A stretch of DNA of 64,000 nt from Pseudanabaena sp. ELA645 (lineage in GTDB: Bacteria; Cyanobacteriota; Cyanobacteriia; Pseudanabaenales; Pseudanabaenaceae), in NCBI GenBank assembly GCA_037129985.1, contig JBAXTW010000002.1, forward strand, positions 14,904 through 78,903. Reading direction: 5' to 3'. The notes below the pieces were generated by a model. That model saw nothing but the letters and a program-made list of their open reading frames with translations. It did not search any database and was not told the origin of the DNA. Positions within the stretch are counted from its first letter, which is position 1, and each line of letters opens with the position of its first letter. Below, one piece after another: positions 1 to 64,000 of this stretch. Position numbers and translations under genes: made by a program.

Positions 1-1
1 A

Positions 2-793
2 CTTGCTGCGGAAAAGGATAAACTTATAATGCGGCTCACTCTGGAGCGTTATGTAGCTGCGCCAATTGTGGAAGAGATCATGAATCAGCCAGAAGATTTT
101 CGTGATTTATTAGAAGGGCGTACAATCAGAGCCGCCGTTCTCTTTTCCGACATACGCGGTTTTACCACTCTCTCTAGTCGTCTACCTGCCAAGTTATTGA
201 TTCAACAATTGAATACCTATTTAGGCGGAATGGTTGATGCGATTTTAGAATGTCAAGGCACAATTGATAAGTTTATCGGTGATGCAATCATGGCTGAATT
301 CGGCTCACCTGTTTCGCGTGGGGAAAAAGCTGATGCGATGAATGCCGTTAATGCGGCTTTAAATATGCGATCAGCCTTAATGGAATTACGGCAACTATGG
401 CAAAACGAAAATAAAATTCCTTTCTCCAACGGTATTGGCATTAATTATGGAGAGATCACAGTCGGTAATATCGGCTCAGCACGTCGCCTTGAATATGCCG
501 TAATTGGCGATGCGGTCAATGTCGCTAGTCGTGTAGAAGGAATGACCAAAGATCTGGGTACAGATATTGTCATTACAGGCTCTCTCTATGAGATTGTCAA
601 AGATGAGATTGAGGTGGTTGATTTTGGAGAACATGCTCTCAAAGGGCGAGTTGGTAATGTGCGGCTCTACGGAGTGATTGGGCTAAAGGGTTGCGATCGC
701 CAAGTTTATGAACAAGTCCAAAATGATCTCAAGCGCCACACGGCTGTTATTGATGTTCTGAAAAGTGGTCAATTACCAAATCGCATTGATTAA
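2..793 (+). CDS. Class III adenylate/guanylate cyclase catalytic domain protein (5' partial; frame is open to the window edge)
   Basis: Cyclase motifs FSDIRGFTTLS, KFIGDAIMAEFG, YAVIGDAVNVASR. There is no stop between nt 2 and the first ATG at 29, so the gene probably starts upstream of the window. Confidence 0.8.
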   Translation, partial: LAAEKDKLIMRLTLERYVAAPIVEEIMNQPEDFRDLLEGRTIRAAVLFSDIRGFTTLSSRLPAKLLIQQLNTYLGGMVDAILECQGTIDKFIGDAIMAEFGSPVSRGEKADAMNAVNAALNMRSALMELRQLWQNENKIPFSNGIGINYGEITVGNIGSARRLEYAVIGDAVNVASRVEGMTKDLGTDIVITGSLYEIVKDEIEVVDFGEHALKGRVGNVRLYGVIGLKGCDRQVYEQVQNDLKRHTAVIDVLKSGQLPNRID

Positions 794-819
794 CTCACCT
801 TACGCAGAGCCAATATCTG

Positions 820-975
820 CCCTCATCCCCCAGCCCCTTCTCCCAGATAGTGAAAAGGGGAGTAAGAGTCGTTTTTGAATTTTTCTTGTTCCCCTCACCC
901 TTTTTCGGAGCCCCTACAAGATTAGCTCCGAAAAAGGGTGAGGGTCTTCAAAACTTCCACGTAACATCACTAATC
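820..975. repeat. Composite small-repeat region: hairpin CTCACCCTTTTTCGGAGC...GCTCCGAAAAAGGGTGAG plus a solo TTCCACGTAACATCA motif
   Basis: Perfect 18-bp inverted repeat around 893-947. The TTCCACGTAACATCA motif at 956-970 recurs at 3158-3175 (reverse complement) and 3307-3324. Confidence 0.6.
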
Positions 976-2022
976 AATCTCACAGGATTCACAACTGGGA
1001 CGAGCGACAAGATTCTGATAAGGTTCAATCGCAAAGGGACGCTCTGGTTCTGTTAACAAATAGCGATCGCACAAATCAAAAAGCTCTTGCTTGGATTGAA
1101 CTAAACGCATCCCTGCTAAAAACTGCCCCTCTTGATCGATTCCTGTGCCAATAAAATTTAAAAACTTTTTCAGACAATTAATATGGGATTTTTCTTTGAG
1201 ATCATCTTGATAAGTAATTGCATAAAGATGCTGAATATAACCATATACATCCGCAAGAGTTGTTGTTTTTACTGGTTTTCCTGCAAAGCGATCGCGGATT
1301 TGTTGAAAAATCCAAGGATTCCGAATCGCCGATCGCCCAATCATCACCCCCGCCGCTCCTGTCTCTTTGAGAACTGATTCGGCTTTGAGATAGGAAGTCA
1401 CATTTCCATTCGCTAATACAGGACAATTTACCGAAGTTACAGCTTGACGGATTAAATCATAATGGACATCACCGCGATAGAGTTCCTTCACCGTGCGACC
1501 ATGCAAACTTAACAGGTCAATTTGATATTGATTAATTAATTGCAGTAACTTCTCAAAATTATCAATTGAGTCAAAGCCTACACGCATCTTTACCGTAAAT
1601 AATCCAGAGATTTGCGATCGCAACGCCTCAAAAATCCGTTCAATAGTTTCAGGTTCTCGCAACAGTCCGCCGCCAACATTTTTGCGATATACACGCGGTG
1701 CGGGACAACCAAGATTTAGATCGATACCTGCGATCGGATAATTGGTTAATTGTTTGGCAATCCTGAGCATATCAGGGATACTTTCCCCAATTATTTGAGC
1801 AAATACAGGTCTACCAGTTTCATTTTGGGTAATCGACCTCAAAATCTTTTTATCAAGATGCGAATTAGCATATACTCGAAAATATTCAGTTACATAATAA
1901 TCAGGACAGCCATATTTACAAAGCATCTGCATAAAAGCGCGATCGGTCACATCCTGCATCGGTGCTAAAGCAGTTAGAGGTTGTCCTGATATGATTGATG
2001 GCGGTAAAAGTTGAGAAGGCAA
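970..2022 (-). CDS. dus: tRNA-dihydrouridine synthase (Dus family)
   Basis: N-terminal LAPMQDVTDRAFM, GIDLNLGCP and HGRT motifs typical of Dus FMN enzymes. TTG start in the ORF track. Confidence 0.85.
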   Translation of the reverse strand: MPSQLLPPSIISGQPLTALAPMQDVTDRAFMQMLCKYGCPDYYVTEYFRVYANSHLDKKILRSITQNETGRPVFAQIIGESIPDMLRIAKQLTNYPIAGIDLNLGCPAPRVYRKNVGGGLLREPETIERIFEALRSQISGLFTVKMRVGFDSIDNFEKLLQLINQYQIDLLSLHGRTVKELYRGDVHYDLIRQAVTSVNCPVLANGNVTSYLKAESVLKETGAAGVMIGRSAIRNPWIFQQIRDRFAGKPVKTTTLADVYGYIQHLYAITYQDDLKEKSHINCLKKFLNFIGTGIDQEGQFLAGMRLVQSKQELFDLCDRYLLTEPERPFAIEPYQNLVARPSCESCEID

Positions 2023-2093
2023 AAGTTTACTTGCTAGTCAAATTAATCAAATTAGTTAAATTATAGCGAAAACAAGAACGAAGTTTTAGATTA

Positions 2094-2771
2094 ATGAGCG
2101 ATCGCCCCGCCGAGTACAACAGCAAAAAAATAGTAACAAGGGGCTTAAGCCCCTTGCCTCTGTCGGAAAATCCGATCGCCTATGAACAGGGTTCGCTCTT
2201 TAGTGAAGGTATCCTGCGAAGTTCAAGATTGTATGACAGTGGTGGAAATTATGGCGCAAATTACCAGATGGGTGCAGAGTCTTTGCAAGGGTGGAAAGAA
2301 GCGATCGCCAAGCATCAGAGTTCTCTCACCACAATGATCCCCGCTAGTCAAACCGCCCTTTTTGATCTACCTGATCCCCATTGCGATCCCCATGCGATCG
2401 CGCCCTTTAAACTCCCATTTCAGCCTGCGGAATTCTACCGACTGCCTAATGCTGATGGTGGTGATGCTTGCATATATTTTGTCATCGATTTAGTCGCAAC
2501 CGTACAATCACCTGTGCTACTGTATATTGGGGAAACAATTCGTTCGCATAAACGATGGAAAGGAATCCATGACTGCAAACGATATCTCCTCAATTACCGA
2601 GAACTACATAATACTCACAGTCTTCCAACCCAAGTTGTCATGACCTTCTGGTGGGATGCACCGATCTCCACCCGCCCCCGTCAGCAACTAGAGAGACTCT
2701 TAATTGAAAAATGGCGATCGCCATTCAACAAGGAGAATTGGAGCTTTTGGGCGACTCCTTTTGTGAATTAA
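2094..2771 (+). CDS. Conserved hypothetical protein with GIY-YIG-like core
   Basis: CIYFVID...LLYIGET...R/H...LERLLIEKWRSPFNKEN resembles the GIY-x-YIG-R-E-N layout. The start is uncertain because a 25-bp palindromic repeat lies at 2135-2159 inside the predicted N-terminus. Confidence 0.45.
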   Translation: MSDRPAEYNSKKIVTRGLSPLPLSENPIAYEQGSLFSEGILRSSRLYDSGGNYGANYQMGAESLQGWKEAIAKHQSSLTTMIPASQTALFDLPDPHCDPHAIAPFKLPFQPAEFYRLPNADGGDACIYFVIDLVATVQSPVLLYIGETIRSHKRWKGIHDCKRYLLNYRELHNTHSLPTQVVMTFWWDAPISTRPRQQLERLLIEKWRSPFNKENWSFWATPFVN

Positions 2772-3049
2772 TGCATCTGTAATTATACTCATTCCCCACA
2801 ACAGATCAAAAATAGCACCATTATGTCTTCTTCTATGCCTTCTCATATACCTTCTCAAAAAACAAAGCCCAACCACGATCTAAATGAACAGACGAATGAA
2901 TTATGGTTTGCGAAGTTCTTCATCGGTAGCATGATCTCGATCGCTTTCCTGACAGTTATCCTCTCGTTTTTACCATCACCAAATGGATTACGCACTCAAC
3001 CCCAAAATAAATCTTCCAGTTTAACCTGCATTACTTTCTCTTAGTTAAA

Positions 3050-3330
3050 GAAACGACTAGATCCCCCAGCCCCCTTACGAAAGATTATCTTCTTCCCCCT
3101 TTTTAAGGGGGATTGAGGGGGATCTCTTGGAACATTTGACAGTAAAAAGTAATTCTTAACTGATGTTACGTGGAAGAAATTCCTGCGATCCTCAAGGTTG
3201 GGGGCTGGCACGGGGGCGCAGCCCCTACAACACATGAATTTCTCTGGTAGGGGCAATGCCCCCGTGCTTGCCCTGTTACGCTAGCAGCAAGAGATTCATC
3301 ATCTACGTTCCACGTAACATCAGTTCTTAA
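3050..3330. repeat. MITE-like element(s): 18-bp terminal inverted repeat AACTGATGTTACGTGGAA at 3158-3175 and 3307-3324, plus G/C-rich sub-hairpins
   Basis: The inverted repeat was read directly. The interior contains GCCCCTAC / GTAGGGGC motifs related to other palindromes in the window. The ORF at 3041-3256 is built entirely from this repeat. Confidence 0.6.
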
Positions 3331-3389
3331 ATAGGCTCTAAGGATGCTCTAAGGATAGCGGTGCTTTGCGCCGCCTTTCTTTGTTTAGT

Positions 3390-4895
3390 TTAAGCTTCTA
3401 TTTGTCTTACCACCGTTAGCGCCGAATAACTGACTCCTGCGGTTCCTTCCCCTGGGTGGGTCGAGTCGCCGACTAACCAGATATTTTTAAGCGGTGTACG
3501 ATTGGCAAAGCCAAAGGGACCAAAAGTAGAAACCCGCATTCCCACCCCACCAACGATGCCGCGATCGCGTCCTGTATATCGCGCAAAGGTTTGAGGAGTA
3601 GCAGCTTCAACATGAATAATCGTCCGCTCGTTGAGTTGGAAATATGTACTTAGCTGCGCGATCGCCCGTTCCGTAAATTTTTGTTTAAGTACTTTATAAT
3701 CCTCATCGCCATACCAAACTGAAGCATCGGTAAACTCAGAAGCAATAATCGTGGCTTTCCCTTCAGGGGCGCGTCCATCACCTTCTTTACTAACCGAAAT
3801 AAATAGAGAATGCGGTTGATCCCCAGCTTCTAAAAATTGCAAGTGGGGCGGACAGTTCTCAGGAATCGCAGCGCGATCGACTCCCAAATAAACCACAAAT
3901 GCCACTGATGCAGGTTTCAAATTCGCAACCCGCTTAGCATAGCCCTTGGGCGCTTGCTCTCCCAAAAGCTGCACCAAATTTTGCACGGTCACATTCGCCA
4001 CCACATGATCCGCCTCATCCCAGAAAATCTCACCCGTCTTTAAGTTCTTTACTTTTACCCTTTTCCTTTTTCCTTTTTCCTTGATTTCCACAGCCTGATG
4101 TTGCATCAAAATTTTGCCGTGATCGCGTTCAATACTGGTGATCAGGCGATCGCTTAAGACCTGCATACTACCCTTAAGATGAAATAGTCCTAGGGGATTT
4201 TGAGAAACGGCTAAAGCGGTGGCGGCATAGAGTAATGCAGTCTCTTCGGCATTGACCTGAGAATAGAGTTTTAATTGCAAATCGAGAAAGGTGCGTAATC
4301 TTTGATCATGGCTTAGTCCAAAACCGCGTAAGGCATCACCCACGGTCGAGAAGATATAGGGAAAAGTGGCTAAAGTGTCGATGCGTAAAGCCTTGAGTAA
4401 TTGCCAAGCATCCCAGATATTGCGCGGCGGCAAAATCGGATCGCGGGACTGAAATCGCCAACTGCGCCAAAATAGATCATCCAGAAATTGCCAAAATGGT
4501 TCGCTATCGGGGAATTGTTTTTGACGTTCTAGTTGCCATTGATCGCGATCGCGCCAGAAATTAATTGGCTGATCTTCATTTGGTAAAAATACTGCACAGG
4601 CGGGATCACAATAGGTGGCTTCGGGTGGTTCGATTTCTAATTCCCGAAAAATGCGATCGTGAATGCCGCCAGACTCTAATCCTGCGACCTGTGTTGCGCC
4701 GACATCAAAAGTAAATCCGCGCCGTTTAAATGTTGATGCACAACCACCCACCGCGATCGCTAAATCGTAAACAATGACTTCATAGCCGCGTTTCGCCAAC
4801 AAAGCCGCCGCCGTTAAGCCCCCGATCCCCGCCCCAATCACGATAATTTTCTGTTTAAATTGATTTTGGTTAATTTGGTAAGACACTGGATACAA
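3390..4895 (-). CDS. FAD-dependent oxidoreductase of the phytoene desaturase family (CrtD/CrtI-like carotenoid desaturase/isomerase)
   Basis: N-terminal dinucleotide fold IIVIGAGIGGLTAAALLAKRGYEVIVYD, C-terminal LVGDSTHPGEGTAGV. The ~500 aa length is typical of this family. Confidence 0.75.
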   Translation of the reverse strand: MYPVSYQINQNQFKQKIIVIGAGIGGLTAAALLAKRGYEVIVYDLAIAVGGCASTFKRRGFTFDVGATQVAGLESGGIHDRIFRELEIEPPEATYCDPACAVFLPNEDQPINFWRDRDQWQLERQKQFPDSEPFWQFLDDLFWRSWRFQSRDPILPPRNIWDAWQLLKALRIDTLATFPYIFSTVGDALRGFGLSHDQRLRTFLDLQLKLYSQVNAEETALLYAATALAVSQNPLGLFHLKGSMQVLSDRLITSIERDHGKILMQHQAVEIKEKGKRKRVKVKNLKTGEIFWDEADHVVANVTVQNLVQLLGEQAPKGYAKRVANLKPASVAFVVYLGVDRAAIPENCPPHLQFLEAGDQPHSLFISVSKEGDGRAPEGKATIIASEFTDASVWYGDEDYKVLKQKFTERAIAQLSTYFQLNERTIIHVEAATPQTFARYTGRDRGIVGGVGMRVSTFGPFGFANRTPLKNIWLVGDSTHPGEGTAGVSYSALTVVRQIEA

Positions 4896-4924
4896 CTTCA
4901 GTAAGTAGATTGTTGGAATTAAAC

Positions 4925-4999
4925 GTAGGATGTGTTAGCGATAGCGTAACGCATCACATCCAACTAATTGATGCGTTACGTTGCACTAACGCATCCTAC
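4925..4999. repeat. 75-bp imperfect palindrome (GTAGGATG..CGTAACGCATCA / TGATGCGTTACG..CATCCTAC)
   Basis: Inverted arms read directly. It sits 30 bp upstream of the desaturase start, at the edge of the AT-rich islet. Confidence 0.6.
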
Positions 5000-5446
5000 T
5001 ACTAGAGAACTATGATTGTTGGTACGACTCAACTCTATCATTCAGGATACGAAAAAAAGACGGGTTAAATTTCATTAAAGCACCCTATGAGAGTGGTTAC
5101 AGTGTTTTGCGCTAAACGAATCGCACCATCCTACAAGATCATCGATCGCTTAACTATTATTTGTCTTTGCGATCGCCGACAAACTTCTGGAACTCCACTA
5201 ACGAAGTAAACTATTTTTGCTTGCCTAATCTCGGCTAGAAACAGACAATCTTAAGGAGCATATCGGTTTCGGTATAACGGTGAAGTTGTGCGGCAGCAGA
5301 TAACCTCGAACTCCCACTAACAACCTCTATACCGTCCACACCAACGCATTGTTCGACCGTGCCAATACAATTTCTTTTGAGCTACAACAATTGTATTAAT
5401 GTATTAATTGCTGTAAGCATTTAATAGTATACGACTGGAGGTGATT

Positions 5447-6379
5447 ATGATCTCTAAAGATATTCTTTATTCAATCGGTAGAACATCAGCAGGGCAACTG
5501 ATTAAGGCAGTTGACGCTGAGAAAGGAATCTCATACGCCTGCCCTGCCTGTAGCCAAGCTCTTATACTTCGCAAAGGAACACGGAAACGCCCACACTTTG
5601 CCCACAAAGCTCTTAGCCCTAACTGCACACCTGAAACAGCTTTGCACTATAGCTTTAAGACTCTACTCTTTAGCAAAATTCAAAAACATCTTGATCAGCA
5701 GCTACCTTTAGAGATGCAATGGGATTGCCCTAAATGTGCGGGAGTGCATACGGGTAACTTGCTAAAAAAAGCAGTTAAAATAAGGCTTGAGCATAATTTA
5801 GGAACCTGCCAACCAGATATTGCTTTGCTAGATGAGTCTGATCTTACAGTAGCAGTAGTTGAGGTGATTGTTACTCATGCTCCTGAACAAACAGTATTGG
5901 ATTACTACAAAAACAACCACATTGCCGTTGTGTCTTATGAATTGGATTCAGATAAAGACGTTAATCGGTTAGATACTCCCACTTTAAAACCGAACAGTGT
6001 CGATGTATGCACAAATCCTAAATGCTCTAAATGCGACAATTATATGTCGAGGAAGCATCTACTCATTATTGATGGGAATTGCTGGAAATGTCAGACACCG
6101 ATGAAAATTGCAGCTTTGAGAGGAGATATGGGGTATGAAGGCGATTTTTCACAATCCGATATCCAGCTTGCTACTCAGTACGAGGTATTTATGAAGTCAC
6201 ATTACAGCCGTACAGCAGGAATGAAGTACGTCGCTAATACCTGCCGTAAATGTGGAGCATTTGTTGGTGATCATTACTTATTCACTAACTATGTAGCCGT
6301 TCCTTCGTATAGCCGTCAAGAGTTGGATGCAGGATATTATTGCCCTCACTGTTCAGGTAATTCTGAAGATTTTGCATGA
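5447..6379 (+). CDS. CoiA-like competence/PD-(D/E)xK nuclease family protein with multiple zinc ribbons
   Basis: N-terminal CPACSQALILRKGTRKRPHFAHK (CoiA-type). Putative nuclease core LEH...QPDIALLDE...VAVVEVIVTH. Further CxxC pairs: CPKC, CSKC, CWKC, CRKC, CPHC. GGAGG sits 6 nt upstream of the ATG at 5447. Confidence 0.6.
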   Translation: MISKDILYSIGRTSAGQLIKAVDAEKGISYACPACSQALILRKGTRKRPHFAHKALSPNCTPETALHYSFKTLLFSKIQKHLDQQLPLEMQWDCPKCAGVHTGNLLKKAVKIRLEHNLGTCQPDIALLDESDLTVAVVEVIVTHAPEQTVLDYYKNNHIAVVSYELDSDKDVNRLDTPTLKPNSVDVCTNPKCSKCDNYMSRKHLLIIDGNCWKCQTPMKIAALRGDMGYEGDFSQSDIQLATQYEVFMKSHYSRTAGMKYVANTCRKCGAFVGDHYLFTNYVAVPSYSRQELDAGYYCPHCSGNSEDFA

Positions 6380-6821
6380 GTTATTCTCTAGGTGATTCGC
6401 TAAAGAGCAAAACTTCAAAATTTGGCTCAAACAGATAAGCTTGCAGCCATACTTCCCACCTATATCTTAGCTGTCGGACTATGTATTATCTTGCAAATCA
6501 CAGGATAAATAATTTTATATGATAAATATTACACAACTTGTCTGATTAAAGCAACCAATAAGTGTACTAACAAACTTTTTGCAGGATGCAGGGTAACATA
6601 GTTTTATTGATCGTTATGCAGCATAACATCCCAAACATATACCAGCCTTAATCTAGAAAGCTACGCGATCGCATTTAATTTTATTGCTCCATCACAAAAT
6701 ATAGTCAAGCAATGGCTCGAGAATTTTCTGCAATTCCAAATTCTCAAGATCGGGTTATCGGTAGGTACTTACTCGCGATCACTACTATCTTATTTGGTGC
6801 TTCTAATGCGATTCAAGATCA

Positions 6822-7601
6822 CTACAATTTACACATCTGACAACAGTTCTGACTAATGCAAGGAGTAGAACTATTCGGACAAAGTTTACAGCACAATTCC
6901 AATCGCTTTTTCTTCTTACCAGTTCGCAAATAGAGTTCTGCTGCTAACAGCATTCCCATTGGTGGCGCAATACAATAAAGCCAGAAACCATACCACACTT
7001 GCGCGGGAATTGCCGAACCCAGAGAGCGGGCAGGATTGATACTCATCCCAGAAATAGGTGCTTCAAAAGTAATAAAAAGTGCTACCAAAACCCCTGCAAA
7101 TAGTCCCGTTAGATGCGATAGTTTGTCATGATTTGAAACTCTTAAAATCATTGACATCAATCCCAATGCAAGCAGGAATTCGGCTAAAAAAGCGATCGCT
7201 TCTCCATTTGGTGAAGGGACTGTAACAATGTAATTAATCGCGGGATCGGCGATCGCCTTTCCCAGTAGAATCCCCGCGAACCATATTCCCGAAACCGCAC
7301 CAAGGGCTTGCGCCAAAATATAGCAGCCAGCATCTAATGGGCGAATTTTACCAAGCCGCCAGAAAGTCAATGTCACCGCAGGATTGATATGCGCTCCCGA
7401 TCGCTTCCCCCAAGGAGAGTAGATAATCGCGATCGCGATCGAACCCATAAGTATGCCGATCAAAAATCTTCGTAAAAGCGGATCGGCGATCGCTTGATGA
7501 ATTGGAGAGTTAGGTAGTTCAAAAATGGTAGTTACGATGGTTGCCGCAACCATAAATAATCCCAAGCAAATAGCCTCGATCGCATATTCGATTATGTTCA
7601 T
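6822..7601 (-). CDS. MIP-family channel (aquaporin Z-like) with cysteine-rich C-terminal tail
   Basis: Two NPA boxes (HINPAVTL and SINPARSLG) and six hydrophobic segments. The ATG at 7601 is preferred over the TTG at 7613. Confidence 0.85.
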   Translation of the reverse strand: MNIIEYAIEAICLGLFMVAATIVTTIFELPNSPIHQAIADPLLRRFLIGILMGSIAIAIIYSPWGKRSGAHINPAVTLTFWRLGKIRPLDAGCYILAQALGAVSGIWFAGILLGKAIADPAINYIVTVPSPNGEAIAFLAEFLLALGLMSMILRVSNHDKLSHLTGLFAGVLVALFITFEAPISGMSINPARSLGSAIPAQVWYGFWLYCIAPPMGMLLAAELYLRTGKKKKRLELCCKLCPNSSTPCISQNCCQMCKL

Positions 7602-7647
7602 TTTTTGAAGCAATTTTATGGCTATGGGCTATACACAAGTCGAGAGA

Positions 7648-7759
7648 ACCAAGAACTAAAGTTCTTGGCTCAAAGCTAAAGTCAGTTAAAACTGACTAAT
7701 CCACAAAATTCAACCCGTTTCAACGGGTTTTAGCTTTCAGCCCGCAATTTATTGCAGGG
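7648..7759. repeat. Multi-hairpin MITE-like repeat, copy 1
   Basis: Series of sub-hairpins (ACCAAGAACTAAAGTTCTTGG, GTCAGTTAAAACTGAC, AACCCGTTTCAACGGGTT, CCCGCAATTTATTGCAGGG). It matches the reverse complement of 44087-44214 apart from an internal indel. Confidence 0.75.
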
Positions 7760-7774
7760 TATTCAGGATATAAG

Positions 7775-9148
7775 TTATATATCGAGAACTACTCTTGCGG
7801 TTTTGGGTTTGGAAATGCAAATTAAAACCGAATTAGCATCTACTGATGCAGTTGGGGCTGATTCATAATCAACTTCTCCTTCAGAAATCTTGCACGCGCA
7901 AGTACCACAAACTCCAACACGACAACTATGATCGGGATAGATATCATTTGCCTCTGCAAACTCTAAAATCGTGCTGTCAGAAGGACTCCAATTGAGAGTT
8001 TTGCCAGACTTACTGAATACTATTTCAATAGAATCATGTTCTTGAGTTAGACTCTGATTTAAACCTTCTGCTGGTTCTGACTTCTTAGGCTTAGCTTTGG
8101 CAAAAGATTCAAATAGAACCTTACTGTCAGGTACACCCCAATCTCTTAAACCAGTTCGGAGCGAGTCCATAAATGCTGGCGAACCGCAGAGAAAATAATC
8201 AGCCACAGTAGAACCAGCTAATTTCTGCATTTCTGGCGCAACCACATTCTTAATCAACTCGACATCAACATAGCCTTTATGTTGATAATTGCCCTCATCA
8301 TTTAAGCTAGGACGGCTATAGCAGTAGCCAATATGCAAATTAGGATTGCTAGTGGCGATCGCATTAACTTCATCACGAAAAGCGTGGAGACTTCCATCTC
8401 GCGCACCATGTAAAAACCAGATATGGCGTTGGGGATTGAGTAAGCTAACGGCTTTTGCCATGCTAATCATGGGCGTAATTCCGACCCCATTACTGATTAA
8501 AACCGCAGGTTCCGAACCAAGCGGATCGAGGACAAACTTGCCAGCAGGTGGTTTTGCCAAAATGATCGAGCCTTCATGAATTGCATCATGCATGAAATTT
8601 GAGGCGATCCCAGCAGGGGCGATCGTGTCTGGTGGAGCAGGTTCTCGCTTAATCGAGAGACGATAATAAGTGGATGATTCGCTGTAATCGGAAAGTGAAT
8701 AGGTGCGAATTACAGGTCTTGGCTGTTCGGGAATATCTAGCTGAATCGTGAGAAACTGCCCAGAGGTGAAATTAGGAATCATCCCGCCATCTACTGGTTT
8801 TAGATAAAAAGATGTGATAACGTCGCTCTCTTTAACTTTGCGATCAACGACAAACTTCCGCCAATCTTTCCACTCGGGGCTATCGTCAACTCCTTCTGTA
8901 GAAACAATTGATTTAGATTTAGATTTACTTTTCCCAGAGGCTATACCACCAACTGCACCAATAGCAGTACTAGCTAATGATGCATAAACTATTAATTTAT
9001 TTGTAGATTCATTCTTAGAATTGAACAGATTGGAATTGAACAAAGAAAGAGAAGCCGCAACTGGAATTGTCACTAAAGTACTTAAAAATACTCCAGAAGT
9101 TACCGCTCTAAGTAGCGGATTTGAAATTTCCCTAATATCTTCTATCAT
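7775..9148 (-). CDS. Membrane-anchored FAD/NAD(P)-binding oxidoreductase with C-terminal plant-type 2Fe-2S domain (phthalate dioxygenase reductase-like architecture)
   Basis: RTYSLSD (RxYS FAD motif), NGVGITPMISM (NAD-binding), CRVGVCGTCACKISEGEVDY...LICISKP (2Fe-2S). The ~95-aa N-terminal extension has two hydrophobic segments and an SKSKSKS linker. Confidence 0.75.
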   Translation of the reverse strand: MIEDIREISNPLLRAVTSGVFLSTLVTIPVAASLSLFNSNLFNSKNESTNKLIVYASLASTAIGAVGGIASGKSKSKSKSIVSTEGVDDSPEWKDWRKFVVDRKVKESDVITSFYLKPVDGGMIPNFTSGQFLTIQLDIPEQPRPVIRTYSLSDYSESSTYYRLSIKREPAPPDTIAPAGIASNFMHDAIHEGSIILAKPPAGKFVLDPLGSEPAVLISNGVGITPMISMAKAVSLLNPQRHIWFLHGARDGSLHAFRDEVNAIATSNPNLHIGYCYSRPSLNDEGNYQHKGYVDVELIKNVVAPEMQKLAGSTVADYFLCGSPAFMDSLRTGLRDWGVPDSKVLFESFAKAKPKKSEPAEGLNQSLTQEHDSIEIVFSKSGKTLNWSPSDSTILEFAEANDIYPDHSCRVGVCGTCACKISEGEVDYESAPTASVDANSVLICISKPKTARVVLDI

Positions 9149-9228
9149 TGTCTATTTTTATGGATAATCTTACAGTTTTAAATGCGGTGATAATTCTTAA
9201 TCCGAAGCGAGGTAAGACATCTGCTATT

Positions 9229-9876
9229 TCAACTTGGTTTGAACCAAAAGAATAAGTCTCTGCTTCCAGTCATTCCCTGACCGAAGAATAGCAGAGTTGC
9301 GAAAATATTTAAGATAATGTGCGCTTTTCGCCAGCGATTTTGGCGATCTTGATAGATATCCTGCACGATCGCTACGGAGAAAATCATTAACAGCGCCGCC
9401 GCTATTCCATAATAGTAATGGGAAAAAAACCACTCTTTATCGTTTCGATAAATCTCTGGTTGAGCGCCGATGACAATAAGCCCCATACCTGCTAAGGTCG
9501 CAAAAGTGCCGCGCCATAATTTACTAGTAGCTTGATAGAGAAATACCATCGCAGCGATCGATCCGATAAACAGAAGGGCAACTAAGGCAACCCGAAATGG
9601 TTCTTTAGTTAAACTATCGCGAGCGATCATCTTTGAGACAATTGGATAAGCCATACCTAAAATTGCTACTCCAACTACTGAACCAGCCAGCCAGTTTCCG
9701 ATTGCCAGATGTTCCGAGCCAACTGTTGGCGGAATTTTGCTCTTGACACCACTTGCCGCTTGCAATCGACGCTGACGGGCTAACCAAGAACGATTGAGCG
9801 CAATACCAATTAATGGAAATACGATCACGATCGCGATGACAGGATGCAACAAAGTAAAAAAATATTTTAGTTCCAT
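9229..9876 (-). CDS. Integral membrane protein, DUF4079-like (multi-His, possible b-type cytochrome)
   Basis: Predicted TM helices, each carrying a His (LLHPVIAIV, SEHLAIGNW, FFSHYYYG, KAHIILNIF). The ATG at 9876 is preferred over the TTG at 9888. The family assignment is from memory. Confidence 0.5.
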   Translation of the reverse strand: MELKYFFTLLHPVIAIVIVFPLIGIALNRSWLARQRRLQAASGVKSKIPPTVGSEHLAIGNWLAGSVVGVAILGMAYPIVSKMIARDSLTKEPFRVALVALLFIGSIAAMVFLYQATSKLWRGTFATLAGMGLIVIGAQPEIYRNDKEWFFSHYYYGIAAALLMIFSVAIVQDIYQDRQNRWRKAHIILNIFATLLFFGQGMTGSRDLFFWFKPS

Positions 9877-9973
9877 AGGAAGAGCCAATTAAATTTCAAG
9901 GTCAAACTGTAGTACTATAAAGGGCTTCATTCTGTCTATAGCAAAATGAAACCCTTAATAAGTGTAAACAAAA

Positions 9974-10366
9974 TTATTTAACTTCACTTGGAGCAAAATT
10001 AACGATCAACCCCTTCTTGATGGCAACTACCACGTCAAAGGTTGTGCAGAGTGAGATGGTGGTGTCATCTTTCTTGCTGTAAAGGTTAACTACCATGCCA
10101 GCACCACCAACTTGAACGCCGATTGGGGTAAGGTCTTTCGCATACAACATACGGAGCAAATCACCACTACCGCCTTTACCCTTTAGTGGAGTAATCCGAT
10201 CGATTTTATCTTGGCTGATTTTTTCTTGGCTCGTTGGTGCTTGGGCAATCTTGACTTCTTGGGGTGCGGCTTGAGCGGCACTTGGGTTAAAAACTTGTAC
10301 GGGAACTGTGGAAGCGGCAACCATAGTAGCGATCGCAGTTGTAGCAAGTAAAGAAGTAAGTTTCAT
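9974..10366 (-). CDS. Secreted hypothetical protein
   Basis: Clear signal-peptide-like N-terminus MKLTSLLATTAIATMVAASTVPV...AAQA. No recognisable domain. Confidence 0.5.
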   Translation of the reverse strand: MKLTSLLATTAIATMVAASTVPVQVFNPSAAQAAPQEVKIAQAPTSQEKISQDKIDRITPLKGKGGSGDLLRMLYAKDLTPIGVQVGGAGMVVNLYSKKDDTTISLCTTFDVVVAIKKGLIVNFAPSEVK

Positions 10367-10530
10367 GACAAATAGTTCCTTGGATTAGGTGTGAAAGGTT
10401 TGAATTAAGCTGTCTTCTCTCGACTTCTTTATCATCAGCGATCGCCATGAAGCGAACCTGAAACTAGCTTATGGGTTATCTAAATTTAGAATTAAATGTA
10501 ATGAGGGTAAAACTCAGCGTTTGCTCAGTT

Positions 10531-10620
10531 AACCTGTAAATGAGCAGATCCCCGACTTTTTTTGTGAATTTGTAAATTATCTTTGCTTGCTTAGAAAAAG
10601 TCGGGGATCTTTACCTGCGC
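10531..10620. repeat. Hairpin repeat GATCCCCGACTTTTT...AAAAAGTCGGGGATC, copy A (probably also the terminator of the response-regulator gene)
   Basis: 15-bp perfect stem at 10547-10609. The core is the reverse complement of the copy at 12264-12326. It lies 4 nt downstream of the RR stop codon. Confidence 0.75.
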
Positions 10621-10623
10621 TTT

Positions 10624-11304
10624 TTAATTGCTAAGTCGCAAGACGTAACCAACTCCGCGCACAGTCTGAATTAGGCGACTCGCATTATCAACCTCTAATT
10701 TCTGTCGCAAAGTGCGAACATAAACTTCGATGACATTAGAATCGCCACCAAAGTCATAGCCCCAAACTTTTTCTAAAATTTGATCACGAGTCATTACCTG
10801 TTGACGATGAACCATCAAATATTCTAATAACTCATACTCACGCACCGTTAACTCGATCGCTCTTCCTGATCGCAATATTTCACGGGTACGGCGATTTAAA
10901 CTCAAATCCTCAAATTCGAGCATATCGCTGTCCTCATCTTTAGTACGGCGTAAATTAGAGCGAATTCTGGCAAGCAATTCTTCAATACTAAAGGGCTTAA
11001 TCACATAATCATCTGCCCCAGCATCCAAACCCGCTACGCGATCGCTAATCTCATCCCTTGCAGTGACTAATATAATCGGAACCTTACTACCCGTCGATCG
11101 CAATCGCCGACAAATCTCTACTCCTGTCAATCCTGGCATCATCCAATCCAAAATCACTAAATCAGGAGGAGTTTGTCGAGCTTGAGTTAGTCCATCTAAA
11201 CCATTGTGAGCCATGCTCACCTGATAACTTTCGCAAGTTAACTCCATCTCAATAAATTGAGCTAGTTTGATATCGTCTTCAATTAAGAGAATTTTGGCTG
11301 ACAT
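10624..11304 (-). CDS. OmpR-family two-component response regulator
   Basis: Receiver (ILLIEDD, DLVILDWMMPG, KP) plus winged-helix C-terminus (LTVREYELLEYL, VRGVGYVL). Confidence 0.9.
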   Translation of the reverse strand: MSAKILLIEDDIKLAQFIEMELTCESYQVSMAHNGLDGLTQARQTPPDLVILDWMMPGLTGVEICRRLRSTGSKVPIILVTARDEISDRVAGLDAGADDYVIKPFSIEELLARIRSNLRRTKDEDSDMLEFEDLSLNRRTREILRSGRAIELTVREYELLEYLMVHRQQVMTRDQILEKVWGYDFGGDSNVIEVYVRTLRQKLEVDNASRLIQTVRGVGYVLRLSN

Positions 11305-11341
11305 AAATTTATAAGAATCTCAAATTAAATAACAAATAAGA

Positions 11342-11407
11342 GTAGGGGCGGGTTTAGCCGATAATTTGACCATGCACCGTAAGGTTATTAGCAAAACCCG
11401 CCCCTAC
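11342..11407. repeat. 66-bp GTAGGGGCGGGTTT...AAACCCGCCCCTAC palindromic element, copy 1
   Basis: Near-identical to the reverse complement of 34577-34642, with a few mismatches in the loop region. Confidence 0.8.
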
Positions 11408-11447
11408 GGAAGACGATGATTTTATTAAATTCTCAATCCTAAGTAGA

Positions 11448-12236
11448 TTAATCAATCACTACAGATGATTTGAGAATAATTTTAAAGATACTACCTTCAC
11501 CTATTTTGGAATACACATTTAGAGTTCCGCCCATGCCTTCGACTAAAACCTTGGCGATCGCCAAGCCTAACCCCGCTCCACCTGTGTCGCGATTGCGAGA
11601 ACGATCAACACGGTAAAAAGGGCTAAAAATATTCAGTTGATCTTCAAGGTCAATACCACAGCCGCGATCGCAGATACTGATCGCCACGTCATCTCCTAAA
11701 TTTTCCAATCTGATCGTAATCGTCGTATCCGAATACTTCACTGCATTATCAATTAACCTTAACAAAACTTGTTCGATTCGATCAGCATCTGCTAGCACCG
11801 AAATATTTGTTTCCTCAGATTCAACAATAATTTCGCGTAATTTGCTTTGTGGTGATTTATCTAGCTGAGAAAGTGCGATCGCCTCAGATACTAAACCATG
11901 CAATAAAACTGGTTCGCGGCGTAAGCAGATGGCATGGGAATCCAACCTTGCTAGGTCAAGGGATTCTTGCAATAATTGAATGGTATGCTGCATTTCAAAC
12001 ATGGCGACCTCCAGTGCATTTTTTTGGAGATCGGTGAGGTTTTCATTGCGGCGATGTATGCTTTGCATATAGCCATACACCAGAGTTAGAGGAGTTCTCA
12101 ACTCATGGGAGAAGTTTCCTATCAATTGCCTTTGCTGATTTTGAACTTCAGTAAGACTTACCATCGGCTTTTTTGCAGATGCTTCACTCGCAGTAATTTT
12201 TGGTATCTGAGAAGAAAAGTCACTCATATCAATCAC
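11448..12236 (-). CDS. Histidine kinase (HisKA + HATPase_c) without recognisable sensor or transmembrane domain
   Basis: H-box FSHELRTPLT about 45 aa from the N-terminus. N, G1 and G2 boxes present (IDNAVKYS, DRGCGI, GGAGLGLAI). It lies immediately upstream of the OmpR-type RR on the same strand. Confidence 0.85.
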   Translation of the reverse strand: MIDMSDFSSQIPKITASEASAKKPMVSLTEVQNQQRQLIGNFSHELRTPLTLVYGYMQSIHRRNENLTDLQKNALEVAMFEMQHTIQLLQESLDLARLDSHAICLRREPVLLHGLVSEAIALSQLDKSPQSKLREIIVESEETNISVLADADRIEQVLLRLIDNAVKYSDTTITIRLENLGDDVAISICDRGCGIDLEDQLNIFSPFYRVDRSRNRDTGGAGLGLAIAKVLVEGMGGTLNVYSKIGEGSIFKIILKSSVVID

Positions 12237-12247
12237 ATTTTATCAAA

Positions 12248-12337
12248 AACCTGTAAATGCACAGATCCCCGACTTTTTCTAAGGAAGCAAGGACAGTCTG
12301 CAAATTCACAAGAAAAGTCGGGGATCTTTAACTTTGC
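12248..12337. repeat. Hairpin repeat GATCCCCGACTTTTT...AAAAGTCGGGGATC, copy B
   Basis: Stem at 12264-12326. The left flank AACCTGTAAATG.. is shared with copy A but the loop is inverted relative to it. It lies 12 nt upstream of the HK start, in a divergent intergenic region. Confidence 0.75.
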
Positions 12338-12455
12338 TTTTTAAGTTTTCTTATACCTAGTTACTTAACAATTATTACTCTTCTCAACTGATTCAATATG
12401 ATTTATCTTTAATTAATTACTTAATAAATGCTGAGTTTTAGCCAAGTAGATTTTC

Positions 12456-14195
12456 ATGAAATACCCGAACCATCTTTACCGACATATCCTGAAGTTAGTT
12501 AAAGTATTTCTAAAAAATATTAAACTCACCATTTTGGATTTAGTGTTTCAGCGCAAAGCCCGCCTAAAAAAACAGCAACGAACCTTAGCGGTTTTATCAT
12601 CTCTCAGTTATCGCACAGGCGAACTTAAAGGATATTTACAATTAGTGGCAAATAGTGTCGGCGAACTGCTGGGATTGGATTGGGCTGTGGTAACTTTATG
12701 TCGAGAAGGAGTTGAAAGCATTTTAGCTAGCTCAATTGATATGGGAGATGATGGCGATCGCCCATTAGCTCTGCATGGTACGCTCACCGAAACCGTAATC
12801 AATTCTGGCTCCTGCTTGTTCGTGGAAAATACCTCAATCAACAAACAATATGGCGAACCACCTAAAGGCTATTTTGCCTATTTAGGCGCTCCCTTACGAT
12901 TACCAACTGGCGAAATTATTGGCACGATCTGTTCTTTTCATCGACAGCCGCGCAAATTCACGCAAGAAGAAATGCGCTTGGTGGAAATCTTTGCCGAACG
13001 GGCCGCCACTGCGATCGACAACTATAATCTCTATCAACAACAACAAGAAATCAATCTTGCCCTGCAAACTGAGATTAAAGAGCGCCATGAAGTAGAGCAA
13101 GCATTGCGAAAAAGTGAAGAGCAGTTGCGGCAGATTGCTGAGAACTTAGAGCCATTGGTGTGGATGTATTCCCACGATGGACAGCCGATATATATGAGTC
13201 CAATGTTTGAGAAAGTATGGGGAATTCCCATTGAAAAATGGTATGCCGATGGGACAGTTTGCTTAAATGCAATACATCCAGAAGATCGCGAGACAGTTTC
13301 AATTGCTTTTAAGCGAATGTTTACCCATAATGATAATTATAATCTTGAATATCGAATTATTCGTCCAGATCGTAGCATCAGAATTATTCGCGATCGCGCT
13401 TTTCCAATCGTCGATGAATCTGGCAAAGTATATCGGATTGCAGGGATTGCGGAGGATATTACCGATCGCCAACAAGAACAAGAACGCACGATTAAGGCAA
13501 TGGAAAGACTCTCAGAGATTGGCGAACTAGCAACGACAATCGTTCATGAAGTTCGCAATCCGCTCACCACAGTCATGATGGGGCTAAACTTTTTTGAGCG
13601 AATGGAACTGTCAGAGAATGCTAGGAAGCGATTGATGCTTGCTTTAGAGGAAGCCGAGCGATTGAAAAAGCTTTTAAATGAAATCCTTCTCTATGCAAAG
13701 CACGAGGTTATTCAATCCGCAGTCGTCGATCTCAATCAATTAACCCTGAAAGTAGTAGAAAATATTGCTAGTACCCAAGATGCAATTGGTAAACAAATAT
13801 ATTTTGAGCCTTTACCTGAGCCAATTCTCATTGCTGGTGATAAAGACAAGTTAAAGCAAGTTTTGATTAATTTATTGCAAAATGCCTGTGAAGCTGTCAC
13901 GGCGGGAGAAAAAATCTCTGTATATTTTTCCTCCCTAACTAGCTCTCAGCAAATTTGTCTGCACGTCCACAATGGCGGCGATCCAATCCCATCTGAGCTT
14001 TTACCTAATTTGACTAAACCATTTATGACTACGAAACCTTCGGGCAATGGACTAGGATTAGCGATCGTCAAAAAAATTGTCGAAGCGCACGGCGGTAAAT
14101 TAGAAATTGAATCTTCAGCGATCGCAGGGACAATTGTCAGCATCCAATTACCAAAAACTCCATCAATTTTAGAAATTACTCAAAAAGACACATGA
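12456..14195 (+). CDS. GAF-PAS sensor histidine kinase
   Basis: N-terminal GAF-like region, coiled-coil linker, PAS-like region (LEYRIIRPDRSIRIIRDRAFPI), H-box HEVRNPLT and ATPase boxes (NLLQNACEA, GNGLGLAIVKKIVEAHGG). Confidence 0.85.
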   Translation: MKYPNHLYRHILKLVKVFLKNIKLTILDLVFQRKARLKKQQRTLAVLSSLSYRTGELKGYLQLVANSVGELLGLDWAVVTLCREGVESILASSIDMGDDGDRPLALHGTLTETVINSGSCLFVENTSINKQYGEPPKGYFAYLGAPLRLPTGEIIGTICSFHRQPRKFTQEEMRLVEIFAERAATAIDNYNLYQQQQEINLALQTEIKERHEVEQALRKSEEQLRQIAENLEPLVWMYSHDGQPIYMSPMFEKVWGIPIEKWYADGTVCLNAIHPEDRETVSIAFKRMFTHNDNYNLEYRIIRPDRSIRIIRDRAFPIVDESGKVYRIAGIAEDITDRQQEQERTIKAMERLSEIGELATTIVHEVRNPLTTVMMGLNFFERMELSENARKRLMLALEEAERLKKLLNEILLYAKHEVIQSAVVDLNQLTLKVVENIASTQDAIGKQIYFEPLPEPILIAGDKDKLKQVLINLLQNACEAVTAGEKISVYFSSLTSSQQICLHVHNGGDPIPSELLPNLTKPFMTTKPSGNGLGLAIVKKIVEAHGGKLEIESSAIAGTIVSIQLPKTPSILEITQKDT

Positions 14196-14620
14196 AAAAA
14201 TTTCCAAAGAGCGATCGCCAAATAGCAACTCCAGATAATATTTCTCGCGACTCAACTAAAGAACGCATCGAGATGTTTTTTTGCTTAATGCCAGTATTTG
14301 GGCTAATTCCCTCCGCGATCGCTTTGGTGCGTCAGCGCAGTAGCCGCAAAGTCCGCGATGTCAGTCAAGTGGCGATCGCTTTGATGCTGACTTGGGCGAT
14401 CGCCTATGGGGCAATGGGAGGTGTGCCAACCGAGGGTGAAACTGTGCAAATCACAGCCGAGCTAATCAAGGCAAGCTTAACTTCAGGTTATTTTGGGATT
14501 TGTATTTATTTAATGTATCGGTTATATCGCCATCAAGCGATCGCCTTGCCTTGGATGAAAGATATGTTAAAAAATAATAAAATTCGACCAGCAAACCGTA
14601 ATCAAACACCTGATAATTAG
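14192..14620 (+). CDS. Hypothetical membrane protein
   Basis: The ATG overlaps the kinase stop (ATGA). About three hydrophobic segments. No recognisable domain. Confidence 0.45.
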   Translation: MKKFPKSDRQIATPDNISRDSTKERIEMFFCLMPVFGLIPSAIALVRQRSSRKVRDVSQVAIALMLTWAIAYGAMGGVPTEGETVQITAELIKASLTSGYFGICIYLMYRLYRHQAIALPWMKDMLKNNKIRPANRNQTPDN

Positions 14621-14654
14621 ATCTTAATTATTTTAGATTTAGAAGCAATATTTT

Positions 14655-15053
14655 ATGATTTTACGAAATGCTAAAGGCGTGGTTAAAATTTTTGCTAAAG
14701 ACTTCCAATCCTTTGTCCTGAAAGGTAATGTGATCTACTTAGCGATCGCCGTGATCATTGGTGGAGCTTTTGGAAAAATTGTCACTTCTTTGATTGAGGA
14801 CATCATTACGCCTTTACTGCTAAATCCTGCCCTCAAATCCGCTAATGTACAAGACTTGGCAAAGCTCCAAATTAATGGCATCAAATATGGTGTATTTCTT
14901 GCTGCGGTGATTAATTTTTTAGTTATCGCCTTTGTAATTTTCGTAATGATTCGATTTTTGGCAGCGTTGCAGCGTAGAGAAAAACAGGCGGAAGTACCAA
15001 TCGAAGTCAAGCCTGACCCACAGGAGCGTTTAACTTGGCTGTTGAACGTTTAG
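14655..15053 (+). CDS. mscL: Large-conductance mechanosensitive channel
   Basis: FKDF..FVLKGNVIYLAIAVIIGGAFGKIVTSLIEDIITPLL is a typical MscL N-terminus with TM1. The length is ~130 aa. Confidence 0.85.
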   Translation: MILRNAKGVVKIFAKDFQSFVLKGNVIYLAIAVIIGGAFGKIVTSLIEDIITPLLLNPALKSANVQDLAKLQINGIKYGVFLAAVINFLVIAFVIFVMIRFLAALQRREKQAEVPIEVKPDPQERLTWLLNV

Positions 15054-15146
15054 CAGAAGTGATGGAATCGAAATAAAATATTAGATGTGCTTTGCTCACA
15101 ACTCCGTTTGTTGACTAAAAAAATCCTTCGAGACTGCTTGCATATC

Positions 15147-16205
15147 ATGCCATTTAGACAATTCAGAAAAAAAATCAGCAAAGAAATTCAGTATTTCTTA
15201 TTCACATCCTGCCTAACTTTAGGAATTGCCATCGGGCTTAATGCTTGCGTTAGTCCCAATAATGACCAAAATAATGGCAAAAAAGCTGAAGAGTCTAAAT
15301 CACCTGTTCCTATATTTTTGTTTATGCAAGCTTCTCCCGATGGCAAGACGATCGAGGGAATCGTGCCGTCGGATCTAGTTGAACAACTTGGTAGTTTAGA
15401 TCGGGTGGTTCAATCAATTCCGTCAGGAAGCAAATTTTCGTTAATCCAGTTTGGCAAACCCTTGGGAATGTTCCAGATTAGTGCGGTACGCGGTTCCGAT
15501 GCGTTTGGCGCGATCGCTAGTTTTAAATTACAAGCACCAAATAACAACGAAAAAGATCCACAGCTTAAAGCCCTTGATCCTACAGTGCTGCGTCAATCTA
15601 ACTTGACGATTGTGGCTAGCGATCGCCTTAATAATATCCCCAATAATTCGCAAAGTATTGATCGCACCTACGTCTTTAATTGTCCTAACAAAATCCAACC
15701 CCTTGTTTTAGAAAAATCACGCAATTTATTTCTCAATCTTGGCGCTAATCAAGCCGCCATTCCCCAAGTGGCGATCGCCTCGTTAGTCTGTGCGGATATT
15801 GACGGTGATAATCAGCCTGAAATTATTGCAGGTTTGCGCCTCGATAATACGATCCGCCCCGTAGGATTTGATCCGCAAATGTGGAAAGAATTTTTGTCTC
15901 GTCCCGCCATCGAACGTCAGGAGTACAGTATGTTGGTGATGCTACGCAAGTCAGGTAATGATTGGACATCTGAGCCAATTTTGACCCATACGAGGGCGCT
16001 CTCTTACATCAACGACAGTGTAAGTAGTTATGCTCTGTACGGCATTCAAGAAATCAACGGCGATCGCTATCCTGAAATTATTGTTCAAGAAATTGGTTTA
16101 AACTCTCTCGATGTGCGGGTGCTAACGCCCAATGTAGACGCGCAGGGCAAATGGCAATGGCGCAGTTATTACCAAAATCAGCGATCGCTAAATATTGTTC
16201 AGTAG
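15147..16205 (+). CDS. Putative lipoprotein with FG-GAP/VCBS-like motifs
   Basis: Lipobox-like LGIAIGLNAC after the internal ATG at 15147. DIDGDNQPEIIAG and INGDRYPEIIVQ resemble FG-GAP calcium-binding loops. Confidence 0.5.
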   Translation: MPFRQFRKKISKEIQYFLFTSCLTLGIAIGLNACVSPNNDQNNGKKAEESKSPVPIFLFMQASPDGKTIEGIVPSDLVEQLGSLDRVVQSIPSGSKFSLIQFGKPLGMFQISAVRGSDAFGAIASFKLQAPNNNEKDPQLKALDPTVLRQSNLTIVASDRLNNIPNNSQSIDRTYVFNCPNKIQPLVLEKSRNLFLNLGANQAAIPQVAIASLVCADIDGDNQPEIIAGLRLDNTIRPVGFDPQMWKEFLSRPAIERQEYSMLVMLRKSGNDWTSEPILTHTRALSYINDSVSSYALYGIQEINGDRYPEIIVQEIGLNSLDVRVLTPNVDAQGKWQWRSYYQNQRSLNIVQ

Positions 16206-16271
16206 CTGTAAAGATTAAGAACAAGGGGCTTAAGCCCCTTGCCTGTAATAATTAAAGAAAATCGTTTTGTT

Positions 16272-17537
16272 ATGTTTTTAGAAAATTCCATCACCTCTCC
16301 TGTTCTGTTTAAACAGGTACGAATTCTGGCTCCAGATGCATCATTAAATATTGCTGAAACTTTTGCAGATGTATTGATTGATCAAGATCGCCAAATATAT
16401 CTTAATCCCGATCAGAGTCAAATATCCCCAGAGACTAAGATTGATGAACGTTCAGGGCTGATTTTGGGAACTGGGGCGATCGATCTTTACAGTACAAGTG
16501 GCGAACCTGGGCATGAATCGCGGGAGACGATCGCTGAACTTGTGCAGGGAGCAAAAAATGGGGGATTTTCGACTGTAGGGATTTTGCCAAATACTCAACC
16601 TGCGATCGATGATATTGCCGCTTTAGAATTTTGGCGCAATGTCCAAAAAAAATATGGTGAAATTCTTCAACCTTGGGGCGCAATTACCAAAGGATTAGAA
16701 GGAAAACAACTAACCGATATGGCAGAACTTGCCGAGTCGGTGATTGGTTTCACCGATGGCAAACCATTAGCCAATCTTCTGTTAGTACGCCGCGCTATGG
16801 AATATCTCAAACCTCTTGGCAAAGCGATCGCTCTATTCCCTCAAAATCCTGAACTCGCCAGTGGCGGTGTGATCCGTGAGGGTAAGTGGTCGTTGCAATA
16901 TGGAATGTCAGGATACCCAGCCGCCGCCGAAACCTCGGCTCTTGCGGCTTTAATTGAACTAGTCCGTCTCACCAAAGCCAAGACTCATTTCATGCGAATT
17001 TCCTCGGCTCAGAGTGTGGAACTAATTGCTCAAGCTAAAAATGATGGATTGCCTGTAACTGCGAGTACAACTTGGTTACATCTTTCTCATTGCGATCGCG
17101 ATTTAGTTAATTATGATCCCAATTTGCGTCTTAATCCGCCCCTTGGCAATGAAACCGATCGCCTCGCGTTAATAGCAGGGATTAAATCAGGTGCAATAGA
17201 TAGCATTGCAATCGACCATATCCCATGCGCCTATGAAGAAAAAGTAGTTCCCTTTGAAGTTGCACCTGTTGGAGCGATTGGTTTGGAATTTGCTCTTTCC
17301 GTTCTCTGGCAAAACTTAGTTACGACAGGATTATTATCCGCTAGTGAACTATGGCAATCTCTCAGTACTAATCCTGCTAAGTGCTTAGGAATCGCGACTC
17401 CCAAACTCTCAACTTTGTTTGATCCAAAATTAGAATGGCTAGTCAATGACAAAGCGATCGCCTCGCAATCGAAAAACACTAGCTATATGGGGCGATCGCT
17501 AACTGGGAAAGTTCTATTCTCAGTTAGCGATCGCTGA
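16272..17537 (+). CDS. Dihydroorotase-like amidohydrolase (type I DHOase fold, metal ligands partly degenerate)
   Basis: Alignable by eye to type I DHOase (GFTDG, HFMRISS, IAIDHIPCAYEEK), but the HxH box reads DLYSTSGEPG. The start is taken at the ATG at 16272, downstream of the palindrome at 16220-16244. Confidence 0.75.
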   Translation: MFLENSITSPVLFKQVRILAPDASLNIAETFADVLIDQDRQIYLNPDQSQISPETKIDERSGLILGTGAIDLYSTSGEPGHESRETIAELVQGAKNGGFSTVGILPNTQPAIDDIAALEFWRNVQKKYGEILQPWGAITKGLEGKQLTDMAELAESVIGFTDGKPLANLLLVRRAMEYLKPLGKAIALFPQNPELASGGVIREGKWSLQYGMSGYPAAAETSALAALIELVRLTKAKTHFMRISSAQSVELIAQAKNDGLPVTASTTWLHLSHCDRDLVNYDPNLRLNPPLGNETDRLALIAGIKSGAIDSIAIDHIPCAYEEKVVPFEVAPVGAIGLEFALSVLWQNLVTTGLLSASELWQSLSTNPAKCLGIATPKLSTLFDPKLEWLVNDKAIASQSKNTSYMGRSLTGKVLFSVSDR

Positions 17538-17554
17538 GAGTGGAAATTATAAAG

Positions 17555-18043
17555 TTATGAAGACTTACCACGAAGTTGGCGCATGAGATTTGCCATTTCG
17601 ATCGCCCCCATGCCAAATTCCCAACCCTTATTACTCTTAATACCAGCGCGTTCTAGAGCCTGTTGCATCGTGTCAGTGGTCAGCACCCCAAAAATAATCG
17701 GCACACCCGTTTGAAAGGAAGCGGCGGCGACACCCTTGGAGACTTCATTGGACACATAGTCAAAATGAGGCGTATCGCCGCGAATGACTGCTCCCAAACA
17801 AATAATCGCATCGTAACGACCTGAAACCGCTAACTCCTTGGCAACCATCGAGATTTCGAGGCTTCCAGGAACCCAAACATAATCAACCTGACTACCATTC
17901 TCAGAAACATCAACCCCATGTCGCAGCAATGCATCTTGACATCCTTGGAGCAGTTTACCAACGATCAAATCATTAAATCGCGCAACCACGATCGCAAAAC
18001 GCAAACTATCGGTATTGGTAAAGCTACCTGAAAAAACAGTCAT
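17555..18043 (-). CDS. ribH: 6,7-dimethyl-8-ribityllumazine synthase
   Basis: [42 protein letters not shown] are classic RibH motifs. Confidence 0.9.
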
Positions 18044-18080
18044 AGAGTTAATTATTAAAAACAGAATTAAAAGTAAGTCA

Positions 18081-18113
18081 ATTTTGAAAGGGCGCTTTGC
18101 GCCCTTTCAAAAT
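18081..18113 (-). terminator. Hairpin terminator downstream of psbZ
   Basis: ATTTTGAAAGGGCGC-TTTG-GCGCCCTTTCAAAAT, a perfect palindrome with A/T flanks. Confidence 0.6.
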
Positions 18114-18118
18114 ATTAG

Positions 18119-18307
18119 TTAGGCGACAAACGCATTCAAAATACCGATGACGATAACAAATGCTAACCAAATTACAGATCCCAAGAATAAAAGGGGCTTT
18201 GTTTGATTCCAAGAGCTAGGAGATGCGTAGGCAACAGGAACACCAACTACCAATACGAAGGAAAAAAGTACAAAAGCCGCTAATAAAAGTTGAAAGAGAA
18301 TAGTCAT
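18119..18307 (-). CDS. psbZ: Photosystem II protein PsbZ (Ycf9)
   Basis: 62 aa with two TM helices. [30 protein letters not shown] matches the PsbZ pattern. Confidence 0.9.
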
Positions 18308-18412
18308 TTTTTTAACTCCGATTACTAAAATAAAATGCCGAAATAAATCCTTTACACCAAATTAGCAGAAAATGCGTCTATCTTACAGCGCAAAGCGCTG
18401 ACATCAAACCCA

Positions 18413-18459
18413 GAGAAAAGTTTAAAAGTGCCGCTTTGCGGCACTTTTAAACTTTTCTC
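18413..18459 (-). terminator. Long hairpin immediately after the stop of the histidine phosphatase gene
   Basis: GAGAAAAGTTTAAAAGTGCCGC-TTTG-CGGCACTTTTAAACTTTTCTC, a ~21-bp stem. Confidence 0.55.
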
Positions 18460-19806
18460 TTATAAAGCACCTGCGGCGGTGCGATCGAGAATCCCCTCAG
18501 ATAAGTGGGTGGTGATATTCCCCGATTGCAAAATTGGGCGACCCGTTGCTCCTTGAGGATAATCAATCACACTTACACCGCCATTTCCCTGCTTGAATAT
18601 CCAGAACTTTTCGGGTGTTAAATCAAACAATAAACATAAGATGGCTTTGTTGACAGCGTCATGGGCGACTACGATCGCGGTTTCGCCTGCGGGAATTGAC
18701 TCGACAATTTTTTGCCAAACGATCGCCACCCGATCCCAAACTTGCTGGAGATTTTCGCCTTCGGGCATTTGCACTGTTTCGGGCTGAGACTGCCACAGAG
18801 CTAACTCACCTGCAAATTCAGCCTCGATTTCATGCTCAAATTTACCTTCCCATAAACCGTGGGAAATTTCTTTTAGCTCATCAAATAGCTCAAGTTTGAT
18901 ACTGCCATGCTTACTCAAAATTTCTAAAGCCGTATCTTTGGGGCGCAACATTGGGCTGCTAAAGGCTTTGTCGATTTTGACTTTGGCTAAAAACTCACTG
19001 GCGCGTCGGGCTTGAGCATGACCATTGTTATTGAGAGGGACATCGATCTGTCCTTGAAAGCGTTTTTGACGATTCCACTCAGTTTCACCATGACGAATTA
19101 ATAATAGTCGCGAACCATTATGATTTTTGCGGAAGGATGGCATTGGTGAGCCAGAAATCGGCTCTAGATGGGTGACAAGATTCAGCGATTCAAGCTGTAC
19201 GCCATCGGCAATGCTAGAGCCTTGAAAATTCAGCACATTAATCGCACAGTTGGCTTGCTGAATATTGTGATAGAGGTTGATGGGAATGCCGATCGCTGAG
19301 CAAATTAAAGCCCGATTGATCCCGCTATGTCCCACGAGCAGAATCGTTTTGCCTTGATATTTCGCTAAAAGTTCAGCCCATAAAGCTTGTGCTTGCGTGA
19401 ATAAATCCCGAATAGGGTAGCGATCGCCTAGGTGAAATTGATCGGGCTGATATTGCCAGTCATGATGTTTTTCAGGAAATTGTTCTTTGACATCGCTGGC
19501 AAGCATCAATTCCCACTCGCTGAGATCGATTTCCAGTAACCCATCAGTTGTATTTAACTCAGGCGGATTAAAATTCTCAGCCAAAATTATTCGAGCTGTA
19601 TGTTGAGCGCGAACTAGAGGGCTAGCATAGGCAATATCAATATTCAAATTTGCCAGAGCTTTGCCCGCGAGTTTAGCTTGGTGCATACCGTTTTCGGTTA
19701 AAACAGACTGCAATTCTGGGCGATCGGCATTACCCCGTCCTTGGATTTTGCTGATGATATTAAAATTAGTTTCGCCATGACGAACTATAACTACTCGCGT
19801 ACTCAG
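18460..19806 (-). CDS. Two-domain histidine phosphatase (phosphoglycerate mutase family) protein
   Basis: The second domain has LLLIRHGETEWN. A first-domain RHGET motif (VVIVRHGETNFN) is encoded at about 19765-19800, in frame but upstream of the ORF-track TTG start (19713). The frame is open back to a TAA just beyond 19850, with only CTG (19806), ATT or ATA as possible starts. Confidence 0.7.
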   Translation of the reverse strand: MSTRVVIVRHGETNFNIISKIQGRGNADRPELQSVLTENGMHQAKLAGKALANLNIDIAYASPLVRAQHTARIILAENFNPPELNTTDGLLEIDLSEWELMLASDVKEQFPEKHHDWQYQPDQFHLGDRYPIRDLFTQAQALWAELLAKYQGKTILLVGHSGINRALICSAIGIPINLYHNIQQANCAINVLNFQGSSIADGVQLESLNLVTHLEPISGSPMPSFRKNHNGSRLLLIRHGETEWNRQKRFQGQIDVPLNNNGHAQARRASEFLAKVKIDKAFSSPMLRPKDTALEILSKHGSIKLELFDELKEISHGLWEGKFEHEIEAEFAGELALWQSQPETVQMPEGENLQQVWDRVAIVWQKIVESIPAGETAIVVAHDAVNKAILCLLFDLTPEKFWIFKQGNGGVSVIDYPQGATGRPILQSGNITTHLSEGILDRTAAGAL

Positions 19807-19880
19807 AACTTTATCCTCATATTCATGAATTTTAAGAGATAACTTGCTTTTCCTTAAATACAGCTATCAATAAGTGAGTT

Positions 19881-19963
19881 GGCACAATTAAATATAAAAC
19901 CCTAAAACCTGTGGCGCACGCGCAGCGTGCGCCACAGGTTCTGGTTTTATATTTAATTGTGCC
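19881..19963. repeat. 83-bp two-tier palindrome
   Basis: Outer 21-bp stem GGCACAATTAAATATAAAACC / GGTTTTATATTTAATTGTGCC and inner 14-bp stem ACCTGTGGCGCACG / CGTGCGCCACAGGT. Confidence 0.8.
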
Positions 19964-20645
19964 TAGCTACTTAATATTAAAACACTATTAAGAAATTGTA
20001 ACGCTCAATCCTGCGCTATAATACTACGATAGGCTTAACCTAGACGCTGGCTAAATGCACTTAGTAATTAAAACTTAGTATTTAATTTGAGCATCTAATT
20101 CTTTGCCTCTAATTTGAGTGCTTCTAGTTTAGTCACCAAGCTTACTTACCATAATCATAGACTTGAACCATCAAGTGCGCTGTTTTACCTACAAGCTAGC
20201 TGTAGGCGAATGGTGTAAGCACCTTCTAGATAGTTTAAATTTAATAAACTCTAATAATAAGCCAGTCTAAGAAATAACTTTATTCTCTTAACGAACACCC
20301 ACCAACTCCCCATCAGCTATAGTCATACTGCATCGTAGTGAGTATTGCTCTCTCAGGAGCGCGACATAGTGATGGGTATCTAAACCATTCCGAGTAAAGC
20401 AATATGTCTGGGCAGTATGCCTAGTTATCGTGAGGTCAGAGCAGACCCAGCAATCAGTTACGAGCTTCGGTACATAGCTTTGTGGCTGATTGACGACTAA
20501 AAAAACATTTGTGATCGAAATTTTTTTCTTAATTCCGTTATTGGTATGTTCTGTTTTGAAGCCTCTTTTAGGTAGGCTTTAGGTAAGTTTTAGGTTGATT
20601 TTTTAGGCTGGCTCTTTTGAATCGAAGAAATTCTGAGGAAAATGA
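19964..20645 (+). promoter_or_regulatory. Long ORF-free leader upstream of rne (probable promoter plus long 5' UTR with U-rich tracts)
   Basis: About 680 bp with no ORF of 60 aa or more on either strand. U-rich runs lie just before the start (AAATTTTTTTCTTAATT, GTTTTAGGTTGATTTTTTAGG). RNase E genes are known to be autoregulated through long 5' UTRs. Confidence 0.4.
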
Positions 20646-23048
20646 ATGCCAAAGCAAATAATTATTGCCGAGCAGTATCGAATTGCTGCTGTGTTTAGTG
20701 AAGATCAAATTGAAGAAATTGTAGTTGCCGCAGGAACTCACCAAGTTGGGGATGTGTACTTAGGCGTTGTCGAAAATGTCTTAACCAGTATTGATGCCGC
20801 GTTTGTAAATATTGGTGATGGCGATCGCAATGGCTTTATTCACATTACCGATTTGGGCCCGTTAAAAATGCGGCGATCGTCTGGTTCGATCAGCGATCTG
20901 GTCGCACCGCAGCAAAGGGTGCTGGTACAGGTGATGAAGGAACCAACGGGTAACAAAGGTCCCCGTTTGACGGGAAATATTTCCCTGCCAGGGCGCTATG
21001 TCGTCTTGCTTCCCTTTGGACGTGGGGTCAATTTGTCACGGCGAATTCGCAGTGAAGCCGAGCGCAATCGTCTCCGCGCCCTTGCAATTTTGGTGAAGCC
21101 TGCGGGCATGGGCATCTTGGTAAGAACTGAAGCCGATGGAATGCCTGAGGAGCAGATTATTGAGGATCTCGATAATTTGCAACGTCAGTGGGAGGGCATT
21201 CAACAGGATGTGGCGACTACTCGTCAGCCAACTTTGCTCGATCGCGAACGAGATTTTGTGCAGCGTGTACTGCGTGACCTGTATGCCACCGATGTAAATC
21301 GGATTGTGACTGACACTAGCGACGGCTTGCGTCGGATTAAGCAACATTTACTCGGTTGGGGAGATGGCAAAATTCCTGCGGGTTTAATGCTCGATCATCA
21401 CCGCGAACGCACTTCAATTTTGGAATATTTTCGGGTGAATGCAGGTATCCGTGAGGCGCTGAAACCTAGAGTAGATCTGCCCAGTGGCGGCTATATCATC
21501 ATTGAGCCAACCGAAGCCCTCACCGTAATTGACGTTAACTCAGGCTCTTTCACTAGGTCACAAACTTCCCGCGAGACGGTGTTATGGACTAACTGCGAAG
21601 CCGCCGTAGAAATTGCCCGTCAAATCCGTTTGCGAAATATTGCGGGGGTGATTGTGGTGGACTTCATCGATATGGATACCCGCCGCGATCAATTGCATTT
21701 GTTAGAGCATTTTAATAAGGCGATGCGATCGGACAAGTCTCGCCCTCAAATAGCTCAACTGACGGAGCTAGGACTAGTTGAGCTAACCCGTAAGCGTCAA
21801 GGTCAGAGCATTTATGAGTTATTTGGTCGCCCTTGTGCAGCTTGTGGTGGCTTAGGTCACTTGATGCATCTGCCAGGTGAATCGGTGGGGCAGATGGTGG
21901 ACTCGACCGCACGGACTTGGGAAACTAAGCAATCGAATCAACTGGATTTCACCTCTGACTATGAAGATGGTGAGGGTGATTCTGAGTTAGGTGGTGGACT
22001 GGAACCAAATCTGGTCAATCATCCCAGCTATCAAGAACGCAGCAATTTACGTCGTCGTGGCAAACGCGCCTTACCCAAGGAGTCCAGAGATCTTCGTGAA
22101 GTTGAAAAAACTCCCCTAGACGTGCGATCGCGCTTTGAGCCAAGGAATGAAGCAAGAGTTGAGGCAAGGATTGAGCCGAAGGTTGAGCCACGCATCGAGC
22201 CAAGGATTGAGCCACGCATCGAGCCAAGGATTGAGCCACGCATCGAGCGTGAAGTTATTGTCGATCGCGCCGTACCAACCAAGCTCTCTTTACCAAATAT
22301 TTCCGCAAATATTTCCGCAAATGTTGTGCCGTCGAAGTCTTTTGCTGAAGCATTTACAGAGGAAATCGAAGAACCCGTCGAGACTTTTGAAGCTGAGCCA
22401 ATTGTGGCGACTTCAGAGACTAAACCAGAGCGTCCTAACAAGCGTGAGATTCGCCCCAAGGTCGTTGAACCACCAGAGGTAATCGTCGTGGAAATGACCG
22501 AGGAGGAGCAGGATGTTTACTCTCTCATTGGCATCTCGCCCCTAGTACTGATCGATCGCGAACCTAAAGATCCACGCAATGTGATTGTACAGGTGGCTCT
22601 ACCTGGACAGGAACCAAGGGCGGCTAATGCGTTGACACCTAAAAATTCAATAGATGCACCAAATTTTGATCGTAAATTTGGCTATGTTGATGCGGATGTT
22701 AATGGGAATGAGATGGTTGATACGAACATTGTTCAGACAGCGATCGCTGAGCCTCCTATTACCGAATCTGAGAACGACTCTGAAGTGGTCAGTCCAGAAG
22801 TTAACGCGACTAATGAGCTACCGATTGTTTCTGCGAATAATTCAGTAACTAATTCATTGCCGAATATAGTTTCCAATGGGGTGATATTGAAGGTAAATCG
22901 TGTTCAACCCGTTGAAGCGATCGCTAATGATGAAAATGCTGATTTAATTAAAGATCCTAAAGCTGAATTTAGGGAAAACTATAGAGACTTTGTGCCAATA
23001 CAATCTCCTGAAGCATCACGACGCAAGCGTTCTTCTGCTTCTTCATAA
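20646..23048 (+). CDS. rne: Ribonuclease E
   Basis: N-terminal S1 and catalytic half (VYLGVVENV, VIDVNSG, zinc-link CAACGG). The C-terminal half is repetitive and disordered. C-terminal Arg-rich SRRKRSSASS. Confidence 0.9.
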   Translation: MPKQIIIAEQYRIAAVFSEDQIEEIVVAAGTHQVGDVYLGVVENVLTSIDAAFVNIGDGDRNGFIHITDLGPLKMRRSSGSISDLVAPQQRVLVQVMKEPTGNKGPRLTGNISLPGRYVVLLPFGRGVNLSRRIRSEAERNRLRALAILVKPAGMGILVRTEADGMPEEQIIEDLDNLQRQWEGIQQDVATTRQPTLLDRERDFVQRVLRDLYATDVNRIVTDTSDGLRRIKQHLLGWGDGKIPAGLMLDHHRERTSILEYFRVNAGIREALKPRVDLPSGGYIIIEPTEALTVIDVNSGSFTRSQTSRETVLWTNCEAAVEIARQIRLRNIAGVIVVDFIDMDTRRDQLHLLEHFNKAMRSDKSRPQIAQLTELGLVELTRKRQGQSIYELFGRPCAACGGLGHLMHLPGESVGQMVDSTARTWETKQSNQLDFTSDYEDGEGDSELGGGLEPNLVNHPSYQERSNLRRRGKRALPKESRDLREVEKTPLDVRSRFEPRNEARVEARIEPKVEPRIEPRIEPRIEPRIEPRIEREVIVDRAVPTKLSLPNISANISANVVPSKSFAEAFTEEIEEPVETFEAEPIVATSETKPERPNKREIRPKVVEPPEVIVVEMTEEEQDVYSLIGISPLVLIDREPKDPRNVIVQVALPGQEPRAANALTPKNSIDAPNFDRKFGYVDADVNGNEMVDTNIVQTAIAEPPITESENDSEVVSPEVNATNELPIVSANNSVTNSLPNIVSNGVILKVNRVQPVEAIANDENADLIKDPKAEFRENYRDFVPIQSPEASRRKRSSASS
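22134..22252 (+). repeat. In-frame tandem repeat encoding (E-P-R/K-I/V)n inside rne
   Basis: ATTGAGCCACGCATCGAGCCAAGG 24-bp units repeated about 4 times with degenerate flanking units. A second 12-bp duplication AAATATTTCCGC x2 lies at 22295-22318. Confidence 0.9.
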
Positions 23049-23082
23049 TAAAAAAGAGCCGCGCATTGCGCGGCTCTTTTTT
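23049..23082 (+). terminator. Rho-independent terminator of rne
   Basis: AAAAAGAGCCGCGC-ATTG-CGCGGCTCTTTTTT directly after the TAA. Confidence 0.8.
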
Positions 23083-23098
23083 ATTAAAAGGGTGTAAT

Positions 23099-23126
23099 GT
23101 AGGGGCAATTCATGAATTGCCCCTAC
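23099..23126. repeat. 28-bp perfect palindrome GTAGGGGCAATTCATGAATTGCCCCTAC
   Basis: Read directly. A second copy at 26920-26947 differs only in the last base. Confidence 0.85.
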
Positions 23127-23169
23127 ATTGAAATAAGGGTTTGAATATAGTTTTGCGTAAGTCAAAAGT

Positions 23170-24927
23170 TTAGAAAACCAGATCAATCTCCAGCTTTTTG
23201 AGATTAATTGCATAGATCTTATGACCAGATATTTCTGAAATAGCGATCGCTAATAAACTGACATCAATAGGCGCGATCGCTGTAACTTCACCATCGATAA
23301 TTAAATTATTAATATTGTGACCGCTTAAATCTAGCAAAATCAAAATTGTTTGCGGCTCATTCTGTTGGGCATTGTATCTAGCCGCGATCGCATATCCCCA
23401 AGTTGTCGCGGTCATCATGAATACCTCGTATTCCAAAGGAATTCGCGCCAAACGATAGGGTTTTAAATCAAGCAAATATATATTTTTATGATTCCCCGCT
23501 TCTCGTAACAGGACGCGATTATTAGTAAATGTGGCAATTCCGTAATCAATCGGGATCGGCAATGCTAGTCGATACATAATGTTGCCGCGCCGCGAAATAA
23601 CGATCGCTCGACTTTCATTAGTTTCTGGTTTATTCGCGATCGCGACTAAATGATGGCGATCAAAAGCAATGATGCAACTCAACTCCCGCGTTGCAAACTC
23701 TAACCGCATAGAGCGAGCATAAACTAAATTGTGAATTTCTAATCTCTTACCCGTTGACAAGGCAATCCAATCGCCCTGTGGTGAAATAACGCATTTAAAA
23801 GGTCGCGCTGATTTATATATAGATTTAGATTTTCCTTGCTCAAATTGATAGATCGCGTGGTCAGTTATGACAAATAAAGTCTGCTGCACAGAGTGAATCT
23901 CGTCAATTTCATATTCTAACTTCCCAATTTGTTCTTCTTGATCAAGCGGCAAACTATGACGATGTAAATGCAAGCGCGATGCACTATAAAACTGAGATTT
24001 ATCTGTATTAGCTAAGCCGATGATTTTTTCAGTCATCGTTATTTGATCAAAATGGGGCGCTTTTTGATCAAATAAAAGAGTTGTACAAAGTTCGGCACTA
24101 AGTCCTGTTTGAGTATGACTAAAGTCCTCAACCTGAATAGTTTTTATTAAGTCCAGCCGCATCTCCTCTGCTGTGGCATATCGGCGTTTTGGTAGTTTCT
24201 CTAAGGCGCGAGTGATAATTGCTTGTAGCGATCGGGGCAAAGTGTCAGGAAACACGATTCTTTGATTGATATGAGCATTCATCAAATCCGTTGGCATTCC
24301 CGTAAAAGGACGTTTACCAACTAAAAGCTCATACAAAATGATGCCCACGGCGTAAATATCTGACCCCACCGAAAATTGACCATAAAATCGCTCAGGAGCC
24401 ATATAACCAGGCGAACCAGTATTACTAGTGCCTTCAGTGGGAATTTCTTGGCTCAGACGTGAAATTCCAAAATCAGAAATTTTCGCTTGCCAACCTTGAT
24501 TCGTAACTTTAAGTAGAATATTTTCAGGCTTGATATCACAATGAATGATATTGGCGGCATGGGCATGTTCTAAACCCAGCAAAATATCATTTATCAAATC
24601 AAAGCACTGCCTTACTGATAACGCGCCGTTGTAGTTCATCAGATCGCGTAGTGTTCCCCCTTCACAATATTCCATGACCAAATAACGATAATTTTGGTGA
24701 TGCACCAGCGAAGAACAAGCGACAATATTTTCATGCCGCAAAGTCAATAAAAATCTCAGTTCCCTTAACAACTTACTGGTAGGAAAGCGCTTGTTTTCCA
24801 ACTCTTTGAGCGCAACCAGCTTACCTGTATCGCGCATCCGCGCACACAAAACCTTGCCAAACTGCCCCCGACCAACTAAGCCCAAAATCCGATATTTAGA
24901 TAACTGTGAAGTAGATTTTTCATTCAT
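23170..24927 (-). CDS. Hanks-type Ser/Thr protein kinase with ~300-aa C-terminal domain of unknown fold
   Basis: GRGQFGKV, VALKEL, HCDIKPENILL, DFGISR, GSPGYMAPE. Confidence 0.85.
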   Translation of the reverse strand: MNEKSTSQLSKYRILGLVGRGQFGKVLCARMRDTGKLVALKELENKRFPTSKLLRELRFLLTLRHENIVACSSLVHHQNYRYLVMEYCEGGTLRDLMNYNGALSVRQCFDLINDILLGLEHAHAANIIHCDIKPENILLKVTNQGWQAKISDFGISRLSQEIPTEGTSNTGSPGYMAPERFYGQFSVGSDIYAVGIILYELLVGKRPFTGMPTDLMNAHINQRIVFPDTLPRSLQAIITRALEKLPKRRYATAEEMRLDLIKTIQVEDFSHTQTGLSAELCTTLLFDQKAPHFDQITMTEKIIGLANTDKSQFYSASRLHLHRHSLPLDQEEQIGKLEYEIDEIHSVQQTLFVITDHAIYQFEQGKSKSIYKSARPFKCVISPQGDWIALSTGKRLEIHNLVYARSMRLEFATRELSCIIAFDRHHLVAIANKPETNESRAIVISRRGNIMYRLALPIPIDYGIATFTNNRVLLREAGNHKNIYLLDLKPYRLARIPLEYEVFMMTATTWGYAIAARYNAQQNEPQTILILLDLSGHNINNLIIDGEVTAIAPIDVSLLAIAISEISGHKIYAINLKKLEIDLVF

Positions 24928-25205
24928 AGGAGCAGCATGAAAATTTGAATAAGCCCTGAGATCATAGTCTCATAGAAGTTTGTAAAACCGCCGCGAAGCG
25001 GCGCTTTTACAAACTTTGATATAGCGCCTTGCGCTATATCTTCACTCTAAACATTATGGAGAAGTTTGACGGCGATCGCATTGCTTAACATTTCGTTGCA
25101 AAACATCTAGAGCTATGTCCAAAGATTATCGATATCATGGTAGTAAGTGATATATAAAACGTAATATTTCTCAGCTAAACCGTTATTCAACGTTAAGACA
25201 AATTT

Positions 25206-25745
25206 ATGAGTCAAGCCTCCACATCCGCCGATGTCCCTAGCATGGGTCGTCGCCAGTTTATGAACCTGATTTTAGGGGGTTCTGCGGCCGTAACTACCCT
25301 TGGGGCAGCAGGCCCTTTTCTCGCCTATTTTGTACCTCCCTCGCGTGGTGGTGCTGGTGGTGGCGTTGCTGCTAAAGATGCTCTTGGTAAAGATGTAATT
25401 GCTTCAGCATTTTTGGCAAATCATCAAGCAGGCGATCGCGAACTAGCCCAAGGACTCAAAGGCGACCCGACATACATTGTCGTCACTGAGAACAAAGAAA
25501 TCTCCTCCTACGGTTTAAACGCAGTCTGTACACACCTTGGTTGTGTTGTCCCTTGGAATGCAGCCGAGAACAAGTTTATCTGTCCTTGTCATGGTTCGCA
25601 GTACAACAACGAAGGTAAAGTAGTCCGTGGACCTGCACCATTGTCTCTCGCCCTTGCCCATGCCACCGTTGAAGATGATGTAGTGCAGTTTAGTACTTGG
25701 ACAGAAACTGACTTCCGCACCAATGAAGCGCCTTGGTGGTCCTAA
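25206..25745 (+). CDS. petC: Cytochrome b6-f complex Rieske iron-sulfur subunit
   Basis: [10 protein letters not shown] and CPCHGSQY Rieske boxes, N-terminal RRQFMN twin-Arg-like signal, and petA immediately downstream. Confidence 0.92.
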
Positions 25746-25799
25746 TATTTTCTCGGCATTTCCTTAAATCAGTCTTTAATTCATATTTTGCACTTATAC

Positions 25800-26783
25800 A
25801 TGAAAAAAGCTTTGTCTCGTGCTAATCGTCTACTAGTTGGAATTAGCCTCTGTGTCCTTACAAGTTTGAGCTTACTCTTGGGTTTTAATCAACCATCAGC
25901 TTTTGCATATCCTTACTATGCTCAAGAAGCTTACAAAAATCCCCGTGAAGCTACAGGCAAAATCGTTTGCGCTAACTGTCACCTTGCTCAAAAGGGGATT
26001 GAATTAGAACTGCCCCAAGCCGTTCTACCCGACTCCGTATTTGAAGCAGTGGTAAAACTTCCTTACGATCACACTAAGCAGCAAGTATCGGCTGATGGCA
26101 GCAAAACAGGCTTGAATGTTGGCGCTGTTATCGTTTTGCCTGAAGGTTTCAAAATTGCTCCTGAAGATCGGATGTCTGAAGAGCTAAAGGAAAAAACCAA
26201 AGATATCTATTACCAACCCTACAGCGATACCCAAGAAAATATCGTTCTCGTTGGTCCTATATCGGGTGATGAAAACTCAGAAATTATTTTCCCTGTGCTA
26301 TCTCCTGATCCTGCTACAGACAAAAATATTCACTTCTTGAAATATTCTGTCTACGCTGGCGGCAATCGCGGTCGTGGTCAAATCTATCCCACAGGCGAAA
26401 AGAGTAATAACAATGAGTACACATCTTCTGTTTCTGGTCTAGTTACCCAAATTAGCCCGATCGCTCCAAATGAGGACGAAGGCATCTACGGTGGATATGA
26501 AGTCTCCGTACAAACTGCCGATGGCAGCATTGCCGTTGAAAAGGTTCCTGCTGGTGCGGAACTCGTAGTCGAACCTGGTAGTGAAATTAAGGTTGGCGCA
26601 CCTTTGACGACAAATCCTAATGTTGGTGGTTTTGGTCAGCATGATGGCGAAATCGTTCTCCAAGATCCTCGCCGCGTTCAGTGGTTACTAGCATTCTTCG
26701 CTTCTGTAATCGTTACCCAAATTCTGTTGGTACTGAAGAAGAAGCAAGTCGAAAAAGTTCAAGCTGCGGAAATGAATTTCTAG
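25800..26783 (+). CDS. petA: Cytochrome f (apocytochrome f)
   Basis: The mature N-terminus [26 protein letters not shown] contains the heme CxxCH. C-terminal TM anchor present. The ATG at 25800 is preferred over the TTG at 25788. Confidence 0.92.
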
Positions 26784-26801
26784 TTTGTATCTTAATTAAA
26801 T

Positions 26802-26828
26802 AAAAAAGCACCCATTGGGTGCTTTTTT
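26802..26828 (+). terminator. Rho-independent terminator of petCA
   Basis: AAAAAAGCACCC-ATTG-GGTGCTTTTTT. Confidence 0.8.
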
Positions 26829-26919
26829 ATTGTTTGAAACCTATAGCGATCGCCTCTGTATCACGTCTACTTTCCGAATTTGTCCAGAAGAAATATTCCG
26901 ACACAAAGGGCAATTTACA

Positions 26920-26947
26920 GTAGGGGCAATTCATGAATTGCCCCTAT
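26920..26947. repeat. 28-bp palindrome GTAGGGGCAATTCATGAATTGCCCCTAT (second copy)
   Basis: Identical to 23099-23126 except for the final base. It ends 3 nt before the glgB stop codon. Confidence 0.85.
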
Positions 26948-26950
26948 TTC

Positions 26951-29209
26951 TTATGCTTCGCCCATATATTTGAGAATCACTGTACTTAATGGCGGCGCAG
27001 TCACATCGATCGAATAGGGCTTGCCATGTGTACCGTAATCATCGGTATATTTACCGCCAAGATTGCCAACACCACTGCCACCATAAATCGATGCATCACT
27101 GTTGAGGATTTCCTTGTAGAAACCGCGTTCAGGCACACCAACACGATAGTTGTGATGGACAACAGGCGTAAAGTTACAGACAACTAGCACAAACTCACCA
27201 TCTAGCCCTTTTCGCAAGAACGAGATGACCGAGTTTTGGGTGTCATTGCACTCAATCCACTCAAATCCATCCTGCGTAAAGTCCTGTGTGTAAAGCTCAG
27301 GCAGCGATCGCAAAGTCTTATTAAGATCGCCGACATATCTTTGGAGCGTCTTGTGGTTAGGATATTGCAACAAATGCCATTCCAAATCACCCCAAACATT
27401 CCATTCCGCCCATTGCCCAAATTCCATGCCCATAAACATGGTTTTCTTGCCAGGGTGAGTGAACATATAGCCATAGAGACAGCGCAAATTCGCAAATTTT
27501 TGCCATTCATCCCCAGGCATCTTACCGATCATCGGACTCTTACCATGCACGACTTCATCATGGGAGAGCGCCAGCATGAAGTTTTCGCTGAAGGCATACC
27601 AAATACTGAAGGTGAGATAGTTGTTATTATGTCCACGGAAATAGGGATCGAGCTTGAAATAGTCCAACATGTCATGCATCCAACCCATATTCCATTTCAG
27701 GTTAAAGCCCAAACCTCCTGAATAGGCTGGCCATGTCACCATCGGCCAGGAAGTGGACTCTTCGGCAATGGATAAGGTTCCTGGGTAATAGCTAAAGAGA
27801 ATACTATGCAAATGACGGAATAGCTCGATCGCTTCGAGACTTTCACGACCGCCATATTCATTACGCAGCCATGTCCCTGTTGGGCGATTGTAGTCACGAT
27901 AGATCATCGAGGCAACTGCATCAACACGAATTCCATCAATGTGATATTTGTCAAACCAAAATAGAACATTCGCAATCAGGAAGTTCTTAACTTCGCTACG
28001 CTTGTAGTTAAAGATTTTGGTTCCCCATTCCTTATGCTCCCCAATTCTCACATCAGAGGGTTCATAAAGGAAAGTTCCATCAAAAAATGATAATCCATGT
28101 CCATCCTTAGGGAAGTGGGCGGGAACCCAATCGACAATAATGCCAATATCATTTTGGTGGCACTGATCGATGAAATACATCAAATCTTGAGGAGTGCCAT
28201 AGCGCGAAGTCGCGGCATAATAGCCCGTGACCTGATAGCCCCAAGATCCATCAAAGGGATGCTCAGCAACAGGCATCATTTCAATGTGGGTGTAGCCCAT
28301 TTCCTTGACATAGGGGATCAGGTCTTCGGCAAGTTCGCGATAGGTGAGAAACCTTGCTCCAGGCTTGAGGTCGGCGGCGGATACCGCAGGATAGCCACCT
28401 TCAGGAGGATTAATCATTGAGGCGTGCATCCATGATCCCAGATGCATCTCATAGACAGAGATGGGTTTTTTAAGTGGATCTTCAAGAGCGCGAGTTTCTA
28501 GCCACTTTTGGTCGTTCCACTTATAGGTGCTGAGATCGGTGACAATCGAAGCGGTTTTGGGACGAATTTCTTGAAAATAGCCATAGGGATCAGACTTTTC
28601 GTAGATATGTCCTTCAGGGCTTTTAATTTCGTATTTGTAAACGCTGCCCACGACTAGTTCGGGAATAAATAGATCCCAAATACCTGTATGCCCCTTACGC
28701 ATTTGATGCTGGCGACCATCCCAGTTATTAAAGTCGCCAATAATCGAGACGTTACGCGCATTAGGAGCCCATACCGCAAAATACACACCACTGACGTTAT
28801 CAATCGTGGTCAAGTGAGCGCCCATTTTTTCATAAATCTGGTAATGCGTCCCTTCACCAAATAAATAGGCATCAAACTCGGTTAGCAGTGGTGACTTGAA
28901 ATAGTAGGGATCATGGATCAAGCGATCGCTGTCGCCCGATTTAACCTTGAACTGGTAGCTAAATAAATGGGGCGCGTCACTAATGACACATTCAAAAAAA
29001 TGCGGATGATGCACTGAATGCATCGGATATTCTTTTTTCTGATCGGGCGTAACCACTGACACTGCATCTGCGTCGGGTAGATATGCTCTCACCACCCAGA
29101 CCGACTTACCATCTTGCTCAATTTCGTGGGGACCTAAGACGGCGAAGGGATCGTGGTGTTGATTCCACACAATGCGATCGATCTGCTCGGTGGGTAGGGT
29201 TGGGATCAT
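26951..29209 (-). CDS. glgB: 1,4-alpha-glucan branching enzyme
   Basis: HHDPFAVLGPH N-terminus, GH13 catalytic motifs (DWVPAHF, GIRVDAVASM, AEESTSWP, LSHDEVVHGK). The ATG at 29209 is preferred over the GTG at 29230. Confidence 0.92.
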   Translation of the reverse strand: MIPTLPTEQIDRIVWNQHHDPFAVLGPHEIEQDGKSVWVVRAYLPDADAVSVVTPDQKKEYPMHSVHHPHFFECVISDAPHLFSYQFKVKSGDSDRLIHDPYYFKSPLLTEFDAYLFGEGTHYQIYEKMGAHLTTIDNVSGVYFAVWAPNARNVSIIGDFNNWDGRQHQMRKGHTGIWDLFIPELVVGSVYKYEIKSPEGHIYEKSDPYGYFQEIRPKTASIVTDLSTYKWNDQKWLETRALEDPLKKPISVYEMHLGSWMHASMINPPEGGYPAVSAADLKPGARFLTYRELAEDLIPYVKEMGYTHIEMMPVAEHPFDGSWGYQVTGYYAATSRYGTPQDLMYFIDQCHQNDIGIIVDWVPAHFPKDGHGLSFFDGTFLYEPSDVRIGEHKEWGTKIFNYKRSEVKNFLIANVLFWFDKYHIDGIRVDAVASMIYRDYNRPTGTWLRNEYGGRESLEAIELFRHLHSILFSYYPGTLSIAEESTSWPMVTWPAYSGGLGFNLKWNMGWMHDMLDYFKLDPYFRGHNNNYLTFSIWYAFSENFMLALSHDEVVHGKSPMIGKMPGDEWQKFANLRCLYGYMFTHPGKKTMFMGMEFGQWAEWNVWGDLEWHLLQYPNHKTLQRYVGDLNKTLRSLPELYTQDFTQDGFEWIECNDTQNSVISFLRKGLDGEFVLVVCNFTPVVHHNYRVGVPERGFYKEILNSDASIYGGSGVGNLGGKYTDDYGTHGKPYSIDVTAPPLSTVILKYMGEA

Positions 29210-29462
29210 ATCTATTTTTACTAAACGCACATAATTAAATTACTGCATATTCTTCACCAAATTACGTTGCGTAATCCAAAGTAAAGAATGATGGAGTTTT
29301 TTATTGTTTTGTCAGATATGTTAAGTTGTTTTATTGGGGCAAGTATTGGGTTTAATTTAATTTGCGATCGTTACTGCATAATAGAGTTAGAACTAATTTA
29401 AAGATAACGCTGCTAGTCAATTGCGTTATCACTATTTAGTAGAGCAAGTAATCGGGTTAGCA

Positions 29463-30461
29463 ATGCATTTTATTGATCGAGTTACGATACATGTAAAGTC
29501 TGGAGATGGTGGCGATGGACTCGTCGCATTTCGTCGTGAGAAATATGTGCCAGCGGGTGGTCCTGCGGGTGGCAATGGTGGTAAAGGTGGCTCGGTGATC
29601 CTCCAAGCCACAACCGATTTGCAAACCCTCCTAGATTTTCGCTTCGAGAATATTTTTAAAGCTGAAGATGGTGAGCGTGGCGGACCAAGTAACATGACAG
29701 GTAAAATGGGCAGCGATCGCTTGATCAAAGTCCCCCTTGGTACGGTGGTAATGAATGAAGAAACAGGTGAAGTGTTAGGCGATCTTACCGATCTCGAACA
29801 AACCCTTGTCGTCGCTAGAGGCGGTAAAGGCGGTTTGGGTAACAAATATTTCTTGAGCAACCAAAATCGCGCCCCTGACTATGCCTTACCAGGTTTACCA
29901 GGCGAGGAATTAAATCTTTATTTAGAACTGAAATTAATTGCCGAAGTTGGGATTATTGGGATGCCAAATGCAGGCAAGTCCACCCTAATTTCGGTTGTGT
30001 CGGCTGCTCGTCCAAAAATTGCCGACTATCCTTTCACCACACTCGTACCGAATTTGGGTGTGGTTTCTAAGCCATCTGGTGATGGGATTGTATTTGCGGA
30101 TATTCCTGGATTGATCGAAGGTGCATCCGATGGCATTGGTCTAGGACATGACTTTTTGCGCCATGTCGAACGCACTAAGTTATTAATTCATCTCATCGAT
30201 GTGACTCAAGATGATCCTGTAGCGGCTTATCACACAATTCAAGAAGAGTTATTAGCCTATGGTCACGGTTTAGCCGACAAGCCGCAGATCTTAGCGCTCA
30301 ATAAAATCGATGCGATGTTGCCTGAAGATGTTGAGGCGATCGCTTCACAGTTTGACATCCCAATTCTCTCTATTTCGGCTGCTTCTAAGAAAGGTTTAGA
30401 TAATCTCTTGCGATCGGTTTGGAAAACTTTGGAGAAATTTGATCTGTCGCAAAACCTGTAG
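29463..30461 (+). CDS. obg: GTPase Obg/CgtA
   Basis: MHFIDRVTIHVKSGDGGDG...GGNGGKGGSV Obg fold plus G domain (GMPNAGKST, DIPGLIEGA, NKID). Confidence 0.9.
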   Translation: MHFIDRVTIHVKSGDGGDGLVAFRREKYVPAGGPAGGNGGKGGSVILQATTDLQTLLDFRFENIFKAEDGERGGPSNMTGKMGSDRLIKVPLGTVVMNEETGEVLGDLTDLEQTLVVARGGKGGLGNKYFLSNQNRAPDYALPGLPGEELNLYLELKLIAEVGIIGMPNAGKSTLISVVSAARPKIADYPFTTLVPNLGVVSKPSGDGIVFADIPGLIEGASDGIGLGHDFLRHVERTKLLIHLIDVTQDDPVAAYHTIQEELLAYGHGLADKPQILALNKIDAMLPEDVEAIASQFDIPILSISAASKKGLDNLLRSVWKTLEKFDLSQNL

Positions 30462-30566
30462 AAAAATGAGCGCGACTTGGAAAATGGTTGTGCCTCGCTT
30501 CTCGCGGCACAACCATTTTCAGGTTTTAAGTATGCATTTTGAATGACGATTAGCTTACGCGGTGAG

Positions 30567-32480
30567 TTACTCATGTTGAGGTGAGAATAACCCTTCACAA
30601 GAGCTTTTCAACCATGCGGTCTCTTCATCTGTGAGCATTGGCGACAGCTTCTCAATCACGATCGCACAGTAATTATTTAGCCATGCAATTTGTTCGGAAT
30701 TGAGCTTGTCGCGATCAATTAACTTTTTGTCAAAGGGAATATAGGTTAGTGACTCGAATTCATACCAAGGTGTTGGTTTGGTGGCTGGTTTAGTCGTTGG
30801 CGCTGGTGTTGGTTCCGATTCCTGTTTAACCTCCTTAACAAAATAGAGATTTTCCAAACGAATACCACCCCATTGCGGTTGATAGTAACCTGGTTCAATG
30901 CTATTGATTGTACCAAGATCGAGGGATTGGTTCACACGCTTACTGATGCCATTGGGACCTTCATGGACATTCAGAAATGCACCCACACCATGCCCAGTAC
31001 CATGCCCATAATCAAGCCCGCTTTGCCAAAGAGATGATCGGGCAATGCCATCAATTTGGCTACCTGTAGTTCCCTTGGGGAATCTTTGCATGGCACAATT
31101 AATATGGGATTTGAGAACTGCGGTGTAGCGATCGCGTTGTTCATCAGTCGGCTGACCAATACTTACAGAACGTGTATCATCAGTCGTACCACCATAAAAT
31201 TGTGACCCTGAATCTAATAGCAATAGTTCACCATTTAAAAGCTTACAACCATGATTAGGATTGCTGTAATGCACAATCGAACCATTCGCACCTGCACCAG
31301 CGATCGTTGGGAAACTGAGATCGATAAATCCTGCTTGCTGCTGGTACAACCCTTCGATCTTGTTGGCAACATCGCGCTCACTAATCGAATTTCCTTTATC
31401 AATTTGCTCCTCAATCCATTTAAGCGTAAGCGTCTTCGCCCAGCTAGCTTTCAGGTTTGCTTGCTGCATCTGCGCGATTTCTACGGGATTTTTAATCACC
31501 TTAAAAGTTTCAACAGGATGTTCGCCGTCAACTATTTTAGCGTTTACGTCCTTGAGTTGCAGATATGTACCGTAGGTAGTTTGCGAAGCTGCTAATAGCA
31601 CACGCTGAATGGTTTGAGAATCAGAGACAAGCGATCGCAACTTGGGAATGTACTGGTCATATTCAAGAATCTGCACTTCTCCACCGAGAAACTGGCGTAC
31701 AGTGTCATCAATTCGACTCGTATTCGTAAATAAATAGGCATTAGTCTCAGTAACGATCGCATAGCTAATAAAAACAGGATTACAATCCACGTCACGACCG
31801 CGCAAATTATACAACCATGCAATCTGATCCAGTTTGGTGACAGGCAGAATTGTCGCTTTCTTTTTCGCCATTGACTCACGCACACGCTCTAGTTTTTTGG
31901 CTAAGCTCTCGCCTGTAATCCGATCTGGCAAGGCTATCACTGATTGATCGCCAAATTTGGGGATGGGTTCATTTTCTGCCCAAGGGCTTTGCGATCGCAC
32001 GGCATCAACTAGATTTTCGATAATCGGCACGATTTCAATGTCACTGGTACTCAGGCGATCGCGAAAACGGCGATATTGAGCAACGGTAATCGTAAAGGGA
32101 TCGAGTCCGAGACGGAAGGTTTTCCCCGATTTGTGATCGTGTTTCTGCCCCAGTTCTTCGAGAACTTCTTCTACGGTCTGATGATCTTCTAAGCCCACTT
32201 TACAAACTTTTTGGAGGTTCGGATCAATTTGTAGATCGGCTTGCTCGTAATAGCGCGAATCCACAAATACCCATGCTTGATTAGTACTAATTAAAAAATC
32301 ACCTGCGGAGCCAGTAAATCCACTTATCCATTGACGGCGTTGTCTAGCTTCAGGGAGATATTCATTGAGATGTTCATCTGCCGAAGGCACAAAATATGCA
32401 TCTATTTCGTGTTTAGCAAGTTGCGATCGCAATGCGACAAACTTTTTTCTAGATTTTTCTAAGGAAGAATATGAAGTCAT
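30567..32480 (-). CDS. Xaa-Pro aminopeptidase (M24B, aminopeptidase P family)
   Basis: Creatinase-like N-terminal domains and an M24 core with DSGSQF, HGTGHGVGAFLNVHEGP, EPGYY. Confidence 0.85.
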   Translation of the reverse strand: MTSYSSLEKSRKKFVALRSQLAKHEIDAYFVPSADEHLNEYLPEARQRRQWISGFTGSAGDFLISTNQAWVFVDSRYYEQADLQIDPNLQKVCKVGLEDHQTVEEVLEELGQKHDHKSGKTFRLGLDPFTITVAQYRRFRDRLSTSDIEIVPIIENLVDAVRSQSPWAENEPIPKFGDQSVIALPDRITGESLAKKLERVRESMAKKKATILPVTKLDQIAWLYNLRGRDVDCNPVFISYAIVTETNAYLFTNTSRIDDTVRQFLGGEVQILEYDQYIPKLRSLVSDSQTIQRVLLAASQTTYGTYLQLKDVNAKIVDGEHPVETFKVIKNPVEIAQMQQANLKASWAKTLTLKWIEEQIDKGNSISERDVANKIEGLYQQQAGFIDLSFPTIAGAGANGSIVHYSNPNHGCKLLNGELLLLDSGSQFYGGTTDDTRSVSIGQPTDEQRDRYTAVLKSHINCAMQRFPKGTTGSQIDGIARSSLWQSGLDYGHGTGHGVGAFLNVHEGPNGISKRVNQSLDLGTINSIEPGYYQPQWGGIRLENLYFVKEVKQESEPTPAPTTKPATKPTPWYEFESLTYIPFDKKLIDRDKLNSEQIAWLNNYCAIVIEKLSPMLTDEETAWLKSSCEGLFSPQHE

Positions 32481-32523
32481 GAATTTTTTTGTTTTTTATT
32501 TCTTGTTTTTTACTTGAAAACCG

Positions 32524-32745
32524 TTATATAGACTTCTGTGACCTTGCCGTAGTCTCCGCCAACTGCCTCATAACTTGCGATAGTTCTGAAATGTGTCTAG
32601 CATTGTTTTCTTGCTGTAGCGCAATGCGATCGAGCGTATGATCTATGCGTTCATATTTGCTGGCAAGGGTCAACATAATCGACTTAACTGTATCAAGGTC
32701 ATCGGCTACTACTCCTTCAAGAATTGAGCCATTCTCATTAGCCAT
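32524..32745 (-). CDS. Small hypothetical protein (predicted helical)
   Basis: Isolated 73-aa ORF with an ATG in otherwise empty intergenic space. No domain recognised. Confidence 0.35.
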   Translation of the reverse strand: MANENGSILEGVVADDLDTVKSIMLTLASKYERIDHTLDRIALQQENNARHISELSQVMRQLAETTARSQKSI

Positions 32746-32861
32746 TTAATCTAATACCTTATGCTTCAACTAGATCTCCTGCAATTTTAACATGCATAAA
32801 ATTAGCCAATAAGTTATTCTCTTCTTGGATTTTGATTTTTTCCTAACACAACCAAAGGCAA

Positions 32862-33497
32862 CTATTTACGAGATTCTTTGATTTGATCGTCAATGCGACG
32901 CAAAACACCGTTAATAAATCGATAGCCATCTTCGCTGCTATAGCGTTTAGCTAGCTCCACCGCCTCATCGATCGCGACTTTACTTGCCACACTCATAAAC
33001 ATCATTTCCGCAGTCGCAATCCGCAAAATATCTTTATCCACCTGAGCAAGGCGATCGATTTGCCAATTAACGAGAGCGCTACTAATCATTTCATCGATCT
33101 CGGAACGCTTAGTATTTACGGTCTTGAGAATATCGATCGCATAGTTACGCACTTCGGTACGTTGAGCTAGCACTAAGGTCACAGGAAATTCTAAAGCTGC
33201 CCCAATATTATTAATGGCATTTTTGGTTAGCTCGATTGCTTCGCGCACCATTCCCTCCACAGCTTGGATATCTTGACGAATATCGCCAGTGCGGGTTTCG
33301 CTAGAGGATACGCGCTCTTGACCACGTTGCAATTCAGCGCTGGCGGTTTGTAATAATTCTTTGGTTTCATCATGCAGCGATCGCACAACAGCCGTGACAA
33401 TATCATCTAGGGTTTTTGTCTCTAGCTTTTGTGATTGGCTAGGCAATTGGTTAATACTAAAAAGTGCGAGTTCGCGGGCGATGTGGCGGGGTTGCAT
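32862..33497 (-). CDS. nusB: Transcription antitermination factor NusB
   Basis: MQPRHIARELALFSINQL N-terminus and C-terminal AIDEAVELAKRYSSEDGYRFINGVLRR typical of NusB. Start taken at the internal ATG. Confidence 0.8.
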   Translation of the reverse strand: MQPRHIARELALFSINQLPSQSQKLETKTLDDIVTAVVRSLHDETKELLQTASAELQRGQERVSSSETRTGDIRQDIQAVEGMVREAIELTKNAINNIGAALEFPVTLVLAQRTEVRNYAIDILKTVNTKRSEIDEMISSALVNWQIDRLAQVDKDILRIATAEMMFMSVASKVAIDEAVELAKRYSSEDGYRFINGVLRRIDDQIKESRK

Positions 33498-33623
33498 AGG
33501 AGGAGATAAAATTAAGCCAATTGAACATCGTATCATTCTCTTTGCACAATCTTTGCGGCAGTAAAGTGGGGCGCTTCGCGCCCCGCTTTACTGCTACTGA
33601 ATAATTATTATATTTAGAAAAAA

Positions 33624-33953
33624 ATGACCCAGACATTCACAGCGACATTGCATCACCAAGGACAAACTTTTACCGTGTCCGTTCCCGAAGACCAAGCCAT
33701 CCTCGATGCAGCGATCGCGCAGGGAATGGATTTACCTTGCTCCTGTTATGCAGGGGTATGTACAACTTGTGCGGCGCAGATTGTTAAGGGAGAGGTAGAC
33801 CAAAGCCAAGGTATGGGTATTGGCGGTATGGGTGAAGAATTAGATGCTAAGGGCTATATTCTTTTGTGTGTATCACGACCTAAATCTGATGTGGAAATCT
33901 ATACCAACAAAGAACAGGACGTTTATGCAATTCGATTTGGGCATAGCTCATAA
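33624..33953 (+). CDS. Plant-type [2Fe-2S] ferredoxin
   Basis: CSCYAGVCTTCAAQIVKGEVDQ...LLCVS cluster ligand spacing. Confidence 0.85.
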   Translation: MTQTFTATLHHQGQTFTVSVPEDQAILDAAIAQGMDLPCSCYAGVCTTCAAQIVKGEVDQSQGMGIGGMGEELDAKGYILLCVSRPKSDVEIYTNKEQDVYAIRFGHSS

Positions 33954-33954
33954 C

Positions 33955-34007
33955 AAAACCAAAAATTGTTGGGCGGGGCAAAGCCCCGCCCAACAATTTT
34001 TGGTTTT
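33955..34007 (+). terminator. 24-bp perfect-stem hairpin after the ferredoxin gene
   Basis: AAAACCAAAAATTGTTGGGCGGGG-CAAAG-CCCCGCCCAACAATTTTTGGTTTT. It overlaps the ORF-track TTG start of the next ORF, which argues for the later TTG at 34035. Confidence 0.7.
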
Positions 34008-34034
34008 AGATTAAAATCAGGAGGAAATACTACT

Positions 34035-34580
34035 TTGCGTCTCGATCGCTATACAACAGGAACATACACCACTGGCGCACCGCTCTGGAAGCAATTACTT
34101 TGGTACTTTATCGGCGCACCAGTTTTACGAAGCTATTTAATTCCTTTTTCGGGTTTAAAAGTGAATATTTTGCGTTGGTTTGGCGCAGAAATTGGGCAGG
34201 GAGTACGCATTAAAACAGGAGTGCGGGTCAAATTCCCTTGGCGCTTAATTATTAAAGATTTTGTGTGGATCGGTGAAGATGCTTGGCTAGATAATCTGGA
34301 CTTGATCACGATCGAAAGCCATTGCTGTATTTCTCAAGATGTTTATCTCTGCACAGGCAATCACGACTGGAGCGATCGCGATTTTGAGTTACGGACTGCG
34401 CCAATTTATCTCGAATCAGGTAGTTGGATAGCAGCACGAGCTACGGTTGCGGCGGGTGTAAGAGTTGGACAGGGTGCAATTTTAGGATTAGGTAGTGTAG
34501 CGACGCGATCGCTAGAACCGATGACAATTTACAGTGGCAATCCTGCGATCGCGATCAAATCTCGTAAAATCAAAGAGTAG
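34035..34580 (+). CDS. Hexapeptide-repeat acetyltransferase, WcaF-like
   Basis: Alignable by eye with E. coli WcaF over its full length (LWW, RWFGAEIGQGVRI, FPWRL, YLCTGNHD, GNPA). TTG start at 34035 preceded by AGGAGGA at 34018-34024. Confidence 0.75.
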   Translation: MRLDRYTTGTYTTGAPLWKQLLWYFIGAPVLRSYLIPFSGLKVNILRWFGAEIGQGVRIKTGVRVKFPWRLIIKDFVWIGEDAWLDNLDLITIESHCCISQDVYLCTGNHDWSDRDFELRTAPIYLESGSWIAARATVAAGVRVGQGAILGLGSVATRSLEPMTIYSGNPAIAIKSRKIKE

Positions 34581-34642
34581 GGGCGGGTTTTGCTGATAAC
34601 CTTACGGTGCATGGTCAAATCATCGACTAAACCCGCCCCTAC
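34577..34642. repeat. 66-bp GTAGGGGCGGGTTT...AAACCCGCCCCTAC palindromic element, copy 2 (inverted relative to copy 1)
   Basis: Its first bases provide the TAG stop of the acetyltransferase gene. Confidence 0.8.
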
Positions 34643-34696
34643 AAAAGATGATTATTTTGTTAAATTCCTAATCCTTAAATTATTTATTAAATTATT

Positions 34697-35647
34697 ATGA
34701 CTGTTGCCAATTCTGCCCCCAGCGCCAAAATCGGACTAGCCTCTCGATTAGTAAATAGCATCTTAGCGATCGCCCCCATATTCAACATAGCCAAACAACG
34801 CGCTCGCAAAATGATGATCGAACGCGCCGAGTCGATGGGGGTAAACTGGCTCCAAATTGCCGCCGATCTTCAAAAACAAGATCTTGATAGCGAACTTGCT
34901 AAAGTCCAAAATCCTGATTTGAAATATCCCGACTATTACATCCAGCCTTTTCATGCTTACGAAGAAGGTAATCTCGGCTGGACACCAGCGACCGAAGTAG
35001 AAGTTGCCGCCTTTGCTGTGCATTCACGGATTTGGAATGATGACCAACCTCCCGTCCAAGGCGATGCTCGTCTGCGTCAAAGTTACATTGATATTGTCAA
35101 AGAAAAAATTCCCACCCCACCGCAGGATATTCTCGATATTGGTTGCAGTGTTGGTATGAGTACTTTTGTGCTGCATAAGGCTTATCCGCAAGCGAAGATT
35201 ACAGGTTTGGATTTATCACCACATTTTTTGGCGATCGCTAATTACAACACCCGCACCAAGTATCCAGAACTTTTAGAAAATCAGCAAGTGCAGTGGATTC
35301 ATTCAACCGCCGAACAGACAGGATTCCCTGATAATTCCTTTGATTTTGTTTCCTGTTTTCTCATCTTCCATGAACTACCTCAAGAAGCAAGTCGGCAAAT
35401 TTTGCGAGAAATCCGCCGTATTTTGCGCCCCAATGGTTATTTCACCTTTATGGATATGAATCCCGCCTCAGATATCTATCGAAAAATGCCTCCCTATATT
35501 TTGACTTTGCTCAAGAGTACAGAACCTTATCTCGATCAATATTTTGCTTTTGATATGGAATCGGAACTAGTTGCCGCAGGATTTGCATCTCCCAGCATCA
35601 CCGCTAACTCCCCCCGTCATCGTACGATAATTGCCAAAGCTGTCTAA
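34697..35647 (+). CDS. Class I SAM-dependent methyltransferase
   Basis: Motif I ILDIGCSVGMST, followed by GLDLSP and FDFVSCFLIFHELP. Confidence 0.8.
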   Translation: MTVANSAPSAKIGLASRLVNSILAIAPIFNIAKQRARKMMIERAESMGVNWLQIAADLQKQDLDSELAKVQNPDLKYPDYYIQPFHAYEEGNLGWTPATEVEVAAFAVHSRIWNDDQPPVQGDARLRQSYIDIVKEKIPTPPQDILDIGCSVGMSTFVLHKAYPQAKITGLDLSPHFLAIANYNTRTKYPELLENQQVQWIHSTAEQTGFPDNSFDFVSCFLIFHELPQEASRQILREIRRILRPNGYFTFMDMNPASDIYRKMPPYILTLLKSTEPYLDQYFAFDMESELVAAGFASPSITANSPRHRTIIAKAV

Positions 35648-35763
35648 AAGCAAATAATCGTAAGTTATTATGATTGCTTCGATGTAGCAGATATTCTGTT
35701 AGTCTTAATAATTAATACCTGTGTAACTAACTACTAAATTCAAGATTAGCAGCATTCTTAATC

Positions 35764-36918
35764 ATGATTAGCACTCTTATTTACGGTCAAAGCTCAACAA
35801 CCACAAGCCTGCGCGAACGTATCTGTAAGGCTGTGGGAGAATCATACAATCTTGAAAAATGGAATGATTGGCGCTGGCAAGTCCGTCATCGCCTAACGAA
35901 ATTAGAACATTTTCAGCAAATACTCGACTTAAGCCCAGAAGAAGAACAGGGGCTAGCGATCGCCCATGAGAAGTTTGCTGTAGCCGTCACCCCATACTTT
36001 GCTTCAATACTCGATCCTCATGACCCAAATTGTCCGCTACGCCTACAAGTAATCCCCAAAGTACAGGAAACGATGATTAACTCTGGCGATATGATCGACC
36101 CCTGCGGTGAGGATCATAAATCTCCTGTACCAGGACTAGTTCACCGTTATCCCGATCGCGTATTGTTATTAGCCCTAGATACCTGTGCCGCCTATTGCCG
36201 CTATTGCACGCGCTCGCGATTGGTTAGCCAAGGGGAAATGAATCCTCTCAAAGGTCGCCTAGAGGCTATCATCAACTATCTTGAGGAGCATACGGAGGTG
36301 CGTGACGTTTTAATTTCTGGTGGCGATCCTCTGCTGATGGCAAATGAGGTGCTAGATGATTTGTTGGGTCAGTTACGCAAAATTAGTCATATTGAATTTG
36401 TTCGCATTGGCTCGCGAGTGCCTTGCTTTTTGCCTCAACGCATCACTCCAGAATTAGTGAAAATATTGCGTAAACATCGAGTTTGGCTGTCTTTACATTT
36501 TTGCCACCCGAACGAATTAACGCCAGAAGTTGCTCAAGCCTGCGATTTATTAGCAGATGGTGGTATTCCTTTGGGTTGCCAAACCGTACTCCTGAAAGGT
36601 GTCAATGACTCGGCGCAGGTACTCAAAGATCTATTTCACGGACTGCTAAAATTGCGTGTCCGCCCTTATTATCTCTATCAATGCGATCCCGTTCTTGGTA
36701 CGGCTCATCTCCGCACCACTGTTGAGACTGGACTAGATATAATGGCTCAGTTACGAGGTAAAACCACAGGCTATGCCGTCCCGACTTATGTGATTGATGC
36801 CCCAGGTGGTGGCGGCAAAGTACCTATTCAGCCAGAAACTTTAGTTGCCTATAAAAATGGTCAAGTTACCATTAGAAATTGGGAAGATCGCATTTATACC
36901 TATCCAGATCCTGTTTAG
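35764..36918 (+). CDS. kamA: Lysine 2,3-aminomutase (KamA-family radical SAM/PLP enzyme)
   Basis: WNDWRWQVRHRL N-terminus, radical SAM CAAYCRYCTRS, VLISGGDPL, and C-terminal DAPGGGGKVP. These closely parallel Bacillus KamA motifs. Confidence 0.85.
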   Translation: MISTLIYGQSSTTTSLRERICKAVGESYNLEKWNDWRWQVRHRLTKLEHFQQILDLSPEEEQGLAIAHEKFAVAVTPYFASILDPHDPNCPLRLQVIPKVQETMINSGDMIDPCGEDHKSPVPGLVHRYPDRVLLLALDTCAAYCRYCTRSRLVSQGEMNPLKGRLEAIINYLEEHTEVRDVLISGGDPLLMANEVLDDLLGQLRKISHIEFVRIGSRVPCFLPQRITPELVKILRKHRVWLSLHFCHPNELTPEVAQACDLLADGGIPLGCQTVLLKGVNDSAQVLKDLFHGLLKLRVRPYYLYQCDPVLGTAHLRTTVETGLDIMAQLRGKTTGYAVPTYVIDAPGGGGKVPIQPETLVAYKNGQVTIRNWEDRIYTYPDPV

Positions 36919-36925
36919 GGAAGAA

Positions 36926-37915
36926 ATGATGAAACTACTAATTGGCATTTGCTGTGACCTCAAAGTGGATTATCTCAAATTAGGTTTCAGTACAACTGAA
37001 GTAATGGAATTTGATGATGAAGAAACAATTATTGGAATAGAAAAGGCGCTCACTGATTTAGGACATCAGGTGGAACGAATTGGGAATGGCAGAGAACTAG
37101 CACGCAAATTAGTAAATGGCGATCGCTGGGACTTGGTATTCAATGTGGCTGAAGGAGTAAAGGGGCGATCGCGGGAAGCTCAAGTTCCCGCAGTTTGTGA
37201 GTTATTTGACCAGCCTTACACATTTTCTGACCCATTAACCTGTGCCTTAACTCTAGATAAAGCCTTGGCTAAGAGAATAGTCCGCGATCGCGGACTTCCT
37301 ACGGCTCCTTTTATGGTGATAGATAATATTAACCAAATCGAGAATGTGGATCTGCCCATGCCACTTTTTTGCAAACCGATTTCGGAAGGAAGTTCTAAGG
37401 GCATAACTGCGCGATCGATGGTGACAGCAAAATCCGAACTCTTAGAGATTTACCAAACATTATCCAGCCAAATTCAACAACCGATGCTAATCGAGCCGTT
37501 TCTCTCTGGTCAAGAGGTAACAGTTGGTATTCTCGGTAATGGGGAAAAGGCGAAAGTAGTTGGTGTAATGGAAATTATTTTCAACGACCGAGCAGAAACT
37601 AAAGCCTATACTACCCTCAATAAAAAGGAATATTTGGACAGAATTGATTATCGGTTGCTAAGCCACGCTGAACCATTAAACACACAAGCAGAGAAACTAG
37701 CTTTAGATGTCTATCATATTTTCGGCTGTCGTGACGCAGCCCGTGTCGATTTGCGTTGTGATGCATCAGGAATATTACAGTTCTTGGAAATTAATCCTTT
37801 ACCAGGACTAGATCATATTTATTCAGATTTGCCAATTATGGGGCGTTTATTAGGGATAAAATACATAGAAATTATTAATATTATTGTTAGTGCGGCATGG
37901 GAAAGATATCAATAA
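36926..37915 (+). CDS. ATP-grasp ligase of the D-alanine--D-alanine ligase family
   Basis: The ATG lies 8 nt after the kamA stop. Ddl-like motifs: DLVFNVAEG, LDKALAKRI, LFCKPISEGSSKGI, VDLRCD, LEINPLPGL. Confidence 0.8.
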   Translation: MMKLLIGICCDLKVDYLKLGFSTTEVMEFDDEETIIGIEKALTDLGHQVERIGNGRELARKLVNGDRWDLVFNVAEGVKGRSREAQVPAVCELFDQPYTFSDPLTCALTLDKALAKRIVRDRGLPTAPFMVIDNINQIENVDLPMPLFCKPISEGSSKGITARSMVTAKSELLEIYQTLSSQIQQPMLIEPFLSGQEVTVGILGNGEKAKVVGVMEIIFNDRAETKAYTTLNKKEYLDRIDYRLLSHAEPLNTQAEKLALDVYHIFGCRDAARVDLRCDASGILQFLEINPLPGLDHIYSDLPIMGRLLGIKYIEIINIIVSAAWERYQ

Positions 37916-37927
37916 AAAGGAATAGAA

Positions 37928-39655
37928 ATGAATATTTTTAATTTCGTTATTGTTGTGATCAAATATATTTATCCATATCGATGGATGGGATTATTTCTGA
38001 TTTTAGGTAGAGTATTTGAGGCGATATTTAATACTGGAGTTGGTGTCAGTTTCGAGTTTATTATTGACCATGCAATTATTCCCCAAGATTATGATTTGCT
38101 GATTTTTATTTTTTTGTTACTTGGCAGTGGTGCTATTTTATTGACAATCATTACTTGGTTAATTGATTATTTTGATGCTCGATTTAGTATTCTTGTTCTT
38201 AATGATATCCGTCAATCTTTATTTGTTCATCTTCAAAAATTGCCAATGGATTTCTTTGGCAAAAATTCAACAGGAAATGTTCTCAATTGTTTTTTGGCTG
38301 ATGCTGAAAAGCTTGAAGATAGTATTATTTACGGGATGACAGTCATATTCTCTAATGTTACTAATATTCTATTTTCAGGCATTTATCTTTTTTGTCTTAA
38401 TTGGCAGTTAGCTCTGCTAAGTATCTTGGGTTTACTCGTCTGTGGCTTTGCTCCAACTATAATCATTCAATTTGCAACTGAGGCAGGATACGCTCTTAGA
38501 CAAAAGGAAGGAACTATTGCAGGATTACTAGCAGAAAATATTCTTTCCCAGCCTGTAATTAAGATATTTAGTTTAGAAGATAAAATGTCAGATAGTTTCT
38601 CCAAACAATTAGAGGAGTTGAAGGAAGTATATATCAAATCTAAATTTTTATCCTACTTAGTACAGAGAATTCCTAGAATTACGTTTATTTTAGTGCAGCT
38701 AATAATTTTAGGTATAAGTTCAGCCATGACCTATTGGCATTGGATTTCTGTAGGAATATTAGTTTCTAATCAAGTATTACTGATTGGGCTACATTCAACG
38801 ATTGATAACTTTAGTTGGGGTTTGCCATATTTAGTGAATGGGGCTGCGGCAATGCAAAGAATTCAAGAGATTTTGCAACAGGTTCCCACAATCCAAGATA
38901 GACCAGATGCTTTGGTATTACAGCCTTTTCAACAGTCAATTTGTTTTGAAGATGTTTCATTCAAATATACTGAGGAAGGTAGAGGTATTGAAAATTTATC
39001 CTTGACAATTAATCGCGGTGATTTTGTTGTGTTTGTCGGATCTAGTGGTGCGGGTAAAAGTACGATTGTGAATTTACTAACACGATTTTATGAGCCGCAA
39101 TCAGGCAAAATTTTAGTTGATGGTGTGGATTTAAGCTTGGTGTCATTGCGATCGCTACGTTCTCAAATTGGTTTGGTATCTCAAGAAGTAATTTTGTTTA
39201 ATGACTCACTGCGTCAAAATATTCGCATGGGCAATTTAGAAGCTACCGATGCACATGTGGAAGCCGCCGCCAAAGCCGCAGAAATTCATGATTTCATCTT
39301 AACTTTGCCACAGGGGTATGATACGCCAGTAGGCGATCGGGGAGGACAGTTATCTGGTGGACAGCGCCAAAGGATTGCTTTAGCTAGAGCCTTGGTGAGA
39401 GATCCCGCTATCCTAATTCTAGATGAAGCCACCTCTGCCTTAGATACCGTAACGGAATCAGAAATTCTAGCTACTCTTCAAAAATTTGCTAGAGAAAGAA
39501 CGGTCATTATTATCACCCACCGACTCACACAAGCCTTACAAGCCGATATGATTTTTGTGTTAGAACAGGGACGAATTGTTTCTTGTGGTTGTCATAATGA
39601 TTTGATAGAGCAGCAAGGGCTATATTTTAATTTGTGGCAGTTAGTGACAAAGTGA
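37928..39655 (+). CDS. ABC transporter permease/ATPase (type I exporter, MsbA/MdlB-like)
   Basis: Six-TM N-terminal half. Walker A GSSGAGKST, signature LSGGQRQRIALARAL, Walker B ILILDEATSALD. It starts 12 nt after the ATP-grasp stop. Confidence 0.88.
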   Translation: MNIFNFVIVVIKYIYPYRWMGLFLILGRVFEAIFNTGVGVSFEFIIDHAIIPQDYDLLIFIFLLLGSGAILLTIITWLIDYFDARFSILVLNDIRQSLFVHLQKLPMDFFGKNSTGNVLNCFLADAEKLEDSIIYGMTVIFSNVTNILFSGIYLFCLNWQLALLSILGLLVCGFAPTIIIQFATEAGYALRQKEGTIAGLLAENILSQPVIKIFSLEDKMSDSFSKQLEELKEVYIKSKFLSYLVQRIPRITFILVQLIILGISSAMTYWHWISVGILVSNQVLLIGLHSTIDNFSWGLPYLVNGAAAMQRIQEILQQVPTIQDRPDALVLQPFQQSICFEDVSFKYTEEGRGIENLSLTINRGDFVVFVGSSGAGKSTIVNLLTRFYEPQSGKILVDGVDLSLVSLRSLRSQIGLVSQEVILFNDSLRQNIRMGNLEATDAHVEAAAKAAEIHDFILTLPQGYDTPVGDRGGQLSGGQRQRIALARALVRDPAILILDEATSALDTVTESEILATLQKFARERTVIIITHRLTQALQADMIFVLEQGRIVSCGCHNDLIEQQGLYFNLWQLVTK

Positions 39656-39666
39656 ATAATGTCGAG

Positions 39667-40725
39667 CTACCTTTGTACCTTGCCATCGGGAAGAGTCGCA
39701 CCTTTGAGAATTGCGCCGACAATATTAGCACTGCTTAACTCCGCCCGATTGAGAAGAGCATCGGTTAAATCAGCACTTGCCAGATTAGTCCGTGCCAGAT
39801 AAGCTTCAATCAAATTTACCCGCACCATAATTGCACCTCTAAGATCAGCACGACTGAGATCCGCACGAGATAACTTCACATCGGTTAAATCAGTTCCCTG
39901 CATCTGGACTCGGCTTGCTTTCACATCTGGCATTACCGCACTGCGTAACGACACACCATTAAAATCAGCATCCAGCAAAATCGCTCGTTCTAGCTTGGCA
40001 TTATTTAAAATCGCTCCCGTGAGAACCGCCGAAGTCAAATTTGCTTCGGTCAGGAAAATCCCCTGCATATTTGCCCCATTCAGTTTTGCTTCACTGAGAT
40101 TCGCCCCATTGAGAGTTGCTTCACTGAGATTCGCGCCACGCAAATCAGCTTTATGGAGATTTGCTCCAGATAAATTTGCGCCACGCAGATCGACCTCAGT
40201 GAGATTTGCGCCCACTAAACTAGCGCTGCTACGTTTCTTTTTATTTGGATCAATTTCATGTTGATCGCCAACCGCCCGTTCTTGTCTGAGATTCGCGCCC
40301 CGCATACAAGCACCAATAAGAGTCGCACCATTTAAATTAGCGGTTCGCATATCAGCATCGATTAAGTTGGCATCCATCAGGTTTGCAAGGCTGAGATTCG
40401 TGCCAAAGAGTGTCGCACCTTGAAGACTTGCTCCATGCAAATCAGCGTTGGATAGATTGACGTTACTTAGGCTGGCTTGATTGAGATTTGCGCCACAGAG
40501 ATTTGCCCCAGTCATGATCGCGCCGCGCATATTCGCACGGGTTAAGCAAGCAAAGGTCAAGATCGTGCTATGCAAATAAGCTTTAGACAAGTTGACATCT
40601 AACCAATCAGTACGGCTAAGATTTGCACCACTAAGTTTAATGCCACTTATATTCAGTCCACTAAAGTCGCGATCGCCATTAGCATAACGGCGCAAAATAT
40701 CTAAATGAGTAATTGCTGATTGCAT
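39667..40725 (-). CDS. Pentapeptide-repeat protein
   Basis: Long A(D/N)LxG arrays (ANLSGANLHKADLRGANLSEATLNGANLSEAKLNGANMQG). Start set at the ATG at 40725, because the ORF-track extension runs through the hairpin at 40823-40871. Confidence 0.85.
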   Translation of the reverse strand: MQSAITHLDILRRYANGDRDFSGLNISGIKLSGANLSRTDWLDVNLSKAYLHSTILTFACLTRANMRGAIMTGANLCGANLNQASLSNVNLSNADLHGASLQGATLFGTNLSLANLMDANLIDADMRTANLNGATLIGACMRGANLRQERAVGDQHEIDPNKKKRSSASLVGANLTEVDLRGANLSGANLHKADLRGANLSEATLNGANLSEAKLNGANMQGIFLTEANLTSAVLTGAILNNAKLERAILLDADFNGVSLRSAVMPDVKASRVQMQGTDLTDVKLSRADLSRADLRGAIMVRVNLIEAYLARTNLASADLTDALLNRAELSSANIVGAILKGATLPDGKVQR

Positions 40726-40822
40726 GATGGACAGCCTTAAATTACAGCCAACTGAACTATATAGCTTTTTAAAGTACCTTGCACTCACAGCCAGTCGAAA
40801 ATCGATTGCTACTCCCGTCCTT

Positions 40823-40871
40823 CTAAAGAAATAGGAGTGCGGGGCGAAGTCCCGCACTCCTATTTCTTTAG
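40823..40871. repeat. Hairpin with 21-bp perfect stem
   Basis: CTAAAGAAATAGGAGTGCGGG-GCGAAGT-CCCGCACTCCTATTTCTTTAG, in the divergent intergenic region between the pentapeptide gene and thrC. Confidence 0.75.
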
Positions 40872-40994
40872 CCAATCAATACCAGACTAAAATAGTCTGG
40901 TATATTTGACGACTATAAATGCTTGTGTTAAGGTTTGTCTCAGTAGAAAAAATAAAAACAAAAACCTTTATTGATCAAAAGGGATACTAAGAAC

Positions 40995-42302
40995 ATGACA
41001 GCAACGATTGTTTCTCCTTACATCAGCGATCGCCTTGAAACATTTAGCAATCTCCAATGCAAAGAGTGCGGCACAAAATACGAAGCTAAGGCGATGCACG
41101 TTTGCGAATTGTGCTTTGGTCCCTTAGAAGTTGCCTATAACTACGATGTGATCGCATCTAGAGTCAGCCGCGAAACCATCCAAGCGGGGCCCCTGTCAAT
41201 CTGGCGTTATCGTGAATTCTTGCCAGTCAAGACTGAAAATTATATTGATGTATCCACGGGCATGACTCCCTTACTCAAGGCTAACCGTCTTGCCAAGCGT
41301 CTCGGTATCAAAAACCTCTACATTAAAAATGATGCCGTAAATATGCCTACCTTGAGCTTCAAGGATCGCGTAGTTTCCGTTGCCCTCAGCCGTGCGCGTG
41401 AACTAGGTTTTACCACTGTTGCTTGTGCTAGTACTGGCAACCTTGCCAACTCCACCGCCGCGATCGCGGCTCACGCAGGATTGGAGTGTTGTGTCTTCAT
41501 CCCCTCCGACCTCGAAGCAGGTAAAGTCCTTGGTACAACCATCTACAATCCCAAAGTTTTCTCCGTGCATGGTAACTACGACCAAGTAAACCGCCTTTGC
41601 TCCGAAGTTGCCAATACCCACGGTTGGGGCTTTGTGAATATCAATCTCCGTCCATACTATTCCGAAGGTTCCAAGACTCTCGCCTATGAAGTCATCGAAC
41701 AACTCGGCTGGAAACTTCCCGATCATATTGTCGCTCCTTTGGCTTCTGGTTCACTATTCACCAAGATTTATAAAGGCTTCAATGAATTTGTGAAGGTTGG
41801 CTTAGTAGATGATAAATCAGTGCGATTCAGTGGCGCACAAGCCGAAGGTTGCTCACCGATCGCTGCTGCTTACAAAGAAGGTCGTGATTTCATCACCCCT
41901 GTTAAGCCTAAAACGATCGCTAAGAGTTTGGCGATCGGCAATCCTGCTGATGGTATCTATGCGATCGATATCGCGCACAAGACTAACGGCAACATCGAAT
42001 CGGTTAATGATGATGAAATCATCGAAGCGATGAAGTTACTTGCCGAAACTGAAGGAATCTTCACGGAAACTGCTGGAGGAACCACGATCGCTGTCCTCAA
42101 GAAACTAGTGGAAGCTGGCAAGATCGATCCCGATGAAGTAACTGTCGTTTACATCACAGGCAATGGTTTAAAGACCCAAGAAGCAATTCAAGGTTATGTG
42201 GGCGAACCATTTCTGATTGAACCTAAGCTTGATAGCTTTGAACGAGCGCTAGAGCGTTCTCATACTCTAGACAAGTTAGAGTGGCAGACTGTTGCTGTTT
42301 AA
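40995..42302 (+). CDS. thrC: Threonine synthase (long form with N-terminal zinc ribbon)
   Basis: CKECG...CELCFGPLEV ribbon, PLP lysine context PTLSFKDRV, and GNLANS. Confidence 0.9.
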   Translation: MTATIVSPYISDRLETFSNLQCKECGTKYEAKAMHVCELCFGPLEVAYNYDVIASRVSRETIQAGPLSIWRYREFLPVKTENYIDVSTGMTPLLKANRLAKRLGIKNLYIKNDAVNMPTLSFKDRVVSVALSRARELGFTTVACASTGNLANSTAAIAAHAGLECCVFIPSDLEAGKVLGTTIYNPKVFSVHGNYDQVNRLCSEVANTHGWGFVNINLRPYYSEGSKTLAYEVIEQLGWKLPDHIVAPLASGSLFTKIYKGFNEFVKVGLVDDKSVRFSGAQAEGCSPIAAAYKEGRDFITPVKPKTIAKSLAIGNPADGIYAIDIAHKTNGNIESVNDDEIIEAMKLLAETEGIFTETAGGTTIAVLKKLVEAGKIDPDEVTVVYITGNGLKTQEAIQGYVGEPFLIEPKLDSFERALERSHTLDKLEWQTVAV

Positions 42303-42304
42303 CT

Positions 42305-42334
42305 AAAAAGGAGTCGCTTTGCGACTCCTTTTTT
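42305..42334. terminator. Bidirectional terminator between thrC and the FHA-cyclase gene
   Basis: AAAAAGGAGTCGC-TTTG-CGACTCCTTTTTT with A and T runs on both sides. Confidence 0.8.
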
Positions 42335-42343
42335 ATTTTTAAT

Positions 42344-43360
42344 TTATTTTTGAGAATCCAATTTCTTGATATATGTACCTAGCTGATTAAAAGTGCCAGC
42401 ATAGGTAATCGTGCGCGTACTGTAACCCTTAAGAGCAACTGAATATTGCTTAAGTGGTAGTAAAACCGCCGCGTAGGGTGTAAGTCCATAGGTAGCCGAT
42501 CCGATCGCCACATCTAGTTGCAGTTCTTTTGTTGATGACTCTAATCGAAAAGCAGAATTGACCGTATCACCGAGAGCCGTATAATCGGGATGCTCACTAG
42601 TACCCATCTGCCCTACCATCGCATGTCCCGTATTTACCCCCGCACCAACTCGTAATTGGAAGGGAAATTTAAACTGTTGGTTCAGTTCATTACTCATTTC
42701 ATATAGTTCATAAAGGGCGCGATAGACCTTAAGCATGTCCTGTGTCGATACCGTATCCGAGCTATTTTCGGTTTCATGAATCCAGACCGTCATGATCGCA
42801 TCGCCAATATATTTATCCACCCAGCTACCATAGCGATCGATTATTTCCCCAGCCCGACGAAACCAAGTACCGATCGCCTCTGAGAGAATATGTTCATCCA
42901 TTTGTTGAGTTAATTTTGTAAAGTCCCGAATATCGATCACCAAGACCGTAATCAGTCGTCTCCGATGCAGCATCGCTGTTGCCACGGCATCAGTCTCTTC
43001 AATTTCAGAGGGATCAACATTTGGGGCGGTCGTGGTTTCAGGACAATAAAACTCTAACTTGGTTTCCCCAAGGATAATGCGATCGCCATTTTTTAAATTC
43101 ACAGGGATAGTCACCCGTTTTCCATTGACAAAGGAGCCATTTCGACTCCCCAAATCAATCAGAAAATAATTGCTTTCACCAACAATTTGGAACATAGCGT
43201 GATTGCGCGATGCACATTTATCAGATAAGGGAATGTCATTCTCCGAGCCTCTTCCTAAATTCCAAGAGTGCGCGTTTACAAGAGGAATCTGTGTCGCACC
43301 TTGAGATCCGTGAAGTACGACATGTGGTTTATCATCCCAATTTATGACAGGCTGACTCAC
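42344..43360 (-). CDS. FHA-domain class III adenylate/guanylate cyclase
   Basis: N-terminal FHA (LGRGSENDIPL, SRNHA, DLGSRNGSFVNG) followed by the cyclase domain (VLVIDIRDFTKL, KYIGDAIMTV, ALGDTVNSAFRLES). GTG start. Confidence 0.85.
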   Translation of the reverse strand: MSQPVINWDDKPHVVLHGSQGATQIPLVNAHSWNLGRGSENDIPLSDKCASRNHAMFQIVGESNYFLIDLGSRNGSFVNGKRVTIPVNLKNGDRIILGETKLEFYCPETTTAPNVDPSEIEETDAVATAMLHRRRLITVLVIDIRDFTKLTQQMDEHILSEAIGTWFRRAGEIIDRYGSWVDKYIGDAIMTVWIHETENSSDTVSTQDMLKVYRALYELYEMSNELNQQFKFPFQLRVGAGVNTGHAMVGQMGTSEHPDYTALGDTVNSAFRLESSTKELQLDVAIGSATYGLTPYAAVLLPLKQYSVALKGYSTRTITYAGTFNQLGTYIKKLDSQK

Positions 43361-43700
43361 AAGGTTATTATCCCCTAATCATGAAATTTATAAGTGAGTT
43401 TGTGATTGACTTTACAATCGGTTGGTATTGCTAGAAGTTTTTCCTCTTGCTCAATATAACGTTTTTTGATTTTTGGCAATATAGCCAAAAGCCATAACCT
43501 TTTCGTTGGCAGCAGGCTTAAAAAATATTGTGATTATCTCAAAGTACAGCAGTTGCGGTTATCCATACCCAAAGCGAGAATAATAATCCTAAATAAGAAT
43601 GTTACGATCGCTACAAGCAAATGCAAAGGAATATATACCCATAAACATCAGCCCATAAACACCAGCCAACAAGCGACAATTAATATAGGGACGAAAACTC

Positions 43701-44078
43701 ATGAGATTTTACACATTTGACAATAATTTACCTAATGGTTCGGGGAATGGCTGGTCGGGGCTGCGTTTTTGGCTCACGGCTTTATTGATATTCTGGATAT
43801 TGAGTAGCATTGGTTTAGGTTGGCTAGTCAACTCTTTCTTTATACTGATTGGGCTAGTTACCTTTGTCCCTGTGATTGCTTTTTTCGGCTTGCAATGGTG
43901 GGTAAAACGCAGTATTGTCTCGGCGGACTGTCCCGTATGCGCTTCGACATTTACGGCTACGCGATCGAGTCAGTTTCAATGTCCTAGCTGTGGCGAACCA
44001 TTACAAGAACAGCAAAATAAATTTGTACGGCTAACTCCACCAGGCACAATCGATGTTGATGTTCAAGTTATTGATTAA
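43701..44078 (+). CDS. Hypothetical membrane protein with C-terminal zinc ribbon
   Basis: Two hydrophobic segments followed by CPVC...CPSC. Confidence 0.45.
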   Translation: MRFYTFDNNLPNGSGNGWSGLRFWLTALLIFWILSSIGLGWLVNSFFILIGLVTFVPVIAFFGLQWWVKRSIVSADCPVCASTFTATRSSQFQCPSCGEPLQEQQNKFVRLTPPGTIDVDVQVID

Positions 44079-44086
44079 AAAAATAG

Positions 44087-44214
44087 CCCTGTAATAAATT
44101 ACGGGCTGAAAGCTTAAACCCGTTGAAACGGGTTGATTAGCCAGATATCTTAATTAGTCTTATCAGTCAGTTTTAACTGACTTTAGCTTTAAGCCAATAA
44201 CTTTAGTTCTTGGT
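44087..44214. repeat. Multi-hairpin MITE-like repeat, copy 2 (inverted relative to 7648-7759)
   Basis: The reverse complement aligns end to end with copy 1, with about 25 extra internal bases. Confidence 0.75.
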
Positions 44215-44297
44215 TTGTTTGCGTAAGTCCTATAGGTATAAAATACTGGTAGCTTCACCTCATTATTTATACTTAGCGTTTAGCATAGGATGTCACC

Positions 44298-44747
44298 ATG
44301 CCATTGATTGCAACCGATAAAATTGTCAAAGACCTAGAAAAAGCAGGTGCTTTAGCAATGCGCGTTCCCCCTGAAGGTGGGTATGAAGGTCGCTACCAAC
44401 TGCGACTTAAGAATGCGGGTTATGAGATTCTTTTCATTACAGCGCGTGGTTTGGGTGATGTAAATAGCTATCTCACTGGTGTGCATGGTGTCCGTCCCTC
44501 TCACCTTGGCAAAACTGAGATTCGCACATATTTCATCCCCCCCGCCATCCAGTTTCGTCTCAATGCTTTGCCTCCTAACTCTAGGGGATTAGTCGTATGG
44601 CTAATCGAAGGTAAATATTTATCCCAAGAAGAATTAGATACTCTCAGTCAAATTCCCGATCGCGATCCCCGCGTCAAAATTGTGATCGAAGTCGGCAGCG
44701 ATCGCGCTGTCACATGGCAACCACTCAAGCAAACTGTTGCGGCTTAA
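44298..44747 (+). CDS. ndhN: NAD(P)H-quinone oxidoreductase (NDH-1) subunit N
   Basis: KDLEKAGALAMRVPPEGGYEGRYQLRLKNAGY...TARGLGDV..YLTGVHGVRPSHLGK closely parallels known cyanobacterial NdhN. Confidence 0.88.
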   Translation: MPLIATDKIVKDLEKAGALAMRVPPEGGYEGRYQLRLKNAGYEILFITARGLGDVNSYLTGVHGVRPSHLGKTEIRTYFIPPAIQFRLNALPPNSRGLVVWLIEGKYLSQEELDTLSQIPDRDPRVKIVIEVGSDRAVTWQPLKQTVAA

Positions 44748-44760
44748 TGCTTGCTGCTTA

Positions 44761-44789
44761 ATAAAAATGGCGCTTTGCGCCATTTTTAT
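44761..44789 (+). terminator. Rho-independent terminator of ndhN
   Basis: AAAAATGGCGC-TTTG-CGCCATTTTT. Confidence 0.8.
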
Positions 44790-44814
44790 TCTCAAAATAC
44801 ATTAGGAGCCAACC

Positions 44815-45456
44815 ATGATCGCTGTAAAACTCCCAAAACTACAAGTTCGAGCTGGTCAGAAATTGCTAATTAAAGATGTTAGTTGGCAAGAATTTGAAGA
44901 GATTTTAGACGAATTAGGCGAGCATCGCGCTTCACGGATTGCATATCATCAAGGGGATTTAGAGATTAGGATGCCACTTCCAGAACATGAGCGGAGCAAA
45001 ATCATCATTGCTGATTTAGTCAAAATCCTCCTCAATGAACTAGATATTGCCTATGAGCCTTATGGATCAACGACGTTTAAAAACCGCACTATGGCTCAGG
45101 GTATCGAGCCTGATGATTGTTTTTATATTCAAAACGCCCATCTCATGATTGGCAAAACCAAAATTGACCTAGAAATCGACCCACCTCCCGATCTAGCGAT
45201 CGAGGTAGATCTCACTTCAAAAACTCAGCTTTCGGTATATCAAGGACTTCAAGTACCCGAACTATGGCGATGGGAGAATAATCAACTCAGAATTGATGTC
45301 TGGCAAAACGGCGAATATGTGCGATCACCCATTAGTCCAACTTTCCCAGATATTCCAATTCTTGAAATTATTCCAAAATATTTAGGGTTAGCTAATACCA
45401 AAGGAACCAGCTTTGCCATGAAAGCATTTCTCGCAAACATTAAACAAAAAAGTTAA
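44815..45456 (+). CDS. Uma2-family (DUF820) putative restriction-type endonuclease
   Basis: VSWQEFEEIL..G..RASRIAYHQGDLEIRMP..EHE and PDLAIEV with ELW are typical of the Uma2 family, which is abundant in cyanobacteria. Confidence 0.8.
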   Translation: MIAVKLPKLQVRAGQKLLIKDVSWQEFEEILDELGEHRASRIAYHQGDLEIRMPLPEHERSKIIIADLVKILLNELDIAYEPYGSTTFKNRTMAQGIEPDDCFYIQNAHLMIGKTKIDLEIDPPPDLAIEVDLTSKTQLSVYQGLQVPELWRWENNQLRIDVWQNGEYVRSPISPTFPDIPILEIIPKYLGLANTKGTSFAMKAFLANIKQKS

Positions 45457-45785
45457 AAGTGAAAAAGGAGTTTTGATAAACAAATAAGGCGATCGCTAAC
45501 TGACGAGTGTTCGTAAATCTTCAAGTGGCTTTTTCGATAGTACCTGCACAATACGCAAACCATTCCCTATGACACTTTGATCGAAAAAGTTGATAAACTA
45601 ACTGCCAAACTGGCGATCGCTATCAAATCACCCGCATTCAACCAATCGACTTTTTCCCACAAACCTCTCACGTTGAGGCGATCGCTTTTCTTAAAAAGTC
45701 GTAAGCATGAGATATGACAGGCTATATAATGGCATCTAAGTAAGGATGAATTTATCAACTTGAGGCGAAACAAAAGGGATAAAGA

Positions 45786-47009
45786 ATGTTAACTAAATTG
45801 AACTTAAGAGGTATTGGTTCTGTAAGAAATCTTGAAATTGAATTTGGAGATCGCCTCAACATTCTTACAGGTGACAATGGATTAGGCAAGAGTTTTCTGC
45901 TTGATGTGATCTGGTTTGCCTTGACAGATAACTGGATTGGCTTGCCAGCACTACCAAATTTTGACCAAGATACTTCTCCATATATTCGCTTTCAAGCCAG
46001 TAATGGAGAAGAAGGTGAGAGTGTCTTTCTATTTGATAAACAAAGATGGCAAGACTTTCAGCGTTCACAAGAAGATGAAATTGTTATCTATAGCCGTATT
46101 GATGGAGGATTTTCGATTTTCGATCCATTAAGAAAATACACTCCTGATGAAGTTTACAACTTTACAACACATCAAGTTCTGAACGGATTAATATTTAATA
46201 ATGGCTCCATACCTTGTATGGGGCTGATTCATGATCTTGACTATTGGCAGCTAAAGCAAACAGAAACACCTTATCAAATTCTCCAAAGTGTAATTCAAGA
46301 TCTGTCTCATCCTGATGAGCTAATGCAAGTTGGTTCATCTGTAAGGCTTTCAGTAGATGATAGCCGTCAGATTCCTACCCTTACCTTACCCTATGGCAAT
46401 GTTCCTGTAACTCATGTTTCTTCAGGTATTCAAAGGATTTTAAGTTTGGCATATATGCTTGTATGGACATGGGACGAACATATTCAAATCACAAAACTTA
46501 AAAGAACTGAGCCACTCAAAAAAATTGTTTTTCTAATTGATGAGTTAGAAGCACATTTACATCCCAAATGGCAAAGAACTATTCTTCCTGCCATTCTTCA
46601 AGTTTGTAAATTATTAAATCCAGAAATTGAAGTGCAAGTTGTTACAACGACACATTCGCCGATGGTGTTAGCCTCTGCTGAACCGTATTTTGATGAGGAG
46701 CTAGACAAATTATTTCTTTTTGAGTTACTTGGAAGCGAGGTAACTCTCAATGAAATTCCTTGGGTAACGCAAGGTGATGTGGTGGGATGGTTGACCTCAG
46801 AAATTTTTGACCTCAAACAAGCGCGATCGCGTGAAGCAGAGGTAGCAATTGGTGCAGCTCAAGCTTGGGCTGTTAAAGATTTATCCTATAAATTCCCTGA
46901 CAATTTAAGGACATTCGCGCAAATTCAAGCAAAACTCGAACAAGTCATTCCTGGTCACGATCCTTTCTGGATTGGTTGGACTGTCAAAAATGAGGCAAGA
47001 CAGCAATGA
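45786..47009 (+). CDS. ABC/AAA_15-AAA_21-type ATPase (PtuA-like)
   Basis: Walker A GDNGLGKS (aa 29-36), signature-like SSGIQRILSLAY, Walker B plus DExxxHLHP box VFLIDELEAHLHPKWQ, and H-loop TTHSP. Confidence 0.8.
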   Translation: MLTKLNLRGIGSVRNLEIEFGDRLNILTGDNGLGKSFLLDVIWFALTDNWIGLPALPNFDQDTSPYIRFQASNGEEGESVFLFDKQRWQDFQRSQEDEIVIYSRIDGGFSIFDPLRKYTPDEVYNFTTHQVLNGLIFNNGSIPCMGLIHDLDYWQLKQTETPYQILQSVIQDLSHPDELMQVGSSVRLSVDDSRQIPTLTLPYGNVPVTHVSSGIQRILSLAYMLVWTWDEHIQITKLKRTEPLKKIVFLIDELEAHLHPKWQRTILPAILQVCKLLNPEIEVQVVTTTHSPMVLASAEPYFDEELDKLFLFELLGSEVTLNEIPWVTQGDVVGWLTSEIFDLKQARSREAEVAIGAAQAWAVKDLSYKFPDNLRTFAQIQAKLEQVIPGHDPFWIGWTVKNEARQQ

Positions 47010-47584
47010 TTCATTTTGATCGTGTGCCAGAGCCTCCAGATTTTGAGCGAGAAGTTAGACAAAAAGGCGAAGATTGGCTGGCAAAACATCCTGACAATAA
47101 AAGACTAACAAATTTATGGTCGCCCTTTAAAAAGTATCTTGCTGATGGATTTCTAAATCTTTGCGGATATTCAGCAATGTTTGAGCCAATTGGCACAGTA
47201 GATCATTACATCAGTTGCGATAGTGATCGAACAAAAGCATACGACTGGAATAATTATCGTTTTGCTTCAGGCTGGCTTAATAGTTCTAAACAGAACTTAG
47301 ATGATCGAGTATTTGATCCCTTTGAAGTACAAAATGGTTGGTTTGAAGTAGAATTACGCACATTTAGATTAGTCCCACAGCTTGACAAGATCCCTAATAA
47401 TGAATGGGAAAAAGCTAAGCTAACTCTTGAAAAACTACACCTCGATAATGATGAAAGAGTTGTACGACAGCGTAGAGAATGGTATCGAATGTATGATTCT
47501 GGTGAGTTAAGTCTTGATGGACTAGAGAAAAAAGCTCCGCTTGTTGCCCGTGCGATCAGAAAAAGGGCGATCGCAACAAATTAG
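47006..47584 (+). CDS. PtuB/TIGR02646-like HNH-fold protein with degenerate zinc ligands
   Basis: ATGA overlap with the ATPase gene. The layout C-G-Y-S..(x)..VDHYIS..DWNNYRFASGWLNSSKQN parallels CxYCE..DH..W.NL..AC..CN..K, but three of the four Cys are replaced. Family assignment is by pattern memory only. Confidence 0.6.
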   Translation: MIHFDRVPEPPDFEREVRQKGEDWLAKHPDNKRLTNLWSPFKKYLADGFLNLCGYSAMFEPIGTVDHYISCDSDRTKAYDWNNYRFASGWLNSSKQNLDDRVFDPFEVQNGWFEVELRTFRLVPQLDKIPNNEWEKAKLTLEKLHLDNDERVVRQRREWYRMYDSGELSLDGLEKKAPLVARAIRKRAIATN

Positions 47585-47626
47585 ATTCCAAAAATCGTAA
47601 ACTTGAATACTTATAAGGAGGTAATT

Positions 47627-48727
47627 ATGAAGAGAATCGAAGTTGAGACAAGAACAATTCTGTTGACCTTGACTGGCTCTAGACTGTATCGAGTTCATAA
47701 CGAAGATAGTGATTATGATTACAAGGGAATTTGTATTCCCACACTTCCTTATTTCATTGGCACACAAAACTTTGAGCAACTAGATAGTTTTGTTGAGCCA
47801 ACCTGCTTATATCCAGCTTTAACCGATACTGACAGCAATATCTATAACATCAAAAAATTCTGTCATTTGGCAACACTAAACAACCCCAACATCCTTGAAT
47901 TGCTATGGATAGACCGCAGCGAATATCTGGTTCTGACTAGTTTTGGTGAATCTTTGATTGAAATACGGGACGCTTTTTTGAGTCAGAAAGTCTTTTACAG
48001 TTATTCTGGCTACGCTCAAGCCCAAATTAAAAAGGTACAAACCCATAGAAAATGGCTATTGCGATATAAAGAAGATCCCAATTTTTTCTCATCTCCTCCC
48101 AATCCTCAAGACTATGGACTAGAAGAGAATCCGCTTCGCAAAGAGCAGTTAAATGCTTTTCTGGAATTTCTTTACATCCTCATTAAAGATGCTAGTCAAT
48201 ACAGTGAAGTTGCGACCGAGTTGTTAACTCATGTGGACTACAAGGGACTGCTGAAACAATATCCGTTAGCTGAAGAGTTGTTACCAGCAATGCAGTACTA
48301 CACCAGATCAACCAACGATTTTGTGACCTTACTGCACAATACGCAAACCTATCGCCAAGCATTGCAAGAGTATGAAGCCTTTCAGTCATGGCGTAAAAAT
48401 CGCAATTCCAAACGGGCGGCGATCGAAGAAAAGGTGGGCTATGACAGCAAGCATTCTGGACATTGCTATCGTTTACTCAAGTCGGGAATCGAAATCTTGA
48501 ATGGTGAAGGCGTTATTCCTAATCGCGAAATTACGGGTGATGCTCAATTTATTCGCCAAATTCGCAATGGTGAAATACCATACGATACTTTGATCGCAGA
48601 GGTTGACGGGCTAACTGCTAAGCTGGCGATCGCAATGGAAAACACTAAACTACCCAAATATCCAGATCAAAAGGCGATCGAAGAAAAGCAGATGGAGATT
48701 ATTAAGGCATATCTTGAGTTTAAATAA
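47627..48727 (+). CDS. Pol-beta-superfamily nucleotidyltransferase (PF10127/RlaP-like)
   Basis: N-terminal LTGSRLYRVHNEDSDYDYKG (GS...D.D NTase signature). A strong AAGGAGG lies 6 nt upstream of the ATG at 47627, and the gene starts 42 nt after the preceding gene. Confidence 0.65.
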   Translation: MKRIEVETRTILLTLTGSRLYRVHNEDSDYDYKGICIPTLPYFIGTQNFEQLDSFVEPTCLYPALTDTDSNIYNIKKFCHLATLNNPNILELLWIDRSEYLVLTSFGESLIEIRDAFLSQKVFYSYSGYAQAQIKKVQTHRKWLLRYKEDPNFFSSPPNPQDYGLEENPLRKEQLNAFLEFLYILIKDASQYSEVATELLTHVDYKGLLKQYPLAEELLPAMQYYTRSTNDFVTLLHNTQTYRQALQEYEAFQSWRKNRNSKRAAIEEKVGYDSKHSGHCYRLLKSGIEILNGEGVIPNREITGDAQFIRQIRNGEIPYDTLIAEVDGLTAKLAIAMENTKLPKYPDQKAIEEKQMEIIKAYLEFK

Positions 48728-48787
48728 TTTAATAGGGATCAACATTAAATTATGATAGAAAAATAATTGATCAAAACGTGTTAAACC

Positions 48788-49708
48788 ATGACCCTACAGT
48801 ACGCCTATATACGCGGAACATTTGTCCCCCTCGAAGATGCCACAATAAACATCCGCACCCACGCATTTCTATATGGTACGGCTGTGTTTGAAGGGGTGAA
48901 AGCGTATTGGCTACCTGAAGAAAACTGTATGGCAGCATTTCGTCTTCACGAACATTACCAACGCCTGCTCCAAAGTTGTCGCATTATCGGATTGCAGCAC
49001 CCACTTGATGTTGGCACGATGGTAGATATAACCATTGAGTTATTAAAGCGCAATCAATGTAACACAGCTACTTATCTCCGTCCGATTATTTACAAATCTG
49101 ATCTACGGATTGGACCAATTCTCAAAGTTCCCCATACTCACGATGATTTCTGTTTGTTCAGCTTGCCGATGGATGGCTATCTTGATACTAGCAATGGTAT
49201 CAAGGTTGGCGTGTCTTCGTGGCGGCGTTTAGATGACAATGCTATTCCTGCTAGGGCGAAAGTCAATGGTGCTTATGTGAATACAGCCCTTGCTAAGACC
49301 GATGGCTATGCTTCTGGTTTTGATGATGTGATTGTTTTGACTAATGAAGGTCATGTTGCCGAAGGAAGTGCAATGAATCTGTTTTTAGTAAGAGATGGAA
49401 AGCTCGTTACTAGTTCCGTTACGGATAATATTCTGGAAGGGATCACTCGCAACTCGATCATGGAATTAGCGGCTAAGGAACTAGGTATCGAAACCGTATC
49501 GCGCACAATCGATCGCACTGAGCTATATATTGCCGATGAAGCCTTTTTTGTCGGTACGGCTGCTGAAGTTACGCCAATTATCAGTGTTGACCATCGTCCT
49601 GTTGGCGATGGTGTTGTCGGTGAGATCACAGCAAAACTTCGCGATTTGTATAGCAAAGCTATTCATGGACTATTACCCGCTTATCAGCCTTGGCTAACCA
49701 AGGTATAA
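48788..49708 (+). CDS. ilvE: Branched-chain amino acid aminotransferase (class IV)
   Basis: FLYGTAVFEGVKAY, RPIIY, EGSAMNLF, EGITRNSI, and a length of ~305 aa. Confidence 0.88.
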   Translation: MTLQYAYIRGTFVPLEDATINIRTHAFLYGTAVFEGVKAYWLPEENCMAAFRLHEHYQRLLQSCRIIGLQHPLDVGTMVDITIELLKRNQCNTATYLRPIIYKSDLRIGPILKVPHTHDDFCLFSLPMDGYLDTSNGIKVGVSSWRRLDDNAIPARAKVNGAYVNTALAKTDGYASGFDDVIVLTNEGHVAEGSAMNLFLVRDGKLVTSSVTDNILEGITRNSIMELAAKELGIETVSRTIDRTELYIADEAFFVGTAAEVTPIISVDHRPVGDGVVGEITAKLRDLYSKAIHGLLPAYQPWLTKV

Positions 49709-49710
49709 AT

Positions 49711-49741
49711 AAAAAAGGTGGCGCGAAGCGCCGCCTTTCTT
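49711..49741. terminator. Bidirectional terminator between ilvE and the FHA gene
   Basis: AAAAAAGGTGGCGC-GAAG-CGCCGCCTTTCTT. Confidence 0.75.
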
Positions 49742-50528
49742 ATTCGATAACTTGAAAGACAAAACTAACTTTGTCGCCTTTTCCTAACGAAATGCGATCG
49801 CCTGCTCGGAGCTTATGACGATTACCCGCAGGAAGAGGCAAGTTGTTGATATAAGTACCATTCGAGCTACCAGTATCTTCAAAATAGAAGGAACCACCCT
49901 CAGCCCGAATATCTGCGTGAATCCGCGACACAATGTCTGAATCGGGAAAGCCTGACACGTCAATATCAGGAGGAATTACCATATTTGGTTTACCAATATG
50001 GACTACTGGTAAATGGGCGGGAATTTCAATATTGAGATTGGTTTGAATATGGAGTAAAGATGCGGCAAACTGTTGTAATTGCGTGCTTGCGTTGGCAGGT
50101 TTATTGACAGGACTATTGGAAGTTACATTATCAGGTTCGGATTGCGGACTCGGATTAGAAATAGGTTCGGGGTATGGCGCAACCTCTTGTAGTTCTTGAA
50201 TTTCTGGTAGATTATTCTCAGCGACATTATGAACGTTCGCAACTTCTGAACTTAAATTTTCCAAAGAACTTGTTCCCATAGTATTGTCTTCAGTTATTTC
50301 GTTAGGTAAAGAATTGGACATAGAATTAGCGATCGGTAATACGGGTGGAAGGCTCATTGACTCACTGAGATTAAAACCACAATGTCCGCAAAATTTTGCC
50401 TCCGATAACATCGTTGAATGGCAACTGGGGCATTGGATATTTTTGACAATCGGTAATGGTGTGAAGCAAGCTTCACAGTTTACAGCCCCGTCAGGGTTAG
50501 AATGAGCGCAACTAGGACAAGTAATCAT
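49740..50528 (-). CDS. Double-zinc-ribbon / FHA domain protein
   Basis: N-terminal CPSC..CEAC and CPSC..CGHCG. The linker is rich in S, N, P and E residues. C-terminal FHA (RIHADIRAEGGSFYFEDTGSSNGTYINN...GDRISLG). Confidence 0.8.
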   Translation of the reverse strand: MITCPSCAHSNPDGAVNCEACFTPLPIVKNIQCPSCHSTMLSEAKFCGHCGFNLSESMSLPPVLPIANSMSNSLPNEITEDNTMGTSSLENLSSEVANVHNVAENNLPEIQELQEVAPYPEPISNPSPQSEPDNVTSNSPVNKPANASTQLQQFAASLLHIQTNLNIEIPAHLPVVHIGKPNMVIPPDIDVSGFPDSDIVSRIHADIRAEGGSFYFEDTGSSNGTYINNLPLPAGNRHKLRAGDRISLGKGDKVSFVFQVIE

Positions 50529-50579
50529 AAAGTAACTTAGGTGGGAAACTTAGATGCAAAATTTAAAGATCGCAAGAAC

Positions 50580-51854
50580 TTAAGGGATTGGAGGCACTTG
50601 TAATACGGTCTTGGATGCAATACGAGTTTTCTTGCGTTCAGCCTCGCTCAGAGCCGTTCCAGTCTGTAGACGAGTTGCATTTTCTTGGAGGACTGTTGAA
50701 GCATTACGATCGCCCATTTGCAAAGCTGTTTTTGCAGCAGATTGTAGCATTGTCGCTGCCCCAGCGCGATCGCCTTCTTGTAGCTTTTGTTCTGCAAGCT
50801 GCGTTTGCCGATATTTACCTAAAGCTAAGAGATAATTCTGCACCTGTGGATCGACCTGTGGCTGATAGTCTTGGACTAAATCTGCGGCGATCGCTATTGG
50901 TGCTGAAAGTGAATTAATTTGCGCCAAGGTGGGGACATCAAAACGCACTTGGGCTGACAAAAGTGGAATTTCCGTAGTAGCGGGATGCGCTTCAAGGTAA
51001 CTAGTGGGACTGATATAAATATTAAATAGCACCACTCGTTCGACATCGGTCATCAGATCTCCCAATCTGACAATAATTGCATTGCCCTCGGTTTGATAAG
51101 GCAATTCGATTGTGTCTGGAGCAACTTGGGCGATCGGCTTTAATTCAGCAAGGCGGACATGGGGTTGAAGCTGCAAAATCAAATGGGCGTTAGTTAGCCC
51201 GATCGCTTGCACTCGTTTTAATAATCGCTGAAATTCTGCACCCGCCGCCGCAGGATCGGGAATATACGCCATTGTCCCGCCGCCTGCGTCGGCAATCTTT
51301 TCTAGCACATCCTGATTCCAGCTATCGCCAAAACCGAGGCTATGCAAAGTCATATTGTACTCAGTCGCTAAGCGCGAAAACTGGAAGCAGCGATCGTTAT
51401 CACCATGCTCATTTTCGCCATCAGTCAACACAAATATTTGGCTAACTCTGCCATCTTTGCCCTTACTGGTTTCCTGCAAGCCCAACTTGATGCCATCATC
51501 GATACAAGTACCGCCCGAAGCCTTCAGTGATTGAATTTTTTCTTTGATTGATTCTAGGCGATCAACCGCCTGATTCTCGACCACCACATGAGCCTTATGA
51601 TCAAAGCCAACCACACTAATCCGATCCTGTGGATACATCCGATCAACCAGATCACGCGCCGCCCGCTTGACCGTATCTAAGGGCTGTCCGCCCATAGAGC
51701 CACTGTGATCTAATACTAAGCAAAGATTCAAAGGTGCATTATTGCCATCAACAGATGCACTAGCCGAAACCGCGATCGCTAATTGCCGTTGACTACTGCC
51801 TTGACTACTATCAAGATGGCGATCGCTTAACTTACAGGTCAAATTCACGCTCAT
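50580..51854 (-). CDS. von Willebrand factor A (VWA) domain protein
   Basis: MIDAS motif LVLDHSGSMGG, with later T and D residues (LTDGENEHGD). The C-terminal half is of unknown function. Confidence 0.8.
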   Translation of the reverse strand: MSVNLTCKLSDRHLDSSQGSSQRQLAIAVSASASVDGNNAPLNLCLVLDHSGSMGGQPLDTVKRAARDLVDRMYPQDRISVVGFDHKAHVVVENQAVDRLESIKEKIQSLKASGGTCIDDGIKLGLQETSKGKDGRVSQIFVLTDGENEHGDNDRCFQFSRLATEYNMTLHSLGFGDSWNQDVLEKIADAGGGTMAYIPDPAAAGAEFQRLLKRVQAIGLTNAHLILQLQPHVRLAELKPIAQVAPDTIELPYQTEGNAIIVRLGDLMTDVERVVLFNIYISPTSYLEAHPATTEIPLLSAQVRFDVPTLAQINSLSAPIAIAADLVQDYQPQVDPQVQNYLLALGKYRQTQLAEQKLQEGDRAGAATMLQSAAKTALQMGDRNASTVLQENATRLQTGTALSEAERKKTRIASKTVLQVPPIP

Positions 51855-52238
51855 TTAAGCTTCTATCCCTAATATTTCAAAAGATTTTTCGAGAATTTCA
51901 TCGGGATCAAAGGGCTTTGTCATGTATATATCTGCTCCGACATCCTTACCGCGATCGCGATCGAATTCCTGCCCCTTGGCTGTCAGCATAATGATATATA
52001 CATCACTCAACGTTGGATCAGCTTTGATGTGCTGACAAACCTCGTACCCATTCATCTTGGGCATCATCACGTCTAAAAATACTAAATTCGGTTTTTCGCT
52101 GCGAATAGTCTCAAGCGCTTCTAATCCGTTAGTTGCTGATAATATTTCTACGTCATGATCCTCTAACTCTTCTAGAGTCTGCTCCAACAGCAAGCGAATA
52201 TGCGGTTCGTCATCAACAATTAATAGCTTCTTTGTCAT
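51855..52238 (-). CDS. Single-domain CheY-like response regulator
   Basis: LLIVDDE, DLVFLDVMMPKMNG, LTAKG, KPF. Its stop TAA directly abuts the ATG of the VWA gene. Confidence 0.88.
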   Translation of the reverse strand: MTKKLLIVDDEPHIRLLLEQTLEELEDHDVEILSATNGLEALETIRSEKPNLVFLDVMMPKMNGYEVCQHIKADPTLSDVYIIMLTAKGQEFDRDRGKDVGADIYMTKPFDPDEILEKSFEILGIEA

Positions 52239-52321
52239 TGTAAAGCCCTTGAGTTTGCTTACCCTTAATGTATCACTTACAGCGCTTTGCGTTCAAAAAA
52301 ATAACCTGTTCCCTTTGGTGA

Positions 52322-52363
52322 AGCGATCAGTATTTATAAATTAGCGATCAGTATTTATAAATT
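52322..52363. repeat. Perfect 21-bp tandem duplication AGCGATCAGTATTTATAAATT x2
   Basis: Read directly. It lies between the secA terminator and the RR-VWA-FHA operon start. Confidence 0.9.
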
Positions 52364-52392
52364 AAAGAGAGGCGCTTTGCACCTCTCTTTAA
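52362..52392 (-). terminator. Terminator hairpin downstream of secA
   Basis: TTAAAGAGAGGCGC-TTTG-CACCTCTCTTTAA (one mismatch), followed by a T-run on the minus-strand reading. Confidence 0.65.
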
Positions 52393-52397
52393 TTTTT

Positions 52398-55208
52398 TTA
52401 CACAAACTCGGCTTCAAGTATCTCAGGTTGTTGTTGCGGACGGGGATCGAACTCGAATAGAGAATAGACAACATCACGACGGATTTGCGTCATCATGTCT
52501 AAAAAGATTTCGTAACCTTCACTCTTATATTCAATCAGAGGATCTTTTTGTCCATAACCGCGTAAACCTACCGACTCACGCAAAGCTTCCATTGCTTGCA
52601 AATGATCGCGCCAGAGGGCATCAATACGCTGCAATATAAAAAAGCGCTCAGCTTGACGCATCAAACCAGGTTGAAGATTTTCCACCTGAGCTTCTTTGAT
52701 TTCATAGGCGCGGCGAACTTCTTCACGGAGAAAGGCTTGAATTTCGGGCAGGAACATATCGTCTAGTTGATCGGCTTGGAGATCCTGTAAGAGATTCACA
52801 AATTCCTTCACTTTCTCCACCATTTTCGGTAGATTCCATTCTTCAGGTGGTAATTCGGGATTGATATAGGCATTGACAATATCATCCATCGTCCGCTCAG
52901 CATACTCAATTACGCGATCGCGTAAATCCTCACCCTCCAGTACTCGACGGCGCTCAGCATAGATAGCGCGGCGCTGATTGTTCATCACTTCATCATATTC
53001 AAACACCTGCTTACGGATGTCGTAATAGTAGGTTTCGACTTTTTTCTGAGCGTTCTCTAAGGCACTGGTGAGCATTCCCGAACTAATCGGCATATCCTCT
53101 TCCACGCGGAAGGCATTCATCAACCCTGCCACGCGATCGCCCGCAAAAATCCGCATCAAGTTATCTTCCAGACTCAAAAAGAATCTCGTAGAACCAGGGT
53201 CTCCCTGACGACCACAACGACCGCGTAACTGGTTGTCCACACGGCGAGATTCATGACGCTCTGTACCGATGACATGCAATCCATTCAGCTTGGTAACTTC
53301 GGCATGTTCAGCATCGGTGACAGATTCGTATTCACGCTTAATTAAGACGAACGCATTGCGTAATTTTTGAATGACTTCATCATCCGTGGGCGCTTTTTCG
53401 GAAGCAACCGCTAACATTTCTTCTGCTTCCAGTTCATTTTGACTCATGCGACCGAGTTTTGCCACCGCAAAATCAACGGCTTCCTTCAACAGTACTTGAG
53501 CATCTTTAGAAAGTTCGCAAGGATAGAGACTGTCAGAGACTTTCCAGTTTTTTTGTTTTTTCTCCTCTGAAGTTGTCCCGAAACCCTGTCCCTTTTGAGG
53601 GCGATCGCTAAACATCTTCTGACCTTCATTGGTGAAGTCATCGTCATCTTCAGGACGGACGATCTGTGGCATGAAGTTTTCTCGCACTTTTAGCCGCGCC
53701 ATATAGTCGGCATTACCGCCGAGGATAATGTCAGTACCACGACCCGCCATATTTGTAGCGATCGTAATCGAACCTTTACGACCTGCTTGCGCGACGATTT
53801 CGGCTTCACGCTCTACATTCTCAGGTTTCGCATTCAGCAGATTATGAGGAATATCTTTCTCAATCAATAACTGAGCGAGTACTTCCGATTTCTCGACACT
53901 AGTGGTTCCGATCAAAACAGGGCGACCTGCTTCATGCATTTCCCGACATTCTTCGGCAACGGCTCGCCATTTAGCAGCTTCAGTTTTGTAAACGACATCT
54001 GACCAGTCACTACGTCCACTCTTCTGATTGGTGGGCATAGTCGTAACTTCGAGATTATAAATTTTACCAAGTTCTGCTTCTTCGGTTTTCGCCGTACCAG
54101 TCATTCCACCTAGTTTGGGATAGAGCAGGAAGAAGTTTTGATAGGTGATGGTTGCTAAAGTTTGCGTTTCATTTTCGATCTGCACCCCTTCTTTGGCTTC
54201 GATCGCCTGATGCAAACCATCACTCCAACGGCGACCAGGCATGACCCGCCCTGTAAATTCATCAACGATGGTTACTTCCCCCTCACGCACGATGTAATTC
54301 ACATCACGCAGGAACAATTCTTTCGCTTTGAGAGCATTAAACACATAATGCGCCCAAGGATCGGCTTGATCGAACAAATCTGTGACCTTGAGTAGCTGTT
54401 CGGCAAGCTCAAAACCTTCATCGGTCATAACCACATTGCGCTGCTTTTCATCAACCTCGTAATGGGTTTCAGGTAGCATCTGGGCGGCAATATCTACTGC
54501 GCCGATATATTTTTCGGTGGGGCGCTCGACCATACCCGAAATAATCAGTGGAGTCCTTGCTTCGTCAATCAGAATTGAGTCAACTTCGTCAATTACACAA
54601 AAGTTAAAGGGACGCTGCACCACTTCTTCAATGCTAGTCGCCATATTGTCACGTAGATAGTCAAAACCGAGTTCGCTGTTGGTGGCGTAGGTGATATCAC
54701 AAGCATAGTTTTTGCGGCGATCGACTGGCTCCATCGAGTTTTGGATCAAACCTACAGACATTCCCAAAAAGCGATGTACTTGCCCCATCCATTCTGCGTC
54801 ACGTCGCGCTAGGTAATCATTCACGGTTACCACATGCACGCCTTTACCTGAGAGGGCATTGAGATAACTAGGCAATGTTGCAACAAGGGTTTTACCCTCA
54901 CCTGTTTTCATTTCGGCAATTTCACCGCGATGTAAGACCATACCGCCGAGCATCTGTACATCATAATGACGCAAGCCTAATACACGGGTGGCGGCTTCGC
55001 GGACTACGGCAAAGGCTTCGGGCAGTAGGTCATCAAGGGGTTCGCCTTTTTCTAATCTTTGTCTAAACTCTCCTGTTTTTCCTTGCAATTCGCGATCGCT
55101 TAGCGCCGCTAACTCTGGGGCGAGGGAGTTGATGAGAGCCACGTCGGGACGGAGTTTGTCGAGCTTGCGCTTGTTAGGATCGCCAATCAGGTTTTTTAGG
55201 TTAAACAT
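52398..55208 (-). CDS. secA: Preprotein translocase ATPase SecA
   Basis: [14 protein letters not shown] Walker [30 protein letters not shown], and a length of 936 aa. Confidence 0.95.
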
Positions 55209-55432
55209 AGCTACCGAATGCAGTTAAAACAGGGATTTGAAATCAGAAATGTGAAACAGGAGATGTACCAAACGTGATATTCAATACGATTTTGGAATAC
55301 CAGTATATATTACCCGACTGTTGAGACTACAAGCTTCGGTTAACCGAAGCAATGATTAAACCTCAAGTGGAAAATTGCCGCTATGCGGGTAAATTACCTT
55401 GATTAATAATAGAAAAATGCTAAAATTTCCCG

Positions 55433-56365
55433 ATGTATGACAACACCTGCAAATTTTTAGCGGAAAACTTCTCCACCGACTTTGCCAGTTGGCTCTTGGG
55501 GAAAGCGATCCCATTAACTAAAATCGAACCATCAGAGCTATCTTTAGAGCCAATCCGTGCCGATTCTGTCATATTTTTAGAATCATCGAAAATAGTTCTG
55601 CACATAGAGTTTCAGACCGCAACCGATGAAACAATGGCATATCGGATGGCTAACTATTGGTTGAGACTTTACGCCAAATATCCCAACAAAGAAATTTATC
55701 AGGTTGTAATCTATCTAAAGCAGACAAACTCACCCCTTGCCCACCAAACCAGCTTTAGATCCAAACAACTAAACCATGAATTTAATGTTATTCGCCTGTG
55801 GGAACAACCAACCAAAATCTTTCAGCAATATCTAGGACTATTGCCACTTGCAGTGTTATCCAAAACGAATAATCCTGAGGCAACATTAAGGGATGTTGCA
55901 AAACAAATTGAAAATATTACCGATAAGCGACTACAAAGTAGTGTGGCAGCGTCCACCGCTATAATATCGGGTATAGCCTTAGACAAATCGATCATCCAAA
56001 GACTACTAAGGAGCGAAATAATGAAGGAATCAGTAATTTATCAAGATATTTTGCTTGAAGGTAAAGCTGAAGGTAGAGCTATAGGTATAGCTGAAGGCAA
56101 GGCTGTAGGTATAGCTGAAGGCAAGGCTGTAGGTGTAGCTGAAGGTAAGGCTGAAGGTAAGGCTGAAACTACTCGTCAATTAGTCCTAAACATGTTGAAT
56201 TCTGGGATTGCCTTAGATTTAGTCGCTCAGATTACAGGACTTACTCTCAAGCAAGTCCAAAAATTAGAAAAAACTGCTGGAAAGCAGCCCAAAAATGTCA
56301 GTTCATCGCCAAAACAGACGAAAGCTGTGAATTCATCAAAAAATAAGCGATCGCCAAAGCCCTAA
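55433..56365 (+). CDS. Rpn-family recombination-promoting nuclease / putative transposase (PD-(D/E)xK, YhgA-like)
   Basis: N-terminal YDNTCKFLAENF..F..WLLG...RADSV..L....VLHIEFQT is typical of the cyanobacterial Rpn/Transposase_31 family. The C-terminal region carries AEGKAVGI repeats. Confidence 0.75.
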   Translation: MYDNTCKFLAENFSTDFASWLLGKAIPLTKIEPSELSLEPIRADSVIFLESSKIVLHIEFQTATDETMAYRMANYWLRLYAKYPNKEIYQVVIYLKQTNSPLAHQTSFRSKQLNHEFNVIRLWEQPTKIFQQYLGLLPLAVLSKTNNPEATLRDVAKQIENITDKRLQSSVAASTAIISGIALDKSIIQRLLRSEIMKESVIYQDILLEGKAEGRAIGIAEGKAVGIAEGKAVGVAEGKAEGKAETTRQLVLNMLNSGIALDLVAQITGLTLKQVQKLEKTAGKQPKNVSSSPKQTKAVNSSKNKRSPKP

Positions 56366-56385
56366 TTTTTATGCACAGATACTAA

Positions 56386-56616
56386 TTAGAGATCTTGATT
56401 TTTAATTAGTATGACTTTTTGTTCAGCCTTTTCCAGATAGTCTCGGCAATATTGCGATCGCTGCATTCCTTCTTCATATAGCGCGATCATTTCGTCCAGA
56501 GCAGCTTCACCATCATCAAGAATTTCCACAATTTCTTCGAGGCGCTGCAATTGTTCTTCAAAGGATAAATTTTGGAGATTTTCTTGGAGATTTTTTAGAT
56601 CAGCTAGATCAGTCAT
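56386..56616 (-). CDS. xseB: Exodeoxyribonuclease VII small subunit
   Basis: 76 aa. SFEEQLQRLEEIVEILDDGEAALDEMIALYEEG is a typical XseB sequence. Its start overlaps the xseA stop by 8 nt. Confidence 0.85.
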   Translation of the reverse strand: MTDLADLKNLQENLQNLSFEEQLQRLEEIVEILDDGEAALDEMIALYEEGMQRSQYCRDYLEKAEQKVILIKNQDL

Positions 56617-57850
56617 ATTTTTTTTGGGTAACTTTCTCGGTAGTTTTGTCGATGATTTTCGTCGTGACTTGTTGAATAGTGGCTTGAGCTATCTCCGATC
56701 GCCTGACGATTTCCACTTTAGCAAATGAGGTGAGTGAATCATTGTTGTTAAGTAAGCGATCGCCTACTTGCAGTAACGCAAAACCACGCTGTAATGGCGA
56801 TAACGGATGTAGCGATCGCAAATGGGCGGTGATTCCTTCGAGTTTGGTGGTGGATTGGCGCAGATGACGCATTAGGGATTTTTGCATATCCCGTTCGGAT
56901 TCATCTAAACTTTGGGCGCGATCATGGAGGCGATCGCTAAAATTTTGGAGAGCATAACTATTAGTGAGGTTTTTTAAGCGCTGGCGGTAATTTTGTAACT
57001 CAGTTTGGACGCTGCGCGTTAGTTTATTTTCCCAAAAGTTAATTTGTTGCAACATGGAGTCGCGATCGTATTGAGAGACAAGTTCCGCCGCCGCCGTTGG
57101 TGTCGCTGCGCGTAAATCGGCAACAAAATCAGCGATCGTAAAGTCAGTTTCATGCCCCACTGCGGAAATAATGGGAATGCGCGAATTGTAAATCGCTTCG
57201 GCAACTTGCACCGTATTAAAAGCCCACAAGTCTTCAATAGAGCCACCACCACGCCCCACAATTAACACATCAGCATCGGTTGCTTGTAAAGAGGCGATCG
57301 CCTTCGCAATTTCATCGGGCGCAGTCTCGCCTTGGACAATAGCGGGGCATAGATAAATCTGACAATGGGGCGATCGCCTATTAAGAGTGCTGAGAATATC
57401 TTGAATTACGGCTCCCGTTGGGGAAGTGACCACCCCAATCTTAAGCGGTAAGGCAGGAATGGCAAGTTTATGTTCAGGATCGAAATATCCGCGATCGCTT
57501 AACTCTTCCTTGAGTGCAGCAAAGGCAAGATATAAATCTCCCTGTCCTGCGGCGGTCATGCGATCGCAATCGATTTGATATTTGCCCCGCGTGGCATAAA
57601 CCGTTAGCCGACCTTGGACAACCACTTGCATTCCACTTTTGGGACGAAATGATAGGGTTTTGCTTGCCCACATTACACAATCAATCTGGGCGGATTCATC
57701 CTTGAGGGTAAAATAGCGATGTCCCGATGCGGCGGTTGTAAAGCCCGATATTTCGCCCGTGACCCTCACTAGCCCAATTTCTTCACGCAACAAAAGGGCG
57801 ATTGCTTGTGTCAAATTAGTCACGCTCATCGAATCTTTAGAACTGCCCAT
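56609..57850 (-). CDS. xseA: Exodeoxyribonuclease VII large subunit
   Basis: N-terminal OB fold (VRVTGEISGF....SGHRYFTLKD), a catalytic core with GRGGGSIEDLWAFN and ISAVGHETDFTIADFVAD, and a coiled-coil tail. Confidence 0.9.
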   Translation of the reverse strand: MGSSKDSMSVTNLTQAIALLLREEIGLVRVTGEISGFTTAASGHRYFTLKDESAQIDCVMWASKTLSFRPKSGMQVVVQGRLTVYATRGKYQIDCDRMTAAGQGDLYLAFAALKEELSDRGYFDPEHKLAIPALPLKIGVVTSPTGAVIQDILSTLNRRSPHCQIYLCPAIVQGETAPDEIAKAIASLQATDADVLIVGRGGGSIEDLWAFNTVQVAEAIYNSRIPIISAVGHETDFTIADFVADLRAATPTAAAELVSQYDRDSMLQQINFWENKLTRSVQTELQNYRQRLKNLTNSYALQNFSDRLHDRAQSLDESERDMQKSLMRHLRQSTTKLEGITAHLRSLHPLSPLQRGFALLQVGDRLLNNNDSLTSFAKVEIVRRSEIAQATIQQVTTKIIDKTTEKVTQKKYD

Positions 57851-57872
57851 AACACCTTTGATAAATCCCTAT

Positions 57873-58337
57873 ATGCATACTTTTTTGGATTCCCTGACTC
57901 ATTCTATGTTGCTTGTAGTCTTGCCCATCTCACTTTTACCAGTCCCAGTTTTACCAGCCTTACTTTTACCAGCATCAGTACAGGCGCAAACTATCCCAGA
58001 AATTATCCCCGACAGTCAGGGTAATTACTACAGCAATGAATCTAACGTCCAAGCGGAAGTTACCAATTCTAAAATAGCGGCGGGTTCGCTCTGGCGGGTG
58101 GCGGTGGATGCACTTAATTGTCGGAGATCGGCAAGTATCACTAGCAATATAGTTCGCACTTATTTAAGTGGTGAATTATTGGAAGTAGAGGTTTATCGCG
58201 GTGGTTCTGACGAAGTGTTGGTTAATCCATTAGATAAGAATGGGAAACCTTGGATGCCAGTAAGGGGCAGAGATATTGAAGATGTTTGCTATGTGCGGGC
58301 GAACAGTCGATTCATTCAGCCATTCACAGTAAGGTAA
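57873..58337 (+). CDS. Secreted hypothetical protein, possible SH3b-like domain
   Basis: The internal ATG at 57873 gives a signal-peptide-like N-terminus ending ASVQAQT. The ORF-track start at 57759 would overlap xseA by 92 nt. Confidence 0.45.
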   Translation: MHTFLDSLTHSMLLVVLPISLLPVPVLPALLLPASVQAQTIPEIIPDSQGNYYSNESNVQAEVTNSKIAAGSLWRVAVDALNCRRSASITSNIVRTYLSGELLEVEVYRGGSDEVLVNPLDKNGKPWMPVRGRDIEDVCYVRANSRFIQPFTVR

Positions 58338-58545
58338 TTAGGTGTTTTAGTGATATTTAGGTGAAATGCGTCAAGCCCTAACTTAATCTTTTGTTTTTTA
58401 GTAGAGTTGGGCTTGATATACACTATTAATTGTGATTAACCAATCTAAATTTTGGTTTAATTTATACAAAACAAAGATCCACAAGATCGCTAGGATTAAT
58501 TAATGGACATTTAGGCATTGGATGCACCTTTAGAAAAGCTTGACT

Positions 58546-61134
58546 ATGAAAATTCTCAAAATCCAGACATTACGCGGTCCAAACTATTGGAGTATTCAAC
58601 GACATCAGCTTGTAGTTGTGCGATTAGATTTGGAGGATTTTCAACTACAACGGACTAGCTTTTATCAAAATCTCTGCAAGGTCTTGCCAAGTTTGGCGGG
58701 GAAAGACATCGCACAGCGTTCTGATATTAGCAATGCAAATTTTCTAGCAGAAATTGTTAAAGATATTGCGATCGCCTTGCAAGGATATATCGGCATGAAA
58801 GTAGACTTTGGGACAGTCAAACCCACAGTCGAAAATAATATTTATCAAGTTGTATTTGAATATCAAACCGAACAGGCGGGACGATATGCGGCGCGGGCGG
58901 CGGTCAGAATTTGTACCAGTATTTTAGAAACTGGAACCTATGCCACCAATGAATTACAAGAGGATCTCAAGGATTTAAGAGATATTCGCCTTGATGGTCA
59001 GTTGGGACCAAGCACCGAGTCGATCGTTGCCGAGGCTAAGGCAAGAAAAATTCCTTGGCTAGAGCTTGGTAGTCGCGCCATGATCCAATTGGGATATGGT
59101 GTGCATCAAAACCGTATTCAAGCAACTTTATCGAATAAAACGGGGATTTTAGCAGTAGAACTAGCCTGTGATAAGGACGGAACTAAGCAAATCTTACGCG
59201 ATTCAGGCGTACCAGTACCGAGGGGAACAACGATCAGATCGCCTAAATATCTCGAAGATGCGATCGCTGAAGTTGGTGGTTTCCCGATCGTAATTAAGCC
59301 TTTAAATGGTAATCATGGACGCGGGATCACTATTGATGTAAGGACGGTCAAAGAAGCACTTGTTGCCTTTGATATGGCGCAGGAAGTTTCTGAAGAAGTG
59401 ATTATTGAGCGATTTCATTTAGGTCGCGATCATCGCATCTTGGTAGTTAACGGTAAATTTGTGGCTGTTGCTGAGCGTGTGCCTGCCAATGTCACAGGTG
59501 ATGGCGTTTCCTCAATTTCTCAACTGATTGAAATTACGAATAAAGACCCGCGTCGTGGTGATGGTCATGACAATGTGTTGACTCGTATTGAAATTGATCG
59601 CACCAGCATGGATATCCTTGCTAGACAAGGGTTTACTCTAGAATCTGTACCTCCCAAAGGGCTAGTATGCTATCTCAAGGCAACAGCCAACTTGAGTACG
59701 GGTGGTGTGTCCGTTGATCGCACTGATGAGATTCACCCTGAAAATATCTGGTTAGCAGAACGAGTCGCCAGAATCATTGGGCTGGATATCGCAGGGATCG
59801 ATATGGTCACGGAGGATATTTCTAAACCTGTGCGTCAAGTTGATGGCGCGATCGTTGAGGTAAATGCTGCCCCTGGATTCAGAATGCATACCGCACCCAG
59901 CATTGGCAAACCCCGCAACGTAGCTGCTCCCGTGATCGAGATGCTATTCCCCCCAGACGCTCCGACCAGAATACCAATTGTGGCTATAACTGGCACAAAC
60001 GGTAAAACTACGACTACCCGCTTGATAGCCCATATTTTCAAACAAACAGGTAAGAGAGTTGGTTTCACCACCACCGATGGCATTTATATTGGTGAATGCT
60101 TAGTGGAGAAGGGTGACACGACAGGTCCCCATAGCGCTCAGGTGATTTTACGCGATCCCACCGTTGAGGTCGCAGTTCTAGAAACTGCGAGAGGCGGACT
60201 ATTGCGATCGGGTATGGGCTTTGATGGCAGTGATGTCGGCGTGGTGATGAACGTGCAAGCCGATCACCTTGGCATCGGTGACATTGATACGATTGAGGAT
60301 CTAGCCAGATTAAAGAGTGTCGTGGTTCGCACGACCTTGCCAACTGGCTATGCAGTCCTTAATGCCGAAGATCCCCTAGTTGTGGCGATGGCAAAAGAGG
60401 TGCAATCTAAAGTTGCCTACTTCAGCATGAATCCCGATAGTCCCTTGATCAAATCCCATATTGCTGAAGGTGGACTTGCCGCCGTCTATGAAGAAGGTTA
60501 TCTAACCATCTTGAAAGGCGATTGGAAAATGCGAATTGAAGAGGCGGTGAATGTACCTGTGACCCTTGGTGGTCGCGCTGCCTTCAATATTCAAAATTCC
60601 TTAGCTGCAAGTCTCGCCGCGTTCTCCCAAGATGTAATGATCGAGCAGATTCGTCAAGGTTTAGCTACATTTGTTGCTTCTAGCGAACAGACCCCAGGGC
60701 GGATGAATTTGTTTGAATTGGGCAAGTTTCACGCCTTAGTTGATTATGCTCACAATCCTGCGGGATTTAAGGCGATCGCTGATTTTATCCAGAAGTGGGA
60801 AGGTGACGCGATCGGCGTGATTGGCGCACCTGGCGATCGCCGCGATGAGGACATTATCGAATTAGGGCAACTCGCCGCGAATATGTTTGGGCAGATTTTT
60901 ATTAAAGAAGATAAAGACTTGCGCGGTCGCGCCCCTCGTGTCGTTGCTGACTTGTTGCGTCAAGGCGTGCAGGAAATTAATCCCAATATCCCCTGTATTA
61001 CAATTCTTGACGAAGCCGAAGCGATCGCTGCGGCGCTGGATAGCGCCCCTCAGAGCAGTTTAGTTGTGGTCTTCCCCGATAAAGTGGATGCAGCTATTGC
61101 TATCATTGAGGCGCGAAAGTCTAAATTGTCATAG
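58546..61134 (+). CDS. cphA: Cyanophycin synthetase
   Basis: MKILKIQTLRGPNYWS N-terminus, ATP-grasp middle section (PIVIKPLNGNHGRGI), and Mur-ligase-like C-terminal half (ITGTNGKTTT). Confidence 0.92.
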   Translation: MKILKIQTLRGPNYWSIQRHQLVVVRLDLEDFQLQRTSFYQNLCKVLPSLAGKDIAQRSDISNANFLAEIVKDIAIALQGYIGMKVDFGTVKPTVENNIYQVVFEYQTEQAGRYAARAAVRICTSILETGTYATNELQEDLKDLRDIRLDGQLGPSTESIVAEAKARKIPWLELGSRAMIQLGYGVHQNRIQATLSNKTGILAVELACDKDGTKQILRDSGVPVPRGTTIRSPKYLEDAIAEVGGFPIVIKPLNGNHGRGITIDVRTVKEALVAFDMAQEVSEEVIIERFHLGRDHRILVVNGKFVAVAERVPANVTGDGVSSISQLIEITNKDPRRGDGHDNVLTRIEIDRTSMDILARQGFTLESVPPKGLVCYLKATANLSTGGVSVDRTDEIHPENIWLAERVARIIGLDIAGIDMVTEDISKPVRQVDGAIVEVNAAPGFRMHTAPSIGKPRNVAAPVIEMLFPPDAPTRIPIVAITGTNGKTTTTRLIAHIFKQTGKRVGFTTTDGIYIGECLVEKGDTTGPHSAQVILRDPTVEVAVLETARGGLLRSGMGFDGSDVGVVMNVQADHLGIGDIDTIEDLARLKSVVVRTTLPTGYAVLNAEDPLVVAMAKEVQSKVAYFSMNPDSPLIKSHIAEGGLAAVYEEGYLTILKGDWKMRIEEAVNVPVTLGGRAAFNIQNSLAASLAAFSQDVMIEQIRQGLATFVASSEQTPGRMNLFELGKFHALVDYAHNPAGFKAIADFIQKWEGDAIGVIGAPGDRRDEDIIELGQLAANMFGQIFIKEDKDLRGRAPRVVADLLRQGVQEINPNIPCITILDEAEAIAAALDSAPQSSLVVVFPDKVDAAIAIIEARKSKLS

Positions 61135-61140
61135 TCGCTC

Positions 61141-62118
61141 ATGCCTCGTGTAATTTGCCTCGGCGAAGTCTTAATCGATCAAATAGCTGAAGATATAGGT
61201 GTTCCCTACGATCAGGTTAGCGCTTGGAAACCATACTTTGGCGGAGCGCCTGCCAATGTCGCCTGTGGTTTAACTAAGTTGGGAACCCCCGTAAGCTTAA
61301 TTAGTGCTGTGGGGCAAGATGAAGCTTCTGCTTATCTCCTCCAGCAGTTGGGAAAATCTGGCGTAGAAACATCAGGGGTGCAAATACATCCTGAAGCCAC
61401 AACTCGCCAAGTATATGTGACCCGTAATGCTCAGGGTGATCGCACGTTTGATCGCTTTAACGGCGATGCACAGACCATATTTGCGGACACATTGCTATCC
61501 GCAGAAAACCTGCCAGCACATTTATTTGCCGACGCTAAATTTTTAGTATTAGGTACGTTGGGTTTAGCAAATCCACAAACCTCAAGGGCGATCGGACGAG
61601 CGTTAAAGCTTGCCGAACAGAATTTTGTGACGGTGATTGTCGATATCAACTGGCGACAAATGTTTTGGCATAATCCCGAACAGGTAATCAAGCTGTTACC
61701 AGTTTTGCTGAGATATACCGATTTCCTCAAAATGACTGAAGATGAGGCAAAATTACTATTTCGGTTAACTAGTCCCGCCGCGATCGCTCAAGCCTATAGC
61801 CATCTCGAAGGAATTATTATTACCAATGGCGATAAAGATTGTCGCTATTATCTAGGCGAAAATCAAGGTAAACACGCCGCTTTTCCTGTTTATTCAACCG
61901 ATACAACGGGCGCGGGAGATGCGTTTCTAGCCGCATTTATCCATAAGATTTATCACCGTCCCCTCACTCATTTACAAGATCCAAAATTTGCTAAGGAGGC
62001 GATCGCCTATGCTTGTGCGGCGGGAGCATTGTCCACCTTAGATGTCGGGGCAATTTCTGGACAACCAAGCGATCGGCAAATTCGCGAATTTTTAGCTATG
62101 CGCGAGACAAAACATTAG
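61141..62118 (+). CDS. PfkB-family carbohydrate kinase (fructokinase-like)
   Basis: GGAPANVA near the N-terminus and DTTGAGDAF near the C-terminus. It starts 6 nt after the cphA stop. Confidence 0.85.
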   Translation: MPRVICLGEVLIDQIAEDIGVPYDQVSAWKPYFGGAPANVACGLTKLGTPVSLISAVGQDEASAYLLQQLGKSGVETSGVQIHPEATTRQVYVTRNAQGDRTFDRFNGDAQTIFADTLLSAENLPAHLFADAKFLVLGTLGLANPQTSRAIGRALKLAEQNFVTVIVDINWRQMFWHNPEQVIKLLPVLLRYTDFLKMTEDEAKLLFRLTSPAAIAQAYSHLEGIIITNGDKDCRYYLGENQGKHAAFPVYSTDTTGAGDAFLAAFIHKIYHRPLTHLQDPKFAKEAIAYACAAGALSTLDVGAISGQPSDRQIREFLAMRETKH

Positions 62119-62151
62119 TTAAGATGCTTGACAAGCATCTACAGAAAAATT

Positions 62152-62460
62152 ATGCATTCGTTATCTCTACCCACATGGATCATCCATATTTCTAGCGTCA
62201 TCGAGTGGGGCTTAGCAATTTGGTTGATCTGGACTTATGACAAACAACATCCTCATCGCGGCTGGCGCGGCTTAGCATTAGCGATGTTTCCTGCGTTAGT
62301 TAGTGCAATGTGTGCGGTGACTTGGCATTTTTTTGATAATGCTGATTCCTTAGAATGGCTAGTGACCGTGCAAGCTGCCTTGACTTTGATCGGCAATTTT
62401 ACTTTAGCGATCGCCGCTTATTTGATTTGGAGAATCTCAGTCAACAACAGTGCAGTCTAA
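62152..62460 (+). CDS. Small membrane protein, DUF2499/Ycf49-like
   Basis: MHSLSLPTWIIHISSVIEWGLAIWLIW N-terminus with three TM segments. Family assignment is from memory. Confidence 0.5.
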   Translation: MHSLSLPTWIIHISSVIEWGLAIWLIWTYDKQHPHRGWRGLALAMFPALVSAMCAVTWHFFDNADSLEWLVTVQAALTLIGNFTLAIAAYLIWRISVNNSAV

Positions 62461-62463
62461 AAG

Positions 62464-62751
62464 TCAAAGAGTACCTGACTCAATCTGCTCCAAGTAGATA
62501 AAATCAGGAGACTTCACTCTCGCTTCAGCCCTAATTCTCACAAGCTGGGGAGACTCAAAAAATCTTTTAGCAGCGTCAATAGAAGTCCATACTGAAAAAT
62601 GCACAATCTTGTTTGCGTCATTCTCATATTTGAGAACCTGATAGGAGATTTCGCCAGCCTGTTTACGAATATCAGCAGCATGATCAAAAATTTGTTTCCA
62701 AGCTAGATAATCGACAACTTCGTGAATAATCAGAACATACTGCACAAGCAA
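62464..62751 (-). CDS. Small ABM/Dabb-fold-like protein
   Basis: 95 aa with an alternating beta-alpha pattern (IIHEV..Y..W..F...A...K..G.....L). TTG start. Weak call. Confidence 0.4.
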   Translation of the reverse strand: MLVQYVLIIHEVVDYLAWKQIFDHAADIRKQAGEISYQVLKYENDANKIVHFSVWTSIDAAKRFFESPQLVRIRAEARVKSPDFIYLEQIESGTL

Positions 62752-62783
62752 CTCATTTTATACATTTACTAATTTGTTCAATT

Positions 62784-63062
62784 ATGCCAAAAGAAGCCCT
62801 GTTTGGATTATCACTATTTCCCTACCTTGCCTTTCTCTGGTTTGCCACTAAATCAGGGCAATTTCCCAAACTAGGGTTATGGGGATTTTATGGGACTTTA
62901 GTATTTGTCGCGATTACGATTCCCGCAGGGCTTTATGCCCAAAGCGAATATGGCGAAGCTTTAGCAAATGTTGACTGGTTACATGGCAGCGCCGAATCGT
63001 TTTTGACAATTACCAATATTTTGCTAGTACTAGGATTTAAAAGTGCGATAAAGACAAAATAA
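62784..63062 (+). CDS. Small membrane protein, DUF3593-like
   Basis: LFGLSLFPYLAFLWF with three TM segments. This family often neighbours DUF2499 in cyanobacteria (from memory). Confidence 0.5.
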   Translation: MPKEALFGLSLFPYLAFLWFATKSGQFPKLGLWGFYGTLVFVAITIPAGLYAQSEYGEALANVDWLHGSAESFLTITNILLVLGFKSAIKTK

Positions 63063-63182
63063 AGGTAAACAATTTTGGCATTAAAAAACGAAAATCAAAT
63101 CACATTATTTTTATTTAATTTCTGAGCTTTAGCGCAATAATATAACAAACAAATCGCTAGTCTTTGCTTACATAACACCTGC

Positions 63183-63728
63183 ATGAAATTTGAGTGTACT
63201 GAAATCAATGATGTTTTACTCATTACGCCTAAAGTCTTTTCGGATGAGAGAGGCTTTTTTTATGAGTCCTATAATCATCGTGTGTTTTTAGAAAAAACTG
63301 GGCTAAATGTTTCGTTTGTCCAAGATAATCATTCGCGATCGCAAAAAAATGTTTTGCGGGGTTTGCATTATCAAATCGGTAAGCCACAAGGCAAGTTAGT
63401 TAGAGCTTTAGTAGGAACAATCCAAGATGTTGCCGTGGATTTACGTCAAAGTTCGCCAACATTTGGTAAATCGGTAAGCTATATTCTAAGTGCTGAAAAC
63501 TTTTGCCAACTATGGATTCCTGAAGGATTTGCCCATGGATTTGTAGTTTTGTCTGATGTTGCCGAAGTTGCCTATAAAGCGACAGATTATTACGCCCCAA
63601 GTGAAGAGCGTTGCTTATTGTGGGAAGATCCTGGAGTGGCGATCGCATGGCAACTTGACCAACCCCCAGTTTTGTCCGCCAAAGATGCCGTTGGTAAATT
63701 ACTAAAAGAAGCGGAGTTATTTGCATGA
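63183..63728 (+). CDS. rfbC: dTDP-4-dehydrorhamnose 3,5-epimerase
   Basis: DERGFFYESYN, VQDNHSRS, LRGLHYQ, GFAHGF, YY. Confidence 0.9.
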   Translation: MKFECTEINDVLLITPKVFSDERGFFYESYNHRVFLEKTGLNVSFVQDNHSRSQKNVLRGLHYQIGKPQGKLVRALVGTIQDVAVDLRQSSPTFGKSVSYILSAENFCQLWIPEGFAHGFVVLSDVAEVAYKATDYYAPSEERCLLWEDPGVAIAWQLDQPPVLSAKDAVGKLLKEAELFA

Positions 63729-64000
63729 GTCCAATAGAAAAATTTCAGAAGGTACTTGTTACAGGTGGAGCTGGTTTTATTGGCTCTAATTATGTACATT
63801 ACGCCCTCGCTCACCATCCAAATTGGGAGATTGTGGTCTTAGATAAGCTTACCTATGCGGGTAATTTAGATAATCTCAAAGATGTTAGCGATCGCATTAC
63901 CTTTATTCAAGGAGATATTGCTAATCCTGAAGATGTCGAAAAAGCGGTGAATGGTGTGGATGCAATCCTCAACTTTGCCGCCGAAAGTCATGTAGATCGC
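63725..64000 (+). CDS. rfbB: dTDP-glucose 4,6-dehydratase (3' partial, runs off the window)
   Basis: The ATG overlaps the rfbC stop (ATGA). KVLVTGGAGFIGSNYV, DKLTYAGN and NFAAESHVDR are present. It is absent from the ORF track because there is no stop in the window. Confidence 0.88.
   Translation, partial: MSPIEKFQKVLVTGGAGFIGSNYVHYALAHHPNWEIVVLDKLTYAGNLDNLKDVSDRITFIQGDIANPEDVEKAVNGVDAILNFAAESHVDR

Follow-up and report, generated by a model that had tools for sequence, protein, structure and literature searches.

A horizontally acquired KamA, ATP-grasp ligase and ABC transporter cassette in Pseudanabaena sp. ELA645, probably making and secreting a beta-lysine compound

Between two chromosomal core genes of Pseudanabaena sp. 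ELA645, a variable slot (positions 35648-39666) is occupied by a horizontally acquired cassette of three genes and 4 kb, which probably makes and secretes a beta-lysine compound. The genes encode a KamA-family aminomutase, a ligase with the Ddl fold and an ABC half-transporter, and all positions refer to the window, the stretch of 64,000 nucleotides that was analysed. In the proposed pathway, L-lysine would be converted into beta-lysine by KamA in a radical-SAM, PLP-dependent reaction; the ligase would then use ATP to turn a carboxylate into an acyl phosphate and couple this to an amine, beta-lysine serving as one or both of the substrates; and the product, a small cationic amide such as a beta-lysyl dipeptide or isopeptide, would be pumped from the cell by the ABC half-transporter. 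What each enzyme acts on, what the product is and that it leaves the cell are all inferred; in our view it is moderately likely that beta-lysine is made, ligated into an amide and exported in this way.

Gene content and layout

Directly observed are the genes themselves, their insertion site and synteny, the conserved catalytic residues, a deletion and a recombination mosaic. The features are as follows.

34035-34580, plus strand: WcaF-family hexapeptide acetyltransferase, core gene of the left flank, outside the cassette (passes the WcaF-family model NF007797 with 236.8 bits against a cut-off of 192)
34697-35647, plus strand: class I SAM methyltransferase (MT), core gene of the left flank, outside the cassette
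35631-35658, plus strand: promoter-like site, candidate cassette promoter (consensus scan only; TTGCCA, 16 nt, AATAAT, 10 of 12 matches)
35648-35763, plus strand: left junction and 116-nt leader of the cassette (comparison with the relative G006)
35764-36918, plus strand: KamA-family radical-SAM/PLP aminomutase, 384 aa, predicted lysine 2,3-aminomutase (profile models and alignment with 2A5H)
36919-36925, plus strand: KamA-ligase junction GGAAGAA, 7 nt (alignment with the sister contig L133)
36926-37915, plus strand: Ddl-fold ATP-grasp amide ligase, 329 aa (Pfam Dala_Dala_lig_C and predicted fold)
37928-39655, plus strand: ABC half-transporter of the exporter type, 575 aa, TMD and NBD (PF00664 and PF00005), predicted product exporter
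39656-39666, no strand: right junction, 11 nt from the ABC stop to the stop of the pentapeptide-repeat gene (sequence read)
39667-40725, minus strand: pentapeptide-repeat protein (PRP), convergent core gene of the right flank, outside the cassette

An ORF check of the window recovered the five same-strand genes of 34035-39655 that an earlier note on this DNA had described, together with the KamA motifs WNDWRWQ, CAAYCRYC and GGGGK and the convergent pentapeptide-repeat gene. The spacings given there stood at 116 nt between MT and KamA and at 12 nt (AAAGGAATAGAA) between the ligase stop and the ABC ATG, but the KamA stop and the ligase ATG are separated by 7 nt and not by 8. The ligase may start at the ATG at 36926 or at 36929. 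For the acetyltransferase, a longer ORF from 33966 crosses a 20-bp hairpin at 33958-34004, and an independent gene call on a sister contig yields a protein of 181 aa, in agreement with the start at 34035.

Because of their tight spacing, KamA, the ligase and the ABC gene are likely to be co-transcribed. The candidate promoter lies at the left edge of the insertion and overlaps the MT stop codon, and since a sequence scan found no terminator-like site between MT and KamA, read-through from MT is also possible. The 116-nt leader matches no Rfam family and is not conserved in the leaders of other cassettes.

Insertion between core genes and recurrence elsewhere

Only KamA, the ligase and the ABC gene form a unit, and the acetyltransferase and MT are unrelated housekeeping neighbours. 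These two genes are adjacent in relatives without the cassette, so the methylated or acetylated product that had been considered earlier does not follow from their presence. MT is found in all 23 good-quality genomes of the genus (78-95% identity), with homologs about 60% identical across cyanobacteria, the closest named ones being from Pseudanabaena. The relative G006 has an empty site, in which the MT stop, a 38-nt hairpin and the PRP stop follow one another and MT directly abuts PRP; in the window this spacer is replaced, and the right junction, unlike the empty site, has no terminator hairpin. Another relative, G041, carries other cargo in the same slot, and the PRP orthologs in G006 and G041 are 84-85% identical. 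The pentapeptide-repeat gene, which the earlier note had weakly connected with self-protection, is therefore a core neighbour and not a linked self-protection gene.

In the genus, none of the other 24 species genomes contains the ligase, and among cyanobacteria it occurs in 11 of 401 genomes, representing 5 of 155 genera. Eight further cyanobacterial contigs share the order KamA-ligase-ABC: those of Dolichospermum and Calothrix PCC 7507 and six of metagenomic or MAG origin. Compared with the Calothrix and Dolichospermum proteins, KamA is 73-77% identical, the ligase 73-75% and the ABC protein 70-72%. This shared order and parallel divergence bear out the idea that the three genes are inherited as one unit; the synteny expected in related genomes is present in distant cyanobacteria, whereas in close relatives the genes are simply absent. 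A GC gradient (KamA > ligase > ABC) is common to three cassettes. A tree of the ligase groups the ABC-linked cassettes in one clade (100/99) and nests the Pseudanabaena pair beside Dolichospermum (99/95). More broadly, KamA adjoins the ligase in 44 of 80 loci, from Cyanobacteriota, Acidobacteriota, Planctomycetota, Desulfobacterales, Pseudomonadota and Chloroflexota.

The ligase and the exporter

The ligase hits Pfam Dala_Dala_lig_C but scores under every curated Ddl cut-off, and Pfam detects no Ddl_N domain in it. Its AlphaFold model (pLDDT 93) has Ddl enzymes as top PDB matches (TM 0.78-0.83), although sequence identity to the Ddl/VanA family is only 22-26%. The catalytic and ATP-binding set of E. 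coli DdlB is retained (K97, K144, E180, K215, R255, D257, E270 and N272), while the residues for D-Ala are changed (E15 to T, Y216 to K and L282 to D), with Asp at position 282 in 35 of 38 family members. A true Ddl is encoded elsewhere in the genome (379.6 bits), and the possibility left by the earlier note, that this is an ordinary D-Ala-D-Ala ligase, can be set aside. As the three-domain fold and the ATP, Mg and catalytic residues are shared with Ddl, the chemistry, an acyl phosphate followed by an amide, is presumably the same, and the enzyme would form amides with beta-lysine as a substrate.

The ABC half-transporter combines PF00664 and PF00005 and has no peptidase domain. All eight of the examined homologs with at least 68% identity directly follow a ligase ortholog, and the closest relatives outside the cassette (55-63% identity) lie in other gene contexts, which marks the protein as a recruited pump of unproven specificity. 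Among the 19 cyanobacterial cassettes found via KamA or the ligase, 12 adjoin an exporter gene from one of two unrelated families (ABC in 3, MATE in 9) and 7 have no adjacent exporter. Export of the cassette product by the ABC protein would fit this linkage.

The same two proteins could instead serve envelope modification, the ligase adding lysine or beta-lysine to a peptidoglycan precursor or other envelope part, and the ABC or MATE pump handling that precursor and not a free metabolite. In keeping with this, the fold is that of a peptidoglycan enzyme, among NCBIfam models the ABC protein matches the lipid flippase MsbA best, and a related Nostoc operon has been placed under cell-wall biogenesis, with a lytic transglycosylase gene nearby (PMC5987646). 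Yet the D-Ala residues are not retained, the MsbA score (378 bits) is far under its cut-off of 602, murein genes are missing in and beside the cassette, here and in the other ABC-type copies, and the cassette is a sporadic accessory element. Such a role appears improbable.

Osmolyte pathways based on KamA exist, as in AblA/AblB, and the amide might likewise stay inside the cell, serving as compatible solute, polycation or nitrogen store similar to N-epsilon-acetyl-beta-lysine, while the neighbouring pump would have an unrelated task or relieve overflow. The wider KamA-ligase-ligase-GNAT operon, which usually has no exporter beside it, is consistent with retention. Against it, the genome search found no AblB-type GNAT in the genome or the cassette, two unrelated exporter families were repeatedly recruited in cyanobacteria, the ABC gene lies 12 nt past the ligase and is co-inherited in nine cassettes, and close relatives in similar habitats lack the cassette. 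Intracellular storage is accordingly doubtful, and the salt-stress osmolyte role suggested before is unlikely because AblB is absent and the cassette is accessory in its distribution and comes with linked exporters.

The aminomutase

The genome has no KamA-family gene besides that of the cassette. The cassette protein exceeds the cut-off of TIGR00238 (332 against 199 bits) and scores best on the AblA model (462 bits), under the equivalog cut-off of 525; the EpmB model gives 252 bits against a cut-off of 369, so that the earlier assignment as lysine 2,3-aminomutase-like and not EpmB is upheld. The alignment with 2A5H (E=3e-128) keeps CxxxCxxC, R134, D293, D330 and K337. In 2A5H the lysine epsilon-ammonium is held by D293 and D330, two aspartates that published work describes as replaced in glutamate 2,3-aminomutase. 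From its sequence, the cassette KamA is predicted to be a lysine 2,3-aminomutase making beta-lysine.

A different substrate (arginine, glutamate or a modified lysine), and thus a product not derived from beta-lysine, is suggested by the score below the AblA cut-off, by good scores on the 2,3-aminomutase models for glutamate (419 bits) and arginine (379 bits), and by membership in a short clade that lacks the C-terminal region of clostridial LAM; the LAM_C domain is incomplete here at its C-terminal end. Retention of D293, D330 and R134 together with AblA as the top model argues against it, and we give it little weight. Proteins can be modified by ATP-grasp enzymes (RimK, LysX), and the KamA paralog EpmB serves EF-P modification. 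Attachment of beta-lysine to a protein, by EF-P-like beta-lysylation or RimK/LysX-like tailing and with no free metabolite, is nevertheless very unlikely, as a translation-factor system would be expected genus-wide and the cassette is present in 1 of 25 species genomes, the EpmB score is low, and the cassette has linked exporters and no carrier or target gene.

Related systems

Among the closest known systems to the proposed beta-lysine amide cassette is an operon described from lichen-associated Nostoc as 'D-Ala-D-Ala ligase 3', in which LAM-SET-Ddl3 adjoins a MATE pump (Gagunashvili and Andresson 2018, BMC Genomics 19:434, PMC5987646, Additional file 2), whose product is not identified in that paper and whose authors' reading is the same as the present one (supplement 2). 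Searches of the literature found no characterisation or product for any member of the cassette family; the earlier remark that no such product was known to be characterised in cyanobacteria holds in that no paper naming one was found, but a related operon was already in print. The two systems share KamA (78-79% amino acid identity) and an orthologous ligase (69-71%), which are sister clades in both trees, as well as a sparse, horizontal spread in filamentous cyanobacteria and an adjoining efflux pump. They differ in the SET gene, deleted in the window, and in the pump, a convergent MATE in Nostoc and a co-oriented ABC half-transporter here; the Nostoc paper names Nostocales and Oscillatoriales, and Pseudanabaena lies outside both.

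The ligase is also orthologous to the first ligase of a KamA-ATP-grasp-ATP-grasp-GNAT operon (with or without a GNAT-deacetylase and a CxxCxxCC protein) of Acidobacteriota, Planctomycetota, Desulfobacterales and others, for which no published description or product was found. Gene order and tight spacing are the same, with 52-71% identity for KamA and 42-62% for the first ligase, and the acidobacterial copies are the nearest outgroup to the cyanobacterial clade. The window has an exporter instead of the divergent second ligase, GNAT and deacetylase fusion, so that a simpler product without acetylation is expected. The path to N-epsilon-acetyl-beta-lysine in methanogens and some bacteria shares the lysine 2,3-aminomutase step, but here an ATP-grasp ligase and an exporter take the place of the AblB-type acetyltransferase, and the accessory distribution is not tied to salt adaptation.

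Sister allele, deletion and recombination

The near-identical metagenomic contig L133 carries KamA-SET-ligase-ABC at the same site. Compared with it, the window has a 584-bp deletion (bases 1594-2177 of L133, comprising the KamA tail, a hairpin, the SET methyltransferase gene and a spacer), which produced the 7-nt KamA-ligase junction. In the ancestral cyanobacterial cassette the gene for this small methyltransferase with a SET domain would have stood between those of KamA and the ligase, and because the window allele has lost it in a clean deletion, its product should be the unmethylated form. Function is retained, with dN/dS of 0.08-0.18 against the sister allele (about 0.1 for KamA). The cassette appears to move among filamentous cyanobacteria and to recombine with other alleles: the ABC protein is 66% identical to the sister allele in the TMD (dS 1.8) and 97% in the NBD (dS 0.15), and, as judged from these sequences, the TMD part at about 37928-38800 is a segment exchanged by recombination.

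Gene organization and insertion site

Between a methyltransferase gene and a convergent pentapeptide-repeat gene, Pseudanabaena sp. ELA645 carries a variant of a gene cluster that is previously in print but uncharacterised. The five same-strand open reading frames listed in an earlier note are all present, and their family assignments hold in profile matches. Of the gaps reported there, 116 nt between the methyltransferase and KamA genes and 12 nt between the ligase and exporter genes agree with the sequence, while the KamA-ligase gap is 7 nt, not 8. Purine-rich, Shine-Dalgarno-like stretches lie within both short gaps, and the pentapeptide-repeat gene ends 11 nt past the ABC stop codon. No riboswitch or conserved leader was found upstream of KamA.

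Features of the gene string
from 34035, plus strand: WcaF-family hexapeptide acetyltransferase (NF007797, 236.8 bits, cut-off 192)
34697-35647, plus strand: class I SAM methyltransferase (family assigned by profile match)
35764-36918, plus strand: KamA-family radical-SAM protein (family assigned by profile match)
from 36926, plus strand: Ddl-like ATP-grasp protein (family assigned by profile match)
37928-39655, plus strand: ABC_membrane and ABC_tran half-transporter (family assigned by profile match)
39667-40725, minus strand: pentapeptide-repeat protein

The acetyltransferase start is placed at 34035 because the longer reading frame crosses a perfect hairpin with a 20-bp stem (33958-34004), which falsely stretches it back to 33966; an independent gene call on a sister contig gives a protein of 181 aa. 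This hairpin lies between the ferredoxin and acetyltransferase genes with T-runs on either side, and judged by sequence it looks like a bidirectional terminator.

The methyltransferase is found in all 23 good-quality genomes of the genus (78-95% identity), its closest named homologs are from Pseudanabaena, and the acetyltransferase adjoins it in most of the genus genomes searched. The ATP-grasp ligase gene, by contrast, occurs in none of the 24 other species genomes of Pseudanabaena. The relative G006 has an empty site, in which a 38-nt hairpin separates the methyltransferase stop from that of the pentapeptide-repeat gene. Given this empty site and the genus survey, the segment 35648-39666 is an inserted cassette comprising KamA, the ligase and the ABC exporter, with core genes as neighbours: two upstream of it, and the pentapeptide-repeat gene. 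The methyltransferase and acetyltransferase had been considered as tailoring genes and the pentapeptide-repeat gene as an immunity gene; these roles are rejected, since the three belong to the core and in relatives lie around the empty site. What survives of the earlier interpretation is the KamA-ligase-exporter unit, without these three neighbours.

The slot downstream of the methyltransferase is variable, because it is empty in G006, holds other cargo in G041 (a 968-aa NACHT-like NTPase and a Uma2 endonuclease gene; L097, 2850-6429) and is occupied in G022 by rearranged genes and a transposase fragment (L095, 1-5350). It looks like an integration hot spot.

The KamA protein

KamA aligns with the lysine 2,3-aminomutase structure of Clostridium subterminale, 2A5H, at E=3e-128 (HMMER). 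Its radical-SAM motif CxxxCxxC is present, with CAAYCRYC aligned to CSMYCRHC and a match to PF04055, and K337 (in GGGGK), R134, D293 and D330 are all conserved in the same alignment; from the 2A5H structure, we take the first to be the PLP-binding lysine and the other three to bind the substrate lysine. The protein passes the KamA-family model TIGR00238 (332.2 bits, cut-off 199.2). The AblA equivalog TIGR03820 is its best-scoring model, although the score of 462.2 bits is below the cut-off of 525.4, and the EpmB model TIGR03821 gives 251.6 bits against a cut-off of 369.3. With AblA as best model and a far lower EpmB score, the view that this enzyme resembles lysine 2,3-aminomutase rather than EpmB is upheld. 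The C-terminal region is incomplete: LAM_C is matched at positions 2-57 of 127 only, the protein ends at the equivalent of residue 369 of 416 in 2A5H, and C268 is replaced by Ser. The absent region presumably corresponds to that forming the zinc site of the clostridial enzyme, with its cysteines. The genome holds no second KamA-family gene, and the predicted conversion of L-lysine into beta-lysine is well supported by the conserved residues.

The ATP-grasp ligase

The AlphaFold model of the ligase (pLDDT 93.1) has only Ddl/Van ligases among its top 50 PDB matches, the best with TM-scores of 0.78-0.83 over the whole length at 22-26% identity. The residues that serve ATP binding, Mg binding and catalysis in E. 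coli DdlB are all kept (K97, K144, E180, K215, R255, D257, E270 and N272), with roles that we assume from established Ddl structures. The D-Ala-binding set is not preserved: S150 and S281 remain, while E15 is replaced by T, Y216 by K and L282 by D. An Asp at the position of DdlB 282 is found in 35 of 38 family members, and such an acidic residue at the second D-Ala site hints at a nucleophile with a second positive charge, as in beta-lysine. The protein also scores below the curated Ddl cut-offs (150.5 against 243 bits for NF002378, 113.5 against 245.65 for TIGR01205), and a separate true Ddl gene lies on contig C318 (379.6 bits), with only weak Ddl-like matches elsewhere in the genome. For these three reasons the ligase is not an ordinary Ddl, which agrees with the reading in the earlier note.

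The ABC exporter

The third gene encodes a type I, ABCB-like half-transporter in which a PF00664 membrane domain is fused to a PF00005 nucleotide-binding domain, with GSSGAGKST (Walker A), LSGGQRQR (signature) and ILILDEATS (Walker B) in the translation; it passes no specific NCBIfam equivalog cut-off. Its homologs fall into about a dozen clusters at 68% identity or more, followed by a large family at 55-63% (Microcoleus, Planktothrix and others). In the close group, all eight members inspected lie directly after the ligase, and those of the distant group stand beside a 291-294-aa methyltransferase. On contigs L118-L122 of this wider family (for example L120, 6659-9473), the latter is a class I enzyme consistently encoded next downstream. 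In Rhizonema (L136, 1028-5941), a wider-family ABC gene accompanies another Ddl-like ATP-grasp ligase and a methyltransferase, which may be a second orphan ligase-pump module.

Related cassettes and their origin

Among KamA relatives taken from 80 genomes, 44 are followed by an ortholog of the ligase. The usual order outside cyanobacteria is KamA, ligase, a divergent second ligase and a GNAT, sometimes with a CxxCxxCC protein after KamA and a GNAT-deacetylase fusion before the GNAT. Cyanobacteria have the first ligase only, often with a small SET-domain gene between it and KamA. The second ligase and GNAT found in most non-cyanobacterial loci are both missing from the window. The ligase was detected in 11 of 401 sampled cyanobacterial genomes (5 of 155 genera), and the 19 cyanobacterial cassettes found via KamA or the ligase comprise nine with a convergent MATE pump, three with ABC and seven without a visible pump. 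The claimed synteny of the three genes holds in other cyanobacterial contigs, where ABC follows the ligase in all eight inspected, but not in relatives of the same genus, which lack the ligase.

The nearest published counterpart is the "D-Ala-D-Ala ligase 3 operon" from a lichen Nostoc, consisting of LAM, SET and Ddl3 with a nearby MATE pump (Gagunashvili and Andresson 2018, PMC5987646, Additional file 2). Its LAM and Ddl3 are orthologous to the window proteins (78-79% and 69-71% amino acid identity) and likewise side by side, and in the ligase tree its clade is sister to that of the window cassette, with support of 98/94 or better. The differences are that SET separates LAM from Ddl3 in Nostoc whereas only 7 nt do so in the window, that an ABC half-transporter takes the place of the MATE pump, and that the two hosts belong to different orders of cyanobacteria.

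KamA, ligase and ABC of the window are 77, 75 and 72% identical to those of Dolichospermum and 73, 73 and 70% to those of Calothrix PCC 7507, and the three cassettes have a GC gradient in common. In the ligase tree, ABC-linked cassettes form a clade (100/99) with the Pseudanabaena pair beside Dolichospermum (99/95); the sister group of the ABC-linked clade is the Nostoc SET/MATE clade (98/94), with acidobacterial operons as the nearest outgroup. The parallel divergence, GC gradient and ligase tree together indicate that KamA, ligase and ABC move as a unit, and that the Pseudanabaena cassette had a Nostocales-like source. A separate, recent insertion of the ABC gene, considered because of its low GC, was rejected since this gradient is also seen in Calothrix and Dolichospermum.

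The sister allele

Two metagenomic contigs carry, at the same site and in the same order, fdx, acetyltransferase, methyltransferase, KamA, SET, ligase, ABC and the start of the convergent gene. On one of them, L133, the flanks are identical to the window (methyltransferase end 104/104 aa, pentapeptide-repeat end 44/44 aa), and identity within the cassette is 97.7% for KamA, 90% for the ligase and 82% for ABC. Divergence is uneven: dS is 0.075 over KamA codons 1-300, about 0.27 over the KamA 3' end, ligase and ABC linker, about 1.8 in the ABC membrane domain (66% amino acid identity) and 0.15 in its nucleotide-binding domain (97%), with dN/dS at 0.08-0.18 throughout. Read from these sequence comparisons, the divergence is a recombination mosaic under purifying selection and not adaptive; for the swapped membrane domain, recombination rather than positive selection is indicated by a dN/dS of 0.13 with saturated dS. 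A substrate change in which this domain tracks SET was also rejected, because the window domain is nearest to P0127, which lacks SET, and to P0123, and that of the SET-positive sister to the SET-less P0126 and P0128.

Compared with L133, 584 bp are missing from the window: the final codons of KamA, which is slightly longer in L133, followed by a hairpin, the SET gene and its spacer. This deletion leaves TAG-GGAAGAA-ATG. Since Dolichospermum retains only a remnant of SET and several other cassettes lack it, SET is an optional tailoring gene that was lost repeatedly.

Proposed pathway and alternatives

In the proposed pathway, KamA would convert L-lysine into beta-lysine, a step that its conserved residues support well. 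The ligase would then use ATP to form an amide in which beta-lysine is one partner or both, a step suggested by KamA-ligase adjacency across phyla and by the intact catalytic residues. An ABC dimer would finally export the product, a step based on two pump families having been recruited repeatedly and independently. An extended version, which we regard as doubtful, is that KamA and the ligase suffice for template-free synthesis of a natural beta-peptide (beta-lysyl-beta-lysine or short oligo-beta-lysine). Filamentous cyanobacteria would have combined this minimal synthetase with a dedicated pump in a mobile cassette, through which a cationic allelochemical or signal is secreted. This version draws on analogy with Ddl, which likewise joins two copies of one amino acid; if true, the natural variants, which differ in the presence of SET, the number of ligases (one or two) and the type of pump (ABC or MATE), would yield a small family of related products.

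Four rival readings are considered, each of them unlikely. Modification of the cell wall is a rival for a ligase that has the ATP-grasp fold and catalytic set in common with Ddl, but not its full D-Ala-binding set or scores above the curated cut-offs. The product might instead be a retained solute, as in the AblA/AblB pathway to N-epsilon-acetyl-beta-lysine; that pathway includes an AblB-type GNAT, for which TIGR03827 has no match at E <= 0.001 anywhere in this genome. KamA could also act on another amino acid, a reading to be set against its conserved lysine-binding positions. Protein modification in the form of beta-lysylation of EF-P (EpmA/EpmB) or other proteins was rejected on the EpmB score and on a distribution (1 of 25 species genomes of the genus) at odds with housekeeping conservation.

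The pairing of KamA with a Ddl-like ligase is widespread across bacterial phyla, and no paper identifying its product was found in the searchable literature, where the 2018 Nostoc note (PMC5987646) is the only one found on the operon. Of the forms seen, the one in the window is the smallest that is self-contained: a single aminomutase, ligase and pump within about 4 kb whose ends are defined. Natural controls exist in the empty site of a relative, the near-identical SET-carrying sister allele and copies with a broken KamA. Being minimal, bounded and provided with such alleles, the cassette is a convenient entry for product identification by heterologous expression, and would help to establish whether cyanobacteria secrete beta-lysine amides as metabolites. 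A product found here would also be a starting point for the much larger KamA-ligase-ligase-GNAT operon family.

Variation among other cassettes

On three contigs (L011, 9023-10216; L134, 5151-5770; L147, 490-1647), KamA is broken but the ligase is intact, as is any pump. KamA is interrupted by an IS-type transposase in Cylindrospermum NIES-4074, has an internal deletion on an ABC-type contig beside PatG-like cyanobactin proteases, and is split into two ORFs on a further contig. Tandem ligase duplicates, distinct from the old ligase pair of the non-cyanobacterial operon, occur in Argonema galeatum (L123, 7336-9445; copies 73% identical) and in a metagenomic ABC-type cassette (L147, 1819-3796).

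G323, a 1.8-Mb genome of the same phylum and a different class, has the four-gene form with KamA, two ligases and a GNAT (contig L146), its copies lying on long branches near planctomycete and proteobacterial ones; the cassette of photosynthetic cyanobacteria is not vertically inherited from this lineage. A contig labelled as an Acetobacteraceae MAG (CAZZZY010000045.1) carries a Nostoc-type KamA-SET-ligase-MATE cassette with 78-84% identity to Nostoc copies, falls inside the Nostoc clade in both trees and is probably a mis-binned cyanobiont contig. In two Nostocaceae-type cassettes (L149, 3132-4994; L150, 6764-8584), an RlaP-family nucleotidyltransferase gene overlaps the ABC stop and is followed by a Uma2 endonuclease gene, and an N-terminal fragment of a reverse transcriptase immediately precedes KamA on L148; these neighbours may be hitch-hiking mobile or defence genes.

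What the first reader, a model, noticed from the sequence alone, without database searches (positions are those of the whole stretch)
45786..48727. Three-gene cassette: PtuA-like ATPase, cysteine-less PtuB-like HNH protein and a Pol-beta nucleotidyltransferase (candidate Septu-like defence variant)
Seen in the sequence:
- Gene 1 is an ABC/AAA_15-type ATPase with GDNGLGKS, SSGIQR, VFLIDELEAHLHP and TTHSP.
- Gene 2 overlaps gene 1 by ATGA. It has the N-terminal and core layout I associate with the TIGR02646/PtuB HNH family.
- Gene 3 starts 42 nt later behind a strong AAGGAGG. It carries a GS-x9-D-x-D nucleotidyltransferase signature (LTGSRLYRVHNEDSDYDYKG).
- The cassette lies between the housekeeping genes ndhN and ilvE, next to a Uma2 nuclease gene. 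It has about one HIP1 octamer per kb, against several per kb in neighbouring core genes.

Established knowledge: Septu is a two-gene ATPase plus HNH system, and retron Ec78-type systems reuse the same pair.

Inference: the tightly linked third gene, a PF10127/RlaP-like NTase, could be a sensor, modifier or signal-generating component of an undescribed three-gene variant.
Basis: partly seen in the sequence, partly recalled or inferred. Interest (0 to 1): 0.78.

Follow-up and report, generated by a model that had tools for sequence, protein, structure and literature searches.

The report
Ordinary Septu pair beside unrelated nucleotidyltransferase
The first two genes are a standard two-gene Septu anti-phage system that landed in a variable slot of a Pseudanabaena chromosome, and the third gene is a separately evolving, phage-type RNA nucleotidyltransferase that was there first, so this is not a new three-gene system.

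Summary
The three ORFs, their motifs, the ATGA overlap and the AAGGAGG site are all real. Genes 1 and 2 are a bona fide Septu pair. They match PADLOC PtuA (E 2e-151) and PtuB (E 2e-67) models end to end, and the PtuB model's nine best PDB fold matches are all PtuB chains. Gene 3 is a full-length RlaP/PF10127 nucleotidyltransferase (phrog_388).

The proposed triad fails its own refutation test.
- None of 167 NTase loci outside the window's own lineage carries PtuA or PtuB.
- Of 80 PtuAB loci, 44 have room downstream. Only one has an RlaP gene, and it sits in a convergent operon.
- No third gene of any kind is conserved with this PtuAB subfamily.

Sister Pseudanabaena genomes keep NTase–ilvE synteny. 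Upstream of the NTase one has a different cassette (HEC-03) and another has none. Their DNA homology to the window starts exactly at the NTase ribosome-binding site.

ptuAB is flanked by a duplicated remnant of the 3' end of an m5U RNA methyltransferase gene. That gene once directly preceded the NTase.

The NTase clusters with cyanophage copies (64–66% identity). Its dN/dS is about 0.04 whatever lies upstream.

Verdict: a known defence system in a variable slot. Interest is low.

The parts
45612..45704 (+). Pseudogene remnant. It holds the last 30 codons plus the stop of a TRAM + m5U RNA methyltransferase (RlmD/TrmA-like) gene that is intact in sister genomes.
   Evidence: tblastn of the L001 methyltransferase gives 100% identity over residues 425-454. 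Alignment A2 shows the match. Pfam on the intact L001 protein gives PF05958 and PF01938.
45693..45714 (+). Left copy of an imperfect ~20-bp direct repeat (AAAAAGTCGTAAGCATGAGATA). It covers the methyltransferase stop codon region and marks the left edge of the ptuAB insert.
   Evidence: Alignment A2 and the sequence read. L083 shares the same left junction.
45715..45785 (+). ptuA upstream region, with a TATAAT hexamer at 45725-45730. It is conserved with the ptuA upstream region of L083.
   Evidence: The promoter role is inferred only. The consensus scan did not list this hexamer.
45786..47009 (+). ptuA, a Septu ABC/OLD-type ATPase of 407 aa.
   Evidence: PADLOC PDLC00307 matches at E 2.4e-151 over residues 1-406. 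Pfam gives AAA_21, AAA_15 and AAA_23. The best PDB sequence hits are PtuA chains.
47006..47584 (+). ptuB, a Septu HNH nuclease of 192 aa from a cysteine-poor subfamily. D66-H67, N83 and N92 are conserved.
   Evidence: PADLOC PDLC00348 matches at E 2e-67 over residues 1-190. The AF2 model has pLDDT 84.9, and its top 9 PDB fold hits are all PtuB chains at probability 1.00. Invariant residues come from alignment A3.
47590..47609 (+). Right copy of the direct repeat (AAAAATCGTAAACTTGAATA). It is the original methyltransferase stop region and intergenic sequence that preceded the NTase before ptuAB was inserted.
   Evidence: It is near-identical to the sequence after the L001 methyltransferase stop. 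It also matches the L002 junction between the methyltransferase stop and an NTase 5' remnant.
47627..48727 (+). RlaP-family (PF10127, phrog_388) Pol-beta nucleotidyltransferase of 366 aa. It is adjacent to the Septu system but not part of it, and it is possibly co-transcribed by read-through.
   Evidence: Pfam gives 8.8e-18 and PHROG gives 7.9e-49 over the full length. The AF2 model has pLDDT 85.8.
44815..45456 (+). Uma2-family putative endonuclease gene, which matches PADLOC candidate PDC-S17. It is a neighbour and is not linked to PtuAB elsewhere.
   Evidence: Pfam gives 2.4e-16 and PADLOC gives 1.5e-40. It is absent from the 80 PtuAB loci.

Best explanation
Genes 1 and 2 are a self-contained, canonical two-gene Septu system (PADLOC type I subfamily).

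Expected mechanism, by analogy only:
- PtuA is an ABC/OLD-type ATPase that oligomerises and holds the PtuB HNH nuclease.
- By analogy with characterised Septu and retron-Eco7 PtuAB, the complex stays inactive until phage infection.
- PtuB then cuts nucleic acid, either by DNA nicking or by cleaving the tRNA-Tyr variable loop, which stops phage replication.

How the cassette got here:
- The ~1.9-kb cassette (about 45715-47589) was inserted into the short spacer between an m5U RNA methyltransferase gene and an RlaP nucleotidyltransferase gene that was already present. The insertion duplicated about 20 bp around the methyltransferase stop codon.
- The methyltransferase was later truncated to its last 30 codons.
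- In related Pseudanabaena genomes the same spacer holds a different ATPase-plus-small-protein cassette (HEC-03) or no cassette. It therefore behaves as a small variable defence slot.

Gene 3:
- It is an independent, strongly conserved, phage-type RlaP enzyme.
- Characterised family members add one or two nucleotides to RNA 3' ends.
- In this lineage it may be transcribed by read-through from ptuAB, but it is not a Septu component.

Shown here: homology, fold, gene order, junctions and selection. Inferred: the biochemical activity, the trigger and the anti-phage phenotype.
For: Septu identity:
- The PADLOC PtuA and PtuB models match end to end.
- The top 9 PDB fold hits of the PtuB model are PtuB chains with TM about 0.6.
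- H67 and N83 are invariant and 16 residues apart, like the essential H75/N91 of Septu EcB88 (PMC13096335).

Two-gene module:
- PtuA sits immediately upstream of PtuB in 78 of 80 loci. The other two lack upstream room.
- No flanking gene family is shared by more than 5 of the 44 loci with room downstream.

NTase independence:
- None of 80 genome loci has PtuA or PtuB by tblastn.
- None of 167 loci has a PtuB-profile hit.
- NTase neighbours are housekeeping genes with order-level synteny: rplU-rpmA and chlI in Nostocales, dihydroorotase in Pseudanabaena.
- dN/dS is 0.02-0.055 whether Septu, HEC-03 or nothing lies upstream. PtuA has 0.14-0.18.

Insertion evidence:
- Homology of L001 and L016 to the window begins at 47612-47625.
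- L001 reads methyltransferase, HEC-03B, HEC-03A, NTase, ilvE.
- L016 has no cassette.
- In L002 the methyltransferase stop is followed by an NTase 5' remnant.
- The window holds the methyltransferase remnant and the flanking repeat.
- L083 reads methyltransferase, PtuA, PtuB, leuB.

Phage-type NTase:
- Viral contigs carry copies at 64-66% identity, against 48% or less in other cyanobacterial chromosomes.
- The distance tree groups the Pseudanabaena copies with the viral ones.
- phrog_388 matches over the full length.

RlaP activity: PMC12776372.
Against: - The arrangement ptuA-ptuB-NTase is fixed in every contig of this lineage (L161-L168).
- The spacer is only 42 nt and has no terminator-like hairpin, so co-transcription is plausible.
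- Two close relatives each have an ATPase-nuclease-type cassette directly abutting the NTase. The gap is 2 nt in L001.
- Septu can target tRNA and RlaP acts on damaged RNA ends, so a lineage-specific functional link cannot be excluded by genomics alone.
- Only the best 80 of 517 genome hits and the best 80 of 239 metagenome hits were inspected.
- The tree is a distance tree without support values.
Confidence: 0.85

Rival explanations
1. The three genes form an undescribed three-gene Septu variant in which the RlaP NTase is a sensor, modifier or signal generator.
For: - The genes are tightly linked and co-directional, and gene 3 has a strong ribosome-binding site.
- The arrangement is fixed in the lineage.
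- There is no terminator-like site between ptuB and the NTase.
Against: - There is no co-conservation in either direction.
- The nearest PtuAB relatives lack the NTase.
- The nearest NTase relatives lack PtuAB.
- The homology breakpoint falls exactly at the NTase ribosome-binding site.
- The NTase has no PADLOC match.
- The NTase is under equally strong constraint without Septu.
Confidence: 0.03
2. Secondary, lineage-specific coupling. After the chance juxtaposition, the NTase became co-transcribed with ptuAB and now mends or re-extends RNA or tRNA ends damaged by leaky or activated Septu. In that role it would act as a recovery or self-protection factor.
For: - Septu EcB88 and retron-Eco7 PtuAB cleave tRNA-Tyr (PMC13096335, PMC12673091).
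- RlaP adds 1-2 nucleotides to damaged RNA 3' ends and helps restore tRNA function in vitro (PMC12776372).
- The 42-nt spacer has no terminator.
- In L001 another ATPase cassette abuts the same NTase with a 2-nt gap.
Against: - The NTase sequence and its selection are the same with Septu, with HEC-03 or with neither.
- No RNA ligase or other repair partner appeared among the conserved neighbour families.
- Whether this PtuAB subfamily targets tRNA is unknown.
- The juxtaposition is explained by insertion into a variable slot.
Confidence: 0.07
3. The ptuAB pair is a decaying, non-functional remnant left by an old transfer.
For: - The adjacent methyltransferase is a pseudogene remnant.
- G+C is mildly lower than the window mean.
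Against: - Both ORFs are intact and match their models over the full length.
- All catalytic motifs are present.
- PtuA dN/dS is 0.14-0.18, which indicates purifying selection.
- The translational coupling through the ATGA overlap is retained.
Confidence: 0.05

Closest known systems
Septu (PtuA/PtuB), stand-alone type I as modelled in PADLOC (PDLC00307 / PDLC00348). The characterised examples are E. coli Septu (PDB 8EE4/8EEA) and Septu EcB88.
   Same: - Two translationally coupled genes.
- An ABC/OLD-type ATPase with Walker A, signature motif, Walker B and H-loop.
- An HNH nuclease with the PtuB fold and conserved H and N residues.
- A patchy phyletic distribution across phyla.
   Different: - Sequence similarity to the solved PtuB proteins is very low (13-16% identity in the fold alignments; no PDB hit with the sequence profile).
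- TIGR02646 and NF041761 are not met.
- This subfamily has a single invariant cysteine and no CxxC pairs.
- The substrate and the trigger have not been tested.
Retron type I-A (Ec78/Eco7) PtuAB effector module
   Same: The same ATPase-HNH pair. The best structural matches of the PtuB model are retron Ec78 PtuB chains.
   Different: - No reverse transcriptase ORF or ncRNA lies next to the pair.
- PtuA is 407 aa against about 550 aa and lacks the N-terminal extension that binds the RT (PMC12819146).
- NF041760 scores 59 bits against a cut-off of 500.
RlaP (PF10127) RNA-ligase-associated Pol-beta nucleotidyltransferases, for example P. fluorescens and P. aeruginosa RlaP and T4 NrdC.11 (phrog_388)
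   Same: - An N-terminal NTase domain with GS and DxD motifs and a further invariant Asp.
- A long helical C-terminal domain.
- A family common in phages.
   Different: - It is not found in an RtcB/RtcA or other RNA-ligase operon, either here or in 80 cyanobacterial loci.
- It is stand-alone among housekeeping genes.
- Its activity is untested.
HEC-03 (PADLOC candidate system, HEC-03A/HEC-03B)
   Same: In sister genome L001 it occupies the same slot between the methyltransferase and the NTase. It too is an AAA_15/21 ATPase plus a small partner protein.
   Different: It belongs to different protein families (DUF3696-type ATPase; HEC-03A has no Pfam match) and is not present in the window.

Membership tests
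Septu (PtuA/PtuB) | PtuA is an ABC/OLD-type P-loop ATPase (AAA_15/AAA_21) with Walker A, ABC signature, Walker B and H-loop. | tested here: met
   PADLOC PDLC00307 matches at 2.4e-151 over the full length. Pfam gives AAA_21 at 2.9e-20 and AAA_15 at 1.4e-19. The motifs lie at residues 29-36, 212-217, 248-260 and 288-292. PDB PtuA chains are the best sequence hits.
Septu (PtuA/PtuB) | PtuB is an HNH (beta-beta-alpha-Me) nuclease with catalytic His and Asn. | tested here: met
   PADLOC PDLC00348 matches at 2e-67 over the full length. The top 9 fold-search hits are PtuB chains at probability 1.00, followed by Cas9 HNH domains. D66 is nearly invariant, and H67, N83 and N92 are invariant. TIGR02646 and NF041761 are below cut-off, so this is a divergent subfamily.
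Septu (PtuA/PtuB) | The two genes are adjacent and co-oriented, and they are conserved as a pair. | tested here: met
   The ATGA overlap is confirmed. PtuA lies directly upstream of PtuB in 78 of 80 loci of this subfamily.
Septu (PtuA/PtuB) | The system protects against phage, and protection depends on the ATPase and HNH motifs. | not testable with these tools
   This needs heterologous expression and phage challenge.
   None of 80 genome NTase loci and none of 167 loci overall (genome, metagenome and viral) has PtuA or PtuB. One of the 44 PtuAB loci with at least 1.2 kb downstream has an RlaP gene, and that gene is in a convergent operon with a MiaB-like gene.
Retron type I-A (Ec78/Eco7) | A reverse transcriptase gene and an msr/msd ncRNA lie adjacent to ptuAB, and PtuA has an N-terminal extension. 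| tested here: not met
   The neighbours are Uma2, ndhN and the NTase, with no RT. There is no meaningful Rfam hit between 43000 and 50000. PtuA is 407 aa. NF041760 scores 59 bits against a cut-off of 500.
RlaP (PF10127) | A Pol-beta NTase domain with a GS motif and conserved catalytic aspartates, plus a C-terminal helical domain. | tested here: met
   PF10127 scores 65.3 bits against a cut-off of 23. G17, S18, D29 and D69 are invariant and D31 is at least 90% conserved. The AF2 model shows an N-terminal alpha/beta domain followed by a helical domain. phrog_388 matches over the full length.
RlaP (PF10127) | Genomic association with RNA ligase or RNA repair genes (RtcB/RtcA, Pnkp/Hen1-type). 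| tested here: not met
   The conserved neighbour families within 3.5 kb on either side in 80 cyanobacterial loci are rplU, rpmA, chlI, dihydroorotase and Dcm. None is an RNA ligase. The window neighbours are ptuB and ilvE.
RlaP (PF10127) | Adds 1-2 NMP to RNA 3'-OH ends. | not testable with these tools
   This biochemistry is known only for the Pseudomonas enzymes (PMC12776372).

The most novel reading that the evidence does not exclude
A phage-derived RlaP RNA nucleotidyltransferase has been domesticated in Pseudanabaena. It sits directly downstream of a slot where ATPase-nuclease defence cassettes come and go: Septu here, HEC-03 in a sister genome. Read-through transcription could couple it to these cassettes. 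It might then act as an RNA or tRNA end-repair 'reset' or self-protection factor for nucleases that damage host RNA.
Probability: 0.05. Interest if true: 0.7.

Novelty: new member of a known kind. Interest (0 to 1): 0.18.

Why it matters
There is little new biology in the proposed finding. The pair would be annotated as Septu by existing tools, and the third gene is a bystander.

The case is useful as a caution. Tight spacing and a strong ribosome-binding site do not make an operon partner. Here the homology breakpoint at the ribosome-binding site and the alternative cargo in sister genomes show an insertion next to a resident gene.

Two side results have modest value:
- A small variable defence slot lies between an m5U RNA methyltransferase gene and an RlaP gene in Pseudanabaena.
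- The Pseudanabaena RlaP gene groups with cyanophage copies and is under very strong purifying selection, although it is not in an RNA-repair operon.

Tried and rejected
1. HIP1 depletion as evidence of foreign origin. The count is not significant (P=0.21) and the neighbouring core genes are equally poor.
2. L162 as a natural NTase-less variant of the same locus. The gap is a run of N in the scaffold, so it is an artefact.
3. L139 as a second independent triad. Its RlaP gene is on the opposite strand and overlaps a MiaB/MtaB-like radical-SAM gene in a convergent operon.
4. PDB searches by sequence profile for the NTase and PtuB. Neither gave a hit.
5. Fold search for the NTase. It gave only weak, generic Pol-beta NTase matches (ANT(4'), LinB, HalB; E at least 0.02). 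The published PfRlaP structure was not among the matches.
6. A recombination breakpoint at the ptuB/NTase junction within the lineage. Identity to L161 is mosaic, with dips inside both ptuA and the NTase, so there is no clean breakpoint.
7. A retron or other RNA element near the cassette. The only Rfam hit is a below-threshold plant miRNA match, which is noise.
8. The promoter and terminator consensus scan. The number of sites did not exceed the shuffled expectation, so it is uninformative except for the absence of a terminator-like site in the 42-nt spacer.
Full report
**Observation**

The region holds three co-directional ORFs.
- Gene 1 (45786-47009, 407 aa) carries GDNGLGKS (29-36), SSGIQR (212-217), VFLIDELEAHLHP (248-260) and TTHSP (288-292).
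- Gene 2 (47006-47584, 192 aa) overlaps gene 1 by ATGA.
- Gene 3 most plausibly starts at the ATG at 47627. That is 42 nt after the ptuB stop and 5 nt after AAGGAGG at 47615-47621.
- The flanking genes are NdhN, Uma2 and a class IV aminotransferase.

Several details need correction.
- PtuB has two cysteines, C53 and C71. C53 is invariant in the subfamily. There is no CxxC pair.
- The conserved acidic pair of the NTase is D29/D31, so the motif is GS-x10-DxD.
- The HIP1 argument is weak. The cassette has 3 octamers in 2.94 kb against a window mean of 1.86/kb (119 in 64 kb), giving Poisson P=0.21. ilvE and Uma2 have none.

**Identity of the proteins**

- Gene 1 matches PADLOC PtuA model PDLC00307 over its whole length (E 2.4e-151).
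- Gene 2 matches PtuB model PDLC00348 over its whole length (E 2e-67).
- Pfam sees AAA_21, AAA_15 and AAA_23 in gene 1 and nothing in gene 2.
- NCBIfam TIGR02646 and NF041761 are far below cut-off for gene 2, so this is a divergent PtuB subfamily.
- An AlphaFold2 model of gene 2 built on 30 homologues has pLDDT 84.9. Its nine best PDB matches are all PtuB chains, from retron Ec78/Eco7 and from E. coli Septu 8eea_G, at probability 1.00 and TM about 0.6. Cas9 HNH domains follow.
- In the subfamily alignment H67, N83 and N92 are invariant. The H-to-N spacing of 16 equals that of the essential H75/N91 in Septu EcB88 (PMC13096335).
- The best PDB sequence matches of gene 1 are PtuA chains.
- Gene 3 matches Pfam RlaP/PF10127 (65 bits against a cut-off of 23) and phrog_388 'nucleotidyltransferase' over its full length (7.9e-49). 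It matches no PADLOC model.
- The gene 3 model (pLDDT 85.8) is an N-terminal Pol-beta NTase domain plus a long helical domain. It has only weak, generic NTase matches in the PDB.

**Test of the triad from the NTase side**

- The NTase has more than 500 full-length homologues, mostly cyanobacterial.
- I fetched 80 genome loci with 7-kb flanks, from Pseudanabaena at 88-98% identity down to Oscillatoriales, Nostocales and Gloeobacterales at about 45%.
- None contains a PtuA or PtuB homologue.
- A PtuB profile search over 167 NTase loci, which adds metagenomic and viral loci, also found none.
- The NTase's conserved neighbours are housekeeping genes with order-level synteny. In Nostocales rplU-rpmA is upstream (19 loci) and chlI is downstream (14 loci). 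In Pseudanabaena dihydroorotase is downstream (12 loci).

**Test of the triad from the PtuAB side**

- The PtuB subfamily has about 209 homologues with a patchy distribution: Pseudanabaena, Aphanizomenon/Dolichospermum, Desulfonema and deltaproteobacterial MAGs.
- In 80 metagenomic loci PtuA sits immediately upstream of PtuB in 78. The other two lack upstream sequence.
- Of the 44 loci with at least 1.2 kb downstream, only L139 has an RlaP homologue (31% identity) by tblastn and by profile search.
- In L139 that gene lies on the opposite strand and overlaps a MiaB/MtaB-like radical-SAM gene, so it belongs to a convergent operon.
- No flanking gene family is shared by more than five loci. PtuAB of this subfamily is therefore a two-gene module.

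**Closest relatives and junctions**

- Contigs carrying the identical PtuB come from the same lineage, at 95-98% nucleotide identity, and show the same gene order as the window. One apparent exception, L162, is a scaffold gap.
- Sister genomes L001 (NTase 98%) and L016 (97%) keep the order NTase-ilvE-FHA-vWA-response regulator-secA. Their DNA homology to the window starts at 47612-47625, the NTase ribosome-binding site.
- Upstream of the NTase, L001 has an intact TRAM + m5U RNA methyltransferase gene followed by HEC-03B (PADLOC 2.3e-121) and HEC-03A (7e-35). HEC-03A ends 2 nt before the NTase.
- L016 has sulfate-transporter genes on the other strand, a 547-bp gap and no cassette.
- In L002-L015 the homology to the window is confined to the NTase ORF.
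- The window retains only the last 30 codons of the methyltransferase (45612-45701, 100% identical in protein to L001).
- In L002 the intact methyltransferase stop is followed directly by a remnant of the NTase 5' end. The ancestral order was therefore methyltransferase then NTase.
- In the window the sequence around the methyltransferase stop occurs twice, at 45693-45714 and at 47590-47609, and these two copies bracket ptuAB. This is the footprint of an insertion of about 1.9 kb.
- The nearest distinct PtuAB pairs lack the NTase. L083 (PtuA 85%) reads methyltransferase-PtuA-PtuB-leuB and shares the left junction with the window. L081 (PtuB 85%) is followed by unrelated small ORFs.

**Nature of the NTase**

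- NTase relatives at 62-67% identity lie on phage-like contigs with homing endonucleases, Sak4-like and SSB genes.
- IMG/VR holds viral contigs of 93-139 kb with copies at 64-66% identity.
- 368 cultured-phage records carry full-length but more distant homologues.
- A distance tree places the Pseudanabaena chromosomal copies inside this viral and metagenomic clade, apart from the main cyanobacterial chromosomal clade. It has no support values, so the direction of transfer is tentative.
- The gene is under very strong purifying selection (dN/dS 0.02-0.055) whether Septu, HEC-03 or nothing lies upstream. ilvE has about 0.08 and PtuA has 0.14-0.18.
- Characterised RlaP enzymes add one or two nucleotides to RNA 3' ends, prefer damaged RNA and are proposed to assist tRNA repair. 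T4 NrdC.11 is a family member (PMC12776372).

**Mechanism**

Most likely (0.85), ptuAB is an autonomous Septu system. Stand-alone Septu is described as an ATPase-nuclease pair whose DNA-nicking activity is reduced by ATP (PMC12819146). [quoted passage not shown] Which substrate this divergent subfamily uses is not known. The NTase is a resident neighbour.

A residual possibility (about 0.05-0.07) is secondary coupling. The 42-nt spacer has no terminator-like hairpin, and an RNA-end-extending enzyme next to a potentially tRNA-cutting nuclease is thematically suggestive. No comparative evidence supports it.

**Comparison, novelty and verdict**

This is a new member of a known kind. It is a Septu pair of a subfamily already modelled by PADLOC, located in a small variable slot of Pseudanabaena chromosomes. 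It is not a retron I-A module, because there is no RT, no ncRNA and PtuA is short. The three-gene variant is not supported. Interest is low (0.18). The most novel reading that remains is the repair or reset role for the phage-type RlaP, with probability about 0.05.

Noticed in passing
L001:4563-6481 (sister Pseudanabaena MAG), equivalent to the slot at window ~45715-47589: The same spacer between the methyltransferase and the NTase holds a HEC-03 candidate defence pair (HEC-03B ATPase with DUF3696, plus HEC-03A) instead of Septu. L016 has no cassette. L002 keeps a truncated HEC-03A remnant directly upstream of its relocated NTase. Together these suggest a small variable defence slot.
   Followed up: partly
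window 47627-48727; L169-L180, L250: The Pseudanabaena RlaP NTase is closer to copies on predicted viral contigs (64-66% identity) than to other cyanobacterial chromosomal copies (48% or less). It nests among the viral copies in a distance tree. In several Pseudanabaena genomes, homology to the window is confined to the ORF plus its ribosome-binding site, as if the gene moves as a single-gene unit.
   Followed up: partly
window 45612-45704: A 30-codon remnant of a TRAM + m5U RNA methyltransferase (RlmD/TrmA-like) gene sits here. No intact copy is in the 64-kb window. Whether this lineage has lost the enzyme or keeps it elsewhere is unknown.
   Followed up: partly
window 44815-45456: The Uma2-family gene matches the PADLOC single-gene candidate PDC-S17 over its full length (1.5e-40). 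It is not linked to PtuAB in other loci.
   Followed up: partly
window 45457-45785: The 329-bp intergenic stretch between Uma2 and ptuA holds 3 HIP1 octamers (9/kb), the densest stretch in the neighbourhood. Two of them lie inside or at the edge of the methyltransferase remnant.
   Followed up: no
window 46201-46500 and 48001-48900 compared with L161/L163/L164: Within the same lineage the flanks are 98-100% identical. Identity dips to 91-94% inside ptuA and in the 3' half of the NTase, so dS is 0.38 for the NTase against 0.105 for ptuA. This mosaic suggests local recombination with diverged alleles.
   Followed up: partly
window 3157-3325; L161:11430-11599: A ~170-bp element at window 3157-3325 is also present, at 83% identity and inverted, between the response-regulator gene and secA in L161, L162 and L164. 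It is absent from that position in the window (about 52326-52393). This looks like a small mobile repeat.
   Followed up: no
window 23096-23129: A ~34-bp palindromic sequence matches short stretches in L001, L016 and L005 on both strands. It is probably a dispersed cyanobacterial repeat.
   Followed up: no
L139:3008-5511 (minus strand): In a high-G+C metagenomic contig an RlaP homologue overlaps by 4 nt a MiaB/MtaB-like radical-SAM methylthiotransferase gene. In Pseudanabaena the ancestral neighbour was an m5U RNA methyltransferase. RlaP therefore lies next to an RNA-modification enzyme in both cases, which may hint at its housekeeping role.
   Followed up: no
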